A DNA stretch of 64,000 nt from Mytilus trossulus (Eukaryota). The stretch covers positions 57,288,001 to 57,352,000 of the forward strand of contig NC_086375.1 in assembly GCF_036588685.1 (NCBI RefSeq). Reading direction: 5' to 3'. Below are positions 1-64,000 of the stretch, piece after piece. Numbering within the stretch: the first letter of the stretch is position 1; every line of letters starts with the position of its first letter. The position numbers and the translations under genes were made by a program. The notes below the pieces were generated by a model. It made no database searches. It was not told where the DNA came from and worked only from the letters and a program-made list of their open reading frames with translations.

Positions 1-848
1 GTAACCCGTATCATGCCAACAACTAATTTTAGAATAAACGTGTTTAATTCCGATGAAAAGATGCTTTGACACATGGTTTGATACATGGTTGATTCTTGCT
101 CAACATGCAAATTATATTAAACTATACTAATATTTTTATCAAAACAATCGTTCTTCAGCTTTTAGTCTCTGTGTGCACTCATATTCATCGGGTTTCGTGC
201 TCTGTGAATTTATCTTGTTGTGTTAGTTTGAAATATTGTATTGTTGATGAAAAAAATAGTAAGAAGTAATTTCGATGATCCGAAAGTCTGATATAAAAAT
301 GTAATGAGGTATTATGATTGAATAAGAGACAAAAAATAAAAAAATAAAAATAATTTTTCATGAAATATTTGTTTAAATCAAAGAAATCTGAAGAACAAAA
401 ATGAACCCTTTATTCTACAATTGATGATTGATGTTACTTTTATACACTTTTATTTTAAATCTACATGTGCATGGACAAACATATTCGTCAACTATTTTGC
501 AAGTCTCTGTGCAATGATTATGTGCAAATTATGCTTCTATTGATACCAAGTTGATTAAAATCTGACCAGAAATTACCCCAAAATACTTTCAAGTGACGAA
601 GATTGGTTGTATTGCCATGCATCAAACATGCAAGTATGTTAAAACCTTAACCTATCTAAGAATGCAATATTTTCATGCTGATATGTACGAGTTGATAAAG
701 TTATGAAGTTGTAATTAGCTTGAGTGATAATTTAAGATGTCGATATAAACTTTATTCGTTTATTTTTTTGTTAAAATTGTGTGTATTCTCAATATCATTA
801 TTTGTAATGCTATGATAAAATAATTTTTTAAAAAGGAAAATTTTACAG

Positions 849-1467
849 GTATTTTATTTGTTGTTGATAGCAGCGATATAAAAAGATTGCATTCAGCTAA
901 AGTAGCCCTCCATCATTATATAGTGAACTGCAAGGAAGCACGAGGTATTCCTCTTGGGGTTATAGCTAATAAGCAGGACCTACCTAGTAAGTCGACATTC
1001 TTAAAAAAACACAATAATGAAAGATAGTTGCCACTTTAATGGTTATATCGTCAAATAAAGCAGAGGGGTTACCTCAAAACATATGTTTTCTATCTAATTT
1101 CAATTTCAATAATCTTTCGCATCTGTGGATAATAAGCACAAAATCATTTGATTTCTGTAAAAATATGATAATATTTGCAATCAGTATTTTTATTTTGGTT
1201 AAAATGTGCCATGGGTTTCCTCGCTGAATCTACAAATAAAATGTAGTTAAAATGCACTCCAATATGAAAATGTTTAAAAAAAAATGTTTTCTGTATTTAA
1301 TAGATACTTTAACTCCTAAAGATCTTGCATCAGGCCTTGAATTATGTCTGATAGAGGACAGACAATGGTTCATACATGGTATGTGCGCTAGGACAGGCAG
1401 TGGAATAATAGAGAGCATCACTTTATTGATCGAAGCAATTAAAAGGACAAATATGATACGAACGTGA
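849..1467 (+). CDS. ARF/ARL-family small GTPase copy A, last two exons (849-986, 1304-1467); divergent; 5' exons not found in window
   Basis: AG/GT-bounded exons translate to GILFVVDSSD...GIPLGVIANKQDLP / NTLTPKDLASGLEL...WFIHGMCARTGSGI...*. G4 NKQD and G5 CA are present, with the same intron positions and phases as copies B-E. Confidence 0.85.
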
Positions 1468-1746
1468 AAACGACAACAGCAAATTTTGACTGTCGATTTA
1501 AACATATTTTGATATTGTGTTTATGAAATGACGACAACATATTTTAGTGTTTTCAACTCGTCAGGACTCATAACATACTTGTCGAGTATAAAACTAATAG
1601 ATGTGTATGGTGTATGAAATATTTATACCTTGACATATAACGATTACTCTGATTCCTTTCACGGATTTGGATATACTTTTTGGACTTTTTGGATTATAGC
1701 GCTTCATCTTTTATCTAAGCTTTGGATTGCAAATATTTGGCCACGA

Positions 1747-1790
1747 GCATCACTGAAGGGACATGTATTGTCGAAATGCGCATCTGGTGC
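1747..1790 (+). ncRNA. Hammerhead ribozyme motif, family 2 (AUC site), within a retrozyme fragment at about 1640-1820
   Basis: gcatca-CTGAAGG-gaca(tgtat)tgtc-GAAA-tgcgc-ATC-tggtgc; stems perfect, one core substitution. Confidence 0.75.
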
Positions 1791-2571
1791 AAGAAAATTG
1801 GTACCGTTAATTTTATTACTGGAAATGTCATGATATTGAGAATGCACATCTCTGACGGAGTCAAACATTTCTAGATTTTTTCTTAATCCGTTTTTTTAAC
1901 CGGATTGCTTGTGAAAATTGAAAATTTTATTTCTCTGAAATGACTCTAAAATGACTTATTGTAAGTGCACTTTTTTCACATAGTTATATTTGGTTATAAT
2001 AAAAAAAAAATCATTGATATTTTCCTCTTGTTCTCACATATTTTTAAAATAATTCCCGTCAGAAGAATACATCATTTACACCTTATACTATTATTGAAAT
2101 AATCAAAGAAATGAAACGAAATAGAGAAGCATGAATGATATAGTTTGCAATTCTTAAAATATTTCAACAAACAAATTAATGACGTATTCTTCTTACAACA
2201 ACAAAAAAAAAATAATAAATACCAAAATAAACAAATACAAAATCGCCACTATTTTACTTAATTTCCATAAATTATATTTATATAGCAAGCCTATTACATA
2301 TTTATTTTGATATACTTGAATGTACCTTATTTTTTCGTTTTGTAATATTCAATATTATATAATGATAAAGAAATAAAGACAGAATATTAACTGCTTAGAA
2401 AACAGATGTTAATACATATATCTATATAGAGATAATATTGTCAATTTAGGAAAATACTTATTTATTTATTCAGTCGAGTCGTCATAGTGCAATGTAATAT
2501 AACATTCGATACTCCTCGATCTTTTACGCTTTAATCATAGGTTTAAAATATATCTGTCAAACTTGCCATGC

Positions 2572-2655
2572 TGGAAGTTAATTGCTGGATTGTACGACTT
2601 TCTTGTGTTCTAATGGCATGTGTGACGAAATCTCGCTTTAAGATTAAATATAAAA
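2572..2655 (+). promoter_or_regulatory. Conserved proximal promoter of ARL copy B (GGAAGT block, TGACG site, TATA)
   Basis: TGGAAGTTAATTGCTGGAT, TGACGAAAT (2623), TATAAAA (2649); same arrangement upstream of copies C and D. Confidence 0.65.
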
Positions 2656-2742
2656 AGCTGAGGTTTACTAACAGTTATTAAATTTCGAAAGTCTGTGAAG
2701 AAGTGAACCAGCTAAAGTCAGTAAACAAATTAAATATACAAA

Positions 2743-4183
<1,441 letters not shown>

Positions 4184-4834
4184 CATTTTCCGTCTAAACA
4201 CAAATAATGTTATTTAATAATGTTAGAGATTTCAGGATTCCCGACATCCTATGTCCTGGGCACTTCGACATCGATCAGTGTGCAACAGTCACTGAAATAT
4301 CGACCCCAAATCAAATTAAGGAGCAACTGAAACTAGTGGATTGTGCAATATGTTTGATTGAACTGAGAAAAATTAACAACACGGGTGTTACTATTGTGAT
4401 ATTTAATGTAATATAATATACTGTTTTTGTTTAGTTGTGTTTGTATTTAATCATAAATAAAAATATCTTGCAGATAATAGCTTTCCTTTCTGAATCATTC
4501 TTAATATAAAAAAAAAAACGCAATGATTTCATTTTTTTAACTTTAATTTGTCTCGGCTTTAATTTTTTGCATTTCTTTAGTTTTCACATTTTACAACAGA
4601 AATATATAAGATTAGAATAAATGTTTTATGAATCAGAATTTGAAATTGGACACACATAAATCGTTATGCAAAGATAGAACAATCATTGTACATTACCATT
4701 AATGCTGGAATGTAAATTAAAGCTATAATAAAGTTTAATGCACTTTAACTCAATTTGTTTCAAAATATCCCTTGTATTGAAAGAGGGACGAAAGATACCA
4801 AAGGGATAGTCAAACTCATAAATCTAAAACAAAC

Positions 4835-5870
4835 TTGATTTTTGTCTCACGAAAGTCAATTTTTGTCTCACGAAAGTCAATTTTGTCATCACAAAAATGA
4901 ATTTTGTCGTCACAAAATTGACTTTTGTGAGACAAAATTGACTTTTGTGAGACAAAATTGACTTTTGTGAGACAAAACTCAATTTTGTCATTTTTGTTGA
5001 GACAAAATTCAATTTTGTCATTTTTGTTGAGACAAAATTCAATTTTGTCATTATTGTTGAGACAAAAGTCAATTTTGTAAATTTTGTTGAGACAAAAGTC
5101 AATTTTGTTAATTTTGTTGAGACAAAAGTCAATTTTGTCAATTTTGTTGAGACAAAAGTCAATTTTGTTGAGACAAAAATCAATTTTGTTGAGACAAAAG
5201 TCAATTTTGTGACGACAAAATTCATTTTTGTGATGACAAAATTGACTTTCGTGAGACAAAAATTGACTTTCGTGAGACAAAAATCAATTTTGTTGAGACA
5301 AAATTCAATTTTGTTAATTTTGTTGAGACAAAATTCAATTTTGTCAATTTTGTTGAGACAAAAATCAATTTTGTCAATTTTGTTGAGACAAAAGTCAATT
5401 TTGTCAATTTTGTCTCACAAAAGTCAATTTTGTCTCACAAAAATCAATTTTGTCTCACAAAAATCAATTTTGTGTAACAAAAGTCAATTTTGTGTAACAA
5501 AAGTAATTTTTGTGTAACAAAAGTAATTTTTGTGTAACAAAAGTCGATTTTGTGTAACAAAAGTCGATTTTGTATGCAAATTAGTTCACAGAAACCAAAC
5601 TGAACTAATTTAAATACAAAATTGACTTTTGTCGCTCAATTTTCAAATTAGGTAACAAAAGTCAAGTCTGTGTAACAAAAATGAATTTTGTCATGACAAA
5701 AGTGACTTTTGTCCGCTGATAGATAATTTTGTATGACAAAATTTCAAATTTGTAGTATGATACAAATTTTGTTAAACTGAACTCATTTTTGTTGAACAAA
5801 AGTCACTTTTGTCCGTACAAAATTGAATTTTGAGTACAAAACCACAAGAGTCCCATTCGGCGCCCCGTAA
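4835..5870. repeat. Complex satellite of about 21/30-bp quasi-palindromic units with an internal inversion
   Basis: Repeated TTTTGT..ACAAAAGTCAA units in both orientations; exact 94-bp inverted repeat 4835-4928 / 5194-5287. Confidence 0.9.
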
Positions 5871-6705
5871 TTGGCACTCATATTGATTCTTCTGCTTTAT
5901 ATGTACCCAGTTTTATCTTTATTAAATCACAACTTCATGGTGAATTTCTTAGACTGAACACACCGTCATATTTCAATAACGATCAGTACATCTTGGGTGA
6001 GAACCGTACTTAATCATGATCAAACATAGTCATCTTTAATAAAAAAAAAAAAAAAAACAACAACAACAAAACAACGTGCACGTGTATTTCAGTTTTCAGT
6101 GGATTTGACTTACTCTACGCTTTTACAATGATACCTTTTAAGAAACCACATACTTCAATTTGAAGTTGGTGACACTAAAACTTCATCATAAACTATAACC
6201 AAAACATTTACAATAAACAGAGACGGACGGATGGACGGACGTAAAGACTTTTAAATATAACGACCATCTCTATCGTCAAACAGGGTAACAAAATCAAAGT
6301 CGTGAATTGAGTTACATGTCAGTCTTGAGACTCAAAGTCAATCAACATAAACAAAATCTTGAGATTATTAGACATAAAGTATAATGCATCAGTGCAAAAA
6401 GTACTTTTCTTATATTTGTTACAAGAAAACAGGTAAAACCATAGTATCAAAGTCTGCATAAGTTCGATAGTTTCCTCGCTCTTCTGCCAAGTATGTTTCA
6501 AACCGTTCCAATAAATTCTGATATAAAGTGGAGGCTTCCAACGCAATTGTTGGTAAACCAAGTGTCAGACGAAATAAACGTAACTTCTTTAGTATTCCTG
6601 TCAAGAGTTGATACAAATGCAGTGATGAATATTTCCATGTATTCTAGCCCTATTTCAAAAGAAACCTTATGCATTTCTCCATTCTGTCACTTTAAAAAAT
6701 ATTTA

Positions 6706-7006
6706 ATTGTGCGCACAATATATTTATTTTGTGCGCACAATATATTTATTTTGTGCGCACAATATATTTATTTTGTGCGCACAATATATTTATTTTGTGC
6801 GCACAATATATTTAAATTGTGCGCACAATATATTATTCTGTGCGCACAATATATTTAAGTTGTGCGCACAATATATTTAAGTTGTGCGCACAATATATTA
6901 TTTTGTGCGCACAATATATTATTTAGTGCGCACAATATATTATTTTGTGCGCACAATATATTTAAGTTGTGCGCACAATATATTATTTTGTGCGCACAAT
7001 ATATAT
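6706..7006. repeat. Minisatellite, 14 x 21-22 bp, each unit with palindrome (TT)GTGCGCAC(AA)
   Basis: Counted directly from the sequence. Confidence 0.95.
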
Positions 7007-7496
7007 TTTTTTCTTTGCATGTCCCTAGCGGGGCTCCGTACATTTCTTCTAAATTTCTACTTTTTAGGCTAATGAATTAAATAATTGTTGTAACTTTCAC
7101 TCATTTAGGTTTGAAATGTTATGATACATGAGTAATTGAAATTTAATGCTGAATGAATTATCCATTATTTTTTTTCGTATACAGCCGGATGTGACGTACA
7201 ATTATTTGATGGTATTACAACTATAACAGAAAACCATGCAACAGTTAACATGCTTATCTTTAGTTATAGCAGATTTTTAAATTTCCTCTGTGGTCACCGA
7301 ATTTTATTTGATTATGCATATTACAATAATTAAAGGCGACTGAACTAAACCTGAGGCTTTTCGTAGTAGAAGTATGAAATGATTTCTTCTACAATTCATT
7401 TGTTATCTACCCCTTATGCAGTTTGATATTGGTTTTATTGTTTTATGTTGTGTTGTTTGTCTTTGTTGTGAGTTGTATGATGGTTTGTGCTCGTCT

Positions 7497-7781
7497 GACT
7501 TCGATGTTGACATGAATATCAATAATGTGGTAATTTTTATAAATTTCCTGTTTAAAAAACTTAGAAATTTTCGAAAAACTAGGGATTTTCTTATCCCAGG
7601 CATAGATTTCTTTAGCCGTATTTGGCACAACTTTTTAAAATTTTGGGTCCTCAAAGCTCTTCAACTTTTTACTAGTGTGGCATTATAAATATTTTGATAT
7701 GAGCGTCACTAATGAGTCTTTATGTAGACGAAACGCGCGTCTGGCGTACTTAATTATGATCCTGGTACCTTTGATAACTAT
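7497..7781 (+). mobile_element. Partial retrozyme copy (family 1) with mutated hammerhead at 7704-7746
   Basis: Aligns by eye to about 62320-62603; core reads CTAATGA instead of CTGATGA. Confidence 0.8.
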
Positions 7782-9039
7782 TTTGAATATTTATTGCTCT
7801 CAATTAAGCAAAGTCGATCGTTTTCAGTATATTCACAGATAGGACATTCCGTTTTAAATTTTCCCGGAGTTCAGTATTTTTTTTATTTTACTTTTTTATG
7901 CTCACTATATGAATCAGTGTGAGACGACAAAATAGCTCATTTATGATAAAAAGATGTTAATGAGACTGCATGATACATATCATCGTCTTAACGACTATCA
8001 AAAACAGCTAACATATACATTATTCCTTTTTCATGCCACAATGTATTATTCTGTTAATGTACTGTTTTACAAAGGCTAGTTGAAGTCGACATAAAACGTT
8101 AGTTTTCTCTTTGAATTGTTTTACGTTGTTTTATCTGGGCCTTTTATAGCAAAGTCATGGGTTGTATGTTTATATATCTAACCGTAGATGGTGTTTACTG
8201 CAACTAGAGAAAATATGCGTAGACTAACTAATATAAACAATTAACTTTCATAGTAGTTGGACATGTGAATTTCATGCTTTGCTTAACTTTGAAGTAATAA
8301 GTTCACCAGCAATCGATCATTTTCCCAATTTTTTTCCATTTCTACGATTTTCTTTGGGTTGATATTAAAACAAATATAAGCATTAAACTATATTTACTAC
8401 CCTCTCTATATAAAACGTTATATACCAAAATGATTGTATGGTAACCTCAACAACAAAAAGACACTAAGCACAGATCTGAGAGTACGTACTCGTAGTTACA
8501 GACAACTTGTTTAAAACCACTAACAACTTATAAAAAAGCATGCATGTATGACTGAAGACAGAAATAATCCAACACGATAAGAAAACGAGAAGCATGAAGA
8601 ACATATTGATAGTTTGCAAGGTAAAACAAATTGATGACGTATTAATTTTGAACAACAAAATTAAAAATAATATTAAAAGCAAAAAAACCGCAAAAATTTT
8701 AAAGAAATCGCCATTCTTCTACTTATTATAGTTTCCATAAATTTATATTTATTTGTTAATTCAGAATCTGTTACAAATTAACTGTAGAATATGCCTTATT
8801 TCTTGATTCGCAGAGTTCACATTTTATACAATAATAAAGAAATAAAAACGTATATTGAGTACTGCTTAGAAAACTGATGTTAATATCTATATCTATATAT
8901 AGATAATATTGTCGATTTAGGAAAATACCTATTTATTTATTCAGTCGTCGTCATGGTGCAATGTAATTTAACTATCGATACTCCTCGATCTTTTACGCGT
9001 CAATCATAGGTTTAAAAATATTTGTCAAACTTGCCATGC

Positions 9040-9123
9040 TGGAAGTTAATTGCTGGATTGTACGACTTGGTTGTGTTCAAATGGCATGTGTGACGCAATC
9101 GTGCTTTAAGATTAACTATAAAA
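9040..9123 (+). promoter_or_regulatory. Conserved proximal promoter of ARL copy C
   Basis: TGACGCAAT (9091) lies 26 bp before TATAAAA (9117). Confidence 0.65.
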
Positions 9124-9205
9124 AGCTATGGTTTTTTAACAGTTCTATTCAATTTCGAAAAGCTGTGAAGAAGTGAACTAGTGAACAAATAAAAATAAAT
9201 ACAAT

Positions 9206-10611
<1,406 letters not shown>

Positions 10612-11049
10612 AATTTCACATCTTAATACAAGTTATGTGAACATAAAGATGATTAAGGGACTCCAGGATGTCTCGAACCCCTATCTTCTGAACTCTTCGA
10701 TATCAATCGGTGTGCAACAGAAATGGAAATATCGATCCCAAATCAAAGTGAGGAGCAACTGAAATTAGTGGATTGTGCAATATAATTGATTGAACTAAGA
10801 AAGATGAATAAAACGATAGATAATATTGTAATATTTTTTTTAATTTATTGTTATGTTTGTATGTTTTCATAAATAAAAATCAACAATGGAAGTTTTTTTC
10901 TTTCTCATTCAAAAGTTAAGAGGAACGAACACAATTCTATGTTTCGCTTTGGACATCGTGAATTTCATCATTCCATATTAACCTGATTTTTACCTTGTAA
11001 ATGAAAGATTTATCAATACATTTGAACTTCAATGTATAATGATCAATGA

Positions 11050-11242
11050 CTGGTATATGTTGATTTTTATGTTTTAACGCCACTTTTGGGCTATTTCATG
11101 GCGGTCAGTTTTTATTTGTGGAAGAAGCCCGAGGACCCGGAGAAAACAACCGATCTTCGATAAGAAAACTGAAAATCCTTATAAAATAAGTTCGGAGTCG
11201 ACTGGCTAGTTATTACAGTAAAAACTTAAACCACTCGACCAC
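11050..11242 (-). mobile_element. SINE remnant with V-domain-like core
   Basis: ggaagaagcccgaggacccggagaaaacaacc resembles the V-SINE core GGAGGAAACCGGAGTACCCGGAGAAAACC. Confidence 0.5.
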
Positions 11243-12899
11243 TTCAATTACTAATGTAAAGATATACAAGCTCATTGTTTCAAGTTACATTATAAAAAAT
11301 CATGAAAGAGCTTTCTATCTAAAACAATATTCAAAAGAATTAACAAAAACAGGTAGAAAATGCATTGCATGTTTAGAGAAGGTGCATTTTTTACATCTTT
11401 TACAACCAAAAAAAATAAGATTATAGTAATGTTTAATGATCAGTCAAAACACATGTATAATATCTCCGTACAAAGAGCAGAAAAAAAATCAATTTGCACT
11501 AGTACCATTGATTGTGTGATGTAAATTAAAGTTAGTGTACAGCTTAATGCTCTCGTATTAATTCCGATAGCCAAGAGTATCAAAATCGCACATGTTTTGA
11601 ACTATGCACTCCGCATGTATTGTTTTGACGAAACCTTTCAAAAGATTTTCAAACAATGACACATAAACTTAGGAAAATAAGCACTTTCTTCCTCTATCAA
11701 TTTTCCTGGTATAAGTTTTCTTGCGGGACATTATGTTCTAGTTCAACTTTCCAAACCCAAAAATGAATACCCCAAGTTATAAATTTAAACACCAGTAAAA
11801 TTGAATACAAAATGTCATATCAATAAAAAAAATTAAATGAGTAAAATTCAAAAAGCTATTGATTCATTCAGAAGTGGGTAAAAGAAGCGAACACACATTT
11901 GGCTTATGTGGATGAAGTATAGTTGGCTTATGATTTTTTTTTTAATTTTCAGCTCCTTGTTCTTATTACGAAACTTTTGAAATGATTATGAAAAGGACAA
12001 AGATCAAAGGACTTTTCAAGCATGCCTTCTACAAAAAAAGGTATCAATTATTTAAACAAAATTGTGAGTCCTAAATTATTGCTAAACGTTTGTCCATTAT
12101 GTATCCTGTTTGCAGACCGAGTTGGACTCAATAATTTATATTACAAATAATTACTGGCGATTGAACTAAACATTGTGGTAACTTTATGAGAAGTAAGAAA
12201 AGCGTTCTTCTACATAGCATTTGGTGTCACAATGTGGGCCTCGAGTTTGTTTGTTTTAAAATAATACCATATTGAAAAAAGTGCAGAGACAAAAAAAAAG
12301 TACTATTCCCTGAAGAAAAGAGTAACCGGATTCTAAACAATGCAACACTAATTCTAATGATTTATAATTTTACTGTCCTTTTCGTTTCTATAGTTTTACT
12401 ATCTACTAAATAAGTTTTGTTGATAGCCAGAAAAGAATTTTTTTTCTACTAGAGGTGTTAAACTTCCATGCTTACTCATGAGGTTCTCGCATGATCAGTA
12501 CGAATACTTTTATAATAGTATATGAATTAAGAGTTCAAAACAAAGGTGTATTCACTTAAAGTTTATAACAAATTTGCTTTGTACAAAATATTAATTAACA
12601 GATGTAATTGTTTCACCGATTGACTGCTAAAATGGCGTATTCCTGGAATTTATTCGCTTAGCAACATTTAAAACCAATTTAACACCAAGCCCCCATAGCC
12701 TGCTGTATTCAGTACGTGCTATTTAAGGAGGACAACGAAAACATTAAACTGAAGGTGTTTTTTTTATTCAGTCAACTTATTTCTCTTGTTTTACTGTTTA
12801 CAATAACGCTTAAAGCCTATCCCATGGGTTTATAACTGATGGCGGCCTTTCTAAAACGGGAAAACATTAAAAGATCTAGTTTTCTGGGTCTCAACAGGG

Positions 12900-13300
12900 G
12901 AGGTAATACTTTGTCACTAGAATCCATAAATTTGTAACGAAAAGCTGAGTTTCACATTAGTAGTCTGTTCGGAAGCCGTGGTTTCGGGAGATCAAAATTT
13001 TGTTTTCTCTACGTATTTCAGCATGTTTTAACAAATTAGTGCACCAATAGATATAGAGGCCGATAGTTTTCTGCTAAAGGTTTATCACTATTCAAATACT
13101 TATCACAGGTAATTTTCCAGTGTTGTTAGAGTGTCGAAAAGATTTTAAGTGATGGTGCAAGGTGTTCAGCACATTCTCAGATAACTGTATGTTGTCTTGG
13201 GTGACGCTTTGGTAGGATCGACTTTCTTATATTAGTAATTCTGCAACTCTTGGTTCTATTATAAAAATCTGTGAGTGTCATTGATATTTTTCCGGCTTTC
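12900..13300 (-). mobile_element. Highly decayed non-LTR retrotransposon RT fragment (CR1/L2-like)
   Basis: Minus-strand fragments DPTKAS, ECAEHLAPSL, NTGKLP, AENYRPL and NHGFR..CETQL appear in the expected order. Confidence 0.6.
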
Positions 13301-13527
13301 CTACTTTAGTTTAGAAAAAAGATAATTTCTAAATGGCTTGAAAAGAGACATGATGTATTATATCACTGGTCAGAATGATAATATTGACCACAATCAAATT
13401 GTCATATGTGTTATAATTTGTCACTGAAACCGCTAAAGCACTTTTTGTGGTGCTATGCTTGAACGGACAATCAATTTGCAACTATTTGGTGAGATGTTTC
13501 AGCAGAGACCCACTATACAGTATATAG

Positions 13528-13775
13528 AGCCTCTGACCTTTGTTAGTCTTGTATTATTTTAATTTTAGTTTCTTGTGTACAATTTGGAAATTAGTATGGC
13601 GTTCATTATCACTGAACTAGTATATATTTGTTTAGGGGCCAGCTGAAGGACGCCTCCGGGTGCGGGAATTTCTCGCTACATTGAAGACCTGTTGATGACC
13701 TTCTGCTGTTGTGTTTTTTTATCTGGTCGGGTTGTTGTCTCTTTGACACATTCCCCATTTCCATTCTTAATTTTA
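13528..13775 (+). repeat. SINE-like dispersed repeat
   Basis: ggggccagctgaagg...gttgttgtctctttgacacattcccc recurs at about 39780-40060 (+) and about 39250-39480 (-). Confidence 0.6.
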
Positions 13776-14474
13776 ACACATAATACAAGTAAGAACATGT
13801 ACAGAAAAAACTATAAACAAGCAAAGGAATAGGAATTGCTGTTCTTTAAATCTGAAATTCCAAGCAAGGCCTTTTAAACTAGAAGAAAAAACTCTGACCC
13901 AACTGCAAGTTCATACGGCGTCTTGCACCGGCTGTACATGAAGCAGAACTCTGTGCAAACTGACGGTCACGCCAAACATTGAATTGCAGAACAATATCAT
14001 GGAGTAATAACAAAAAGATATCAAACATTAACTGTCACAGTCAGCCAATCACACTTAAGCTTATGAAATACGTCTGTTTGACTCCCTCCTAAAAAAAAGT
14101 AGGAAAAAAGAAGTCTGAGATAAGACAAAAGAAAAAAGAAAAGGCTATTAAAGATATCTTCAAATACGTAATTGTTATGTAAAAATCAGCAAAATCTCTA
14201 TAAAATATACATTAAAACAAGTATTATTAATTATTTTAGTGCCCTCGATTTTTTCTCGTGGAAATTAATAGTCAATATTTTAGCATACAACATTAAAAAT
14301 AATATTATTTCCGTGATCGATTTCAAAAAATGAATAATTGTAAGTAGGAGATATTTATCAAATATCTATTTACATTAGCCAGTCGTCATGGTCTAATGTA
14401 AACATACATCCGATACTCCTCGGTAGTTTTCCTATATAGTCAATGGTTTTTATAATTTGTCATACTTGCCAGGT

Positions 14475-14558
14475 TGGAAGTTAATTGCTGGATCGTACGA
14501 TTTGGTTGTGATCAAATGGCATCAGTGACGAAATCTTACTTAAAAATTAATTATAAAA
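14475..14558 (+). promoter_or_regulatory. Conserved proximal promoter of ARL copy D
   Basis: TGACGAAAT (14526) lies 26 bp before TATAAAA (14552). Confidence 0.65.
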
Positions 14559-14630
14559 AGCTGAAGGTTTCAATGTGTCTTTCATATCTTGAAATATAAG
14601 TGAATAAATAGAGTAATTAAAATATTCAAA

Positions 14631-16451
<1,821 letters not shown>

Positions 16452-17005
16452 CCAGCTCAATCTTAATATAAGATGCGTGAATTTGAAGCACGGGAAGTCG
16501 CGGATATCCCGAAAAAACATTTTCCAGGAAACCCTGATAAACATTGATCTGGTAACAGGAGTAAAATCGTCGATCGAAAATCTAAGATCTGAGTGTTGAA
16601 ATGTATAATGGGACTGTGCAATATGTTAATCCATTGAAGGACTATATTGTCAATGTAGTTCTGTCATAGTTAAATCAAATAGAGAGAGAAGAAATAGTGT
16701 CTACGTTCTGTTGTTCTGTTTACATGTTAATAATAAAAACAAAATGAAACTACACACTTGCATTTGTTCACCTCAAATGTCCAAATGCAACAAGCTTTTT
16801 CACTTCAGTACAATTTTAAATTTATATCAGTGATAAGAGGGCAATTTTTAAATTCAGTTTTTCATGAAAAAAAAAGGAGAAGCCATAATTTGCTTTAATT
16901 TCCTTTCGATATCTTTAATTAAATTTGGTAAAAGAAACCATCCCATTCTATTTTTATTCTCTACGAGATATAGAGTATTAATAATTCTTGCTTCATATCT
17001 ACTTT

Positions 17006-17110
17006 GTATTTTATACGGTATGTTACGTATTTCATACGGTATGATACGTATTTCATACGGTGTGTTACGTATTTCATACGGTATGTTGCGTATTTCATAC
17101 GGTATGTTGC
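17006..17110. repeat. Minisatellite, 5 x 21 bp (TATTTCATACGGTATGTTACG)
   Basis: Read directly from the sequence. Confidence 0.9.
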
Positions 17111-19205
17111 AACAATATGCAGTCTGTTATGATTACCGCCAAATATTTTATTTATTTATTTAACTGCAAAAGAATTCAACGTTTGAAATCATTCAGTCTT
17201 CAAAAGCGCACCCCCTGAATAGAACAAACCAAAGCTGATTTAATTCTTTCGTATATTTTTGATCGAATACATACAAGAAAACACGGAGTCAGATTTGATC
17301 TGGTACCTTTTATTTCTTTTACCGATTATTTTTCGAAATTTTGTCGGTCTTGGTTATTATTGGAAATTAGAGTATCTCAACGTTTGAAGAACCAGGTTAT
17401 TCTTGTGTGTTGGTTAATTCATACAAGAAGTATATTTTGCTTATACTAGCGGCGGATGCAGCCATTTTTAAAAGGGGATTCCAAACCCAGGATAAAAAGG
17501 GTGTTTGTTTCCAGCCATATGTCTTCATTCAAATGCAACGATCGTCCAAAAAAGTGTTTTCAACCCCCGGATTTCTAGCCCCCTGGATCCGCCACTGATT
17601 GTTCTATGTGTTTTATCAATCATTTAACGACGATCATTGCTGCTTTTTGTGATGTCTCATATTCAAAACTAGACAATAAAATATGTAGTCATATTTATCA
17701 TGATGGAGAAAATTGTATTGCATTATAATTATTTCAGTAAATAAAAAATTGCATGATTACCTGAAAAATTCAGCAGAAGGATATAATGCGTATCGTAGTC
17801 GTCATCGTCTTGATAGATATAGTTGTATGAGTACCAAAGATGCAACTCTCAGTCCAAGTCACAATTTATAAAAGTAAACCATTATAGGTCAAGGTACGGT
17901 CTGCAACACGGAGCCTTGACGTATGTATTATGTACAACTAGAAATAGTATATATACCACTGTACTTACCACTTACATCACGGTTGAATGTTCAGTAAATA
18001 TATGTTGTGATTCCAAATAACAAATCCGTATTGAGGAGATAATTATATCAATTATATATATCGGAAAACCCATTAAGAATCTATGGCATTTGCTATACAT
18101 AAAGTTAGTGCCCTGGTGAGAATCATCCATGCACTTATATGTTAGAACATGAACGACCGAACAGGCATATGGCATGGATACCAAATTATATGCGACTAGA
18201 TTAGTTTACAATCCCATTTATGTATGGGTCGTTGATCATACAATCTAAAAAGCAGAAACATTAAATTTTAAAGCTTGGAAATAATAGCAAGTGAATAATA
18301 GTGTTCAAGCGAGCTCTACGACAGAGTCCAAAAATAAGCATGCATAAAAATCATATGAAGCAGTATATCAAAATATGTATTTGCACACGAATAAAATGAA
18401 TGAACATTTTAAAAGTAATAATGCGGATGTAGATGTGTCAAATAAAGACCGGGCTGAAGTACGTTCACTTTTCACTATTCAAAATTCATAAATAGTGAAC
18501 TGTGTTTTTTGGCACCATTCACTATTCATGAAATAAAGTTATTATAGCTATTAATTGTTTGATAAATGTTTTTTCTCGACGTCTTTGGAATTCCTTGCTC
18601 CATATAATTGATATCCTCGAAAAGGTCAAATTGCGGAATTTTTAAATGATTCATTAAAACTATTCAAATTATTGTGGAGAAGTGTATAACAAATATATTT
18701 CGAAGTTTGATAAAATCAAAATGCAACAACATATTTTCTAGGTATTTATGTTCCTATTAGAACTCGATCATTCACAGGGTATTTATTATCTGTTCATCTC
18801 TGCTCAAAAGATGGATAAGATACACGGAAATTAAACCAGCAAGAGTTAAACCAATAAAAACAACCAAAAAAACATAATGGTCAAAACGAAACCGAAGAAA
18901 CAACTGACAGCCGTTCACAAATAATACACATAAGTCTAAAGTTTGGATAACACTATCTCTACAAAAATACCAGGAGTATTAAATTAAAGGTACACTGGAA
19001 GGTTAATCAAGATCTGTTAACAATTAAAGTAGTATAAGGTATGTCAGTTGAAAGTGAAGGTACAAGCACGGGCGTTCATTAATTTTAGGATATGCAATAT
19101 ACAAAAAGATGCCCGCAATACAAATGGGAGAATCAAACACAACTGTCGAAGAAAGCCGTTAAAATTATGACATGCACACAAAAAATAACGCGAACAGACA
19201 AACAA

Positions 19206-19650
19206 TAGATATAGGAAGATGTGGTGTGAATGCCAACTCTCCATCCAAATCACAATTTATAAAATTAAACCATTGTAGGTCAAGGTACGGTCTTCAAAAT
19301 GGAGCCTTGGCTCAAAACCTTACAGTAATCTATAAAGTACCCCAAAAATACAAGTGTAAAACCATTCAAACTAGAAAACTAACGGTCTAATCTTAATAAA
19401 AAACGAGAAACGAAAAACACATATGAACCACATATATAGACAAACGACAACTACTGAACATCAGATTCCTGACTTAGGGCAGGTGCATACACTTGCAGCG
19501 GTATTAATTGTTTTAATGATATCAAACCTTCTACTTTATCTGAAATTAAAGTGTTACATGCATCACAACACAGAAAGACACACTATGCAATGTCAATTGC
19601 AATGACTTAATTCAATTAAAAACGTAGTAAAACAAATTTACACACAATGA
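19206..19650 (+). repeat. Dispersed repeat family (tagatataggaagatgtggtgtga...)
   Basis: Fragments recur at about 17813-17920, 31820-31870 and 33070-33135. Confidence 0.6.
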
Positions 19651-19907
19651 ACAAATACATTTGATTTATAATACAATGTTAATTCAAAATTAATAATAAA
19701 AAAATAAGGGATGAAACAAGTCTAAACGAACATGTAATATTTGCATATGCCGTATAAAAAAATAGTACATAAATAATTATTTTATAGCTGATGGATAAGA
19801 AATATAGTATGGATACAATTAAGAGGAATTAAATCAGAGGACCTCAAGAGTCAGTATCATTCTCATGGATCTTTTTCATCTTAAACAATGTCCACACTTT
19901 AACATTA

Positions 19908-19996
19908 CATCTTCGCTAGCCAAGGGTTACGATCCACTCCCGCTCTCTCCCGTGAAGAGAGCGGGAGTGAATCGTAACCCTTGGCTAGCGAAGATG
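19908..19996. mobile_element. 89-bp hairpin MITE, 41-bp arms, CAT...ATG ends
   Basis: Arms match 40/41 with a 7-nt loop; flanks TAACATTA / CAACATTA are a 7/8 match (8-bp TSD). Confidence 0.8.
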
Positions 19997-21098
19997 CAAC
20001 ATTAAAGACGGGCAAATAACTCATGATCAAATATCTTTTTGGGATATCTTGTATTGTTGATCCCCTTTTCTGTTTAAAGTTTCTCTCTCTACCTTATAAA
20101 AATTTTGCCCACAACGAACATAAGGGATACACATTCTCATTCATGATCTTTAAATACAAGAGTCATCTAAATTGTCTATGTCTAGTTGAGATCAATAATT
20201 TTGCTGTCTTCAGTTTCTATTTAGTATCTATCGTTTGCAGTTTTCGAGATAATTGGTAAATCTTAAATAAAAAAAATGCGAGTATTGTCAATTAATGTCA
20301 TTGCTCTTATAAGGAGTCAGACAAATGTTTCATTTTAATGATGTTTTTTTGTAGAAGTGTATTTTAAGGCAATGACTTTAGTAATCCAATAGTTTTAAAT
20401 TGTTTGGCGCTTTTGCAGATCTTATATTGATTTCCTTGATTTGGGGTTGCTGCTCACAAGGTATTATCTCTTCTCCATTGATTACATTTTTATTGACAAA
20501 AATAATTTAAGGAAAATCTCTTTGGACAAGTTTTGTATAAGGTTTTAATAAATCAAAAATAATAATGTTTCCTTCAATTATCATCAGTTTTACAAAACAA
20601 GAGTATAGCATAAAATTAAGCATAATTATTCTGAGGAAGTTAATAGGTTTCTAATTAATTTAATTTCCGTAAAAATATCCTCATATCAAAAATATATAAA
20701 ATGATGCTGAATTATTGATTTACGATCTAAAAAATAATCATTCTTCCAAACAGTTTATGTGTGTATTCAATTATCAAACTAAACAACACTCATTACATGT
20801 ACTGAGCTGAGCCAATAATGAAATATCTATATACATGTATATTGATTAAAAATTGACAACATGTAGGTACATATCTATCTAACATACCAATAATAATCGG
20901 TTTATTTAAATCCTGTAGGAAATATTTAGTATGACGTCAATTCCTCCAACATGGTTTATGACACATAGCAATAATCGACATGGCCAAGTTTGACGATTTA
21001 AAAAATATTAATAAAAACACGGAGGTTTACATCATTGCCTTCAGATTACATTTGTGTCTTAACATTCAACACCGAAAACAAAACAAAAAACGATAAAA

Positions 21099-22918
<1,820 letters not shown>

Positions 22919-24450
22919 TGAAAAAAAATATGTTATTGTTTCACAGTTAATTTCAAACCAAAAGCAATACAGCTAATTGGTATGAGGCATGGGAAGGTTC
23001 CTCACGAACGAGCTATTATGCAGATTAAGAACGTGATTTTATCTACTTGTACGGATGTTGATATTTTTGTACAAATTACCAATATAAGCATCAAAGAAAA
23101 ATGATCAGAGAGTTCAGCACCAGTTTCAGTCAAACTATTTTGTTTACTTTTTCATTATTCAAAATGTTGTTACATTGTTTTTTTACTTTTCATTTATGTC
23201 ATGTTATAATAAAAATATTTAAAAAAACACATGATGTTGTACAGTCCCTCCGTCGCCTGTTGCTTTTAGTGTTGTTGTTAATTTACAAAAGGATAAACTA
23301 TATGGAAATTGTTCAATCCATTTAAGTTAAACGTTTATTAACTTCTTCGAACCAAGGTAATATCTATTCGACCTCATAGAAAACAGAAAGCGAATAAATC
23401 GAATCTTCGAAATTGATCGAACATATTTTTTGGGGTTATTTTTCTTTAAGTGAATTTATGAAGACATTTTTTTTCCATTTTGTACAATTGCAACACGACG
23501 GGTGCCACATTTGGAGCAGGATCTGCTTTCACTTTCGGAGCACCTGAGATCCCCAGTTTTTGGTTGGGTTTGTTTTCCTTAGTCTTTAAATTTCTATGTT
23601 GTGTCTTGTATACTATTATGTGTCTGTTTTTGTTTGTCTTTTTCCTTTTTACCTATGGCGTTGTCAGTTTATTTTCGATCTATGAGTTTAACTGCCCCTC
23701 TGGTATCTTTCGCCCTCTTTCACACTGACATTGTTGTATTCGTGCTGTATATATCAAAACATAATAGTATTGTGTCTTTAATGTTTGATGATATTCTGTA
23801 GCCAGATAGATGACTTGCATTCAAGTGATGCAAATAAAACAAATGTTTCCGGTGTATTTTTCGATGTAATTAGGACGTGTTAAAGCTTTCAAGAATATCA
23901 TAATATATGTATCCTAGCGACACAGTGCATTTATTTGAATATTATAGGTGCAATATCTTTTTTAATTTGCTTTAGTTTCAGAAAATTGTGTTAAGGGTGA
24001 AGCTGTCCAGTAGTAACCGTACAAAAACACTGTTTTAAAAGCCAAAGCTGCAGTTTTATTGTAGAAGCTGATAGCCGTTGTTTTTATACCCACTACCATG
24101 ACAACCAAAATCTTAAAGATATGTGTTGATTCGAAATACCATGTCGAACTTTCAATATTTATAACCTTTTCATATGGTACAAGCTGTTGTTGAAAGTTGG
24201 TGCGTATGACTACATATGTCTAACTTTGATAATCTTGTTTCAATGGCGTTTGCATCACATCTGTTATTATTTTTACACTGAAGGATTTTTTTATTTTTTT
24301 TTTTATCTCAAAGCAAAGTACGACACATGACAAATCAAGTAAACAGTATGCAATCTACAGTTTATCACACTATAGTTATATATCTAATACATACACATAT
24401 TAAGTAAATACAATTTCTTTATTTAGATAACACTTGTTAACTTTGTGAAG

Positions 24451-26705
24451 ATGACATTCAAAGTTGTTCTTGCTGTTTTGGTAATACTAAGTATACAATT
24501 TGTGTATAGTGTGGAACAGGATGCTTATAGTCTTCTGTTTACTGATAGCAAGGACGTGTTTCTGAATAAACCAATACATTTCCAGTATCCGTTGCAAAAA
24601 TGGCTGCGTGGCTCTCTGGTAAGATAATTTATTTCTAGAATCAAATAAGCTTCTTAATTCACGTTCCTTTCACGTGTGTTCTGTATTTGTATGTATCAAA
24701 GTTCACATTCAGGTTACAATCAACTAATGGATCATGAACTACTGTTTTTAGCTAATCATACGCAAGTTTATTGAATATTTGAATAATAATATGCAGTATA
24801 ATGCTATGTCGTTCAAAAGAATCCAAAGATAGCACCAAAGCTTCATGTTTTCATTTATATGTGTTAATAACATATTGCTTTTCTTTAATAGGATGAAAAT
24901 GTCTATTATTATCTTGTCCAACAAATTCAGGATAATGTAGGACATATACCAAAATAATATCCACAGTGACTCGCAACAAGCTTAGGAAAATTACTCTTAA
25001 TATTAAAATGTGTTTTACCATACATTTTGTTCCACTCAGTTGGTACCTATATTGCGTATTACACATTCGGATATTTTATGAACAGCTGTAGGAAATGAAG
25101 ATTCCCTATACCTTAATTTATATTATTGATTTACATCTTTTGGTTGCTGGATGGATCAATTTAAACTCATTTGAAAAATTACAACTATGATGTTTATACG
25201 AAAGAGTATAAAATAAATCTTTCTAAAATACTATGCTAATTAAAAATCATGTAGAATTATAAAAAAAATATCGACGTTGATGAACCAATATATATATTTT
25301 TTACCATTTACTCCAGGTACGAATAGGTCCAGCTATGTTTGGGATGGGTCAGAGAAATTTCACACACGCATATGATGGTTTTGGGAAAATTTATAACTGG
25401 AAATTCTATGGAAATGGATCAGCGTCTTTTTCTCAGGACTTTTTACGGTCTGAAACATACAATACTTCCAATGAAATAAAAGATATTGCCAATTTTTTGA
25501 CATTTGAAAGTGTTTCACCACCATTTCCATTGAATAGGCGTGAGATCTCTGTTTTGAATGGATTTGATAACACAAATGTTAATGTGTATAGATTATTCAA
25601 TGAAGAAAAGAAGTCATACGAATACATTGCATTAACAGATGCATGGAAGGTATACCAGTTCGAACCCACTTCTATAAATACCATTGGTGAAATTGATCCG
25701 CCAAACCCACGTGGAACATATATTGGATTTATTGATACAATGTCCTCAGCTCATCCCGTCCCAGAGTATAATTCTAGTTATCACTTTACATTTCTAACGA
25801 GTGTTAGTCTCATTCCTAAGGTCAAAAGTCGTCTATCGGTTATTAGAATGAAGTCGGCCTTTGAGCGAGAATTGGTAGCTCAGTGGGAAGTTGACAAAGC
25901 GCCTTATATGCATTCATTTTCTGTCACGCAGCGTTATGTTATACTATTCGCAGCTGCGTATTATACAAACATAGGTAAAATGCTGAAATATGCCAATGCG
26001 TATGAAGGTCTGGAATGGTTTCCGTCTGAAAAAGCCACTATTTATGTTGTTGAAATTAAAACTGGCAATATACATACTATCCAAACAGAAAATGGCTTTC
26101 CATCACATCATGTAAATGCTTACGAAGACAACAATAGAATTATTATGGACGTAACTATGTTTCAAGATCCTACTTATTCAAAAATATATGAACTTGATAC
26201 GTTGAGATCGCCTAATAAAAGACAAAACGCACAATATACACCACCAGTAATTAAACGTTATTCAATCAACTTGAATGCAACGAATGCAACAGTCACTACC
26301 TTTTCTCCTAATTCAATCTTTCCATTCATAAATAATTTTGATTTCCCGTGCATAAATGAAAAGTACAGACATCGTAGATATTGCTATATTTACGGCGTCG
26401 CTACCAAAAGAGACACCACATTATTTTCAAGTACAGCTTTAGTGAAAAAAGATGTTTGCGGAACAAACCAAGACAGTGCATTTGCTTTAGATAACCACTA
26501 TCCTGCAGATATGTGGTTCATACCTAATCCCAATTCCACCAGGGAGGACGATGGCGTTCTTCTGACTCCAGTTCTTGACGGAGAGAAAAAACAGAGTTAT
26601 TTGTTGATGCTAGATGCTAACACAATGGCTCCGATAAACAGAGGATATTTGCCGTCATTGGTTCCATTTACAATGCACGGACGATTCTTTTCAGATTTAA
26701 TTTAA
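24451..26705 (+). CDS. Carotenoid cleavage oxygenase (BCO/RPE65 family) paralogue 1, 518 aa, signal peptide (exons 24451-24618, 25317-26705)
   Basis: KWLRGSL|VRIGP, HAYDG, DNTNVN, four Fe-ligand His motifs (SAHP, YMHSF, HHVNAYE, MHGRF) and EDDGVLL; phase-0 GT-AG intron; hydrophobic N-terminus MTFKVVLAVLVILSIQFVYS. Confidence 0.92.
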
Positions 26706-28929
26706 CTGATTGTAGAGATATTTTGTTATAAAATTTAGAATTGAATAAAATTTTCAAAGTTATAAATGATACTAGTGATATGAAACAGAAATGAAAATGA
26801 AAGACAGACAACACAAGGACCAAATGAAAAACAGAGAAAAATAAACAAGCAACATTTTAGAATTAAAAAAAAAATGGTGTGATTGTCTATAAGACAAATC
26901 TCTATCCGAGATCAAACGACATAGAAGTGAACCATTATATGAAAAAAAACCTGTCCATAATAAACTGTACATAGATGCACAGAGTAAGCTTAACGAACAT
27001 CATCAATCACCAAGTGTGAAACACTAGTATGGATAGACGTTTATATTCGTCTAATGGTACACGTTTTGTTCCTCATTATGGTTATTCCTGTAAAACAGTT
27101 GTAGAGAAGTTACAATTCCTAACATATTATTCGATAGATTCGGAGACAAATTCATAAAATGCTATTGTCATTCGCGAACTGATTCAACATATAAAGCCCA
27201 CATAACTGTGTCAACATATTAATCAAGCCTTAACTATTTAGTTACAAAACATTATTTGATATTAAAGAAGGGATGTTAAGTTAATGCCAAGTTTTTATAA
27301 TCTTCTTTAGCACCTTAGTGAAGTATACATTTTATTTTTACAAGGAATCAGTAGGGGGTACCATATTTGTGTCGCAAAGGATTATCAAAATTTATTTATA
27401 TTTAAGGTCTCAGAGAATTCTATTTTTTAATATTATATCAAAGCGATTTTATTTAGTTACTATGTACAGGATATGAATAGTTCATTCATGAAGCAAGATA
27501 TGTTTTAGAGTTCATATGATTCCCTAAGTATTGGTTTTGATGTGCACCTTCTATATACATTTAAAGGGGCACTAGCTACGAGATATATAAAAAGTCTAAA
27601 ATATGAATTTTTTGGTTTAATCATTAACGAAAGTGAAATAGTGAAATAATATATCGCTTTTAGTAGCCGGTATGATTCAATTTTGTCAAAATATGCTAAA
27701 AACATCGATGATGATGGGATTTTAATATTGATACTATACTACCATTGACTCTTATTCAGATTTATATGTTTTTACGTTTTTACCTAGTATACCTGTTTGT
27801 TTTGATCTCACGTGGTTCATGATTGTTGTCAATATAATGGAATGTAATGCGACTGTTATTCAAGTGAGAGGTTTGGCTAGCTTTAAACCAGGTTTAATCC
27901 ACCATCCCAACATTAGAAAATACCGATATCAATTTCTCTTCGAGTTTTTATTATTCTACATTATCTTTCGAATATTTAAGTAGTCACGCTCATTCCCCTC
28001 GATTAATTCAGTTACACAGTTACTGAGAAATCTGGTTTTATTGCAGTTTTGTTGAACATATGATTTAGTTTTCTAAATTTGTTTGTAAGAACATTTACTT
28101 GAACACTCGTTATCTTATTAGGTGAAGGGAGATCAATTACTTCATCAACCAATCAAAACCTTGACCTATAATTTATCTTTTATCACATTCAAAATCATGT
28201 ATCACATGCATATATATCATATCAAGGTTTTATTTTGATAAATTATAAATTAACTTTGAAAAGGATTTCTTAATTCTATAAAAACAAGAAACACAACACT
28301 ATTTTTTATTCATGGGAACAGCTCTTCATACCATTAAGTTGTTTTTAGTCCATCTTTAATCGACAGAAAAAATTCTTAAATCAAATAAATCAACACCAAA
28401 CAGCATCCAACTTTTATCTTTGTTAAATGTTTTGTATTAACACATTAAAAATCACACACACATTTCAAAATTCTTTCATGTCATGTCTACCAAAATAAGT
28501 AACAAAATAACTTGAAAATAGCTACTAGTAATCTTTTAATTTGTAGGCGAATACATTATGCCCCCTCATTTCGCCTATTAACATATTATGATAGCGCTTT
28601 ACAGAATGAATATTGTACAGAGGGGGAAAAATCTGGGATACAAAGTCAAACAGAGGGAAAACATAAAAGATAAGTGGAAACAAAGGAACAACAGGAACAC
28701 TGAAGTGCATCAAAACTAACGCCATTCTACATATAAACGAAATATTTGGACATTAAACGACTGGCTTGACAAAACGAATTGGTTTATCAATGCGATGTAT
28801 CGGTTTCTCAAATCTCTGTACGACATGTTTTTGTGGTCTTTTATCTTGGAATATCAGAACAGTCGTATGATCTGTAATTGTACCGGTTACATTCTTTTGC
28901 TTATTGTTCAATTTTTACTGAGTGTGAAG

Positions 28930-29890
28930 CCTAGTAGACAGTACTGACATGAAAATACAGATATTGTGTTATTAAAATTTGTGCTTACAAAATGTTGTAA
29001 ATCAAGGAATCTATCTCCTTCATGCAAAGTTCTGTTTCATTGTCTGGTTTGGCTATCAATAGCTCATTACATTTTCAATAAGTTTTGGATCTTAAAATAT
29101 TTGGTCTAGATAATAACTCAAGTGTAATTCATTGTCGAAATGCGAATCTGGTGTAGAAAACTTGGTACTGTTATGATATTACTTTCACTTGGTAGATACC
29201 TCTACTTGGGGACTGTTAATTCACAACGGTATCATTACCTTGTAGCCAATAATGGATGCCGCCGACATGAAAATACGGATAATAAGCTGTTATGATTTTC
29301 TAATTCATTTTTATATATCTTAATCATGGAAAGAAGCTCTGATTCATTGCATGTTTTGAATATACTTTTTGCCCCCCTTTGGGTTATAAGCTCTTCATAT
29401 GTTTTATTAAGTCTTGTATTTTCAAATAGTTTGGACTAGAGCATCATTGATGAGTCGTTTGTTTTCGAATTGCGCATCTGGTGCAGGAACATTGGTATCG
29501 TTAATGTAATTACTACTACTGGGTCGATACCTCTGCTGGTGTTCTGTTGGTCCGAGAGGGTATTACCAGCGCAGTAGCGAGTACATTTGTAATTAAGTAC
29601 TGGCATGAAAAAAATAGAAAAAATAGTTTTATATTACTTTTAAAATAAAGGAATATATCGCCATCATGCATATAGTCTTTGATTCCATGTCCGGTTTTTA
29701 TGTGTTTTTTTTTAACTTATTTAAACTTTTTTTTTACGCGTTTTTGTCTTTGTTTGGTTTATAAGCTCTTCATATGTATTAAATAGCTAGTTTTGAATTT
29801 TCTAATGTTTTAGCCATGAGCATCACTATATATACTTTTATGGTCGAAATGCGCATTCGGTGCAGAACAAATAGTACCGTTAATATTATA
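28930..29890 (+). mobile_element. Degenerate tandem array (about 3 units) of family-2 retrozyme
   Basis: Decayed GAAATGCGCATCTGGTGC motifs at 29137, 29467 and 29846 (spacing 330 and 379 bp). Interior gggtcgatacctctgctggtg...gagggtattaccagc is homologous to 62260-62310. Confidence 0.7.
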
Positions 29891-30370
29891 AGCATCGCAG
29901 GAGATGCATGCACAACAGGAGATGCTTGACTTGTGGACGCAACTGGTCTCACTGTTTTGGGAATTCATGTGGTTTGAACATCGGTAAACTACTATCGCCT
30001 TAATTGTCTGCTGATTTCTAAAAACTCCCTTGAAAGTCTAACATGACTGAAAAGAAGTTTGATGTACTGTTACTGATATTCTGTTCAGCCCTTGATAAAG
30101 CACTAAAGTGAAACATTACTAATTATGAAATAAACTAATTCTTAACGACAGAGATTTCCTCGCTAGTATCCTTAGTGTCTCGAAACCCAACATCATTTAC
30201 TATAATCACATTTTATGAAGGAAGATGAGATCATCAGCAAATTCGAAATATTTTAAACAATTCCATTACAATTTCTCTAGACACGGAGAAAAACTGGCAG
30301 ATAGAATTCCATATTGAAAGTTATACTCACAACCATCTAGTCAGTAGAACATGCATTGTAGCATTCTAGA

Positions 30371-30593
30371 AAAGAGGGACGAAAGATACCAGAGGGACAG
30401 TCAAACTCATAAATCGAAAATAAACTGACAACGCCATGGCTAAAAATGAAAAGGACAAACAGACAAACAATAGTACACACGACACAACAAAGAAGAATAC
30501 ATAAAGAATAAACAACAAGAACCCTGTCAAAAACAAGGGGTGATCTCATGTGCTCCGGAAGGGTAAGCAGATCCTGCTCGACATGTGGCACCC
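30371..30593 (-). repeat. Dispersed repeat matching the 3' end of the Penelope-like element
   Basis: aaagagggacgaaagatacc...ctccggaagggtaagcagatcctgctc; related copies at 4779-4834, about 16005-16165, 23492-23720 (opposite strand), 30842-31000, 51261-51455, 63873-63909 and 37195-37320. Confidence 0.75.
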
Positions 30594-33271
30594 AGATAAT
30601 GTAGCAGATCGCACCAACAAAGATACGAATGAGAAAAAACTTATAAAGTAAGTTTCTTAAAATCAAAAAATGTTAGTACCATCAAGAAGTTTCCAGGTAA
30701 ACCAAAAGTTCAGTTTATTTCACATAATTAAAACTTAAATAGAAAATTAAACATTAAATTTTGGAAGCAATGAACGGCTTCTATAATATCATGCGTAGGC
30801 TAGCATCTATTATAACAGACTTTGACACAAGATGCTGATTTAAAAGAGGGACAAAAGATACCAGAAGGAGAGTCAAATTCATAGATAGAAAATAAACTGA
30901 CAACACCATGACTTAAAATAAAAAGACAAACAGACAGTTAATAGTACAGAAAACAAAACATAGAAAACTAAAGACTTAGCAACACGAACCCCACCAACAA
31001 AATATGATGAGGACAATATAATTACTATAAATAATAGAAGAGATTAGTATCATACGCGTTTTCAGTATTTTTGTGATTTTACTTTTTAGTGTCAAATTTA
31101 TCTTTAGCTGCAAAAATTAATGAACAGATACCACTGGCGTTGGTGGAGATATAAAACTTTTGAGTATTAAGGAATGGTTTATTAATTTTCATCAATTACA
31201 TATGATGCTAAACATTAAAATATCGTTGAGGAAACAATACAGTTTTAAATTGATTATTCAGCAAACGGAATACGGGGCGAGTGCTATAAACTATTCACGG
31301 TTTGACAGAAATTATGCAGAATATTTTGTTTAAAGGATGTATATGACATTATGTAGGAAATGAAAGAGACTGCCTGGGAAAATTAAAGGCTATCCAACAA
31401 GAACCCCAACACAAAACTTTGGTGCTAAAAATACTGCTCCAATTGTGACAACTGTCAAGTTGTCCAATGTTTGTACAAATTAGGTAAAAAAATAAAAAAG
31501 ACTCATCAGAATGATATCAGAATCGAGGTCTCAAAATTGTGGTTCTAATATTTGAAGAACAACTGTGGCGATCTTTGACACATATATTCTATAACGGTCA
31601 TTTATCTTTTCTAAGAATGAACGAAAATATAAATTAGCAAATAATTCGATATATCTTTTGTGGATAGAATGTAGTGACCCTTTTGTATTGATGTTTTTAT
31701 ATGCATCAACCTATGTCATATCTTTTTGAATATAGAAAGAGCCATTTTCTTATAGTTTTTGTCGCCTGCCAAAGAAAAGATCACGGAAAATAATTCAAGC
31801 CATTCGTTTTAAGCATTTATAGATATAGGGAGATGTGAGGTGAGTGCCAATGAGACAACTCTCCATCCAAAGCATTCATATAGTAATCGTCAAATGCGCG
31901 ACGAAGAAATATATCTATTTTTGGAGTGAAAATAAGAACAGCTAAACACTTTCTTAGTTATTCAGAATCATAACAAATTTTAAAACAAACATAAAAGACT
32001 TTCGCAAAAATATAATTAGCCCTTAAAAACGAGACACAGTTCTGAAAGATTGTCCATAGTATTACATGTGGAACATAAACAAAAGTTGTAACGAAAAAAC
32101 AAATACATCGTTCGTTGCGCTTACTCGATAATTAGATTCATACTGTTTCTTGTAGCTGATATCTTTCAGTGTCAATCACAAATAACCATGATAATCGCTG
32201 GAGTCAATCACAGAGCATTGCATGTTGATAATATATACAAAATCCTTGACAAAGATTTATCTAAAAATGCTTGCCTTGACTTTTTGAACTTTCCCCTTGA
32301 TCATATTGTATTTACCTAGTTAACGATATCATTATCTTAATTTTGTCATTGGTAGTATTTTTATTATCTCTGGTTCACTGTTCAAACGTTTTCTGATCTG
32401 ATTTAAACATGGGACTAATATATGGGGCAAAAACGAGAACAATTATTGCATAAAATCTTTTATTTCAAAATGCACTACCCGTAATTAAATTGGTGCTCTA
32501 GAATCATAGTACAACTGATGTCACTTTTGAATAACAAAATAATATCTATTTTAAAGCATGCAATAACAGAAAGTTTGCGTGCAGTGATGTTTTATTTTAC
32601 ACTATTGTGAATAAAACTGTAAATAAGGGCAGTAATGTTTCAAGCTTAGCTCTAAAATAACATGATATTTTGAATGATTACTGGTGAATATTATCTTTCG
32701 TAAAAAAATACCTTGACTCGCAAACTCGTGCAATACAAAAATATTCTCTAACTATATCCATGCAATAAAATGATTTAAAGAACTGTCATTAAGTGATTCA
32801 GATTTGATCATCACTAGACATGCTATTATTAGTGTTCTGTTAGGTAAGAATGCGACATTTGGTTGAGAATAAAGAAGTCGTGCATTTGTATATCACTACC
32901 AGTTTCCTCTGTTCAAAGAATGAAATAATAACTTGGCTGTGATAAAAGTCAAAATTTATGCAAAAAACCAACACTAACACTTATCTCAAAACAAGCTTAC
33001 TTAGGTAAAATAACTATGCAATATTAGTTTACATAATGACAAAGCATTACTTTTATATTATAAAAAAAATAAGTTGCGGTATCATTGGCAATGAGACAAC
33101 TCCTCATCATATCACGTAGAAGGTAATTATAGGGCATGTCAGTTTATGATATAGTAATGCGGTCACTATCAAAAGTAAGATACCAAATACATATAAAAGT
33201 GAATCTCCACATTATAAATTCACTTCATTCTGTTCAGTGATAGAACAGAACTGGTTAAAATACATTATTAA

Positions 33272-35531
33272 ATGGTGAACTTCGTTACTTTTGCCTTGGC
33301 GGCCGTCTTTATTGGCTTTTCAAGTTCTTTAGAAGATGATTTTAGCCGACTCTTTTATGACAACAAGGAAACGTTCGTAGATAAACGGATAGTTTTTGAA
33401 AATCCATTACCGAAATGGCTACGTGGTTCACTGGTAAGATATTTTCAATTTCTTGAATAAATCATTGGTATCCATCCTAATACTGAAAAAATTGCACATT
33501 GCACATCAACCTATATATATCTCAATAATTAAAGACCTACATTTCAAATAAGTATTTTGAAATTTATGATCTTTCAATGTATTTTTCAAGCAGTTTAACA
33601 TAAAAAATCACGAGACATATTTTTTTCAAATGCTTTACTCTTAAAAAACAAGCAGACACACACACATACTTGTTATGTATAGAAAAAAATGAACTGTCCC
33701 AGATGAAAAAGATGTCATTTACAAAAATGTTATCATTTTGAATTTCAGTTGCTAACATCATAGCTTTACAAGAGCCAGTTTAAATAAATCAATATTTGCC
33801 CTGCTATAAAAATCATGCCTTTATACAGTCAAATATAGTCACTTCAATTTAAAGCGGAAGGTTTAGTAAAAGGCTTCTCATTCATATTGAGAAGAACTTC
33901 TGTGAAGTTTGCATTTAGTGAATATAGAAACAAGCTGCAGAGAAGGCGAACACAGTTGGGGTTCATTAAAAACAATTAGTAATGGAGATGAGCATATTAT
34001 ATTTATTTCAGAGGTAAACTAATATGTAAACTTTTGTATTCAAAAGCGAAATTACTTTATGATACGCTGCAAATTATTATTTAGTTATAAAAACATTCAG
34101 TGTTTTCACGTCGATCACGAACTATATTTTCATTAATATTATTTACAGGTACGAACCGGTCCCGGGATGTTTGGAAATGGACCAAGAAATTTTACACATG
34201 CTTTTGATGGTTTTTCAAAGATTCACAGTTGGAAATTCTATGGAAATGGTTCAGCATCTTTTTCAACGAATTTTGTGCGTTCATCTGTCTATAACAATTC
34301 CATAAAAATAAACAATATTGACAATTACTTAACTTTCGAGAAGCCTATTCCACCATTTTCTTTAATGCAAGAGGAACTTGGGCTCTTGAAGGGAATGGAT
34401 AATATGAATATCAACGTTTATCGATTTTTGAATTCAGGTACGGGACAATATGAATATGCAACTTTATCAGATACATGGAAAATGTACCAAATAGACCCAC
34501 TTACGGTTGGAACCATTTCACCTGTAAATGCAATGAAACCATCAGTTCCACAAGACTTCGTTAGTTTGATGTCGTCCGCCCATCCAGTTCCGGAGTACGG
34601 CACAGGACACCATTTTACCTTTTTAACCAGCGTTAGTGTTCTTCCTGGAGTTCAGAGTCGATTATCACTCATGCGAATAAAATCTACACATGAAAGGGAA
34701 TTAGTTGCACAATGGGGAGTTGACAAGGCACCTTATATGCATTCTTTTTCTGTTACTCAAAATTACGTCATTCTGCTTGCTGCACCGTATTTTGTGAATG
34801 TAGAGTGGATGTTGAAAAATGCAGATGCCTATTCTGGGCTCCAATGGTTTCCCAAAGAAAAAGCTAATTTTTACGTTATTGAGATAAAAACTGGTAAAGT
34901 AACTGCTATCTCCACACCAATAACTAACCCTACACATCATGCAAATGCTTACGAAGAAGATAACAAAATTATAATTGATATATGCACAACTAAAGATCCA
35001 TTTTTCGCCACAACTTTTGAGGTTGGTGTAATTAGAGATGTAAACAAAAGAAATAAGGCAGACTATACGCCACTCTTCAGTCGATATACTATAAACGTAG
35101 AATCAAAAACAGCCATAGAAACAAAATTTCCACCTAATTCGTCGTTTCCTTTTCTAACCTATTTCGATATTCCTGCTATCAATGAAAACTATAGACATAA
35201 AAAGCATTGTTTTGTTTATGGCGTTTCATTTAAAAAAGACTTCAAATCTTTCGCTAGAACTGCACTTTTGAAAAAAGACACTTGTGGAAAAAATAAGGAC
35301 AATGCCTGGTCATTGGATGGGCATTTTCCAATGGAAATGTGGTTTGTTCCAAGACCAAACTCTACGGAAGAGGACGACGGTGTTCTACTCACTCCAGTTC
35401 TTGATGGAGCAAAGAAAGAAAGTTATCTGATGATACTCAATGCTACAACAATGACTGTGATGAATAGAGGTTACTTAAATACGTCACTTCCTTTCACCAT
35501 TCATGGTCGCTTCTTTCCGGATGTTGTTTAA
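33272..35531 (+). CDS. Carotenoid cleavage oxygenase paralogue 2, 514 aa, signal peptide (exons 33272-33433, 34149-35531)
   Basis: PKWLRGSL|VRTGPG, HAFDG, SAHP, YMHSF, HHANAYE, EDDGVLL, IHGRF; same intron position as paralogue 1; N-terminus MVNFVTFALAAVFIGFSSS. Confidence 0.92.
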
Positions 35532-36021
35532 ATATCAAATGCATCAATAACATTTAAAAAATGACTATTTCACGACATTCCTTTGTCAACATGCGGGTAT
35601 GTAGAGGCAAGTGAGCAACGTATCTGATATTTTTCACAGTCATCTAAACGTGAGTTTTGGAAAGTATGACTTGTTTATCAAACCGGAATGCATAAGAACA
35701 CAAAGCTTCTGACTGATTTATTGTCTTGGTTAAAACTCAAGATTTGTTCTTGCTTCTATTATACATGTTCTAAACTATATTTTGTTATCGACTAGCACAG
35801 TCCTTGCCACCAGTGCCCCAATTGAAGGTTTAAAAAAAATATCATATATTGGCGACGTTTACAGTGAATTAATCGTTTAGAAGTCTTTTTAAAACTGTTT
35901 GTTCTCTGTTGTTAGTATATGACATAACATGTTATCAAATATTGATTAAAAGCTTTGTCTATATTTCATGAATTTGCTTTTCAATAAAGATACATATAAT
36001 ACATATATGTGTTGCTGAGAC

Positions 36022-37320
36022 TCTTTCATTTTGCAATAATATTAAAACATTTGACTTTCTACGCTTTACACAAGTATTCCCGATTTCAAACTTAAAGACG
36101 AATTGAAAGAGTTGGTCTTGCTTAGTTTCATAAAAAAAAGAATGGTCAAAGTAGAAACAAGTGACTTGTGTTAGGCAGGGACAAAACCTACATTGTAATA
36201 ATCACTATGATTCAAACAAAAGATTCTCTGAAACTGACATTAATAAGATGATTGATGTATCGAATTACATCATATTTGGTACGTTTGAAGGATGTGTTTT
36301 TTTCCACAAATTATCGGCATTTCCATTGAAAAAACTGTGTCCCTCTTTTTGTCGACTTGTTCCTTTAATCACATGAGGCTGACTTCATACTGAAACTTCT
36401 TAGGAAGAAAGTAAAGAAGGTATCAGTATCCTTTAACTTTATTTTCGCTATCAAGATGATGTTCTCTCACTAAATAATTCAAAATTTGGTTACTATGTTG
36501 AACGTATCTATCACATCAAATTTGAGATCAAAGATACAAACGATAAGGTTAAGTCTGTCTCATATCTTGACTTACATTAAGGGTTGATTTGAAACAAAAC
36601 TTTACCACGAAAGAGATGATTTCAACTTCCCAATTGTGAACTGTATATTTCTATGTAGCAACATTCAGGAAGCGCCTGCATACAGAGTATATATCGCCGA
36701 TTGATACGATATTCCCAGACTGGTATTTTCTATCATGATTTCCTTCATAGAGAGTAGCGCTGCTCACAAGTAAGCTATTAACCCAAGAGTTCCAATGATT
36801 AAATCGTCCCTTTGCAAATTTAACAGACGCCATCATGAGTTGGTTGAGCGCTATGGAATATCCGTTTCACAGATGATAGCGGGTTTGGTTCTTATGCCTT
36901 AACTGTATTATCGTCCTCTTTTTACGAATGTTAGACTTATTACCGAGTTTACTTGTCTATCCCAAATTCATGTATTTGGTTTTCATGTTACATTTGTTAT
37001 TCTCGTGGTGTTTTGTCTGATGATTGGTCTGTTTCTGTGTGTGTTGCGTTTCGGTGTTGTGTCGTTGTTCTCCTCTTATATTTAATGCGTTTCGCTCGGT
37101 TTTGGTTTGTTACCCCGATTTTGTTTTTTGTCCATGGATTTATGAGTTTTGAACAGCGGTATACTACTGTTGCCTTTATTTATACTAACAAACATAAGCA
37201 ACAGGATCTGCTTACCCATCCGGATCATCTGAATTCACTTCAAATGTTTTGTAGGGTTCGTGTTGCTTAGTCTTAACTTTTCAAAGTTGTGTTTTGTGTG
37301 CTATTGTTTGTCGGTTGGAC
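36022..37320 (+). mobile_element. Degenerate Penelope-like retroelement, RT region plus 3' end
   Basis: Frameshifted translation gives KTFDF..LYTSIP, FRYQDDVLSLNNSKFG (36443 onward), SYLDL, TKLYHERDDFNFPIVN and SNI..APAY.VYI..LIRYS, typical of PLE RTs; interrupted by another repeat near 36950-37180. Confidence 0.75.
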
Positions 37321-37889
37321 TGTTGCGAGAGCCGAAAGCTATAGCAGTTAAATTTTCCACGCTTTTTTCTCAGTCTATAACTCATAATACTTTTTTTCTT
37401 CTTGTTCGTGTATCGTTTTGTTCTTTTTACTCCAAATAGTTAATTTAGTATACCAACCACTTACAAACATGAGACTTTAAAGATATGGAACCAATGAGTC
37501 GAAGAAAGACGGACAAAACCCAGACAAAAAGAAAATAAACAATCCACAACGCTACACATAAAACCAAAGGCCGAACAACAAACTCTACAAAAAGGGATAA
37601 ACTCCGGTGCTCTGGTATGGGAAGTAATCTTAATCCGGGTGGCGACCGCAAATCTTTAGCGAGATGGATGTTTCTTTGCAATTTAAAGTTCAAAAGCTTC
37701 CTTGTTCAAAATTCAATCTCTGTAAATGGAAGATCGACAGGAGCATTCGTTACCGACACATCTCGTTTGTACTGCCCATGGACTACCTTCTTTATTCAAG
37801 AATTAATGGAAGGTATCCCGCCAAGGAAAGTAAATAATGGGATAAAATTAAATCCTACTTAGAAAGCGAAATGCGAAACATGTAAATAA

Positions 37890-38180
37890 ACTCATCATAG
37901 ATACCAGGACTAAACTTTGTATATACGCCAGACGCGCGTTTCGTCTACAAAAGAATCATCAGTAACGATCGAATCCAAAAAAGTTAAAAAAGCAAAATAA
38001 AATACGAAGTTGAAGAGCATTGAGCACCAAAATTCTTGAATAAAAATTTCGGCAAAAACAGCTGCTAAGGGCAATATATGCCGGAGGTAGAAAAGCCTTA
38101 GTATTTCCAAAAATTCTAAATTTTGTAAACAGTTAATTTGAAAATATAACCATATCAATGATAATTCATGTCAGCACAAA
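37890..38180 (-). mobile_element. Partial retrozyme copy (family 1) with hammerhead at 37926-37967
   Basis: Reverse complement reads cgtta-CTGATGA-ttct(tttgt)agac-GAAA-cgcgc-GTC-tggcg; flanks are homologous to the 62.1-62.6 kb element; first stem II pair is mismatched. Confidence 0.8.
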
Positions 38181-40781
38181 TAGTGTGCCGTAACATTTAA
38201 AACAATTTTAGATACTAGTATCATTTCCAAAATCATTTCTTTTTGAGTCTATATTTGGTCAACAGGGTTTTAGTTACAGTCACAATGCAATACGAAAATT
38301 GTCTATGTGTCATCATGTGGCAGTTTGTACACAATGTGAACTGACACACAATTCGGTTGATTGAAAACAATTATGTCCGGCGACTACTTCAAACTTAACT
38401 ACTCGACATCACTGAATCTTTCGCTGAATCTGTGAAACATAATTTTTTAATAAACCCCTTCAATCCATTTCTCTTTGCACAAAGACAACATATTTAGGTT
38501 TTTTTTTACGAAAGTTGTCTCTATGTCATTTCCATTTGGTATTAAAGATTTGATATAACTCAATATAATTGATTTTTCTTCTTCGAGAAACAGCACATTG
38601 CATTGCACCTGAACTTTCTAACAGTGCGCAGTGTACATTTCTACTCCATATTTCACCTGGATACAATTTTATAGTTTCAATGTTAAGCTGTTTAGAGTTG
38701 AGTGTCGTAAATATACTTCCATAAATCTTATAAAGTAAAAGGGTGAAAACAAGGAGACCACTGTAATTTAAAGTCATATGAAACGAAATTCTGGTAATTT
38801 TTACTGTTAAGGAAATTTTGATTCAGTGATAAGTACTTTGAATACGTTTTTTTTTTTTTATCATTTATGTATTATAAATTCGTTACATATATTCGACAAA
38901 AAATATTGATTGTTGATCAAACACTATAAATTCTTATTAACTTTCGGGACTGTGCTGAATGTTACCCAATGTATGTAGTTTATATTATACAAATAACATA
39001 TGTATATATATACTAGGGGTACATCTGTGTACGCCTGACATGAGTGGCCAAAAATAACTTAACAATTAATACTGTTTTATAAATAAAGGCTACAGTAGTA
39101 TACCGCTGTTCAAAACTCATAAATCCATGGACAAAAAACAAAATCGGGGTAACAAACTAAAACCGAGGGAAACCTAGAAGGTTTATATGGAAATATATGG
39201 AAAAGTTGTCGATGTTTAAGGGTACGGGAAGATAATTATAATTAAAAAAAAATTGAGAATAGAAATTCAGAATGTGTCAAAAGAGCAGAAAGCAGTCCGA
39301 AGTAACCAATGGGTCTTCAGCTCAGAAAAAAAAATTATAATCCGAAGGCGTGCTTCAGCTGACCCCTAAACAAAATGTGCACTAGTTAAGTGAAAATGGA
39401 CGTCACACTTAACTCAAAAACATATGAATGAACCAAAATGAAAACACATACAAGACTAACAAAGGGATGAGGCTCCGTATTTTGAAAAGACAAAAAGATA
39501 TTGGTGTTAATTTGATAAAACAACGATTTGGAGAGAAAAAAAATCCTCTATACAACTATAAAACACTCTATTACATCAGGGTTTTCCAAAACAATCAAAT
39601 ATGTTTTACAATACTTAGAATTAGGTTTGCATAGTTGCTTGCACTTTGTTTGAACTTTATCGTTTCAAATGTTGGGGGAGGGGGGCAATCACCCAAAACA
39701 AGGATATTATATTATATTAGATTTATATAACCTCCTTATCCAAACTGACCAATACCCATACTTCATAATTTCTTTAAACAGGGTTGAGATCTCACTCAAC
39801 ATGTTTAATCCCGATGCATTTTTGCGCCTGTCTAAAGTCAGGAGACTCTGGCCTTGCTAGTCTTGTGTTTTGAATTCTGGTTCATTTATATGTGTAAGGT
39901 TGTAGCATCACGTCATTTTCACTGAATTAGCACACATGTTCGCTTTGGGGCCAGCTGAAGTCCGACAACGTTTGTGGGATTTTCTGTATTGGTGGACTTT
40001 TACAGGTGGTTTTTTATTCTTTGCTCGAGTTGTTGTCTCTTTGGCACATTTCCATTATTTATTATATGCATCATGTATTTCGCTCAATTATTTTGTTTTT
40101 CGTTTTTATTGTGTCCAAGGATATTTATACTGTGAAGGGATTCAACGGGAATCTACACTGTCAAAAGACAACAGTGTTAGTGGTTCATCCAATAGATATG
40201 GCAAATACGGAACAGGTAAAGGTCAACAAATTAGTTGGGGTTGTATGGTCAATGTATCAAACCACTGCTTAAACAACGTGAAGATTATTACATAGTTCAT
40301 AAAAGGTTGATGGTCATTACCTATATTTGAGCCATGTTAATGTCAAAGTTTTTCAGTCTAATGGCCTTAAGTGGTCCGCTGATAAAAAAAAAAAAGCCCT
40401 GGTATTTGATCTAAAAATAAGTGTTATCACTGAAAATGTGACCTCTTGCGTCCCAATTATTAATCAAATATTAGTTACAAACGTTGTTCACAATGGGGTT
40501 AATCAAATGGTATAATAATACTATCCGTTTAGATGCAAAATAAAGAGTGTTATCACATATTTGTTATGAATACCGTAGGTTTTGCATATGCAATAACCTC
40601 CAAATTGCCCGGGGCAAAAAAGACATATCCATATTGTGCCCTGTTCCAAATGACGTTACGTCATTGCATCCTCAAAAACACGTTTGTGATTATTTGCTTA
40701 AGATTTTACCTTTTATGTATCATAAAATTGTTATAATTTACGTTTTTTCTCTTTTCTGCAGAACTTAAATATGTGATAAAA

Positions 40782-40919
40782 AGATTATAACATGTCTTTT
40801 CCATATTGGCCCGGGTATCATCCCTCGACCAATATCGGCCCTCGGCTAAAGCCTCGATGCCGATATGGGAGTCTCGGGATGATACCAGGGCCAATATGGA
40901 AAAAGGCATGTTATAATCT
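40782..40919. mobile_element. Hairpin MITE with long TIRs
   Basis: agattataacatgtcttttccatattggcccgggtatcatccc ... gggatgataccagggccaatatggaaaaaggcatgttataatct. Confidence 0.75.
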
Positions 40920-43347
40920 ATACTTATATTAGGAAAGGATGAACACTTTACTCCACTTATCTGGTAACATCATCTTTTCAAAAAGGACAACAAAAAGTGA
41001 AATATAAGCAAAAAGGGCAAAAATAATCTTAAATTAAAATTGAGTAAAACTATTAACTCAACTTGAGGTTTAGCTGAGTTCCTGAGATAAAGTGTTTGAC
41101 TTATTACAAAATGAAGTATTATATGCCGTATTAGCCACGATAACACCGAAACATTACATATACAAGATAACTACCTCCTTATGTTCTTATTTACTGTGGG
41201 TAATCCCAAATTACCAAAAATATCACTTGAGCAATACATTCACATTGGGGAAATACGTAAGTATGTGTGCTTGCTACAAAGGAGAAGACTCAGTCACTGT
41301 TTGTTACACAGACAACACTGCGGATGAGATCCCTTCCTGATTTTTCGCTATATGGCTGTGGAAAGTATACCATAGATTGACAATGAATGAACAGAACGAA
41401 GTTGGGTTATAATTTTGTGAAAAATAGACTGGAAATAACGGGGGAAATAGAAGATGTTATTTGTGTATCCAGTGAAAAAAATCTTTAAGAGGAACATGTT
41501 GGTGTGCTTTAAATTAGTTTCACTTTCTTAACTCAATTTACATTTTCCAACATTTATTATTTGTTATCCTGTAATTGGTATTTTGTTATACTAATACAGA
41601 CGTTGAAATAAACTTGTGCATATAAATATTGTCTCCTGCCTAAATTGTGAGTGAACAATTTCAATCAAACGGAATAACTCTATGTGTATTGGGTGTAAAA
41701 AGTAAAATCACAAAAATACTGAACTTAAGATGAAAATCAATTAAGAAAGTTCATAATCACATGGCAAAATCAAATAGCAAAATGGGTACAGGCATTTTCA
41801 AATGTAGAAAATAGTAAATTACTTCCAAATAAAGTGGTTGAAATAGAAATTACATGACAAGTCTTGTTTCTGAATTTTTACCTAAACATAACACTTCTTC
41901 CCAAAAGCTATATCAATAAAGAACTGTGGACTTTCAAGTACCATTATAAAATAATCATACATTCTACTAATAAGAGAAAGCAAAAATGCATCAACATAGA
42001 CTTGAAATAAATCACAAAGTTTATGTTTCTGATTAAGAATATGATTTTAAAGGAATGAGCTTCCATTTTAAAAGTATTCTTTTGGATGCTATTCCAAAAA
42101 ATAAAGGAAATAAAATATACAGATCAATTAGTTATTTTTTTTATTATCTAAAAAGCCATTACAACAAACAACAAGTAACAGAACTGTAGGATCATTACAG
42201 TAATATGTTTTATGATTGAAGATTCATGAACATTATATTCATATTAGTGCAAATACTGCTTATCACAATGCATTAGCTGTACATTTTCATTTGTATCTGC
42301 TACCACATTTCAGTTATATATACCAAAAAATATTACTTTATATTTCATTCAGTACTGAGGATGTGCAAACTTGCACATATTTTAAAACTAGATTCAACTG
42401 TGTTTGACAGCTATCCCTGACCATTTTCTGATTTATTCAGGGTCTCCATAAACTCTTGCTTTGTCAGACAACCAAGTCATTCACATGAAATCTATGCAAC
42501 TTATTAATTCACCATCAAACTTATAATTATCAAATATTAATGCACATAGATTTCCATATCATTTTATTTCAGACACCCTTTATCATAAAATAACATATCA
42601 TTTTATCATCAATATTTTGAAAGTTAGAAGTGTTTTCATATATGAAATATGTTGGGTTTTTCATACTGGATAGTCTTTTTATCTAAAAACATAAATCATA
42701 TTCAACAAATGATCTAATTATTTTATCTAATCACAACATGCAAATTTTATCAAATATTACACAAGTATTGACTTTGATGATTTAAACCAATGTATCAACT
42801 GATAACAAAAGTCAACAATTGTTTTATATTCATATGACTTTTTAATCTATTCTGAATTTTATAGTATTTGCTCATGATATTTAACTAATTTCTAACTACA
42901 GGATATATCATTTTCTATGGAAGTTGCTGACTTTTATCAGTTCACAGGTTAACTGGCTAGTGGACCAGTAGTTAAGCTACTTAGAGTTACAGATGCCCCC
43001 TGATTGACAATGAGACAGAACTTTAATCTGAAATAGGTTCACCACATGACCCTTTCATATGCTATAAGTATACTATGAACTTTTATCATGGAGAGGTAAA
43101 ACTTTGTCATGTCAAATCTGGTTCTGGGTGACATTGTAAATAAAAGTAAAAAAAGTCACTTGATTTTTAAAACCAATTAAACTTGAAGTAATACATTGAA
43201 CTGTGACAGCATGCATTGAAATTAGGTTGGTGATGGTTGGTCAAAAGGCAGATTTGAGGGAGCTTTTGATTTATAACATTAACAATGTATATCAACAATC
43301 AACAAACTTATACCCCCTTTCAAGGTAACTGCATGGAATGAAACTGG

Positions 43348-43576
43348 TACTGTATATTCAGAAATTATTTACAGGTTTCATTTACGCGAAAACTGTGACT
43401 ATTAAAGATTAGCAAAAATTAACAATAGCATGGTAGAATTTGATACATATATCTGTATCATGCCTGCAATTTTTCCTGATATCACAATATTGAATAATCA
43501 ATTATAAATTTTGGTTGGTCCTGCCATGTCAGTATCGCATTAATAAATCCTTGCAATAATTTCTGATTTCACATTA
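43348..43576. mobile_element. Degenerate TA-flanked MITE
   Basis: tactgtatattcagaaattatt / aataatttctgatttcacatta. Confidence 0.6.
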
Positions 43577-44385
43577 CTTGACTGTTTGCATTTGAAAGTG
43601 TAAAAGAAAAGTGGGTATCTAGGGGGAAAAAATTACATCACAGCCAATTCATGAACAATTATAAGCATTATGCATTTTTGTATGGCTGAATATTCAACTT
43701 TAATGGTGTATTCATTCTGTTGCACAAATTTTCTGAGAAAAGTGTGACAAAAATATTTGTGGGACAAAGTGTCAAATTGCCAGATAAATGAACATACAAA
43801 TAAATGGACGGATGCAGTGATTCCAAGAAGATGTGTAATTTTCTTATACTGGTGAAAAAAAAGTAAAAAAGTTTAAAAGTATGCTTTTGATGAGAAAAAA
43901 ACCCTATATTTACATAATATGATATACATGATATGAGTATGAATGAAATTGATACGCTTCAGAGAACAATACCAATGCATGATTTAATATAACAAATGAC
44001 TTGATTATTAAATGAAGATCAAATATTTTTAACACTTTCTGATGGTCAGAGCATGTAAAATATGTCTTTTGGTAAATGCAACGATTTATGGAACTATGGT
44101 TTCCTGCATTGAATTTGATTTTTCAAACTGTGAGCATCTTTTCATAAGATATAAAAAAAAAATCAAAGTGCCGTTTACTAGTACCCTCATTCTATGGATG
44201 CATCTTTAGGCAGGCCCTCATGGTAAAGGTCAGCAAAACAGTATGACCTTGAGCATGATCATAACTACAGCATTCAGAACTTTAAAATATAAACATTGAA
44301 CACGTTGGGTATTCTCGCATTACAAATAAATATTTCTTCACCCTTCATACGATCAAACTGAATTTCAAATATCTGTCAGAGAATT

Positions 44386-47300
44386 TCAATGTGGCATTAT
44401 TTTCTGTATGTGGCTTAACATGTCAGTCAATGAAATCTTAGTATTGTCTGGTTCAAATGTTTGATTTGGATGAATCTTGACTCCCATTTCAAAGTCCCAT
44501 CTATAACTGTTCAGCTTACATTCTCTGCAAGAAATGAATAAATTTTGTAAAGTATACTGTAAAACCTGAAAACCACCATTTTTCAAATCAGAAATTATAA
44601 GAGTACCAGTATTTGTTAATAATTTAATTGTGGTTAATCATCAGCTGTTTAACACTTACTGAAACCATCAAAATATCATTGTTGCCTATATACTACCTCA
44701 TCCATCGAAGTATGACTCTTTTCTGTCAAGCAGTAGAAAGGATGGATAGATTGGTTGTTCATGTTCAGTGGCAAACATTACATACATCTTCTTATCTATA
44801 TTGGACAAAAACCAATTATCTAGAGTAAGTATGAACTCTGATTTGTATTTGACCAACAAGCTTAGCTATTTTTTTTATCATACTAGTTCACAGAGTTACA
44901 GTTTGCAGGAAGAGATGTCACCCTGCAATGACATTTTAGTCTTGATATGTGGCAATCAGTCTTTGCTCTTACTCCTAGAGGTCTAGTGCTAAGAGGAGAA
45001 AAGCATCAAAAACAAAATTTACTTGCCATACATCACTGCCACTTGAGGCAACATACTACCATAAGCCTACTTAATACTAGTTTTCTGTCTATGTTGATTT
45101 TAAGTGAGAGATGACTGAATTATTTCATGTCTTATTTCTTAATTACAGATAAAGTTTAACTTTAATACTAACCTAGCGGATGCTACACTATCTGGAGGTG
45201 CTTCAAATGTAGATGACCTGGATGATGTGTTGTAAAAATATTTCCTATTTGCTGATTTACTCAAGGCAATTGTCCAGGGTTCTAAAATAAAAATCCCAAA
45301 TATTTTAAGTATTCTCTTGAATTACAACAAATATTTCATTAGGATCAGAATTATGCATGATTATACATAAACTAATTAGTTAGTATGGACTCTGCTCTGT
45401 ACTTGACTAACAAACAGGGCTTATGGACATTATTTTCATTAATGGTTCTTAGATGATTGTTGATAAGTTTAGTGTGATGTTGGCAAGCAGTTTCTTTATT
45501 TAAGTTTACAATGACAACAGACAATGTCCTTAAACCAATAGATTAGATTAACTCACATGCACAAAAAGTGGTTTATCAGAAAATAAATATTTAAAAAAAA
45601 ACAAACAAAAAAAGACTTGTCAATGATGGTATTTAACTAATGTAAAATGTTTTTTCTTTACGGAATACCTACCTTTTACAGTCTTTATAATACAAACGCC
45701 AGTAGGAAGAAAACATCTTTCATCAGGCCTATCTGGGGGAAAATAACACAAACGAGGTTGGCCTGAACCTTTCACTCTTTTAAATTCTAATCTAAAATAT
45801 TCAAATTATGTTTTGGTAAAGTTTTATGAATACATAACCTGGTCCTTTAAGGGGTATAAAAAAGTAACTATAATTTGCAAAGACTATGAACCATTTTGAA
45901 ATTGCCTGCTACTAATGAAAATACTGGTACCCATCAAATGCCAATTTCATATTATAAAAGAACAAAATAACTGTAAAAGTTTCAAAATATAAATCTTACC
46001 TTTCAAATATCTGTCCTATCTGCTCTAACCTGTAGACATTAGGAGCAATAATAGGTGTCAAATTAGGTCTGGTTTTCTTAGTCACAGACTTTACAAACTT
46101 TTTCAATTTCTCCATCCTGTCAAAATGACATATTTCACATAAAAAATAATGCATTGTCTTAATGCAACTATTTGTAAAATACACATTCTTTTCATAAAAT
46201 TTCATAAGAAAAAATAGATAGACAGATAACTTTTGAAAAATCTATTTGTAATTAAATGCTCAAAGTGCAGAACCCGAAGTAAAAGGGCAAAAACTATAAC
46301 TCAAGCAAGTGTCATAAATATATTGTCTTGTTAAAGTATTTGACTTATTTTTGATGAATCATTCAAAGAAGATGAACACTGCCAGACCAACATGTACAAC
46401 TTACTATCATTTTAGACAATAAATATAGATTAGCTATTGCTTAGGGTAACTGAAAATGGATACTTAAAGTATCCATTTTCAGTTACCTTAAGCAATAATA
46501 TCACAAACTATTTTGCATTTATCACTGATCCATGAAATGAGGTCAAGGTCAGGAGAACATTACACCAGTATTTAGTAGTTTTTATGAGGTCAATTGGCGT
46601 AAACAATGCAATTAAACAATCATTTCTTATTGCAATGTAGTAAAATAAGCTTTGTTATATAGGAAATCAATAGGAATGTGCATGAAAAAGAAAGTCGTTT
46701 ACATAGACATATTTACCTTGCATGGTTGTTTATGTCAAAATAAATGGAGACAATCATTCTAAACAAGACAATACATTTATTTTAAGCAAGATACAGAACC
46801 ATGAAAATTAGGTCAAGGACAATTAGCAATGCTTAACTAGCATCTCTATGTCTTACATAATGAGACTTTAGTTGTAGATGAGACAATAACTTACCTGTCA
46901 GTAAAATGAAGTTTTCTAACATCATTACCATATAAAAATAAAGCATCTAAAACATGGACTGTCATCAACCTTTTCTGTCCCATGCCCTAATAATATAAAA
47001 ATTTGATTTTGTATACCATACTTTATATTCTGCACAATCAACAAGAAGCAACATGAAGCAGTTGTGAGTTTTTTAATATTCTACATTAAACAAAATCAGA
47101 TGGAAAATAAATTGAAACATCAATTTTCATTACAATAGCCAATGATGTAGTATTCAGAGATCATCAGACGGTATTTCATACTTCCAAAATCATATATAGT
47201 ATCATATTTATGCCAAATGTCATGTAAAAATGTTTTCTTTTGACTAATAATAATTCACAATGCAGTTAATTAAAGGTTATTCTTCATGGATTTTTCCATA

Positions 47301-50300
47301 TTTCATATGACTGCTTACATAAAAATGTACCTGTCCTTTGGTTTTTAAGTGTATGATTTCAGTCAAACAAGACAACAACTTTAATCAAACTTTTTTATCA
47401 GTACTCTGAAGGCAGCTTTATACCACTGAAACTTATTATATATTATATTAAATGTATTAAATACAGGATGCTTCTTTCTTTGCAATAGTAATGCATTTAA
47501 AAAATTTCATAGGTTAAAGACAACCAAAAGTGAAATACTGAAAGCATGAGTAATTTTTTTTTTTATTTGGTTGATGACTTAAATTATTTAAGCAATCCAA
47601 ACATTAAAAAAATTGTTCAATGTTTTAATTATACCTCTCCTTTAAGCTCCTGAACAAACTCTACTTCAATTAAAGTTTTAGCTGGTAATTCCACATGTAT
47701 ATTGTCCTCATCTAGTTTTTTCCATTTACCTCGACCATCCCACTTATACACATGTGACCTCTGAAATAAAAAGTAAAATAATCAATAAAAAAAAATCCAC
47801 AATATTAAACATTTATCAAATCACAAGTGGAAAATAATTATATCAAGGTTTAACTCCTCCCTCTCCTTAATTATCAGATGTATAAGGACTTTATTTTTTA
47901 AGAAGTGATTACACAACTTCAAACTCTGCACAATTTGTTTTTAACAGTACAATTGCATTTTCAAAACAAAATAAGGACAGCACTGGCAGATCCAGAAATT
48001 TTATAAGTGGGGGCCCACTGACTGCCTAAGAGTCACGCTTCAGTGATTCTCTTTATAAGCAACCAATTGTTTTCCCAAAAAGGGGGCCTGGGCCCCCCTC
48101 CCCCGTAAATCTGCCTCTGGACAGGTCTTCAACTAATTTCTCCCAAACAAGCAGTCAACAGATAACAATGGATAAACCCACAAATTATCTAACATCTTCT
48201 TTGTTGTTCACACAATTTCTCAGAAAGAAACAAACTGCTACAATAAAGCATCAGAACCTTTAGCTCTCATTGGTGTTATTTCTTAGCATTGAAAATCACC
48301 TACTACAATTATATGAAGTTTTTTCTAAATCTATTGTATCAAGATCAAAACTGCTAAAGGAAACTTGAAATACCAGATAAGAACTGTTTTCAGTGCTGGT
48401 TTTCATAAACACTTTTTCTACCGGATTTAACTGGATTGAGCATCTCTATGACATTATAGAAATTGCACATGGCCATCATCCACCTGAATTGATTTCAAGG
48501 CATCATTGAGGATGTAAGGGTAATATGTTGAAATTAGTTTGAAGAGTATTCTTAGAGTATCCTGTAATAGCATTGAGATATCTGAAAAGCCAAAATAAGA
48601 AATAAAGTTTGAACAAAAAAAAGAAACTTAACAAAAGAGGAAATCAATTCAATGAAATGCTTCTTTAACCACAGAAGTAGCATGAAGGATAAAGGTAATA
48701 TATAATTGTATTCGTAATCATAAACTTACTCCACAGCCTAGCATATACAATCTCTTTCTCTCAACATTCCCTATCACATAACAGCGATAATCAAATGGAC
48801 TTTTTATGTTATGTAGATCTGTTGGTGAAAGTTTGTCTATATCATTTGTAATGTAGTCTGTATTTTCTGTCTGAAGTATAAGTAAAATCATTACTAAAGT
48901 TAATCTCAAAAGTACATATGATCTAAAAATCCCTACTGCAGGAGATTTCAAAAACAGCATTTCATATTTTCTTGTTTCTCAAATGTTGTCTATTCTAGAT
49001 CATTTATCATTTGTATATTGATGCACACATTTTTTCCTTATCTAAGAGGGGGTAAAGGTTTTTTCATAGAAAGTGTTCGTTCATTTTTCTTCGTCCATTT
49101 TCATGCTGATTGTTATTCAAAGTTTTACATATAAATATAAGATAAATGCACCTTATAAGCTCAGAATTTTGTTTCTATTCATAATAATTATTACATATCT
49201 ATTTGTGCATAAGTAATGATTATATCCATCCTGAACTTAAGTAAAGGGAGACAACAATTGAATATTTTCAGTAAATGCTGGAAAAAGGACTGTTCAAGCA
49301 AATGAACTAACCTCAACTAAATCTAAAAATGCATTTCCTGGTGGCTGTTTAGATGGAGCTGTTCTCACTTCATCTGGTACCTACGAATCAAAATACTCAT
49401 AAAATGTCATGAATTAGGGGGGTCTTACATAAAGTACAATTGAAAGTATGGTTTTAAAATAAAAATGTGTTTTCAATTGTGAAAAAAATTACAATATCAC
49501 TCATCAACCATGACAAAAACTGATTATTTACACAAAATTGGCTCTCTGCTTTTATTATGTCCACAAAATACATGACCTATCAAGACACAACTTTACATGA
49601 TTAGCGATGGGGAAAAGATTGGGGAATAAAAGGAATAAAATATTTTTTCATTAGATATAACTTCAATTGGAAACAAGTAATTCCTTAATGTAAAACAATT
49701 GCTATATCTCAATGTGAAATAAATATTAAATCTCTCAAAAATTTTGGAAATAAACTGATAAATTCTTACCTGCCACTTTACAAGACATTCAGTTCTAGTT
49801 TCTGATTGTCTAGCTTCATATAATTCCCTAAATATAAATAAATCAATATCAAATAATTTATGTAGTAAACAATATTTTACATTGAAAACATCTTAAATTT
49901 GGGGCCCATTATAGATTTGAATCAAATTAACTAGAAGTTCAACTCAGCAGGATTCTCACTAAGGAAAGTCCATGAGTCCTAGACTCATCAAAATCTGTCT
50001 GGACTCACCATTTTCAAAACTTGTAAGTCCACAGATGCATCAAGATTGAAATATTTTGTATAAACTCAACACAGTTAAACACAAATATCATCATTTTATA
50101 GCAAAAGTTAAAAAGTAATCTGAATTTAATGCCATTTCATTGCTTTGTTAGGCCATGGAGACTTAAATATTACATAACATTGCAATAAAATATCTTCTCC
50201 TTGCTGTTGGCCTCACCATTGCCAAAAATGATGAGTCCCTGGACTCACCTACAAAAACCCTTAGTGAGAACCCTGAGTTGGAGACTCTGACCACAACTCA

Positions 50301-53300
50301 AGAAACATGAAATCTATTTACATACATATTTCTGGTTAGTGGTTATTAAACTAAACAAACAATAAATGGGGAAATAAATATATTAAGTAGATTCTTGTGC
50401 TTGTATTATATATAATATAACAGAATGAAAATTACTTACGTATTTTGAGTAAATGCTTGTATTTTCTTTAATCCAGCAATCTGCATCTTTCCTAACCTGA
50501 CAAAAGAAAATCATTTGTCTTTTTGCAAGCAAGGACTAGGTGATTTAAATGTAAATCTAAGTAGAATAAAAATGGAATGGGGTGTTTATCAATGGAACAG
50601 TAAGCCAACAACATTAAAAAAAAAAAGAAAAAAGGGTCAACATTCCCTTTTCAACAAATAACCAGTGTCTATACAAATAAGCTAAAACTCAAATTGCCCA
50701 AGTCCTAAAAGGGTTCATCATAAAATTAAACAAGACTATCAATATCTTTTGTCAATTCTAAATTTTCCAGTAAAAAAAATATTAAGATGACACAAAGTCA
50801 ACCACTGATAATGTTCCTGGCTTTTCTAAAACATAAATATGTGGTAGGTAAAACTAGTCTATCACATGTTAATTTTTCAAAATTTCTTGATTCTTTTCAT
50901 AGAATTTTCTCTGAGTTTCTCCTGTGAGTTTTCATATCTTATCATTGTAACGATACATATACTATACAAGCTTTCATACCTTTTACAGAAGAATAATAAA
51001 CATAAGTTGACTACAAATAAGACTTACGTATTGTTAGAATTAAACATGTATGTAAAGAAATGTTCACTTTCTTCTAATATATCATACGGCACTATCTCAT
51101 TGATATCCTGCGAAGATGTTGACACTAAAAGTTTATTCAATTCAAGATTTATCTCATGGAAATATTGTCGTACAGTGTCCATATCACTTGATAAATTTTT
51201 ACACACTATATATCTGAAAGAGAGAAACAAAAATCTATTAGTATTTATAAATCCTACATAAAAGAGGGACGAAAGATACCAAAGGGACAGTCAAACTCAT
51301 AAATCTAAAAAAAACTGACAATGCCATGGCTAAAAGTGAAAAAGACAAAAAGACAAACAATAGTACACATGACAAAACATAGAAAACTAAAGAATAAACA
51401 ACACAAACCCCATCAAAAACTAGGGGTGATCGCAGGTGCTCCGGAAGGGTAAGCATAAAGTTATCATAAAAATCTAAAATATATAATAAAGTAATGCTGC
51501 AAATTTTGGTGACTATGTTGACCGAATTATCCTGCTGATCTTCAAATAAAGGATATCACAAATATAGTTCCATATCTTGACTAACATGTAGTAATCAACA
51601 GGAAGGATTGGTTGAGAACTTATCTTTATGGCATTTCCAACCAAGCTGCACATGTTTAAAGAGTTTCAGTTGATACAATATTTGAGGGCTGGGTATTTGT
51701 TTTATTATTTCCTTGATACTGTTGACAAGGAACTTTACAGAAACATTTAAGTATTGATTGAGTTATGAAATATACTTAGTGATTACAGTAATTATATGCT
51801 GAGTGAACTCTTCTTTAAGATAATGATAAATAAAGTGTGATTATTTACCTTTCAGAATTTGCTGGTCTACTGGTTACAGGTTTTATAATGGAGATTTTGT
51901 TAAATATTCTGTACATTAAGTAACAAAGACCTATGCTAAATGGTGTGAATAAATCAAACAGCTTGCATACAAAATGACCACCTGAAAAAAAAGTTGTGTA
52001 TCAATAAACAATGTAACAGTCTCCCTACTTCCTCACAAAGGTGAAGAATCATCCTATTTCAGTTCAATATAAAGGGGAATTAAGTTCTATATACCTGTAT
52101 TGTCATTGTGTTTTGTAAACATTACCCTTCACAATGATCTATCTTACATCTTTTTTCAGACCTTTTTTAATGTGCAAAATTGTTGTTTGCGTCTGAATAC
52201 TCAAAGTTGAAGTTCTGCCACAAAAAAGTGCTAGTTCTGAAAATTTACTAGGTTATGTTGTATTTCTGAAATAAGCAAGGTGTCTGCTATATTTACATTT
52301 ACTCATTCAACATTTTTGTAAATTTTTCCCTATTACAAATCTACTTTTATCTCTCAATTTACAAAACAATGCAATGATTATCATTAATACTGTGGATTCA
52401 TTTATTTTCGTGGGTACCAATTTTTGTGTATTAAGAAAAACTTGCATTTTCGTGGATATTTAATTTCGTGGTTTTGCTGAAGTCTGCATACAAACCTATA
52501 GAAAAATTATCATTCGTTGAATATTTAATTTGGTGGTTTGACTGTGCCCACGAAATCCACGAAAATTGGTATCCAACGAATAATAATGAATCCACAGTAA
52601 TTGATAATTATGTTTGTCTGGCCTACATTATACCTACCTGTCCTTAAAATAGAAATGGCCACCAGAAACTGGCAAAGATACAACTGCTTAGATAAAATTT
52701 CTTGAATATTCTCTTGCCCCTCCACTGAAAATCCCTGTAATTAACAAATAATGTAAATTTAAATTTTGCCAGTGATGCAACTGCATTAAAATTTACCGGT
52801 AATTGTATGATTTCACATCCGGTCAAATAGTATCAATATTTGAATAAAAATAATGATTTCTCAGTAGCAACACATTATAAAATTTTTAATAATGACCAAA
52901 GAGAAATAATAACCTGGCAAATTTACAGCAAACTATTTTTGTTCTGTATTGATAAGATAACCATTATTTAACTTATTCTTACCCCATCTGCCATTACAAA
53001 ATGTACACCTTTTCCATCAGTATTTTCTTTCACAAATTGTATGAAAGCTGCTTGATTATCTGGGTTAAATATGTCACCATCTCCTTCTGCACCTCCAACT
53101 CCTGTAAGACAAACCAATTTTAGTATAACTTTTATCAAAATATTTCAGAATGTAAAAACATTAAATAAAAAAACCCAAAAAGGCTTACTTGTTGGGAAGT
53201 TCAGCTTCCACCTTTTTGCATGAGACACAAAAACTAAAAAAAAATATACTGATGGAAAAATGATGTATATACATTTCAAGGAAACATTGACTTTTATAAA

Positions 53301-56300
53301 TTTCGACACAAGGAAATAATTCACAAAATATTCTATATTAGTTTCAAGTTAAGTTAAAGTATAAACATTGGAATTTTCTTTTATATTTTGGCAGCCATTT
53401 CAAAATGTTGGCCGTATGGATATTTTTGACACAGGAAATCAATTTGGAAAAGCATTTTTAATCATTATATCTTTGATATCCCATTACAAATTATGTTTCA
53501 CTAAATTTGTAATTCTTTGATAAAAACTAAATTTTGAAGCAAATTTTTCACTTTTCAATAGGGAGTAGTAAACAAAAAGAAAATAGGTTTTATATTTCAC
53601 TCAGCATAGGAGCAAAATTCACTTTATTGTTTTCATTTTACACTTACTTATAGATGCTATAATCAGATAAAATGAAATACACATGTTCATCATGTTAACA
53701 TGACTTACCTCTTTCAGAGATAGAATCATATTCAAAACAGTGTGGTCCTGGCCATTGATTGACAACCTAAATTATCCCATTGACTGGGACAGATTAGGTG
53801 AACATTTGTCTGTAACGACCATTGCTCACTTCTTACTTATTGTAAAATTTGAACTGTGGGGTCACCAAAGGTTCTTAACCCCTTTAATAATAAAATAATT
53901 CGAAAAATTATTCAGGAATAACCTTTATGTTTTGATTTATATTATTGATATAAATCAACACATCGTATTATTCCGGATTCGTTTTTCGAATTGCTTTATT
54001 TAGGTGTTGAGAACCTTTGGTGACCCCACAGATTCAATGTTTTTAACAAGTACATAGTGAGCAGTGATTGTTACTGACAAACGTTCACCTAATCTGTCCC
54101 AGTCAATGGGATAATTTAGGTCGTCAATCAATGGCCATGACCACACTGTTTTGAATATGATTCTATTATGTCGAAAACATTAAGTCCTTACCATAATATG
54201 GTTCAAACATTTCTGCAGGACCTGCAAAGAAATCCTCCAATTTAAAGTCACATGGTCCTCTCAATGTCATTCCAAATCCTTTTGCTTCAGCTTTACTCCT
54301 CCACAGCACATATTCACTGAATCCACCAGGACCAGCACAAATATCAGAAAAATATAACAGTTCAGAAGGATTCATCAATGGTTTCTAAAACAATTAAACA
54401 GCACATGTTTTAATTTTGTGATGATGTATCATAAATCTGTATAAAATTTGAAATTTATGTTGTTACATGTAATGTGCATAAAGACAGTAATGAGTATTTA
54501 AAGTAAACAAGTACTTTCTTATAAGAGACTGTATCAGCAAGAAAATCTTCATTGCAATGATTTTAAAAAAACAATTCACTTCTTCAAGTTACCAGATTTT
54601 ATCAGTTCAATACATTGTCTGTCATAATCAGTATATATTTCCTATTTCTTCCCCTATTTTAAAAGTAAATATTTTATGAGGAAAATGAATCAAGACAATA
54701 ACATTATAGTAAAACTGACTTACTCCATCAACATCTAATGGTTTTGTAAACATGAAGTCTAATATGGCATCCATGTTGGCCATCTTCATAGCTGCTCTGG
54801 ATAAAAAAGTAGTCCATAGTTAACAATGAGAAACAGAGATCAAATATTATTCAGCATATATATGTGCTCCTATATACATATAAACTTCACCATATAAACA
54901 CTATTAATTTTTGTTATTGCTCCTTTTCTTCTTTTTTCTATTCTAACCAAGAATTTCAAGAGAAATCTTGCTCAGTAATCATTATTATCTGACGGGAATA
55001 TAGTAATGAAGATTTTTGTCACTCTACTATATGCACTAGGCAATCTAAAATAATCTGACTGTTTTCTACAATGGTACCACATTTATGCAACAATTATGAT
55101 TATTAGCTATTATAAAAGTAGCTATACTTATTACAAGGAATTTCATACTACACAAAAGTGACTAGACAAAAAAAATCCCCTGCATTTAACCATCAGGCTT
55201 TGAGTTACAAACAGTGATAGTCTGGTACACGTGTATATAAGAAATACTAGCTCAGCTGTTGGTCATAAGGTCATATTTAAAGTATCTCTTTTTGAATGGT
55301 TAAAGATTTATTCCACAAAAACTAGATGTTGCCCTCATGGTGTACAAACCTAAATCAATAATGATTTCCTTTAAAACAAGAATGTGTCCTCAGTACACAA
55401 ATGCCCCACTCACATAATCATTTTCTATGTTCAGTGGACCGTGAAATTGGGATAAAATCTCTAATTTTGCATTAAAATTAGAAAGATCATATCATAGGCA
55501 ACATGTGTACTAAGTTTGAAGTCGATTGGACTTCAACTTCATCAAAAACTACCTTGACCAAAAACTTTAACCTGAGGTGGGACAGACAGACAAACGGACA
55601 GACGAACGGACGGACAAACAGACCAGAAAACATAATGCCCATCTACTATCATAGGTGGGGCATAAAAAAAACCTGGCTAAGAAAATTAAAGATATACCTG
55701 TTCAGGAAAAATGCACCTCTTATTGTTTCATATGGATTTGATCTGGTTCTAGCTCTTCTCATTTCTTCTGGTTCCAAGTTATCAAATATACTCTAAAATA
55801 TAGGTAATCATTTAATTTGTATAGCTAATCTATCAAATCTGATTTGCATTAGGTATGCTTAAACTGTTTATTAAATCTTACTCTCAAAATTATGATTTGA
55901 GCAAAAACATATTTTACCTCACAATAGTTTCCAACTTTCTTGAAATATAATGTGTATAGCTAGTACATAACTTGCAATTACAAAACATAAGCTCTCAAAA
56001 TGTTTTATTCTATTAAGTAAATAACACAATATTTTAAAAACTAAAAATATCAATTTTACTTAATGCGTTATAGTACTGAAGAATAGTTTTCTTGTTTGGG
56101 TAGCCCTCATTACTGACAGACAGTCAGATAGAATATTGGACAGATGCACAGGAAAGAAAATACATTGCCCTCACCTATAAAAGGTGGCTATAAAAATTCT
56201 TCAAAGTTCAAAAAAATTGTCACCTTACTACTAAGAACCATCTGTAAAATCTTCTCATCACAAAATTGGGTCTCATCACCTATTGTTCTCTTTTTCTGAA

Positions 56301-59300
56301 ATATAAATTATCAAGTTATCATGAAGATTTATCGTTTTCTGATTGGAAAATATTTAAAACATTTATTTCTTGTAAATTCTTTTGTCCAAACCTTTTTCTT
56401 TTGGTCTAATATGACATTTTAAATAGTATATATAAAAAGGGACCTAATAGAATTGAAAGGCTATTAAATTGCATGTTCTTCAAATATCATGTACTGCACA
56501 CAATATGTTTATGGATAAGATAATGCGACTATATAGGTAACCCTTTTGGTAGAATTGGCTTCTTTATTACAGGCAAAAAAATGATTTGTTACAGTTAATA
56601 TCATAAACAACCTTATATATGAGATGATTAGTTTTAATTAGTTCATATATTTACTTTTATGACTGCGTTTTATTGGATGTGACATTTTTACATTGTTCTG
56701 TCTTGATACTAAAATCATTTTTCTTCTATTTCATTTTGTAAAGAAGTAAATTGAGATTGATTCTTGCCCTTTAAATTGACATTGACAATCTTATTTCGGC
56801 TAAACTGGGCTTAAAAAATTTGACCTAAAACATTACATGTATTGCCATACAAAGCTCGCTTTAGTTGAATTCAAGAGAAATTTTTATACATTGCAACAGG
56901 GGTTAAGAAATTTTGTATTATCTCACTAGCCCACGGCTAATTGGTAGCATGATTTTACTAGCCCTGTTAGAAGAACTACTAGCCCAGCAAAACTGACCCG
57001 CTAGCCCTAGTATGCCTCACAAATTCAGAGTTTGCTGCAAAAACAATGAATTTTACAGTAGATTTGTGCAAATTCAATACTCAAAACTATCCAATTACTG
57101 GCATTAGGAGATATATATATATAAGTAATTGATAATTGAATATTCACTGAATATTCTTTAATAATGAGTTGCTTAAATCCCGACATGATATAAGTCTTGA
57201 AGTACTGGAGGGTTTTTACCAGATACATTATCACGTTTGTTTAAAAGAATTATCAGCTGATTAATTACGTAATGCTCATATTGATTATCAGTTTATAAAA
57301 TTATAACCACTAATATTTATGTGAATAAATATCACCATCTATAGCTTTTATCTTCTATAATTGTTTTATAAGCAAAGTTCAGTAATGTCCATATTTACAT
57401 TTATTACATGTAAGCTAATTGTGGCCTTTAATAGATTACAACCTAAGCACGGCCTTTTAACTGAACTGAAATTGTATTTGTAAAAAAAATTAATATTTCT
57501 TTAAACATCGATTGATTGATTGTTGGTTGCTTAACGTCCAGTGGCAAATATTTTATGCATAATCAGGACGAGAACATGTTCACAATCAATGCAATAGGTA
57601 GGTTGATACAATAGAGGCTATCTTGGAATATGCTCGGGAACACTTGGACTTGCCTTTTGTTATCTATTAAACATGTGTTTTTTTTTTGTCTAATATGTTC
57701 TCCTTTTTATTTGTATTGTTGTCATTTCAATGTTATATTTAACATTGCCATTAAAGTGTAAGGCTTGGCATGCCTCAAAACCAGGTTTAACACACCATTT
57801 TTTCCTTTAAAATGTCTTGTACCAAGTCAGGAAGATGGCCATTGTTATAATATTGTTCGTTTTAGTGTGCGTTACATTTTAACGTTGCTTCGTTTGTTTT
57901 CTTTTATTTTTAGTGTAAATTCACATTGCGACAATACGTGTCACGGTACTTGTCTATCTCAAATTCATGTTTTTGGTTTGGATGTTATATTTGTTTTTCT
58001 CGTGGGATTTTGTCTGATGCTTAGTCCGTTTCTGTGTGTGTTACATTTTTAGTGTTGTGTACTTGTTCTCCTTTTATATTTAATGCGTTTCCCTCGGTTT
58101 TAGCTTTTTACCCCGATTTTGTTTTTTGTCCATGGATTTTTGAGTTTTGTACAGCGGTATACTACTGTTGTCTTTATTAAAGTTTTCCGAGACTGTTCAT
58201 GATTAGATCATGGTTCTGGAGGCTTTTTTACAGTATATAAACAATAACAAAATGACGTCCATAACATGTTTCAAAAGTTATATCTGACAAAAGTCAGGTT
58301 TCTGCTGCCTAAAAGGATTCACATTTATATTGCAATAAATTATTCAGAAGGAGGTACAATCAGGTTTCATAAAAAGCCTGTACTGATACATCGATATTGA
58401 AAGTTCGGGATCCATTCAGAGTTATTTGTTCTATTTTAAAACTTGTACAAAATATGTTAACCTTCTGATAACGTGGTCGAATCTGATTGGGTTAGATTGA
58501 AAAGTGATGAGGGAAGTTGTCCCGTTCTATTTTAGAAACGCCAATAATTTTTTCTCACTGGTCCGTCGGGCATATTGGGTTACAAATTTGGTTGCCCGAG
58601 GCCTTAATGCTGTAGTCCCGGGCGTCAGGCTAGTGGATTTTTTAACTCCTGTGCAATAAAGCTCTTATTTACATAAAAAACAAGAATGTGTCCCAGTACA
58701 TGGATGCCCTATCCGCACTATCATTTTCTATGTTTAGTGGACCGTGACAATGGGGGAAAATCTCTAATTTGGCAATAAAATTAGAAAGATCATATCCTAG
58801 GGAACATGTGTACCAAGTTTCAAGTTGATTGGACTTCAACTTAATAAAAAACTACCTCGACCAAAAACTTGAACCTGAAGTGGGACAAACTGACAAAAGG
58901 ACGAAAGAACAAACAGACGGACAGACGCACAAACCAGAAAACATAATGCCCATAAATGGGGCAAAAAAACAGTTAACAATTATAAAATAAAAGTTGTAAC
59001 ATTTAACCTCAGAGGAATAAGCATTGTAATCACAATAATTGTTATGTAAATAAATTGGACAAATACCTACATTTCCTATCTTTTTCCAACTTCTTAAAGT
59101 TTCTATTGATGGTGTCTCCTCTGTACAAGATGGTATCCACTCTACTGTCTCTGCTTGTACTATCTGAAATGAATAAGAAATATAAAAGAATCTTTTTCAT
59201 CATTTTGTAGAATTTTAAATACTTTAAACAGAACATTTAATGGTAAAGGAATTCACACACACACACAAAAATAATGACCAGAACATTTTCATTTTGAGAA

Positions 59301-61783
59301 CAACTTTGATTTCACATTTTAACAGAGGAATATTGGTGTCTGCTAACTTGTATTTTTTTCTGGTTTCTAAAATTCAGTCCTAAGATAACAATAACAAAAT
59401 AAACAAAAAATAGACATACATTAATTGCTACTAATTATATTGCTTGCCAAAATATGAAGTCTAGACCACCACTGCAGTTTTAATTTCATGTCAAGATTAA
59501 GATTTCTCACTATTAAATTTCACATGGAATAAATCTTACCTTTTCTTGTTCAAAATCCCAATCAATATCAGCTGGTTCTAAACCTTTTAATGTCAATCCT
59601 AAGCCTCTACGTCCTCTTTGCTTGGATGCCTCTATGATGTCTACAATACCCTGGCCACGCTTTCCCAAACCAGAACCTTTTTTGTGACCCATCTTTGCCT
59701 ATATGGTATATACAGATACAAAAATCATAAACAAAAGAAAATTCTTCACATATAATTGAGAAAACAATAAATACATGAATGCAATATATTTTACTTCTGT
59801 CTGTCAACTTTCTTTTCAATACAACATAGTCAAGGCTTGTAAGCCTCTAGATTGATCAATAAAACATCTAAGAAATCTGTTATGATATTTTTTCAGAATA
59901 CCAAAGTCTTGAATTGGATAATGCCTTGAACTCCATCAAAGACCTTTAACCCTATTTTCCTATTCAAACTGACATATAACTGTGCAACATCTATTGTTTT
60001 GTGTTAACTGCCAATGGAACTATAATAGCTGTAAAATCAAAATCAAAAAAAGAAGAACATGTCAATGTGCCCGGGATTTCATATTATCAGCATATAACTT
60101 TAAAAATGTGTCACTACAAATGTATTTGTGTCTCTTATGTAAGTACAAATCTAGTGATAATTCTGCATTGTTGATGTCACAATGAAGGAAAAGAAGACAG
60201 GAGTTTAGTTACACATGACTTTAAAGACAAAACTTAACAAGGACTTGACATGAAAAATTCCTTCAATCTGTATTTTGAGAACTCAAACGTAGTATAATTT
60301 TTCATACCATCATCCTTTTGGCAAAATCAGTATACCCATCCAATTGACTGGATGTCTTGGCCTTCTTGACTGCTGGCTCTCCAGCACCGATGTCATCACC
60401 ATTGCCTCCATCATAGACTTGAAGTTTTTCATTGTCACTATCACTATCACTATCAGAATCTGGCAAGAAAACAGATTACAATTATTATATGCATCAAGAT
60501 CAAATAAAAATGACATTGCTTTTTAAATTACTAACACTATAAATGTACAATGATCATGATGATGTATAAAATAAAACAATTGACAAGTTTTTTTTTTATA
60601 GGGTTTGCTTATTATAATAACATCCTTTAAAACAAGAAATGTGATAGCAGATACATGCAAAGGCTAAAAACAGTGAATTCCTCTAAACTGCATTCCCGTA
60701 ATGTCTTGATTAATATAATTATTATTTTTTCAAATTTTTGTGTCTGCATGCCTTGTTTTAATTTAACAAAGTATTTTCACATCATCAAGGTTCAATTAAT
60801 TCATTTCAGGTAATTAAATAAACTTATATACAACTAAGGAGTTGTTGTTTGTTTTTTTGGCGATTGCATCACGTAAGCAAAAATTGCAAATATGTACATT
60901 AGTGCCCTAGAGACTAGAATTCATAAACATGACAAAGGACTGTCTCCAAGTATTTGTATAATTTGTTGAAAAATCAATGTGGAGACCAAAATCATGCATA
61001 TGCAAACCTGAAAATTATGGCGTCTTGCAAGGCTTTTTAAATTATTTCTGTTATGCCTTCCACAGAAAAAATAAATAAAATAGACTTTGCAAGACCATTA
61101 TTTTTTAGACTAGCAGGTCTATGTTATTTAGTCTCTGGTGGAGGGTTGTCTCATTGACAATCATACGGTTCATACCAAATCATCATATTCCTGTATTGTC
61201 AGTAGGTTAACAGTTCATATCACAACTATGCTTATCGCCGAGGTCAATTTCATTTTCATTGATATTGATAAACTGATAATGCATGACATGTGCAGGATAA
61301 CAACTGTGCGAAGTCATAAAAATCTTAATTTCAATTTTATTAAATTGCAGTCCACTATAACACTTAAGCATTTGACTGTACTTTTAAATAGCAGTCTACC
61401 AGTCATTATAAAAATCACCATAAAGTATATTAATGATTGTCTTTTATTAAGAACATCTGTATAACTTGTATTTCTTTTAATATGCAATGCCAACCTAATT
61501 TTTGTTTGTGTTCTTTTTTCAATTGTTCATGAACATTAATAATGTGTTAACTGTTGATATTTATAGCCTTTTTTCTTCTTTGCTGTGAATACCACTGTCA
61601 CTCTAATATAATTGTAATCAATTTAACTATTGTAAGTTTATTGTCTTAATTTTGTATGCCATAACCATTTAATGTAAATGTGTTTGTGCGAATAAAATAT
61701 TGTCTATTGTCTATTAACTTTTTTTAGAGTGCAATGTTTGAGTAGCAAAATATTGTGTTTGCTTCTTTACCTTCTAAGTTCAT
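44386..61783 (-). CDS. CMTR1: Cap-specific mRNA (nucleoside-2'-O-)-methyltransferase 1, about 803 aa, 22 coding exons
   Basis: Exons in transcription order: 61783-61771, 60459-60308, 59698-59540, 59163-59071, 56295-56224, 55792-55698, 54796-54724, 54384-54192, 53101-52983, 52734-52638, 51981-51849, 51213-51028, 50496-50440, 49827-49770, 49380-49312, 48870-48730, 47760-47635, 46986-46895, 46116-46000, 45791-45673, 45281-45173, 44524-44386 (sum 2412 nt, phases consistent). Domains: G-patch ([16 protein letters not shown]), FtsJ-type MTase ([46 protein letters not shown]) and C-terminal WW ([15 protein letters not shown]). The 13-nt first exon is the least certain. Confidence 0.95.
46435..46497. 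repeat. 63-bp near-perfect palindrome in a CMTR1 intron
   Basis: 31-bp arms with one mismatch around a single central base. Confidence 0.9.
47981..48119. mobile_element. MITE with 5-bp TSD GACAG; related copy at 17447-17597
   Basis: cactggcagatcca / taaatctgcctctg flanked by GACAG on both sides. Confidence 0.65.
49948..50275. mobile_element. hAT-like MITE
   Basis: TIRs caggattctcactaagg / ccttagtgagaaccctg; internal ggactcacc repeats. Confidence 0.7.
52388..52599. mobile_element. TA-flanked MITE
   Basis: TIRs tactgtggattcatt / aatgaatccacagta. Confidence 0.8.
53720..54166. mobile_element. Fold-back element (about 220-bp imperfect arms) in a CMTR1 intron
   Basis: atagaatcatattcaaaacagtgtggtc...gaccacactgttttgaatatgattctat; complementarity continues to the centre near 53945. 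Confidence 0.88.
56897..58651. mobile_element. Non-autonomous DNA transposon (1.75 kb, nested insertions), 5-bp TSD TGCAA
   Basis: TIRs CAGGGGTTAAGAAAT / ATTTTTTAACTCCTG; subterminal CTAGCCC repeats; TGCAA on both sides. Confidence 0.65.
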
Positions 61784-62171
61784 AATGTCAGATTGAAATA
61801 CACCATTTACCAAAATTTGAAAAAAAGAAAGTAAAATTAGATTTTCAACTTTCACTTTAAACGGAAGCTATACCAAATTTACCGTCAAAAAGAAGAATAG
61901 AATCTAACTTGATTGCAGTAAACCGGCGTAGCCCGTAACCGGAGGAGATGAGTCTTCACTTTTAAACTATTTGAAGATAAGAATATAATATACTAGTATT
62001 CTATGTTACATCCATCGAATGTACATTTGAACAAATGGGCTTTTAGGACAAAAGGCAAATATTATACAAATGTGTTCCCATACATTGAAAATAGATTCTA
62101 CATAGATAATATATATCCTCAATGCTCTTCAACTTCGTATTTATTTGGCTTTTTAACTTTTTTGATCTCAG

Positions 62172-62213
62172 CGTCACTGATGAGTCTTATGTAGACGAAA
62201 CGCGCGTCTGGCG
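62172..62213 (+). ncRNA. Type I hammerhead ribozyme, intact core; predicted cleavage after GUC at 62208
   Basis: cgtca-CTGATGA-gtct(tatgt)agac-GAAA-cgcgc-GTC-tggcg: stem I, conserved core, stem II and palindromic stem III (ACGCGCGT). Confidence 0.9.
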
Positions 62214-62526
62214 TATTAAATTATAATCCTGGTACTTTTGATAACTATTTACACCACTGGGTCGATCTCACTGCTGGTGGACGTTTCGTCCCCGAGGGTA
62301 TCACCAGCCCAGTAGTCAGCACTTCGGTGTTGACATGCATATCAATTATATGGTCATTTTTATAATTTTTCTGTTTTCAAAACTTTGAATTTTTCGAAAA
62401 ACTAAGGATTTTCTTACCCCAGGAGTAGATTACCTTAGCCGTATTTGGCACAACTTTTTGGAATTTTGGATCCTCAATGCTCTTCAACTTCGTATTTATT
62501 TGGCTTTTTAACTTTTTTGATCTGAG

Positions 62527-62568
62527 CGTCACTGATGAGTCTTATGTAGACGAAACGCGCGTCTGGCG
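62527..62568 (+). ncRNA. Type I hammerhead ribozyme, intact core; predicted cleavage after GUC at 62563
   Basis: Identical to the 62172-62213 motif, 355 nt downstream. Confidence 0.9.
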
Positions 62569-62639
62569 TATTAAATTATAATCCTGGTACTTTTGATAAC
62601 TATATATTATTATGAATGAACCCTTGGCGGTTCAATACT

Positions 62640-63213
62640 TTAAAGGGGCACTAGCTACGATATATATAACTATACAAATCCTTGGAGATATAAAATATAA
62701 ATTCAAAAATATGATTTTTTGTTTATTCGATTATTAATGAAAGTGAAATAGTGAAATGACAATTCGCTTAAGGCAGCCAGCATGGTTCACTGATTTTGTC
62801 AATTTAAGTAACGAAAAATCGAGGATGAATTATTCACTTACAAGTGAATAACGCGACCTCATTAAATCCGCATTCATGGGACATTCAATTCAACACCTTG
62901 GTTAAAGATCGATTACGCATGGGTTATGCGTGTTCAGTTATTAAAAGGAAAAGGATGCCAACATTCAAGTGAAACAAAGGTAAATAATATGATTAGCTGA
63001 TACGATTTACAAAAGTTAATCCATAAACAGGTTTACACAATCATTAACTTATTTTTTTTACATATAACATGAAATCAAAAAGAAATACAAAATGCAACTG
63101 CATGAGATCGCTATCTATTTATATAAGTTTAGTATGTTTATTTTGTACCATGTTATGTGGCCGTCGGCAGTTTTCGGAGAAATACCAATAGTTAATTAGA
63201 TGGCGTCTAGACT
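62640..63213 (+). repeat. Dispersed repeat beginning TTAA-AGGGGCACTAGC (possible Kolobok-like fragment)
   Basis: The same 5' end occurs at about 27561-27715; no matching far TIR seen. Confidence 0.45.
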
Positions 63214-63410
63214 AAAACACACACAAGATTCTGGTATATATATATATGAAGCAAGTCTCCGAGTACGGAAGTTCATCGCTGTGTTGAAACCCCTTTCCAT
63301 CACGATCATCGACTATACAACAAGGGTTGATCAAGGAACGACAGACCTGTTCGGGAAAAGTTTTGGATAATATAGTTAAGGACAGTTTCCCAAGAGGGCA
63401 TACATGAAAA

Positions 63411-63869
63411 ACAAGAATGTGTCCAAAGTACACGGATGCCCCACTCACACTATCCTTTTGCATGTTCCATGGACCGTGAAATTGGGTAATAATCTAATTT
63501 GGCATTACAATTAGAAAGATTATACTATAGGGAACATATGTAGTAAGTTTCAAGTTGATTGGACTTCAATTTCATCAAAAACTACCTCGACCAAAAACTT
63601 TAACCAGAAACTCCCACTTTCATTTTTCTATGTTAAGTGGACCGTGAAATTGAAGTCAAAAGTCTAATTTGGCTTTAATATTAGAAAGATCATATCATAA
63701 GCAACAAGTGTACCAAGTATCAAATTGATTGGACTTCAGCTTCATCAAAAACTACCTTGACCAAAAACTTTAACCTGAACGGACGCACAGACGGACGAAC
63801 GAACGAACGAACGAACGGAGCCACAGACCAGAAAACATAATGCCCCTCTACTATCGTAGGTGGAGCATA
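63411..63869 (+). mobile_element. Helentron/HINE-type (pearl-like) element with two tandem cores, microsatellite and 3' hairpin
   Basis: Core repeat x2, (GGAC/GAAC)n and hairpin atgcccctctac-tatc-gtaggtggagcat; single-core copies at 55376-55664 and 58680-58963, fragment at about 6160-6290. Confidence 0.7.
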
Positions 63870-64000
63870 CAAATTTGACTGTCCCTTTGGTATCTTTCGT
63901 CCCTCTTTTAGAATGAGTCACTCATTTTCCCAACATCACTTGTTTCCTGTAACTCAGGCTTCCATACTGGACTCTCATAGTCTTAAAAGGAATTTATCCC

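What the first reader, a model, noticed from the sequence alone, without database searches (positions are those of the whole stretch)
24451..35531. Pair of carotenoid-oxygenase-family enzymes that appear to be secreted glycoproteins
Seen: both paralogues begin with a 19-20 aa hydrophobic leader ending in a small-residue cleavage pattern (VYS|VE, SSS|LE). Each has 7 N-X-S/T sequons, four at equivalent positions (NFT, NGS, YN-x-S, NST). There is no obvious TM segment or KDEL, and all four iron-binding His are retained. Known: BCO1, BCO2, RPE65 and NinaB are cytosolic, mitochondrial or on the cytosolic face of membranes, and are not secreted. Inference: these are extracellular or lumenal non-heme-iron alkene-cleaving enzymes, for example acting on dietary algal carotenoids or phenolics in gut, mucus or haemolymph. 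They may belong to the poorly characterised invertebrate BCO-like (BCOL) clade.
Basis: partly seen in the sequence, partly recalled or inferred. Interest (0 to 1): 0.8.

Follow-up and report, generated by a model that had tools for sequence, protein, structure and literature searches.

The report
Mussel secreted carotenoid-cleaving enzyme pair
Two neighbouring mussel genes encode secreted enzymes that most likely cut dietary algal pigments; they belong to a family (BCOL) already shown in lancelets to be secreted and glycosylated, so this is mostly known biology, with one odd active-site residue in one copy.

Summary
Two intact two-exon genes (518 and 514 aa, 56% identical) each start with a 19-20 aa signal-type leader and have seven sequons and four iron-binding His. 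They are letter-for-letter identical to the Mytilus trossulus RefSeq proteins XP_063425813.1 and XP_063427376.1. Seven sequons is no more than chance (about 5 expected).

Both proteins match lancelet BCOLg (PDB 9PLV) far better than RPE65, NinaB or ACO. They nest with the molluscan BCOLs named in 2017 and show the BCOL marks: no PDPCK, second-shell Asp, the disulfide Cys pair, and a leader whose cleavage site aligns with BCOLg's. Signal peptides were predicted for molluscan BCOLs in 2017. BCOLg secretion was shown in 2020, and its glycosylation, structure, beta-carotene-to-retinal activity and gut transcript in a 2026 preprint.

My searches found no paper on the mussel pair. One detail may be new: gene A has Asp at all three second-shell positions (Asp454, conserved in five Mytilus species; Glu in 119 of 120 relatives). 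Substrate, tissue and secretion of the mussel proteins are inferred, not shown. New members of a known kind; low interest.

The parts
24451..24618 (+). Gene A exon 1 (aa 1-56): signal peptide and N-terminus; donor CTG|GTAAG
   Evidence: spliced product identical to XP_063425813.1 (518 of 518)
24451..24510 (+). Gene A predicted signal peptide, aa 1-20, cleavage VYS|VE
   Evidence: hydropathy and (-3,-1) rule; aligns without gap to the BCOLg leader, S20|V21 opposite S22|V23
24619..25316 (+). Gene A intron, 698 nt, phase 0, GT..AG
   Evidence: an unnamed 519-aa relative on a 1,646-nt contig spans the junction (P0132)
25317..26705 (+). Gene A exon 2 (aa 57-518 and stop): RPE65-family propeller; His202/255/320/510; Asp164/Asp398/Asp454; Cys412 and Cys437; VSPPF (122-126) in place of PDPCK; 7 sequons
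   Evidence: Pfam PF03055 E 8e-70; 9PLV 295 bits; AlphaFold model mean pLDDT 94.2
26508..26510 (+). GAT codon for Asp454, third second-shell position (Glu466 in BCOLg, Glu469 in RPE65)
   Evidence: Glu in 119 of 120 relatives; Asp in all five named Mytilus orthologues examined; alignment to 9PLV and 3FSN
26744..26749 (+). AATAAA 39 nt after the gene A stop, candidate poly(A) signal
   Evidence: use not tested
33272..33433 (+). Gene B exon 1 (aa 1-54): signal peptide and N-terminus; in-frame TAA directly before the ATG; donor CTG|GTAAG
   Evidence: spliced product identical to XP_063427376.1 (514 of 514)
33272..33328 (+). Gene B predicted signal peptide, aa 1-19, cleavage SSS|LE (alternative GFS|SS at 17/18)
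33434..34148 (+). Gene B intron, 715 nt, phase 0, same position as in gene A
34149..35531 (+). Gene B exon 2 (aa 55-514 and stop): RPE65-family propeller; His199/252/317/506; Asp162/Asp394/Glu450; Cys408 and Cys433; PIPPF (120-124) in place of PDPCK; 7 sequons
   Evidence: Pfam PF03055 E 4e-72; 9PLV 274 bits

Best explanation
A tandem pair of Mytilus BCOL genes from an old duplication that predates the Mytilus species. Each protein enters the ER through a cleavable signal peptide, is N-glycosylated, forms the BCOL disulfide, folds as a seven-bladed propeller with Fe(II) held by four His, and is secreted, having no TM segment or retention signal. Outside the cell, most likely in the gut lumen or digestive-gland tubules, it takes up solubilised algal carotenoids through the hydrophobic tunnel and cleaves a C=C bond with O2, giving retinal from beta-carotene or apocarotenals from xanthophylls. 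Shown here: gene structure, family membership, leader, ligands, Cys pair, predicted fold. Inferred from BCOLg: secretion, glycan occupancy, disulfide, activity. Inferred more weakly: gut location and xanthophyll substrates. My odds by step: BCOL 0.98, secretory pathway 0.93, active carotenoid cleavage about 0.8, gut lumen about 0.6.
For: 9PLV scores 295 and 274 bits against at most 116 for NinaB, RPE65, ACO or nematode BCMO. Careful ML tree: both in a 100/98 clade with the Lottia, Crassostrea and Octopus BCOLs of the 2017 paper, sister (99/92) to lancelet BCOLs including a BCOLg near-copy. The leader cleavage site aligns with BCOLg's. 53 of the 59 relatives that keep the exon-1 motif have a hydrophobic N-terminus. 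The named Mytilus models start with the leader in 5 of 6 cases for A and 5 of 7 for B; the rest are one fusion and two partial models. BCOLg Asn110, a resolved glycan site, aligns to A N105 and B N103. BCOLg is secreted from HEK293, cleaves beta-carotene to retinal and is transcribed in gut (PMC13734108). 8'-apoalloxanthinal, an oxidative cleavage product, is reported from bivalves (PMC3093257). A against B: pS 0.75 (saturated), dN 0.32, so an old pair under constraint.
Against: No expression, proteomic or activity data for the mussel proteins were found. The sequon count is not above chance, and only 1 of 4 BCOLg glycan sites is exactly conserved. Identity to BCOLg is only about 35-38% (relatives of that clade), so substrate and cleavage position need not transfer. 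BCOLg's gut-lumen role is itself a proposal based on gut RNA, not on protein found in the lumen. Gene A's Asp454 could impair its iron site.
Confidence: 0.68

Rival explanations
1. Same enzymes, different compartment: they act in the lysosomes or food vacuoles of digestive cells, or in haemolymph, mucus, gonad or mantle fluid, managing stored pigment rather than luminal food.
For: A signal peptide specifies only ER entry. Bivalve digestion is largely intracellular in digestive cells (recalled, no call). No tissue data were found.
Against: The one studied member is gut-expressed and released to the medium. No TM or retention motif.
Confidence: 0.17
2. Gene A is a weak or dead enzyme, or a carotenoid-binding protein, because Asp454 is too short to brace the fourth iron His; only gene B is a normal BCOL.
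For: Glu at this site in 119 of 120 relatives. PMC13734108 cites Glu-to-Asp changes at the other two second-shell sites as damaging in RPE65.
Against: All four His, both other Asp and both Cys are kept. A diverges no faster than B between M. trossulus and M. coruscus (478 of 518 against 479 of 514). Two distant unnamed relatives also carry Asp-Asp-Asp with all His and Cys intact. BCOLs already tolerate Asp at two sites by backbone shifts.
Confidence: 0.08
3. The substrate is a non-carotenoid alkene (stilbene, phenolic or lignin-like compound), as in lignostilbene dioxygenases.
For: Same superfamily. BCOLg's channel is described as open and possibly broad in specificity.
Against: The best-scoring solved relatives are all carotenoid or apocarotenoid enzymes; 5V2D ('Dioxygenase', recalled as a lignostilbene enzyme) scores 24.6 bits. 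Channel residues resemble BCOLg's: of 8 positions, A has F,Y,F,T,Y,S,F,T and B has F,F,F,S,Y,T,I,F, against F,F,F,T,Y,T,L,T.
Confidence: 0.05
4. Not secreted: an upstream exon or read-through from the neighbouring ARF gene removes or buries the leader.
For: One M. edulis model (CAG2235353.1, 688 aa) fuses ARF to gene A and skips the leader. A possible acceptor lies 25 nt upstream of A's ATG with no in-frame stop between.
Against: The other five named Mytilus models of A, including RefSeq for the same species, start at the leader. ARF has its own stop (22918) and AATAAA (23208). B has an in-frame stop directly before its ATG. Leaders are family-wide.
Confidence: 0.02

Closest known systems
BCOLg of Branchiostoma floridae (PDB 9PLV; PMC13734108, PMC5643517, PMC7221588)
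   Same: Signal peptide with aligned cleavage site, four His, Asp at second-shell sites 1 and 2, disulfide Cys pair, xxPPF in place of PDPCK, short blade-IV loop, glycan site Asn110.
   Different: Distant in sequence (319 bits over 510 aa). Three of its four glycan sites are not exactly kept. Gene A has Asp where BCOLg has Glu466. Several channel residues differ. Mussel proteins are untested.
Molluscan BCOLs of the 2017 paper (Lottia XP_009063032.1, Crassostrea XP_011418795, Octopus XP_014781013.1)
   Same: Same 100/98 clade, 41-45% identity for their clusters, TargetP signal peptides reported in Table 1.
   Different: The pair forms its own 100/100 subclade of 11 rows and is not the one-to-one orthologue of any of them. 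A third Mytilus BCOL group (P0037, P0170) lies elsewhere in the tree.
Archaeal NdCCD (Nitrosotalea, PDB 6VCF)
   Same: Second-best sequence hit (149 and 141 bits) and best Foldseek hit (TM 0.82/0.93, rmsd 2.2 A; 9PLV did not appear in that library, which ends April 2026).
   Different: Glu second shell, DPCRS loop, no disulfide Cys pair; shorter, 472 aa.
Canonical metazoan BCO1/BCO2/RPE65/NinaB
   Same: Pfam RPE65 fold and four-His iron site. [quoted passage not shown]
   Different: They have PDPCK, three second-shell Glu, an extra blade-IV loop (about 20 residues inserted in RPE65) and no signal peptide; scores are at most 116 bits. The RefSeq names are misleading.

Membership tests
CCD/RPE65 superfamily | Pfam RPE65 domain above the curated cut-off | tested here: met
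   236.6 and 244.3 bits, cut-off 27
CCD/RPE65 superfamily | Seven-bladed propeller fold | tested here: met
   Gene A model pLDDT 94.2; TM 0.76-0.82 (query-normalised) to 6VCF, NinaB, RPE65, ACO. Gene B was not modelled.
CCD/RPE65 superfamily | Four iron-binding His | tested here: met
BCOL | Falls inside the clade spanned by named BCOLs | tested here: met
   Careful tree of 72 chosen rows rooted on 16 unnamed three-Glu-type relatives: 100/98 with three molluscan BCOLs, 99/92 with lancelet BCOLs. No canonical BCO/RPE65/NinaB row was in the tree.
BCOL | No PDPCK motif (VDPPF in BCOLg) | tested here: met
   VSPPF in A, PIPPF in B
BCOL | N-terminal secretory signal peptide | tested here: met
   Hydropathy, (-3,-1) rule and gap-free alignment to the BCOLg leader. 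SignalP itself was not available.
BCOL | Asp at second-shell sites 1 and 2 (BCOLg Asp167, Asp408) | tested here: met
   A Asp164/Asp398, B Asp162/Asp394. A also has Asp at site 3.
BCOL | Disulfide Cys pair (BCOLg Cys422-Cys449) | tested here: met
   A Cys412/Cys437, B Cys408/Cys433; 117 and 116 of 120 relatives. The residues are present; the bond itself was not tested.
BCOL | No metazoan blade-IV loop | tested here: met
   RPE65 has about 20 inserted residues at this place relative to A, BCOLg none
BCOL | N-glycosylated and secreted protein | not testable with these tools
   Sequons present, 1 of 4 BCOLg sites exactly aligned; occupancy needs an experiment
BCOL | Carotenoid cleavage activity | not testable with these tools
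   Shown only for BCOLg
Canonical BCO1/BCO2/RPE65/NinaB | PDPCK palmitoylation motif | tested here: not met
Canonical BCO1/BCO2/RPE65/NinaB | Three second-shell Glu | tested here: not met
   A D/D/D, B D/D/E

The most novel reading that the evidence does not exclude
Gene A is an active CCD whose whole second coordination shell is Asp (Asp164/Asp398/Asp454), a state not described in the main text of the BCOLg preprint. The change was fixed in Mytilus after the duplication and retunes the iron site or cleavage position. A and B would then split the work on the mussel's xanthophyll diet (fucoxanthin, diadinoxanthin, alloxanthin) in the gut lumen, and be the missing source of bivalve apocarotenoids such as 8'-apoalloxanthinal and a control point for mussel tissue colour.
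Probability: 0.2. Interest if true: 0.45.

Novelty: new member of a known kind. Interest (0 to 1): 0.2.

Why it matters
The idea of a secreted, glycosylated animal carotenoid oxygenase is already established with a crystal structure, so these genes add little conceptually. They have practical value. They are two soluble, secretable mollusc BCOLs for testing the untested claim that BCOLs digest algal carotenoids in the gut, in a farmed species whose colour and nutritional value depend on carotenoids. The A/B pair is also a natural Asp-versus-Glu comparison at the third second-shell site. The RefSeq names (retinoid isomerohydrolase-like, BCO1-like) should read BCOL.

Tried and rejected
1. Sequon excess as proof of glycosylation: rejected (p = 0.26 and 0.23). 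Family-wide, 59 full-length relatives average 4.1 sequons per 500 aa against 2.8 in 25 short three-Glu relatives, only a modest shift.

2. Prokaryotic relatives in GTDB genomes: the single-protein scan found 42 pattern matches and none was confirmed. The alignment query had no stretch conserved enough to run. The outgroup was therefore taken from unnamed hits; that they are prokaryotic is inferred from length and likeness to NdCCD.

3. A third BCOL copy or remnant in the window: tblastn with five relatives found only the two genes.

4. ARF-BCOL fusion as a real protein: judged a prediction artefact (see rivals).

5. Asp454 as unique in the superfamily: rejected; two distant unnamed relatives (P0320, P0322) also have it.

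6. Structural comparison with BCOLg: 9PLV was not among the Foldseek matches listed (library ends April 2026), so the geometry of Asp454 was not examined.

7. Literature on the mussel genes: four searches listed none; two searches on second-shell mutants gave nothing on the third site. Whether scallop PyBCO-like 1 is a BCOL could not be told from the passages read.

8. dS between A and B is saturated (pS 0.752), so no dN/dS ratio could be given.
Full report
**Observation.** The region holds two genes on the + strand, each with a short first exon and a long second exon split by a phase-0 GT..AG intron at the same codon. Gene A is 24451-24618 plus 25317-26705 (518 aa); gene B is 33272-33433 plus 34149-35531 (514 aa). 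They are 56% identical. The spliced proteins are identical to the Mytilus trossulus RefSeq proteins XP_063425813.1 (518 of 518) and XP_063427376.1 (514 of 514), and 92-97% identical to orthologues in M. edulis, galloprovincialis, californianus and coruscus. tblastn finds no third copy in the window.

Both begin with a hydrophobic leader that fits the (-3,-1) rule at VYS|VE and SSS|LE; neither has another 19-residue hydrophobic segment or a KDEL-type end. Shuffling gives 5.3 and 5.0 on average (p = 0.26 and 0.23), so the count alone is not evidence. The four iron His are present and invariant in a 115-row alignment.

**What it is.** Both second exons match Pfam RPE65. Against solved structures the best hit is lancelet BCOLg, 9PLV (295 and 274 bits), then archaeal NdCCD 6VCF (149, 141). 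NinaB, RPE65, ACO and nematode BCMO follow at 116 bits or less. The AlphaFold model of A has mean pLDDT 94.2 and matches CCD propellers at TM about 0.8; 9PLV was not among the listed matches in that library, which ends in April 2026.

I built a careful ML tree of 72 rows that I chose from about 330 fetched proteins, mostly near-full-length rows; near-duplicates, most fragments and one 978-aa row were left out. It was rooted on 16 unnamed three-Glu-type relatives. A and B sit in a 100/100 subclade of 11 rows, inside a 100/98 clade with the Lottia, Crassostrea and Octopus proteins named as BCOL in 2017. That clade is sister at 99/92 to lancelet BCOLs, including P0217, a near-copy of BCOLg. A and B each have their own sisters outside the named Mytilus rows, so the duplication predates the Mytilus species; synonymous sites are saturated and dN is 0.32. 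No canonical BCO1/BCO2/RPE65/NinaB sequence was available for the tree; those were compared by score and motif only.

**BCOL marks.** PDPCK is replaced by VSPPF (A) and PIPPF (B), against VDPPF in BCOLg. BCOLg's second-shell Asp167 and Asp408 are kept (A Asp164/Asp398, B Asp162/Asp394). Its disulfide Cys422/Cys449 are kept (A Cys412/Cys437, B Cys408/Cys433). RPE65's blade-IV insertion is absent. The leader of A aligns without a gap to BCOLg's, with the cleavage sites opposite each other. Of BCOLg's four glycan sites only Asn110 aligns exactly (A N105, B N103); A has sequons 2-4 residues from two others.

Of the 120 relatives listed, 59 keep the exon-1 motif PxWxxG, and 53 of those 59 have a hydrophobic 10-mer of at least 1.9 (my threshold) in the first 35 residues. 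None of 25 short three-Glu relatives does. I left 7 longer three-Glu rows out of that control, and 4 of the 7 do have hydrophobic N-termini, so leaders are not confined to Asp-type proteins.

**What is in print.** PMC5643517 (2017; passages and one section read) defined BCOL, noted the missing PDPC(K) and reported TargetP signal peptides for oyster, limpet, octopus, sea-hare, annelid and lancelet members. PMC7221588 (2020; passages) found BCOLg unpalmitoylated and secreted from HEK293F cells. PMC13734108 (bioRxiv, October 2026; parts 1-6 of 8 read, supplement not seen) reports the 2.4 A structure, four N-glycans, the disulfide and the two Asp. It also reports symmetric cleavage of beta-carotene to retinal at about 32% of human BCO1, six BCOL transcripts in lancelet gut, and proposes luminal digestion of algal carotenoids. 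Its main text does not mention Mytilus or mussels, and four library searches listed no paper on the mussel genes; the library lacks most subscription journals. PMC3093257 (passages) reports 8'-apoalloxanthinal in bivalves and fucoxanthin-derived pigments in mussels. PMC11012205 (passages) describes a canonical, PDPCK-bearing scallop BCO2, so bivalves also have the intracellular type.

**How it most likely works.** Shown here: anatomy, family, ligands, predicted fold. Inferred from BCOLg: ER entry, leader cleavage, N-glycosylation, disulfide, secretion, and Fe(II)/O2 cleavage of a carotenoid double bond. Inferred more weakly: action in the gut lumen on solubilised algal carotenoids, giving retinal or apocarotenals. 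Channel residues are close to BCOLg's but differ between A and B, which fits divided substrate ranges without showing them. The rivals are another compartment (0.17), an impaired gene A (0.08), a non-carotenoid substrate (0.05) and loss of the leader (0.02). The last rests on one M. edulis model that fuses the upstream ARF gene to A and skips the leader; the other five named models of A start at the leader.

**What may be new.** Gene A has Asp454 where BCOLg has Glu466 and RPE65 Glu469, so all three second-shell residues are Asp. This column is Glu in 119 of 120 relatives; the exception is A's own orthologue cluster. Among 181 of 264 aligned rows that keep four His and both Cys, 7 are D/D/D: five Mytilus A orthologues (one identical to the window) and two distant unnamed proteins. 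A is conserved as well as B between species, so decay is unlikely. The preprint's supplementary Table S2 covers Glu-to-Asp changes in BCOLs and could already list this. I could not measure the geometry.

**Verdict.** These are new, untested members of a known kind. Interest 0.2. The triple-Asp variant has about a 0.2 chance of mattering functionally and would then deserve about 0.45.

Noticed in passing
window 836-22918 (+): Tandem array of about five ARF-family GTPase genes, with exon sets near 836-1443 (5' part probably before the window), 2762-4177, 9206-10605, 14631-16445 and 21099-22918 (tblastn; Pfam Arf on three exons). An ARF-like expansion directly upstream of the BCOL pair.
   Followed up: partly
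P0128 (CAG2235353.1, M. edulis); window 21099-26705: A 688-aa gene model fuses the last ARF gene to BCOL gene A and skips the leader; probably a prediction artefact.
   Followed up: partly
P0092, P0124, P0103, P0108, P0116, P0118, P0119, P0121, P0234: Some BCOL relatives end in KDEL-like tails after a C-terminal extension (HYEL in two lancelet proteins; KSEL, KGEL, NTEL, KVEL, KQEL and KDEL in an unnamed group). This suggests an ER-retained BCOL subgroup; KDEL is not mentioned in the main text of PMC13734108.
   Followed up: no
P0320, P0322 (unnamed): A distant pair, far from Mytilus in the tree, also has Asp at all three second-shell sites with His and Cys intact: an independent origin of the gene A state.
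   Followed up: partly
unnamed rows such as P0245, P0247, P0273, P0293, P0297, P0307, P0310, P0282: Deep-branching relatives at about 30% identity with hydrophobic leaders, most with the Cys pair, fall outside the mollusc-annelid-lancelet clade. Secreted CCDs may reach well beyond the published BCOL range; their taxa are unknown.
   Followed up: no
window 24414-24450: A pyrimidine tract and AG 25 nt upstream of gene A's ATG, in frame and without a stop up to the ATG; possibly a 5' UTR intron acceptor.
   Followed up: partly
P0037, P0170 and cluster 7: Mytilus has at least a third BCOL group on other scaffolds (about 41% identical to A and B), with several copies.
   Followed up: partly
window 23500-23720, 30370-30593, 30841-31000, 51259-51455: Dispersed copies of a roughly 200-nt repeat (78-88% identical) lie before and between the two genes and elsewhere; probably a short mobile element.
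   Followed up: no
window 4816-5517: Low-complexity tandem repeat giving open frames on both strands.
   Followed up: no

Follow-up and report, generated by a model that had tools for sequence, protein, structure and literature searches.

The insertion at 62115-62603 of the window (the whole stretch of 64,000 nucleotides of Mytilus trossulus DNA that was analysed) is best explained, with good probability in our view, as a 1.38-unit copy of a hammerhead repeat with Naiad-like ends, which the Naiad protein would have inserted from circular or uncut tandem RNA. The locus itself is an ordinary copy of an already known kind, and what is new here is the apparent derivation of the ends of a mussel retrozyme from Naiad, which seems to be unreported: neither a link of mussel retrozymes to Naiad nor a description of the 5′ stem-loop was found in the accessible texts of the literature searched, Repbase and subscription papers lying outside the search. 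Judged from these sequence likenesses, the retrozyme is probably moved by Naiad, and it is likely a non-autonomous Naiad derivative that carries both Naiad ends in register, of which the 3′ match is short. The features of the insertion are collected in Table 1.

Table 1. Features of the retrozyme insertion, in positions of the window
Feature	Position	Strand	Description
Whole insertion	62115..62603	+	about 1.38 units of the 355-nt retrozyme; start 5′-truncated, 3′ end at the fixed family end
Direct repeat 1	62115..62248	+	terminal redundancy, equivalent of the PLE pseudo-LTR; from sequence comparison
Hammerhead 1, type I	62171..62214	+	core 62177-62183, stem II 62184-62196, stem III 62200-62207; predicted cut after C62208
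Predicted self-excised monomer	62209..62563	+	355 nt, 38.6% GC, without ORF of at least 70 aa
Naiad-like 3′ end inside monomer	62230..62250	+	14/21 identical to the last bases of Naiad-A; 15/21 in a typical copy
Naiad 5′-end motif	62253..62315	+	63 nt, 87% to the start of full-length Naiad-A; predicted stem-loop, outer stem 62256-62261/62308-62313
Direct repeat 2	62470..62603	+	from sequence comparison
Hammerhead 2, type I	62526..62569	+	predicted cut after C62563
Tail past cut site	62564..62603	+	40 nt; reverse transcription is inferred to begin where it ends

The first-pass annotation had described 133-bp direct repeats that differ at about one base, and these were recovered as repeats of 134 bp each at a spacing of 355, with a single mismatch (62169 C versus 62524 G) and with an ambiguous first base at the repeat start, where the flank is TA-rich. 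The C at 62169 is private to the first copy, as 83 of 84 other distinct monomers have G and none has C; 62514T is a rare allele (3 of the 84), yet it is present in both repeats. The insertion had also been called young, which holds in a relative sense only: the nearest of the 84 monomers is 98.6% identical and the best relatives overall 98-99%, while the other retrozyme copies within the window stand at 69-87%. The flank is single-copy DNA. No target-site duplication was found, such duplications being longer than 4 bp where metazoan non-LTR retrozymes have them, and no empty site was found in the three contig sets and one read set searched. The flanks match each other in inverted and not in direct orientation: the 5′ flank at 62101-62115 repeats the 3′ junction at 62601-62616 almost perfectly as an inverted copy (10 nt exact, a 1-nt gap and 4 more), an AT-rich likeness that may be due to chance or may be a trace of PLE second-strand repair.

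A covariance search with Rfam Hammerhead_1 (RF00163), as had been proposed, matched both cores at 33.0 bits each (E 6.2e-6); the gathering score being 34, both lie 1 bit under it, and the scan of the window at the gathering threshold therefore returned no match. All core bases are present in both ribozymes, and the GUC triplets end at 62208 and 62563, so that the announced 355-nt monomer between two intact cores is indeed there. Stem I of hammerhead 1 (62171-62176/62209-62214) has 6 bp including two G-U pairs, and in each ribozyme stem II has 4 bp and a 5-nt loop and stem III has 2 bp closed by a GCGC loop; with an open helix I, helices I-III and the conserved core, both are of type I. The two had been called identical, which is true of their cores and helices and not of their surroundings, as the 62169/62524 mismatch falls within a bulge of 4 nt that separates stem I from the extension predicted for it. 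A loose hammerhead core pattern gave 4 matches in the window against 0.31 expected. A hammerhead on the minus strand at about 62262-62310 was rejected, since neither a descriptor scan nor Rfam found an intact core there, and the look-alike at 62277-62292 is the Naiad hairpin.

The 34-nt core of the family has 11,463 exact occurrences in the genome of 1.3 Gb, against 0 for the control. Many of them lie in arrays with a period of 354-355 nt, tandem repeats from dimers to multimers with a type I hammerhead in each unit, as in metazoan non-LTR retrozymes with their units of 150-450 bp; the longest arrays count between 15 and more than 70 units. About 5000 hammerheads, in two families of 350-390 bp repeats, have been reported from M. 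galloprovincialis together with abundant circles, ligated by RtcB (PMC7229834). The type I hammerhead and the 355-nt unit fit these published repeats, as do, for metazoan non-LTR retrozymes at large, the low GC content and non-coding nature of the monomer; the earlier assignment to the mussel non-LTR retrozymes is thereby borne out, and by analogy the insertion is almost certainly a member of the published Mytilus family. The predicted fold of the circle, with 51% of bases paired, is no more stable than shuffled sequences (z -0.05). Older, damaged retrozyme copies lie in the window at 7498-7783 (+), 38177-37881 (-) and 29419-29577 (+), representing families 1, 2 and a distant third, and all three retain the word TGGTAYC in the tail. 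The window also holds arrays of 20-22 nt tandem repeats at 4840-5812 and 6699-7012.

The relation to Naiad is carried first by the 63-nt motif at 62253-62315, the sole significant match to the 3370-bp Naiad-A unit (E 2e-18). At 8 of 10 long-ORF Naiad-A loci, the same 63 nt are matched directly behind the element's own 3′ end and before the ORF, and the order of Naiad tail and stem-loop in the retrozyme is the order at a Naiad head-to-tail junction. The match in the tail is a short one, spotted only in hindsight, and as background 11 of 117,979 window 21-mers reach 15/21, 4 of them being Naiad ends. Between the end of Naiad-A and the outer stem of the motif lie 6 nt; copies of the retrozyme family mostly stop 4-7 nt before that stem, and those of the second retrozyme family do likewise. 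A start codon follows the motif at a similar distance in Naiad-A and in the retrozyme, and is altered at 62338 in the 62115-62603 copy.

The motif is predicted to fold alike in Naiad-A and in both retrozyme families. In a set of 10 related sequences, and for a structure chosen by the analyst, 5 of 16 stem pairs change on both sides, and 93% of cells are paired compared with 36-51% in slid controls. The private changes at 62267-62268 of this copy would weaken the second stem (-23.3 versus -28.7 kcal/mol). In the supplement of PMC8557442, a core 11-mer of the motif turns up 11 times, and in 10 of these cases it stands at the start of a labelled Naiad consensus, a count of carriers only; the consensuses are CGi, Sglo, Tgra, Mcor, Mgal, Bpla, Skow-1, Pfla-1, Pfla-2 and Cmel, and their flanks differ and pair by eye. 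This spread of the 11-mer argues that the motif belongs to Naiad and was taken by the retrozyme. Skow and Pfla are presumably acorn worms. Rfam gave no match to the stem-loop at E up to 10, and a metagenome scan for the motif returned 120 loci, nearly all of them chance bacterial matches and one mussel-like. A pseudoknot in the motif was considered and rejected, the extra pairing not being kept in Naiads.

The putative partner was reached from a Penelope-like fragment beside one retrozyme array, which led to an abundant family (10,134 candidates, 150 scored). The Naiad-A ORF has an N-terminal GIY-YIG, a DKA motif and an RT in a 1000-aa frame, the order that is diagnostic of Naiad (PMC8557442), and one Naiad ORF in the genome reads by eye nearly as the Naiad_Mgal and Naiad_Mcor of that paper's supplement. 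Intact Naiad-A ORFs are present at L177, L179 and L181. No hammerhead was detected in Naiad-A by a descriptor scan, in which the positive control worked. The window contains many short Naiad 3′ ends, one at 63870-63910 and others in at least five more places.

Direct junctions between Naiads and retrozymes were considered as proof of template switching and rejected, being mostly Naiads inserted into older retrozymes. They have no clean strand bias (56 same-strand and 31 opposite-strand matches, 8 of the 56 from one array); the 30 same-strand loci fetched include 7 nested Naiads, 4 fusion-like cases (plus L023), one amplified array and one complex case, and the 30 fetched from the opposite strand are largely nested also. 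One candidate Naiad-retrozyme fusion (L060) proved to be a Naiad head-to-tail junction. Inside retrozymes, Naiad has two insertion hot spots, one within stem II of the hammerhead and one within the tail, each at a TT|AT-like site (L070, L085, L102, L107, L115, L116). A 29-nt match to the retrozyme tail was at one point taken for the 3′ end of a second Naiad family; it is instead a captured, truncated retrozyme tail inside the UTR of a Naiad_Mgal-like subfamily (L140:550-578, L157, L159, L160, L163, L165), which carries other repeats there as well, and a tail of 29 nt is the product to be expected from a cut linear monomer.

The ends of the dispersed copies bear on how they were made. Among samples that come from targeted searches and not from all copies, 53 of 54 independent 3′ ends at the fetched loci lie +36 to +47 nt past the cut site, and 54 independent 5′ ends are scattered over unit positions 1-327. 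A fixed 3′ end, 5′ truncation and partial tandems are features of PLE-type insertion, and such ends are those of copies made by target-primed reverse transcription that begins at a fixed point. In the second retrozyme family, which has a 7-nt longer tail, 26 of 29 ends again lie just before the Naiad motif; therefore, the insertion ends follow the motif and not the ribozyme. Because reverse transcription begins downstream of the cut, it would run off a cut linear monomer after only about 40 nt, and the template of ribozyme-bearing copies must accordingly be a circle or an uncut tandem RNA; the 62115-62603 copy crosses the cut site twice. Unit-to-unit divergence in short copies (0-7.5%) is not uniformly below the nearest between-copy value, so that this comparison does not tell a single circular template from a tandem one.

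Transcription of the family was followed in RNA run X24, one raw run of which about 6% was read. There, 5162 of 8,710,588 records fit 62250-62760, and about 80% of the family reads have one orientation, consistent with the ribozyme strand. Depth is continuous through the cut site at over 1000 and then drops to about 5 in the 3′ flank, and no pile-up of read ends occurs at the cut site in this run. Joins of 62603 to 62250 are present in 530 reads, and are no proof of a circle because this joint is ordinary monomer interior; short junction reads and divergent RT-PCR likewise do not distinguish circles from the many genomic tandem arrays and tandem transcripts. The private alleles of the copy are nearly absent, as 876 of 892 reads have the family G at 62267 where the copy has C, and contigs under the species label of X24 match the flank at about 93% only. 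X24 therefore says little about the 62115-62603 locus, the run probably being from another species or haplotype. Three further contig sets of uncertain kind also contain the retrozyme family, and a search of sequencing runs listed no carrier recorded as RNA, which weighs neither way.

That the 62115-62603 copy itself yields circles in vivo is rather doubtful. Circle release from it requires a transcript that begins upstream of 62171, and were the 5′ motif an internal promoter too, which is putative, the 1.38-unit copy would have none upstream of ribozyme 1 and would depend on read-through. Transcription of the whole unit by Pol III, considered from tRNA-like A and B boxes seen by eye, was rejected, since the monomer has six runs of at least 5 T. 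Around the insertion, the minus strand of the window encodes an FtsJ-type methyltransferase (Pfam PF01728; exons 54169-54384, about 59541-59700 and about 60310-60462), with a G-patch-like and an acidic exon, a gene that we take to resemble the cap methyltransferase CMTR1. A CpG-containing candidate first exon lies at about 61883-61960 on the same strand, with the retrozyme about 150 bp upstream on the opposite strand; this exon had zero reads in the set searched for the empty site. Elsewhere in the window, two long single-exon-like frames of the RPE65/carotenoid oxygenase family stand in tandem on the plus strand (25284-26705 and 34137-35531).

Based on these observations, we propose the following course of events. 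Tandem copies would be transcribed and cleaved by their hammerheads, acting either one by one or in the double form, after which a ligase of the host would circularise the monomer, as published for the Mytilus family. The Naiad protein may then bind the stem-loop and nick AT-rich DNA, and reverse transcription would start 4-7 nt upstream of that structure; the model for this step is the internal initiation of an anole PLE, whose RT has been reported to start internally, to need RNA 3′ of the start and to cut or prefer AT-rich DNA (PMC11167929). With a start about 40 nt downstream of the cut, the template would have to be continuous across the cut for any hammerhead-containing copy, and 1.38 rounds of the template would leave two near-identical repeats. 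In its fullest form, which we favour by a modest degree of belief, the proposal is that mussel retrozymes are ribozyme-bearing mini-Naiads; that the stem-loop, found from bivalves to acorn worms, recruits the Naiad RT and sets the start 4-7 nt upstream; that only circular or tandem RNAs are fully copied; and that the circles parasitise the hammerhead-less Naiad, itself copied from tandem or circular RNA.

The nearest alternative keeps the Naiad partner and takes uncut tandem RNA as the template, the circles being abundant by-products and the hammerhead a passenger in transposition. In the anole system, hammerhead mutants had no effect on insertion, unprocessed RNA was the dominant substrate and, in the accessible text of that paper, no reads ended at the cut site (PMC11167929); read ends at the cut site are likewise missing from X24, Naiad-A has the same end geometry with no hammerhead found by the scan, and the long arrays could supply tandem RNA. 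Against this stand the circles, whose share of the mussel retrozyme RNA was 75% to over 95% by northern blotting (PMC7229834), and the conservation of the hammerhead, the most conserved part of the unit at 0.993 versus 0.975 in the AT-rich body, a difference partly biased by how the copies were found. Taken together, these points leave the passenger role a tentative but real contender, below the proposal of parasitic circles.

A second alternative, closer to the first-pass annotation, holds that the ribozyme acts as an obligate double hammerhead and that the 62115-62603 copy is an active source of the 355-nt circle. The stem III palindrome had been read as the signature of dimer cleavers. It does let two copies share a predicted 8-bp helix III, as in the obligate-dimer hammerheads (newt satellite 2, axolotl HHR_Amex1 and minimal PLE hammerheads), where a palindromic helix III region likewise allows the double form, and in the folded 62116-62603 transcript the inter-copy palindrome helix has a pairing probability of 0.63-0.74. 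By folding energies that ignore Mg2+ and tertiary contacts, forming the double hammerhead costs +8.7 kcal/mol relative to the free ensemble and forming two single folds costs +20.4, so that the double fold is predicted to be 11.8 kcal/mol better; one single hammerhead costs +5.3 to +8.8 kcal/mol above its local ensemble. The insertion about 150 bp from a candidate host first exon, on the opposite strand, may offer a read-through source.

However, the palindrome is the Rfam family consensus and therefore no mark of obligate dimers. The obligate-dimer hammerheads have a helix III of one bp or none, whereas the mussel motif has two and a tetraloop, a form described as the invertebrate type, and a M. 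galloprovincialis clone of a single-ribozyme repeat cleaved at about 0.1/min (PMC7229834). Most invertebrate motifs are said to cleave as monomers (PMC7761336), and of the predicted dimers from Xenopus, in vitro cleavage was seen for just 1 of 9 (bioRxiv 2026.07.22.740005). The family G at 62267 in X24 and the drop in depth in the 3′ flank also count against activity of this copy, weakly so given the probable other species or haplotype of that run. An obligate double hammerhead on an active locus is thus unlikely, and the modelled double hammerhead is available and probably helpful, yet not required.

A third alternative would derive the retrozyme from, and have it moved by, a canonical hammerhead-bearing PLE (Neptune, Poseidon), with the captured Naiad motif as a promoter or stabilising structure only. 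In Xenopus, 24 of 57 retrozyme families are homologous to known repeats, nearly all of them PLE pLTRs (bioRxiv 2026.07.22.740005), PLEs with a C-terminal endonuclease do exist in the present genome, and Naiads capture foreign pieces, as the retrozyme tail in one UTR indicates. These PLEs amount to 6 loci in about three families only, in which no motif, hammerhead, tail or retrozyme match was found except in neighbouring insertions, and it is the Naiad motif that the ends of insertions follow, both in Naiad-A and in the two retrozyme families, which makes such a partner improbable. The weakest reading, a satellite spread by DNA-level duplication with an incidental ribozyme, appeals to the arrays of 15 to more than 70 units, some with flank or Naiad pieces in the unit, which attest DNA-level amplification, and is for the dispersed copies largely refuted by the fixed 3′ end and random 5′ truncation that mark target-primed reverse transcription and by the single-copy flank of the 62115-62603 copy, so that we give it hardly any credence. 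In the higher-order arrays L088-L095 (G000:C7:40.31 Mb) and L031, retrozyme units are combined with a Naiad 3′ end or with flank DNA into one larger repeat unit, which shows DNA-level amplification after insertion.

In 2020 the question of which enzyme mobilises the retrozymes of animals had no settled answer (PMC7229834, PMC7761336), the review among these stating that the repeats lack any motif that would indicate a partner (PMC7761336), and for vertebrates a partner was argued by phylogeny in 2026 (bioRxiv 2026.07.22.740005). With a named partner that has intact ORFs, a 63-nt RNA element and a predicted start, this question becomes directly testable. If the proposed Naiad partnership is true, the stem-loop would be the first cis-signal proposed for the Naiad clade, which is closely related to telomerase RT, and the case would support the idea of hammerheads as parasites of PLEs (PMC8557442).

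Among known systems, the closest are the non-LTR retrozymes of M. galloprovincialis (Cervera and de la Pena 2020, PMC7229834), which share the 350-390 bp repeats (construct DRtz_Mg353), the type I hammerhead, two similar families, thousands of copies, low GC content, tandem dimers to multimers and sense transcription; the likeness to DRtz_Mg353 is one of described features. That paper, in its accessible text, names PLEs merely as candidate partners, whereas a Naiad motif is identified here. The plant LTR retrozyme differs in its type III hammerhead, its LTRs of about 350 bp and its GC content of over 55%, and viroid-like RNAs with ribozymes on both strands differ from the mussel element, which has no minus-strand hammerhead by the scans above. 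The Naiad PLEs (Craig et al. 2021, PMC8557442) have in common with the retrozyme the 5′-terminal motif, a similar 3′ end, the junction order, partial-tandem and 5′-truncated insertions and AT-rich targets, whereas they are 3.4-4.4 kb long and without a canonical hammerhead, and the retrozyme has 355 nt, no ORF and a canonical hammerhead; the relevant passages of that paper describe neither the 5′ stem-loop nor a mussel non-autonomous partner. Xenopus retrozymes, described as derivatives of PLE pLTRs (bioRxiv 10.64898/2026.07.22.740005), are likewise non-autonomous PLE partners with a common terminal sequence, but they concern vertebrates and hammerhead-bearing pLTRs, mussels going unmentioned in the accessible text, while the mussel partner belongs to a clade without a hammerhead and has the 5′ UTR and the last 20 nt in common with the retrozyme. 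Finally, the anole Poseidon element PAc (Frangieh et al. 2024, PMC11167929) starts reverse transcription internally, downstream of its hammerhead, and requires RNA further 3′, as proposed here; PAc is of another clade, autonomous and with start sites inside its ORF, and is therefore likened to the mussel retrozyme by mechanism and not by sequence.
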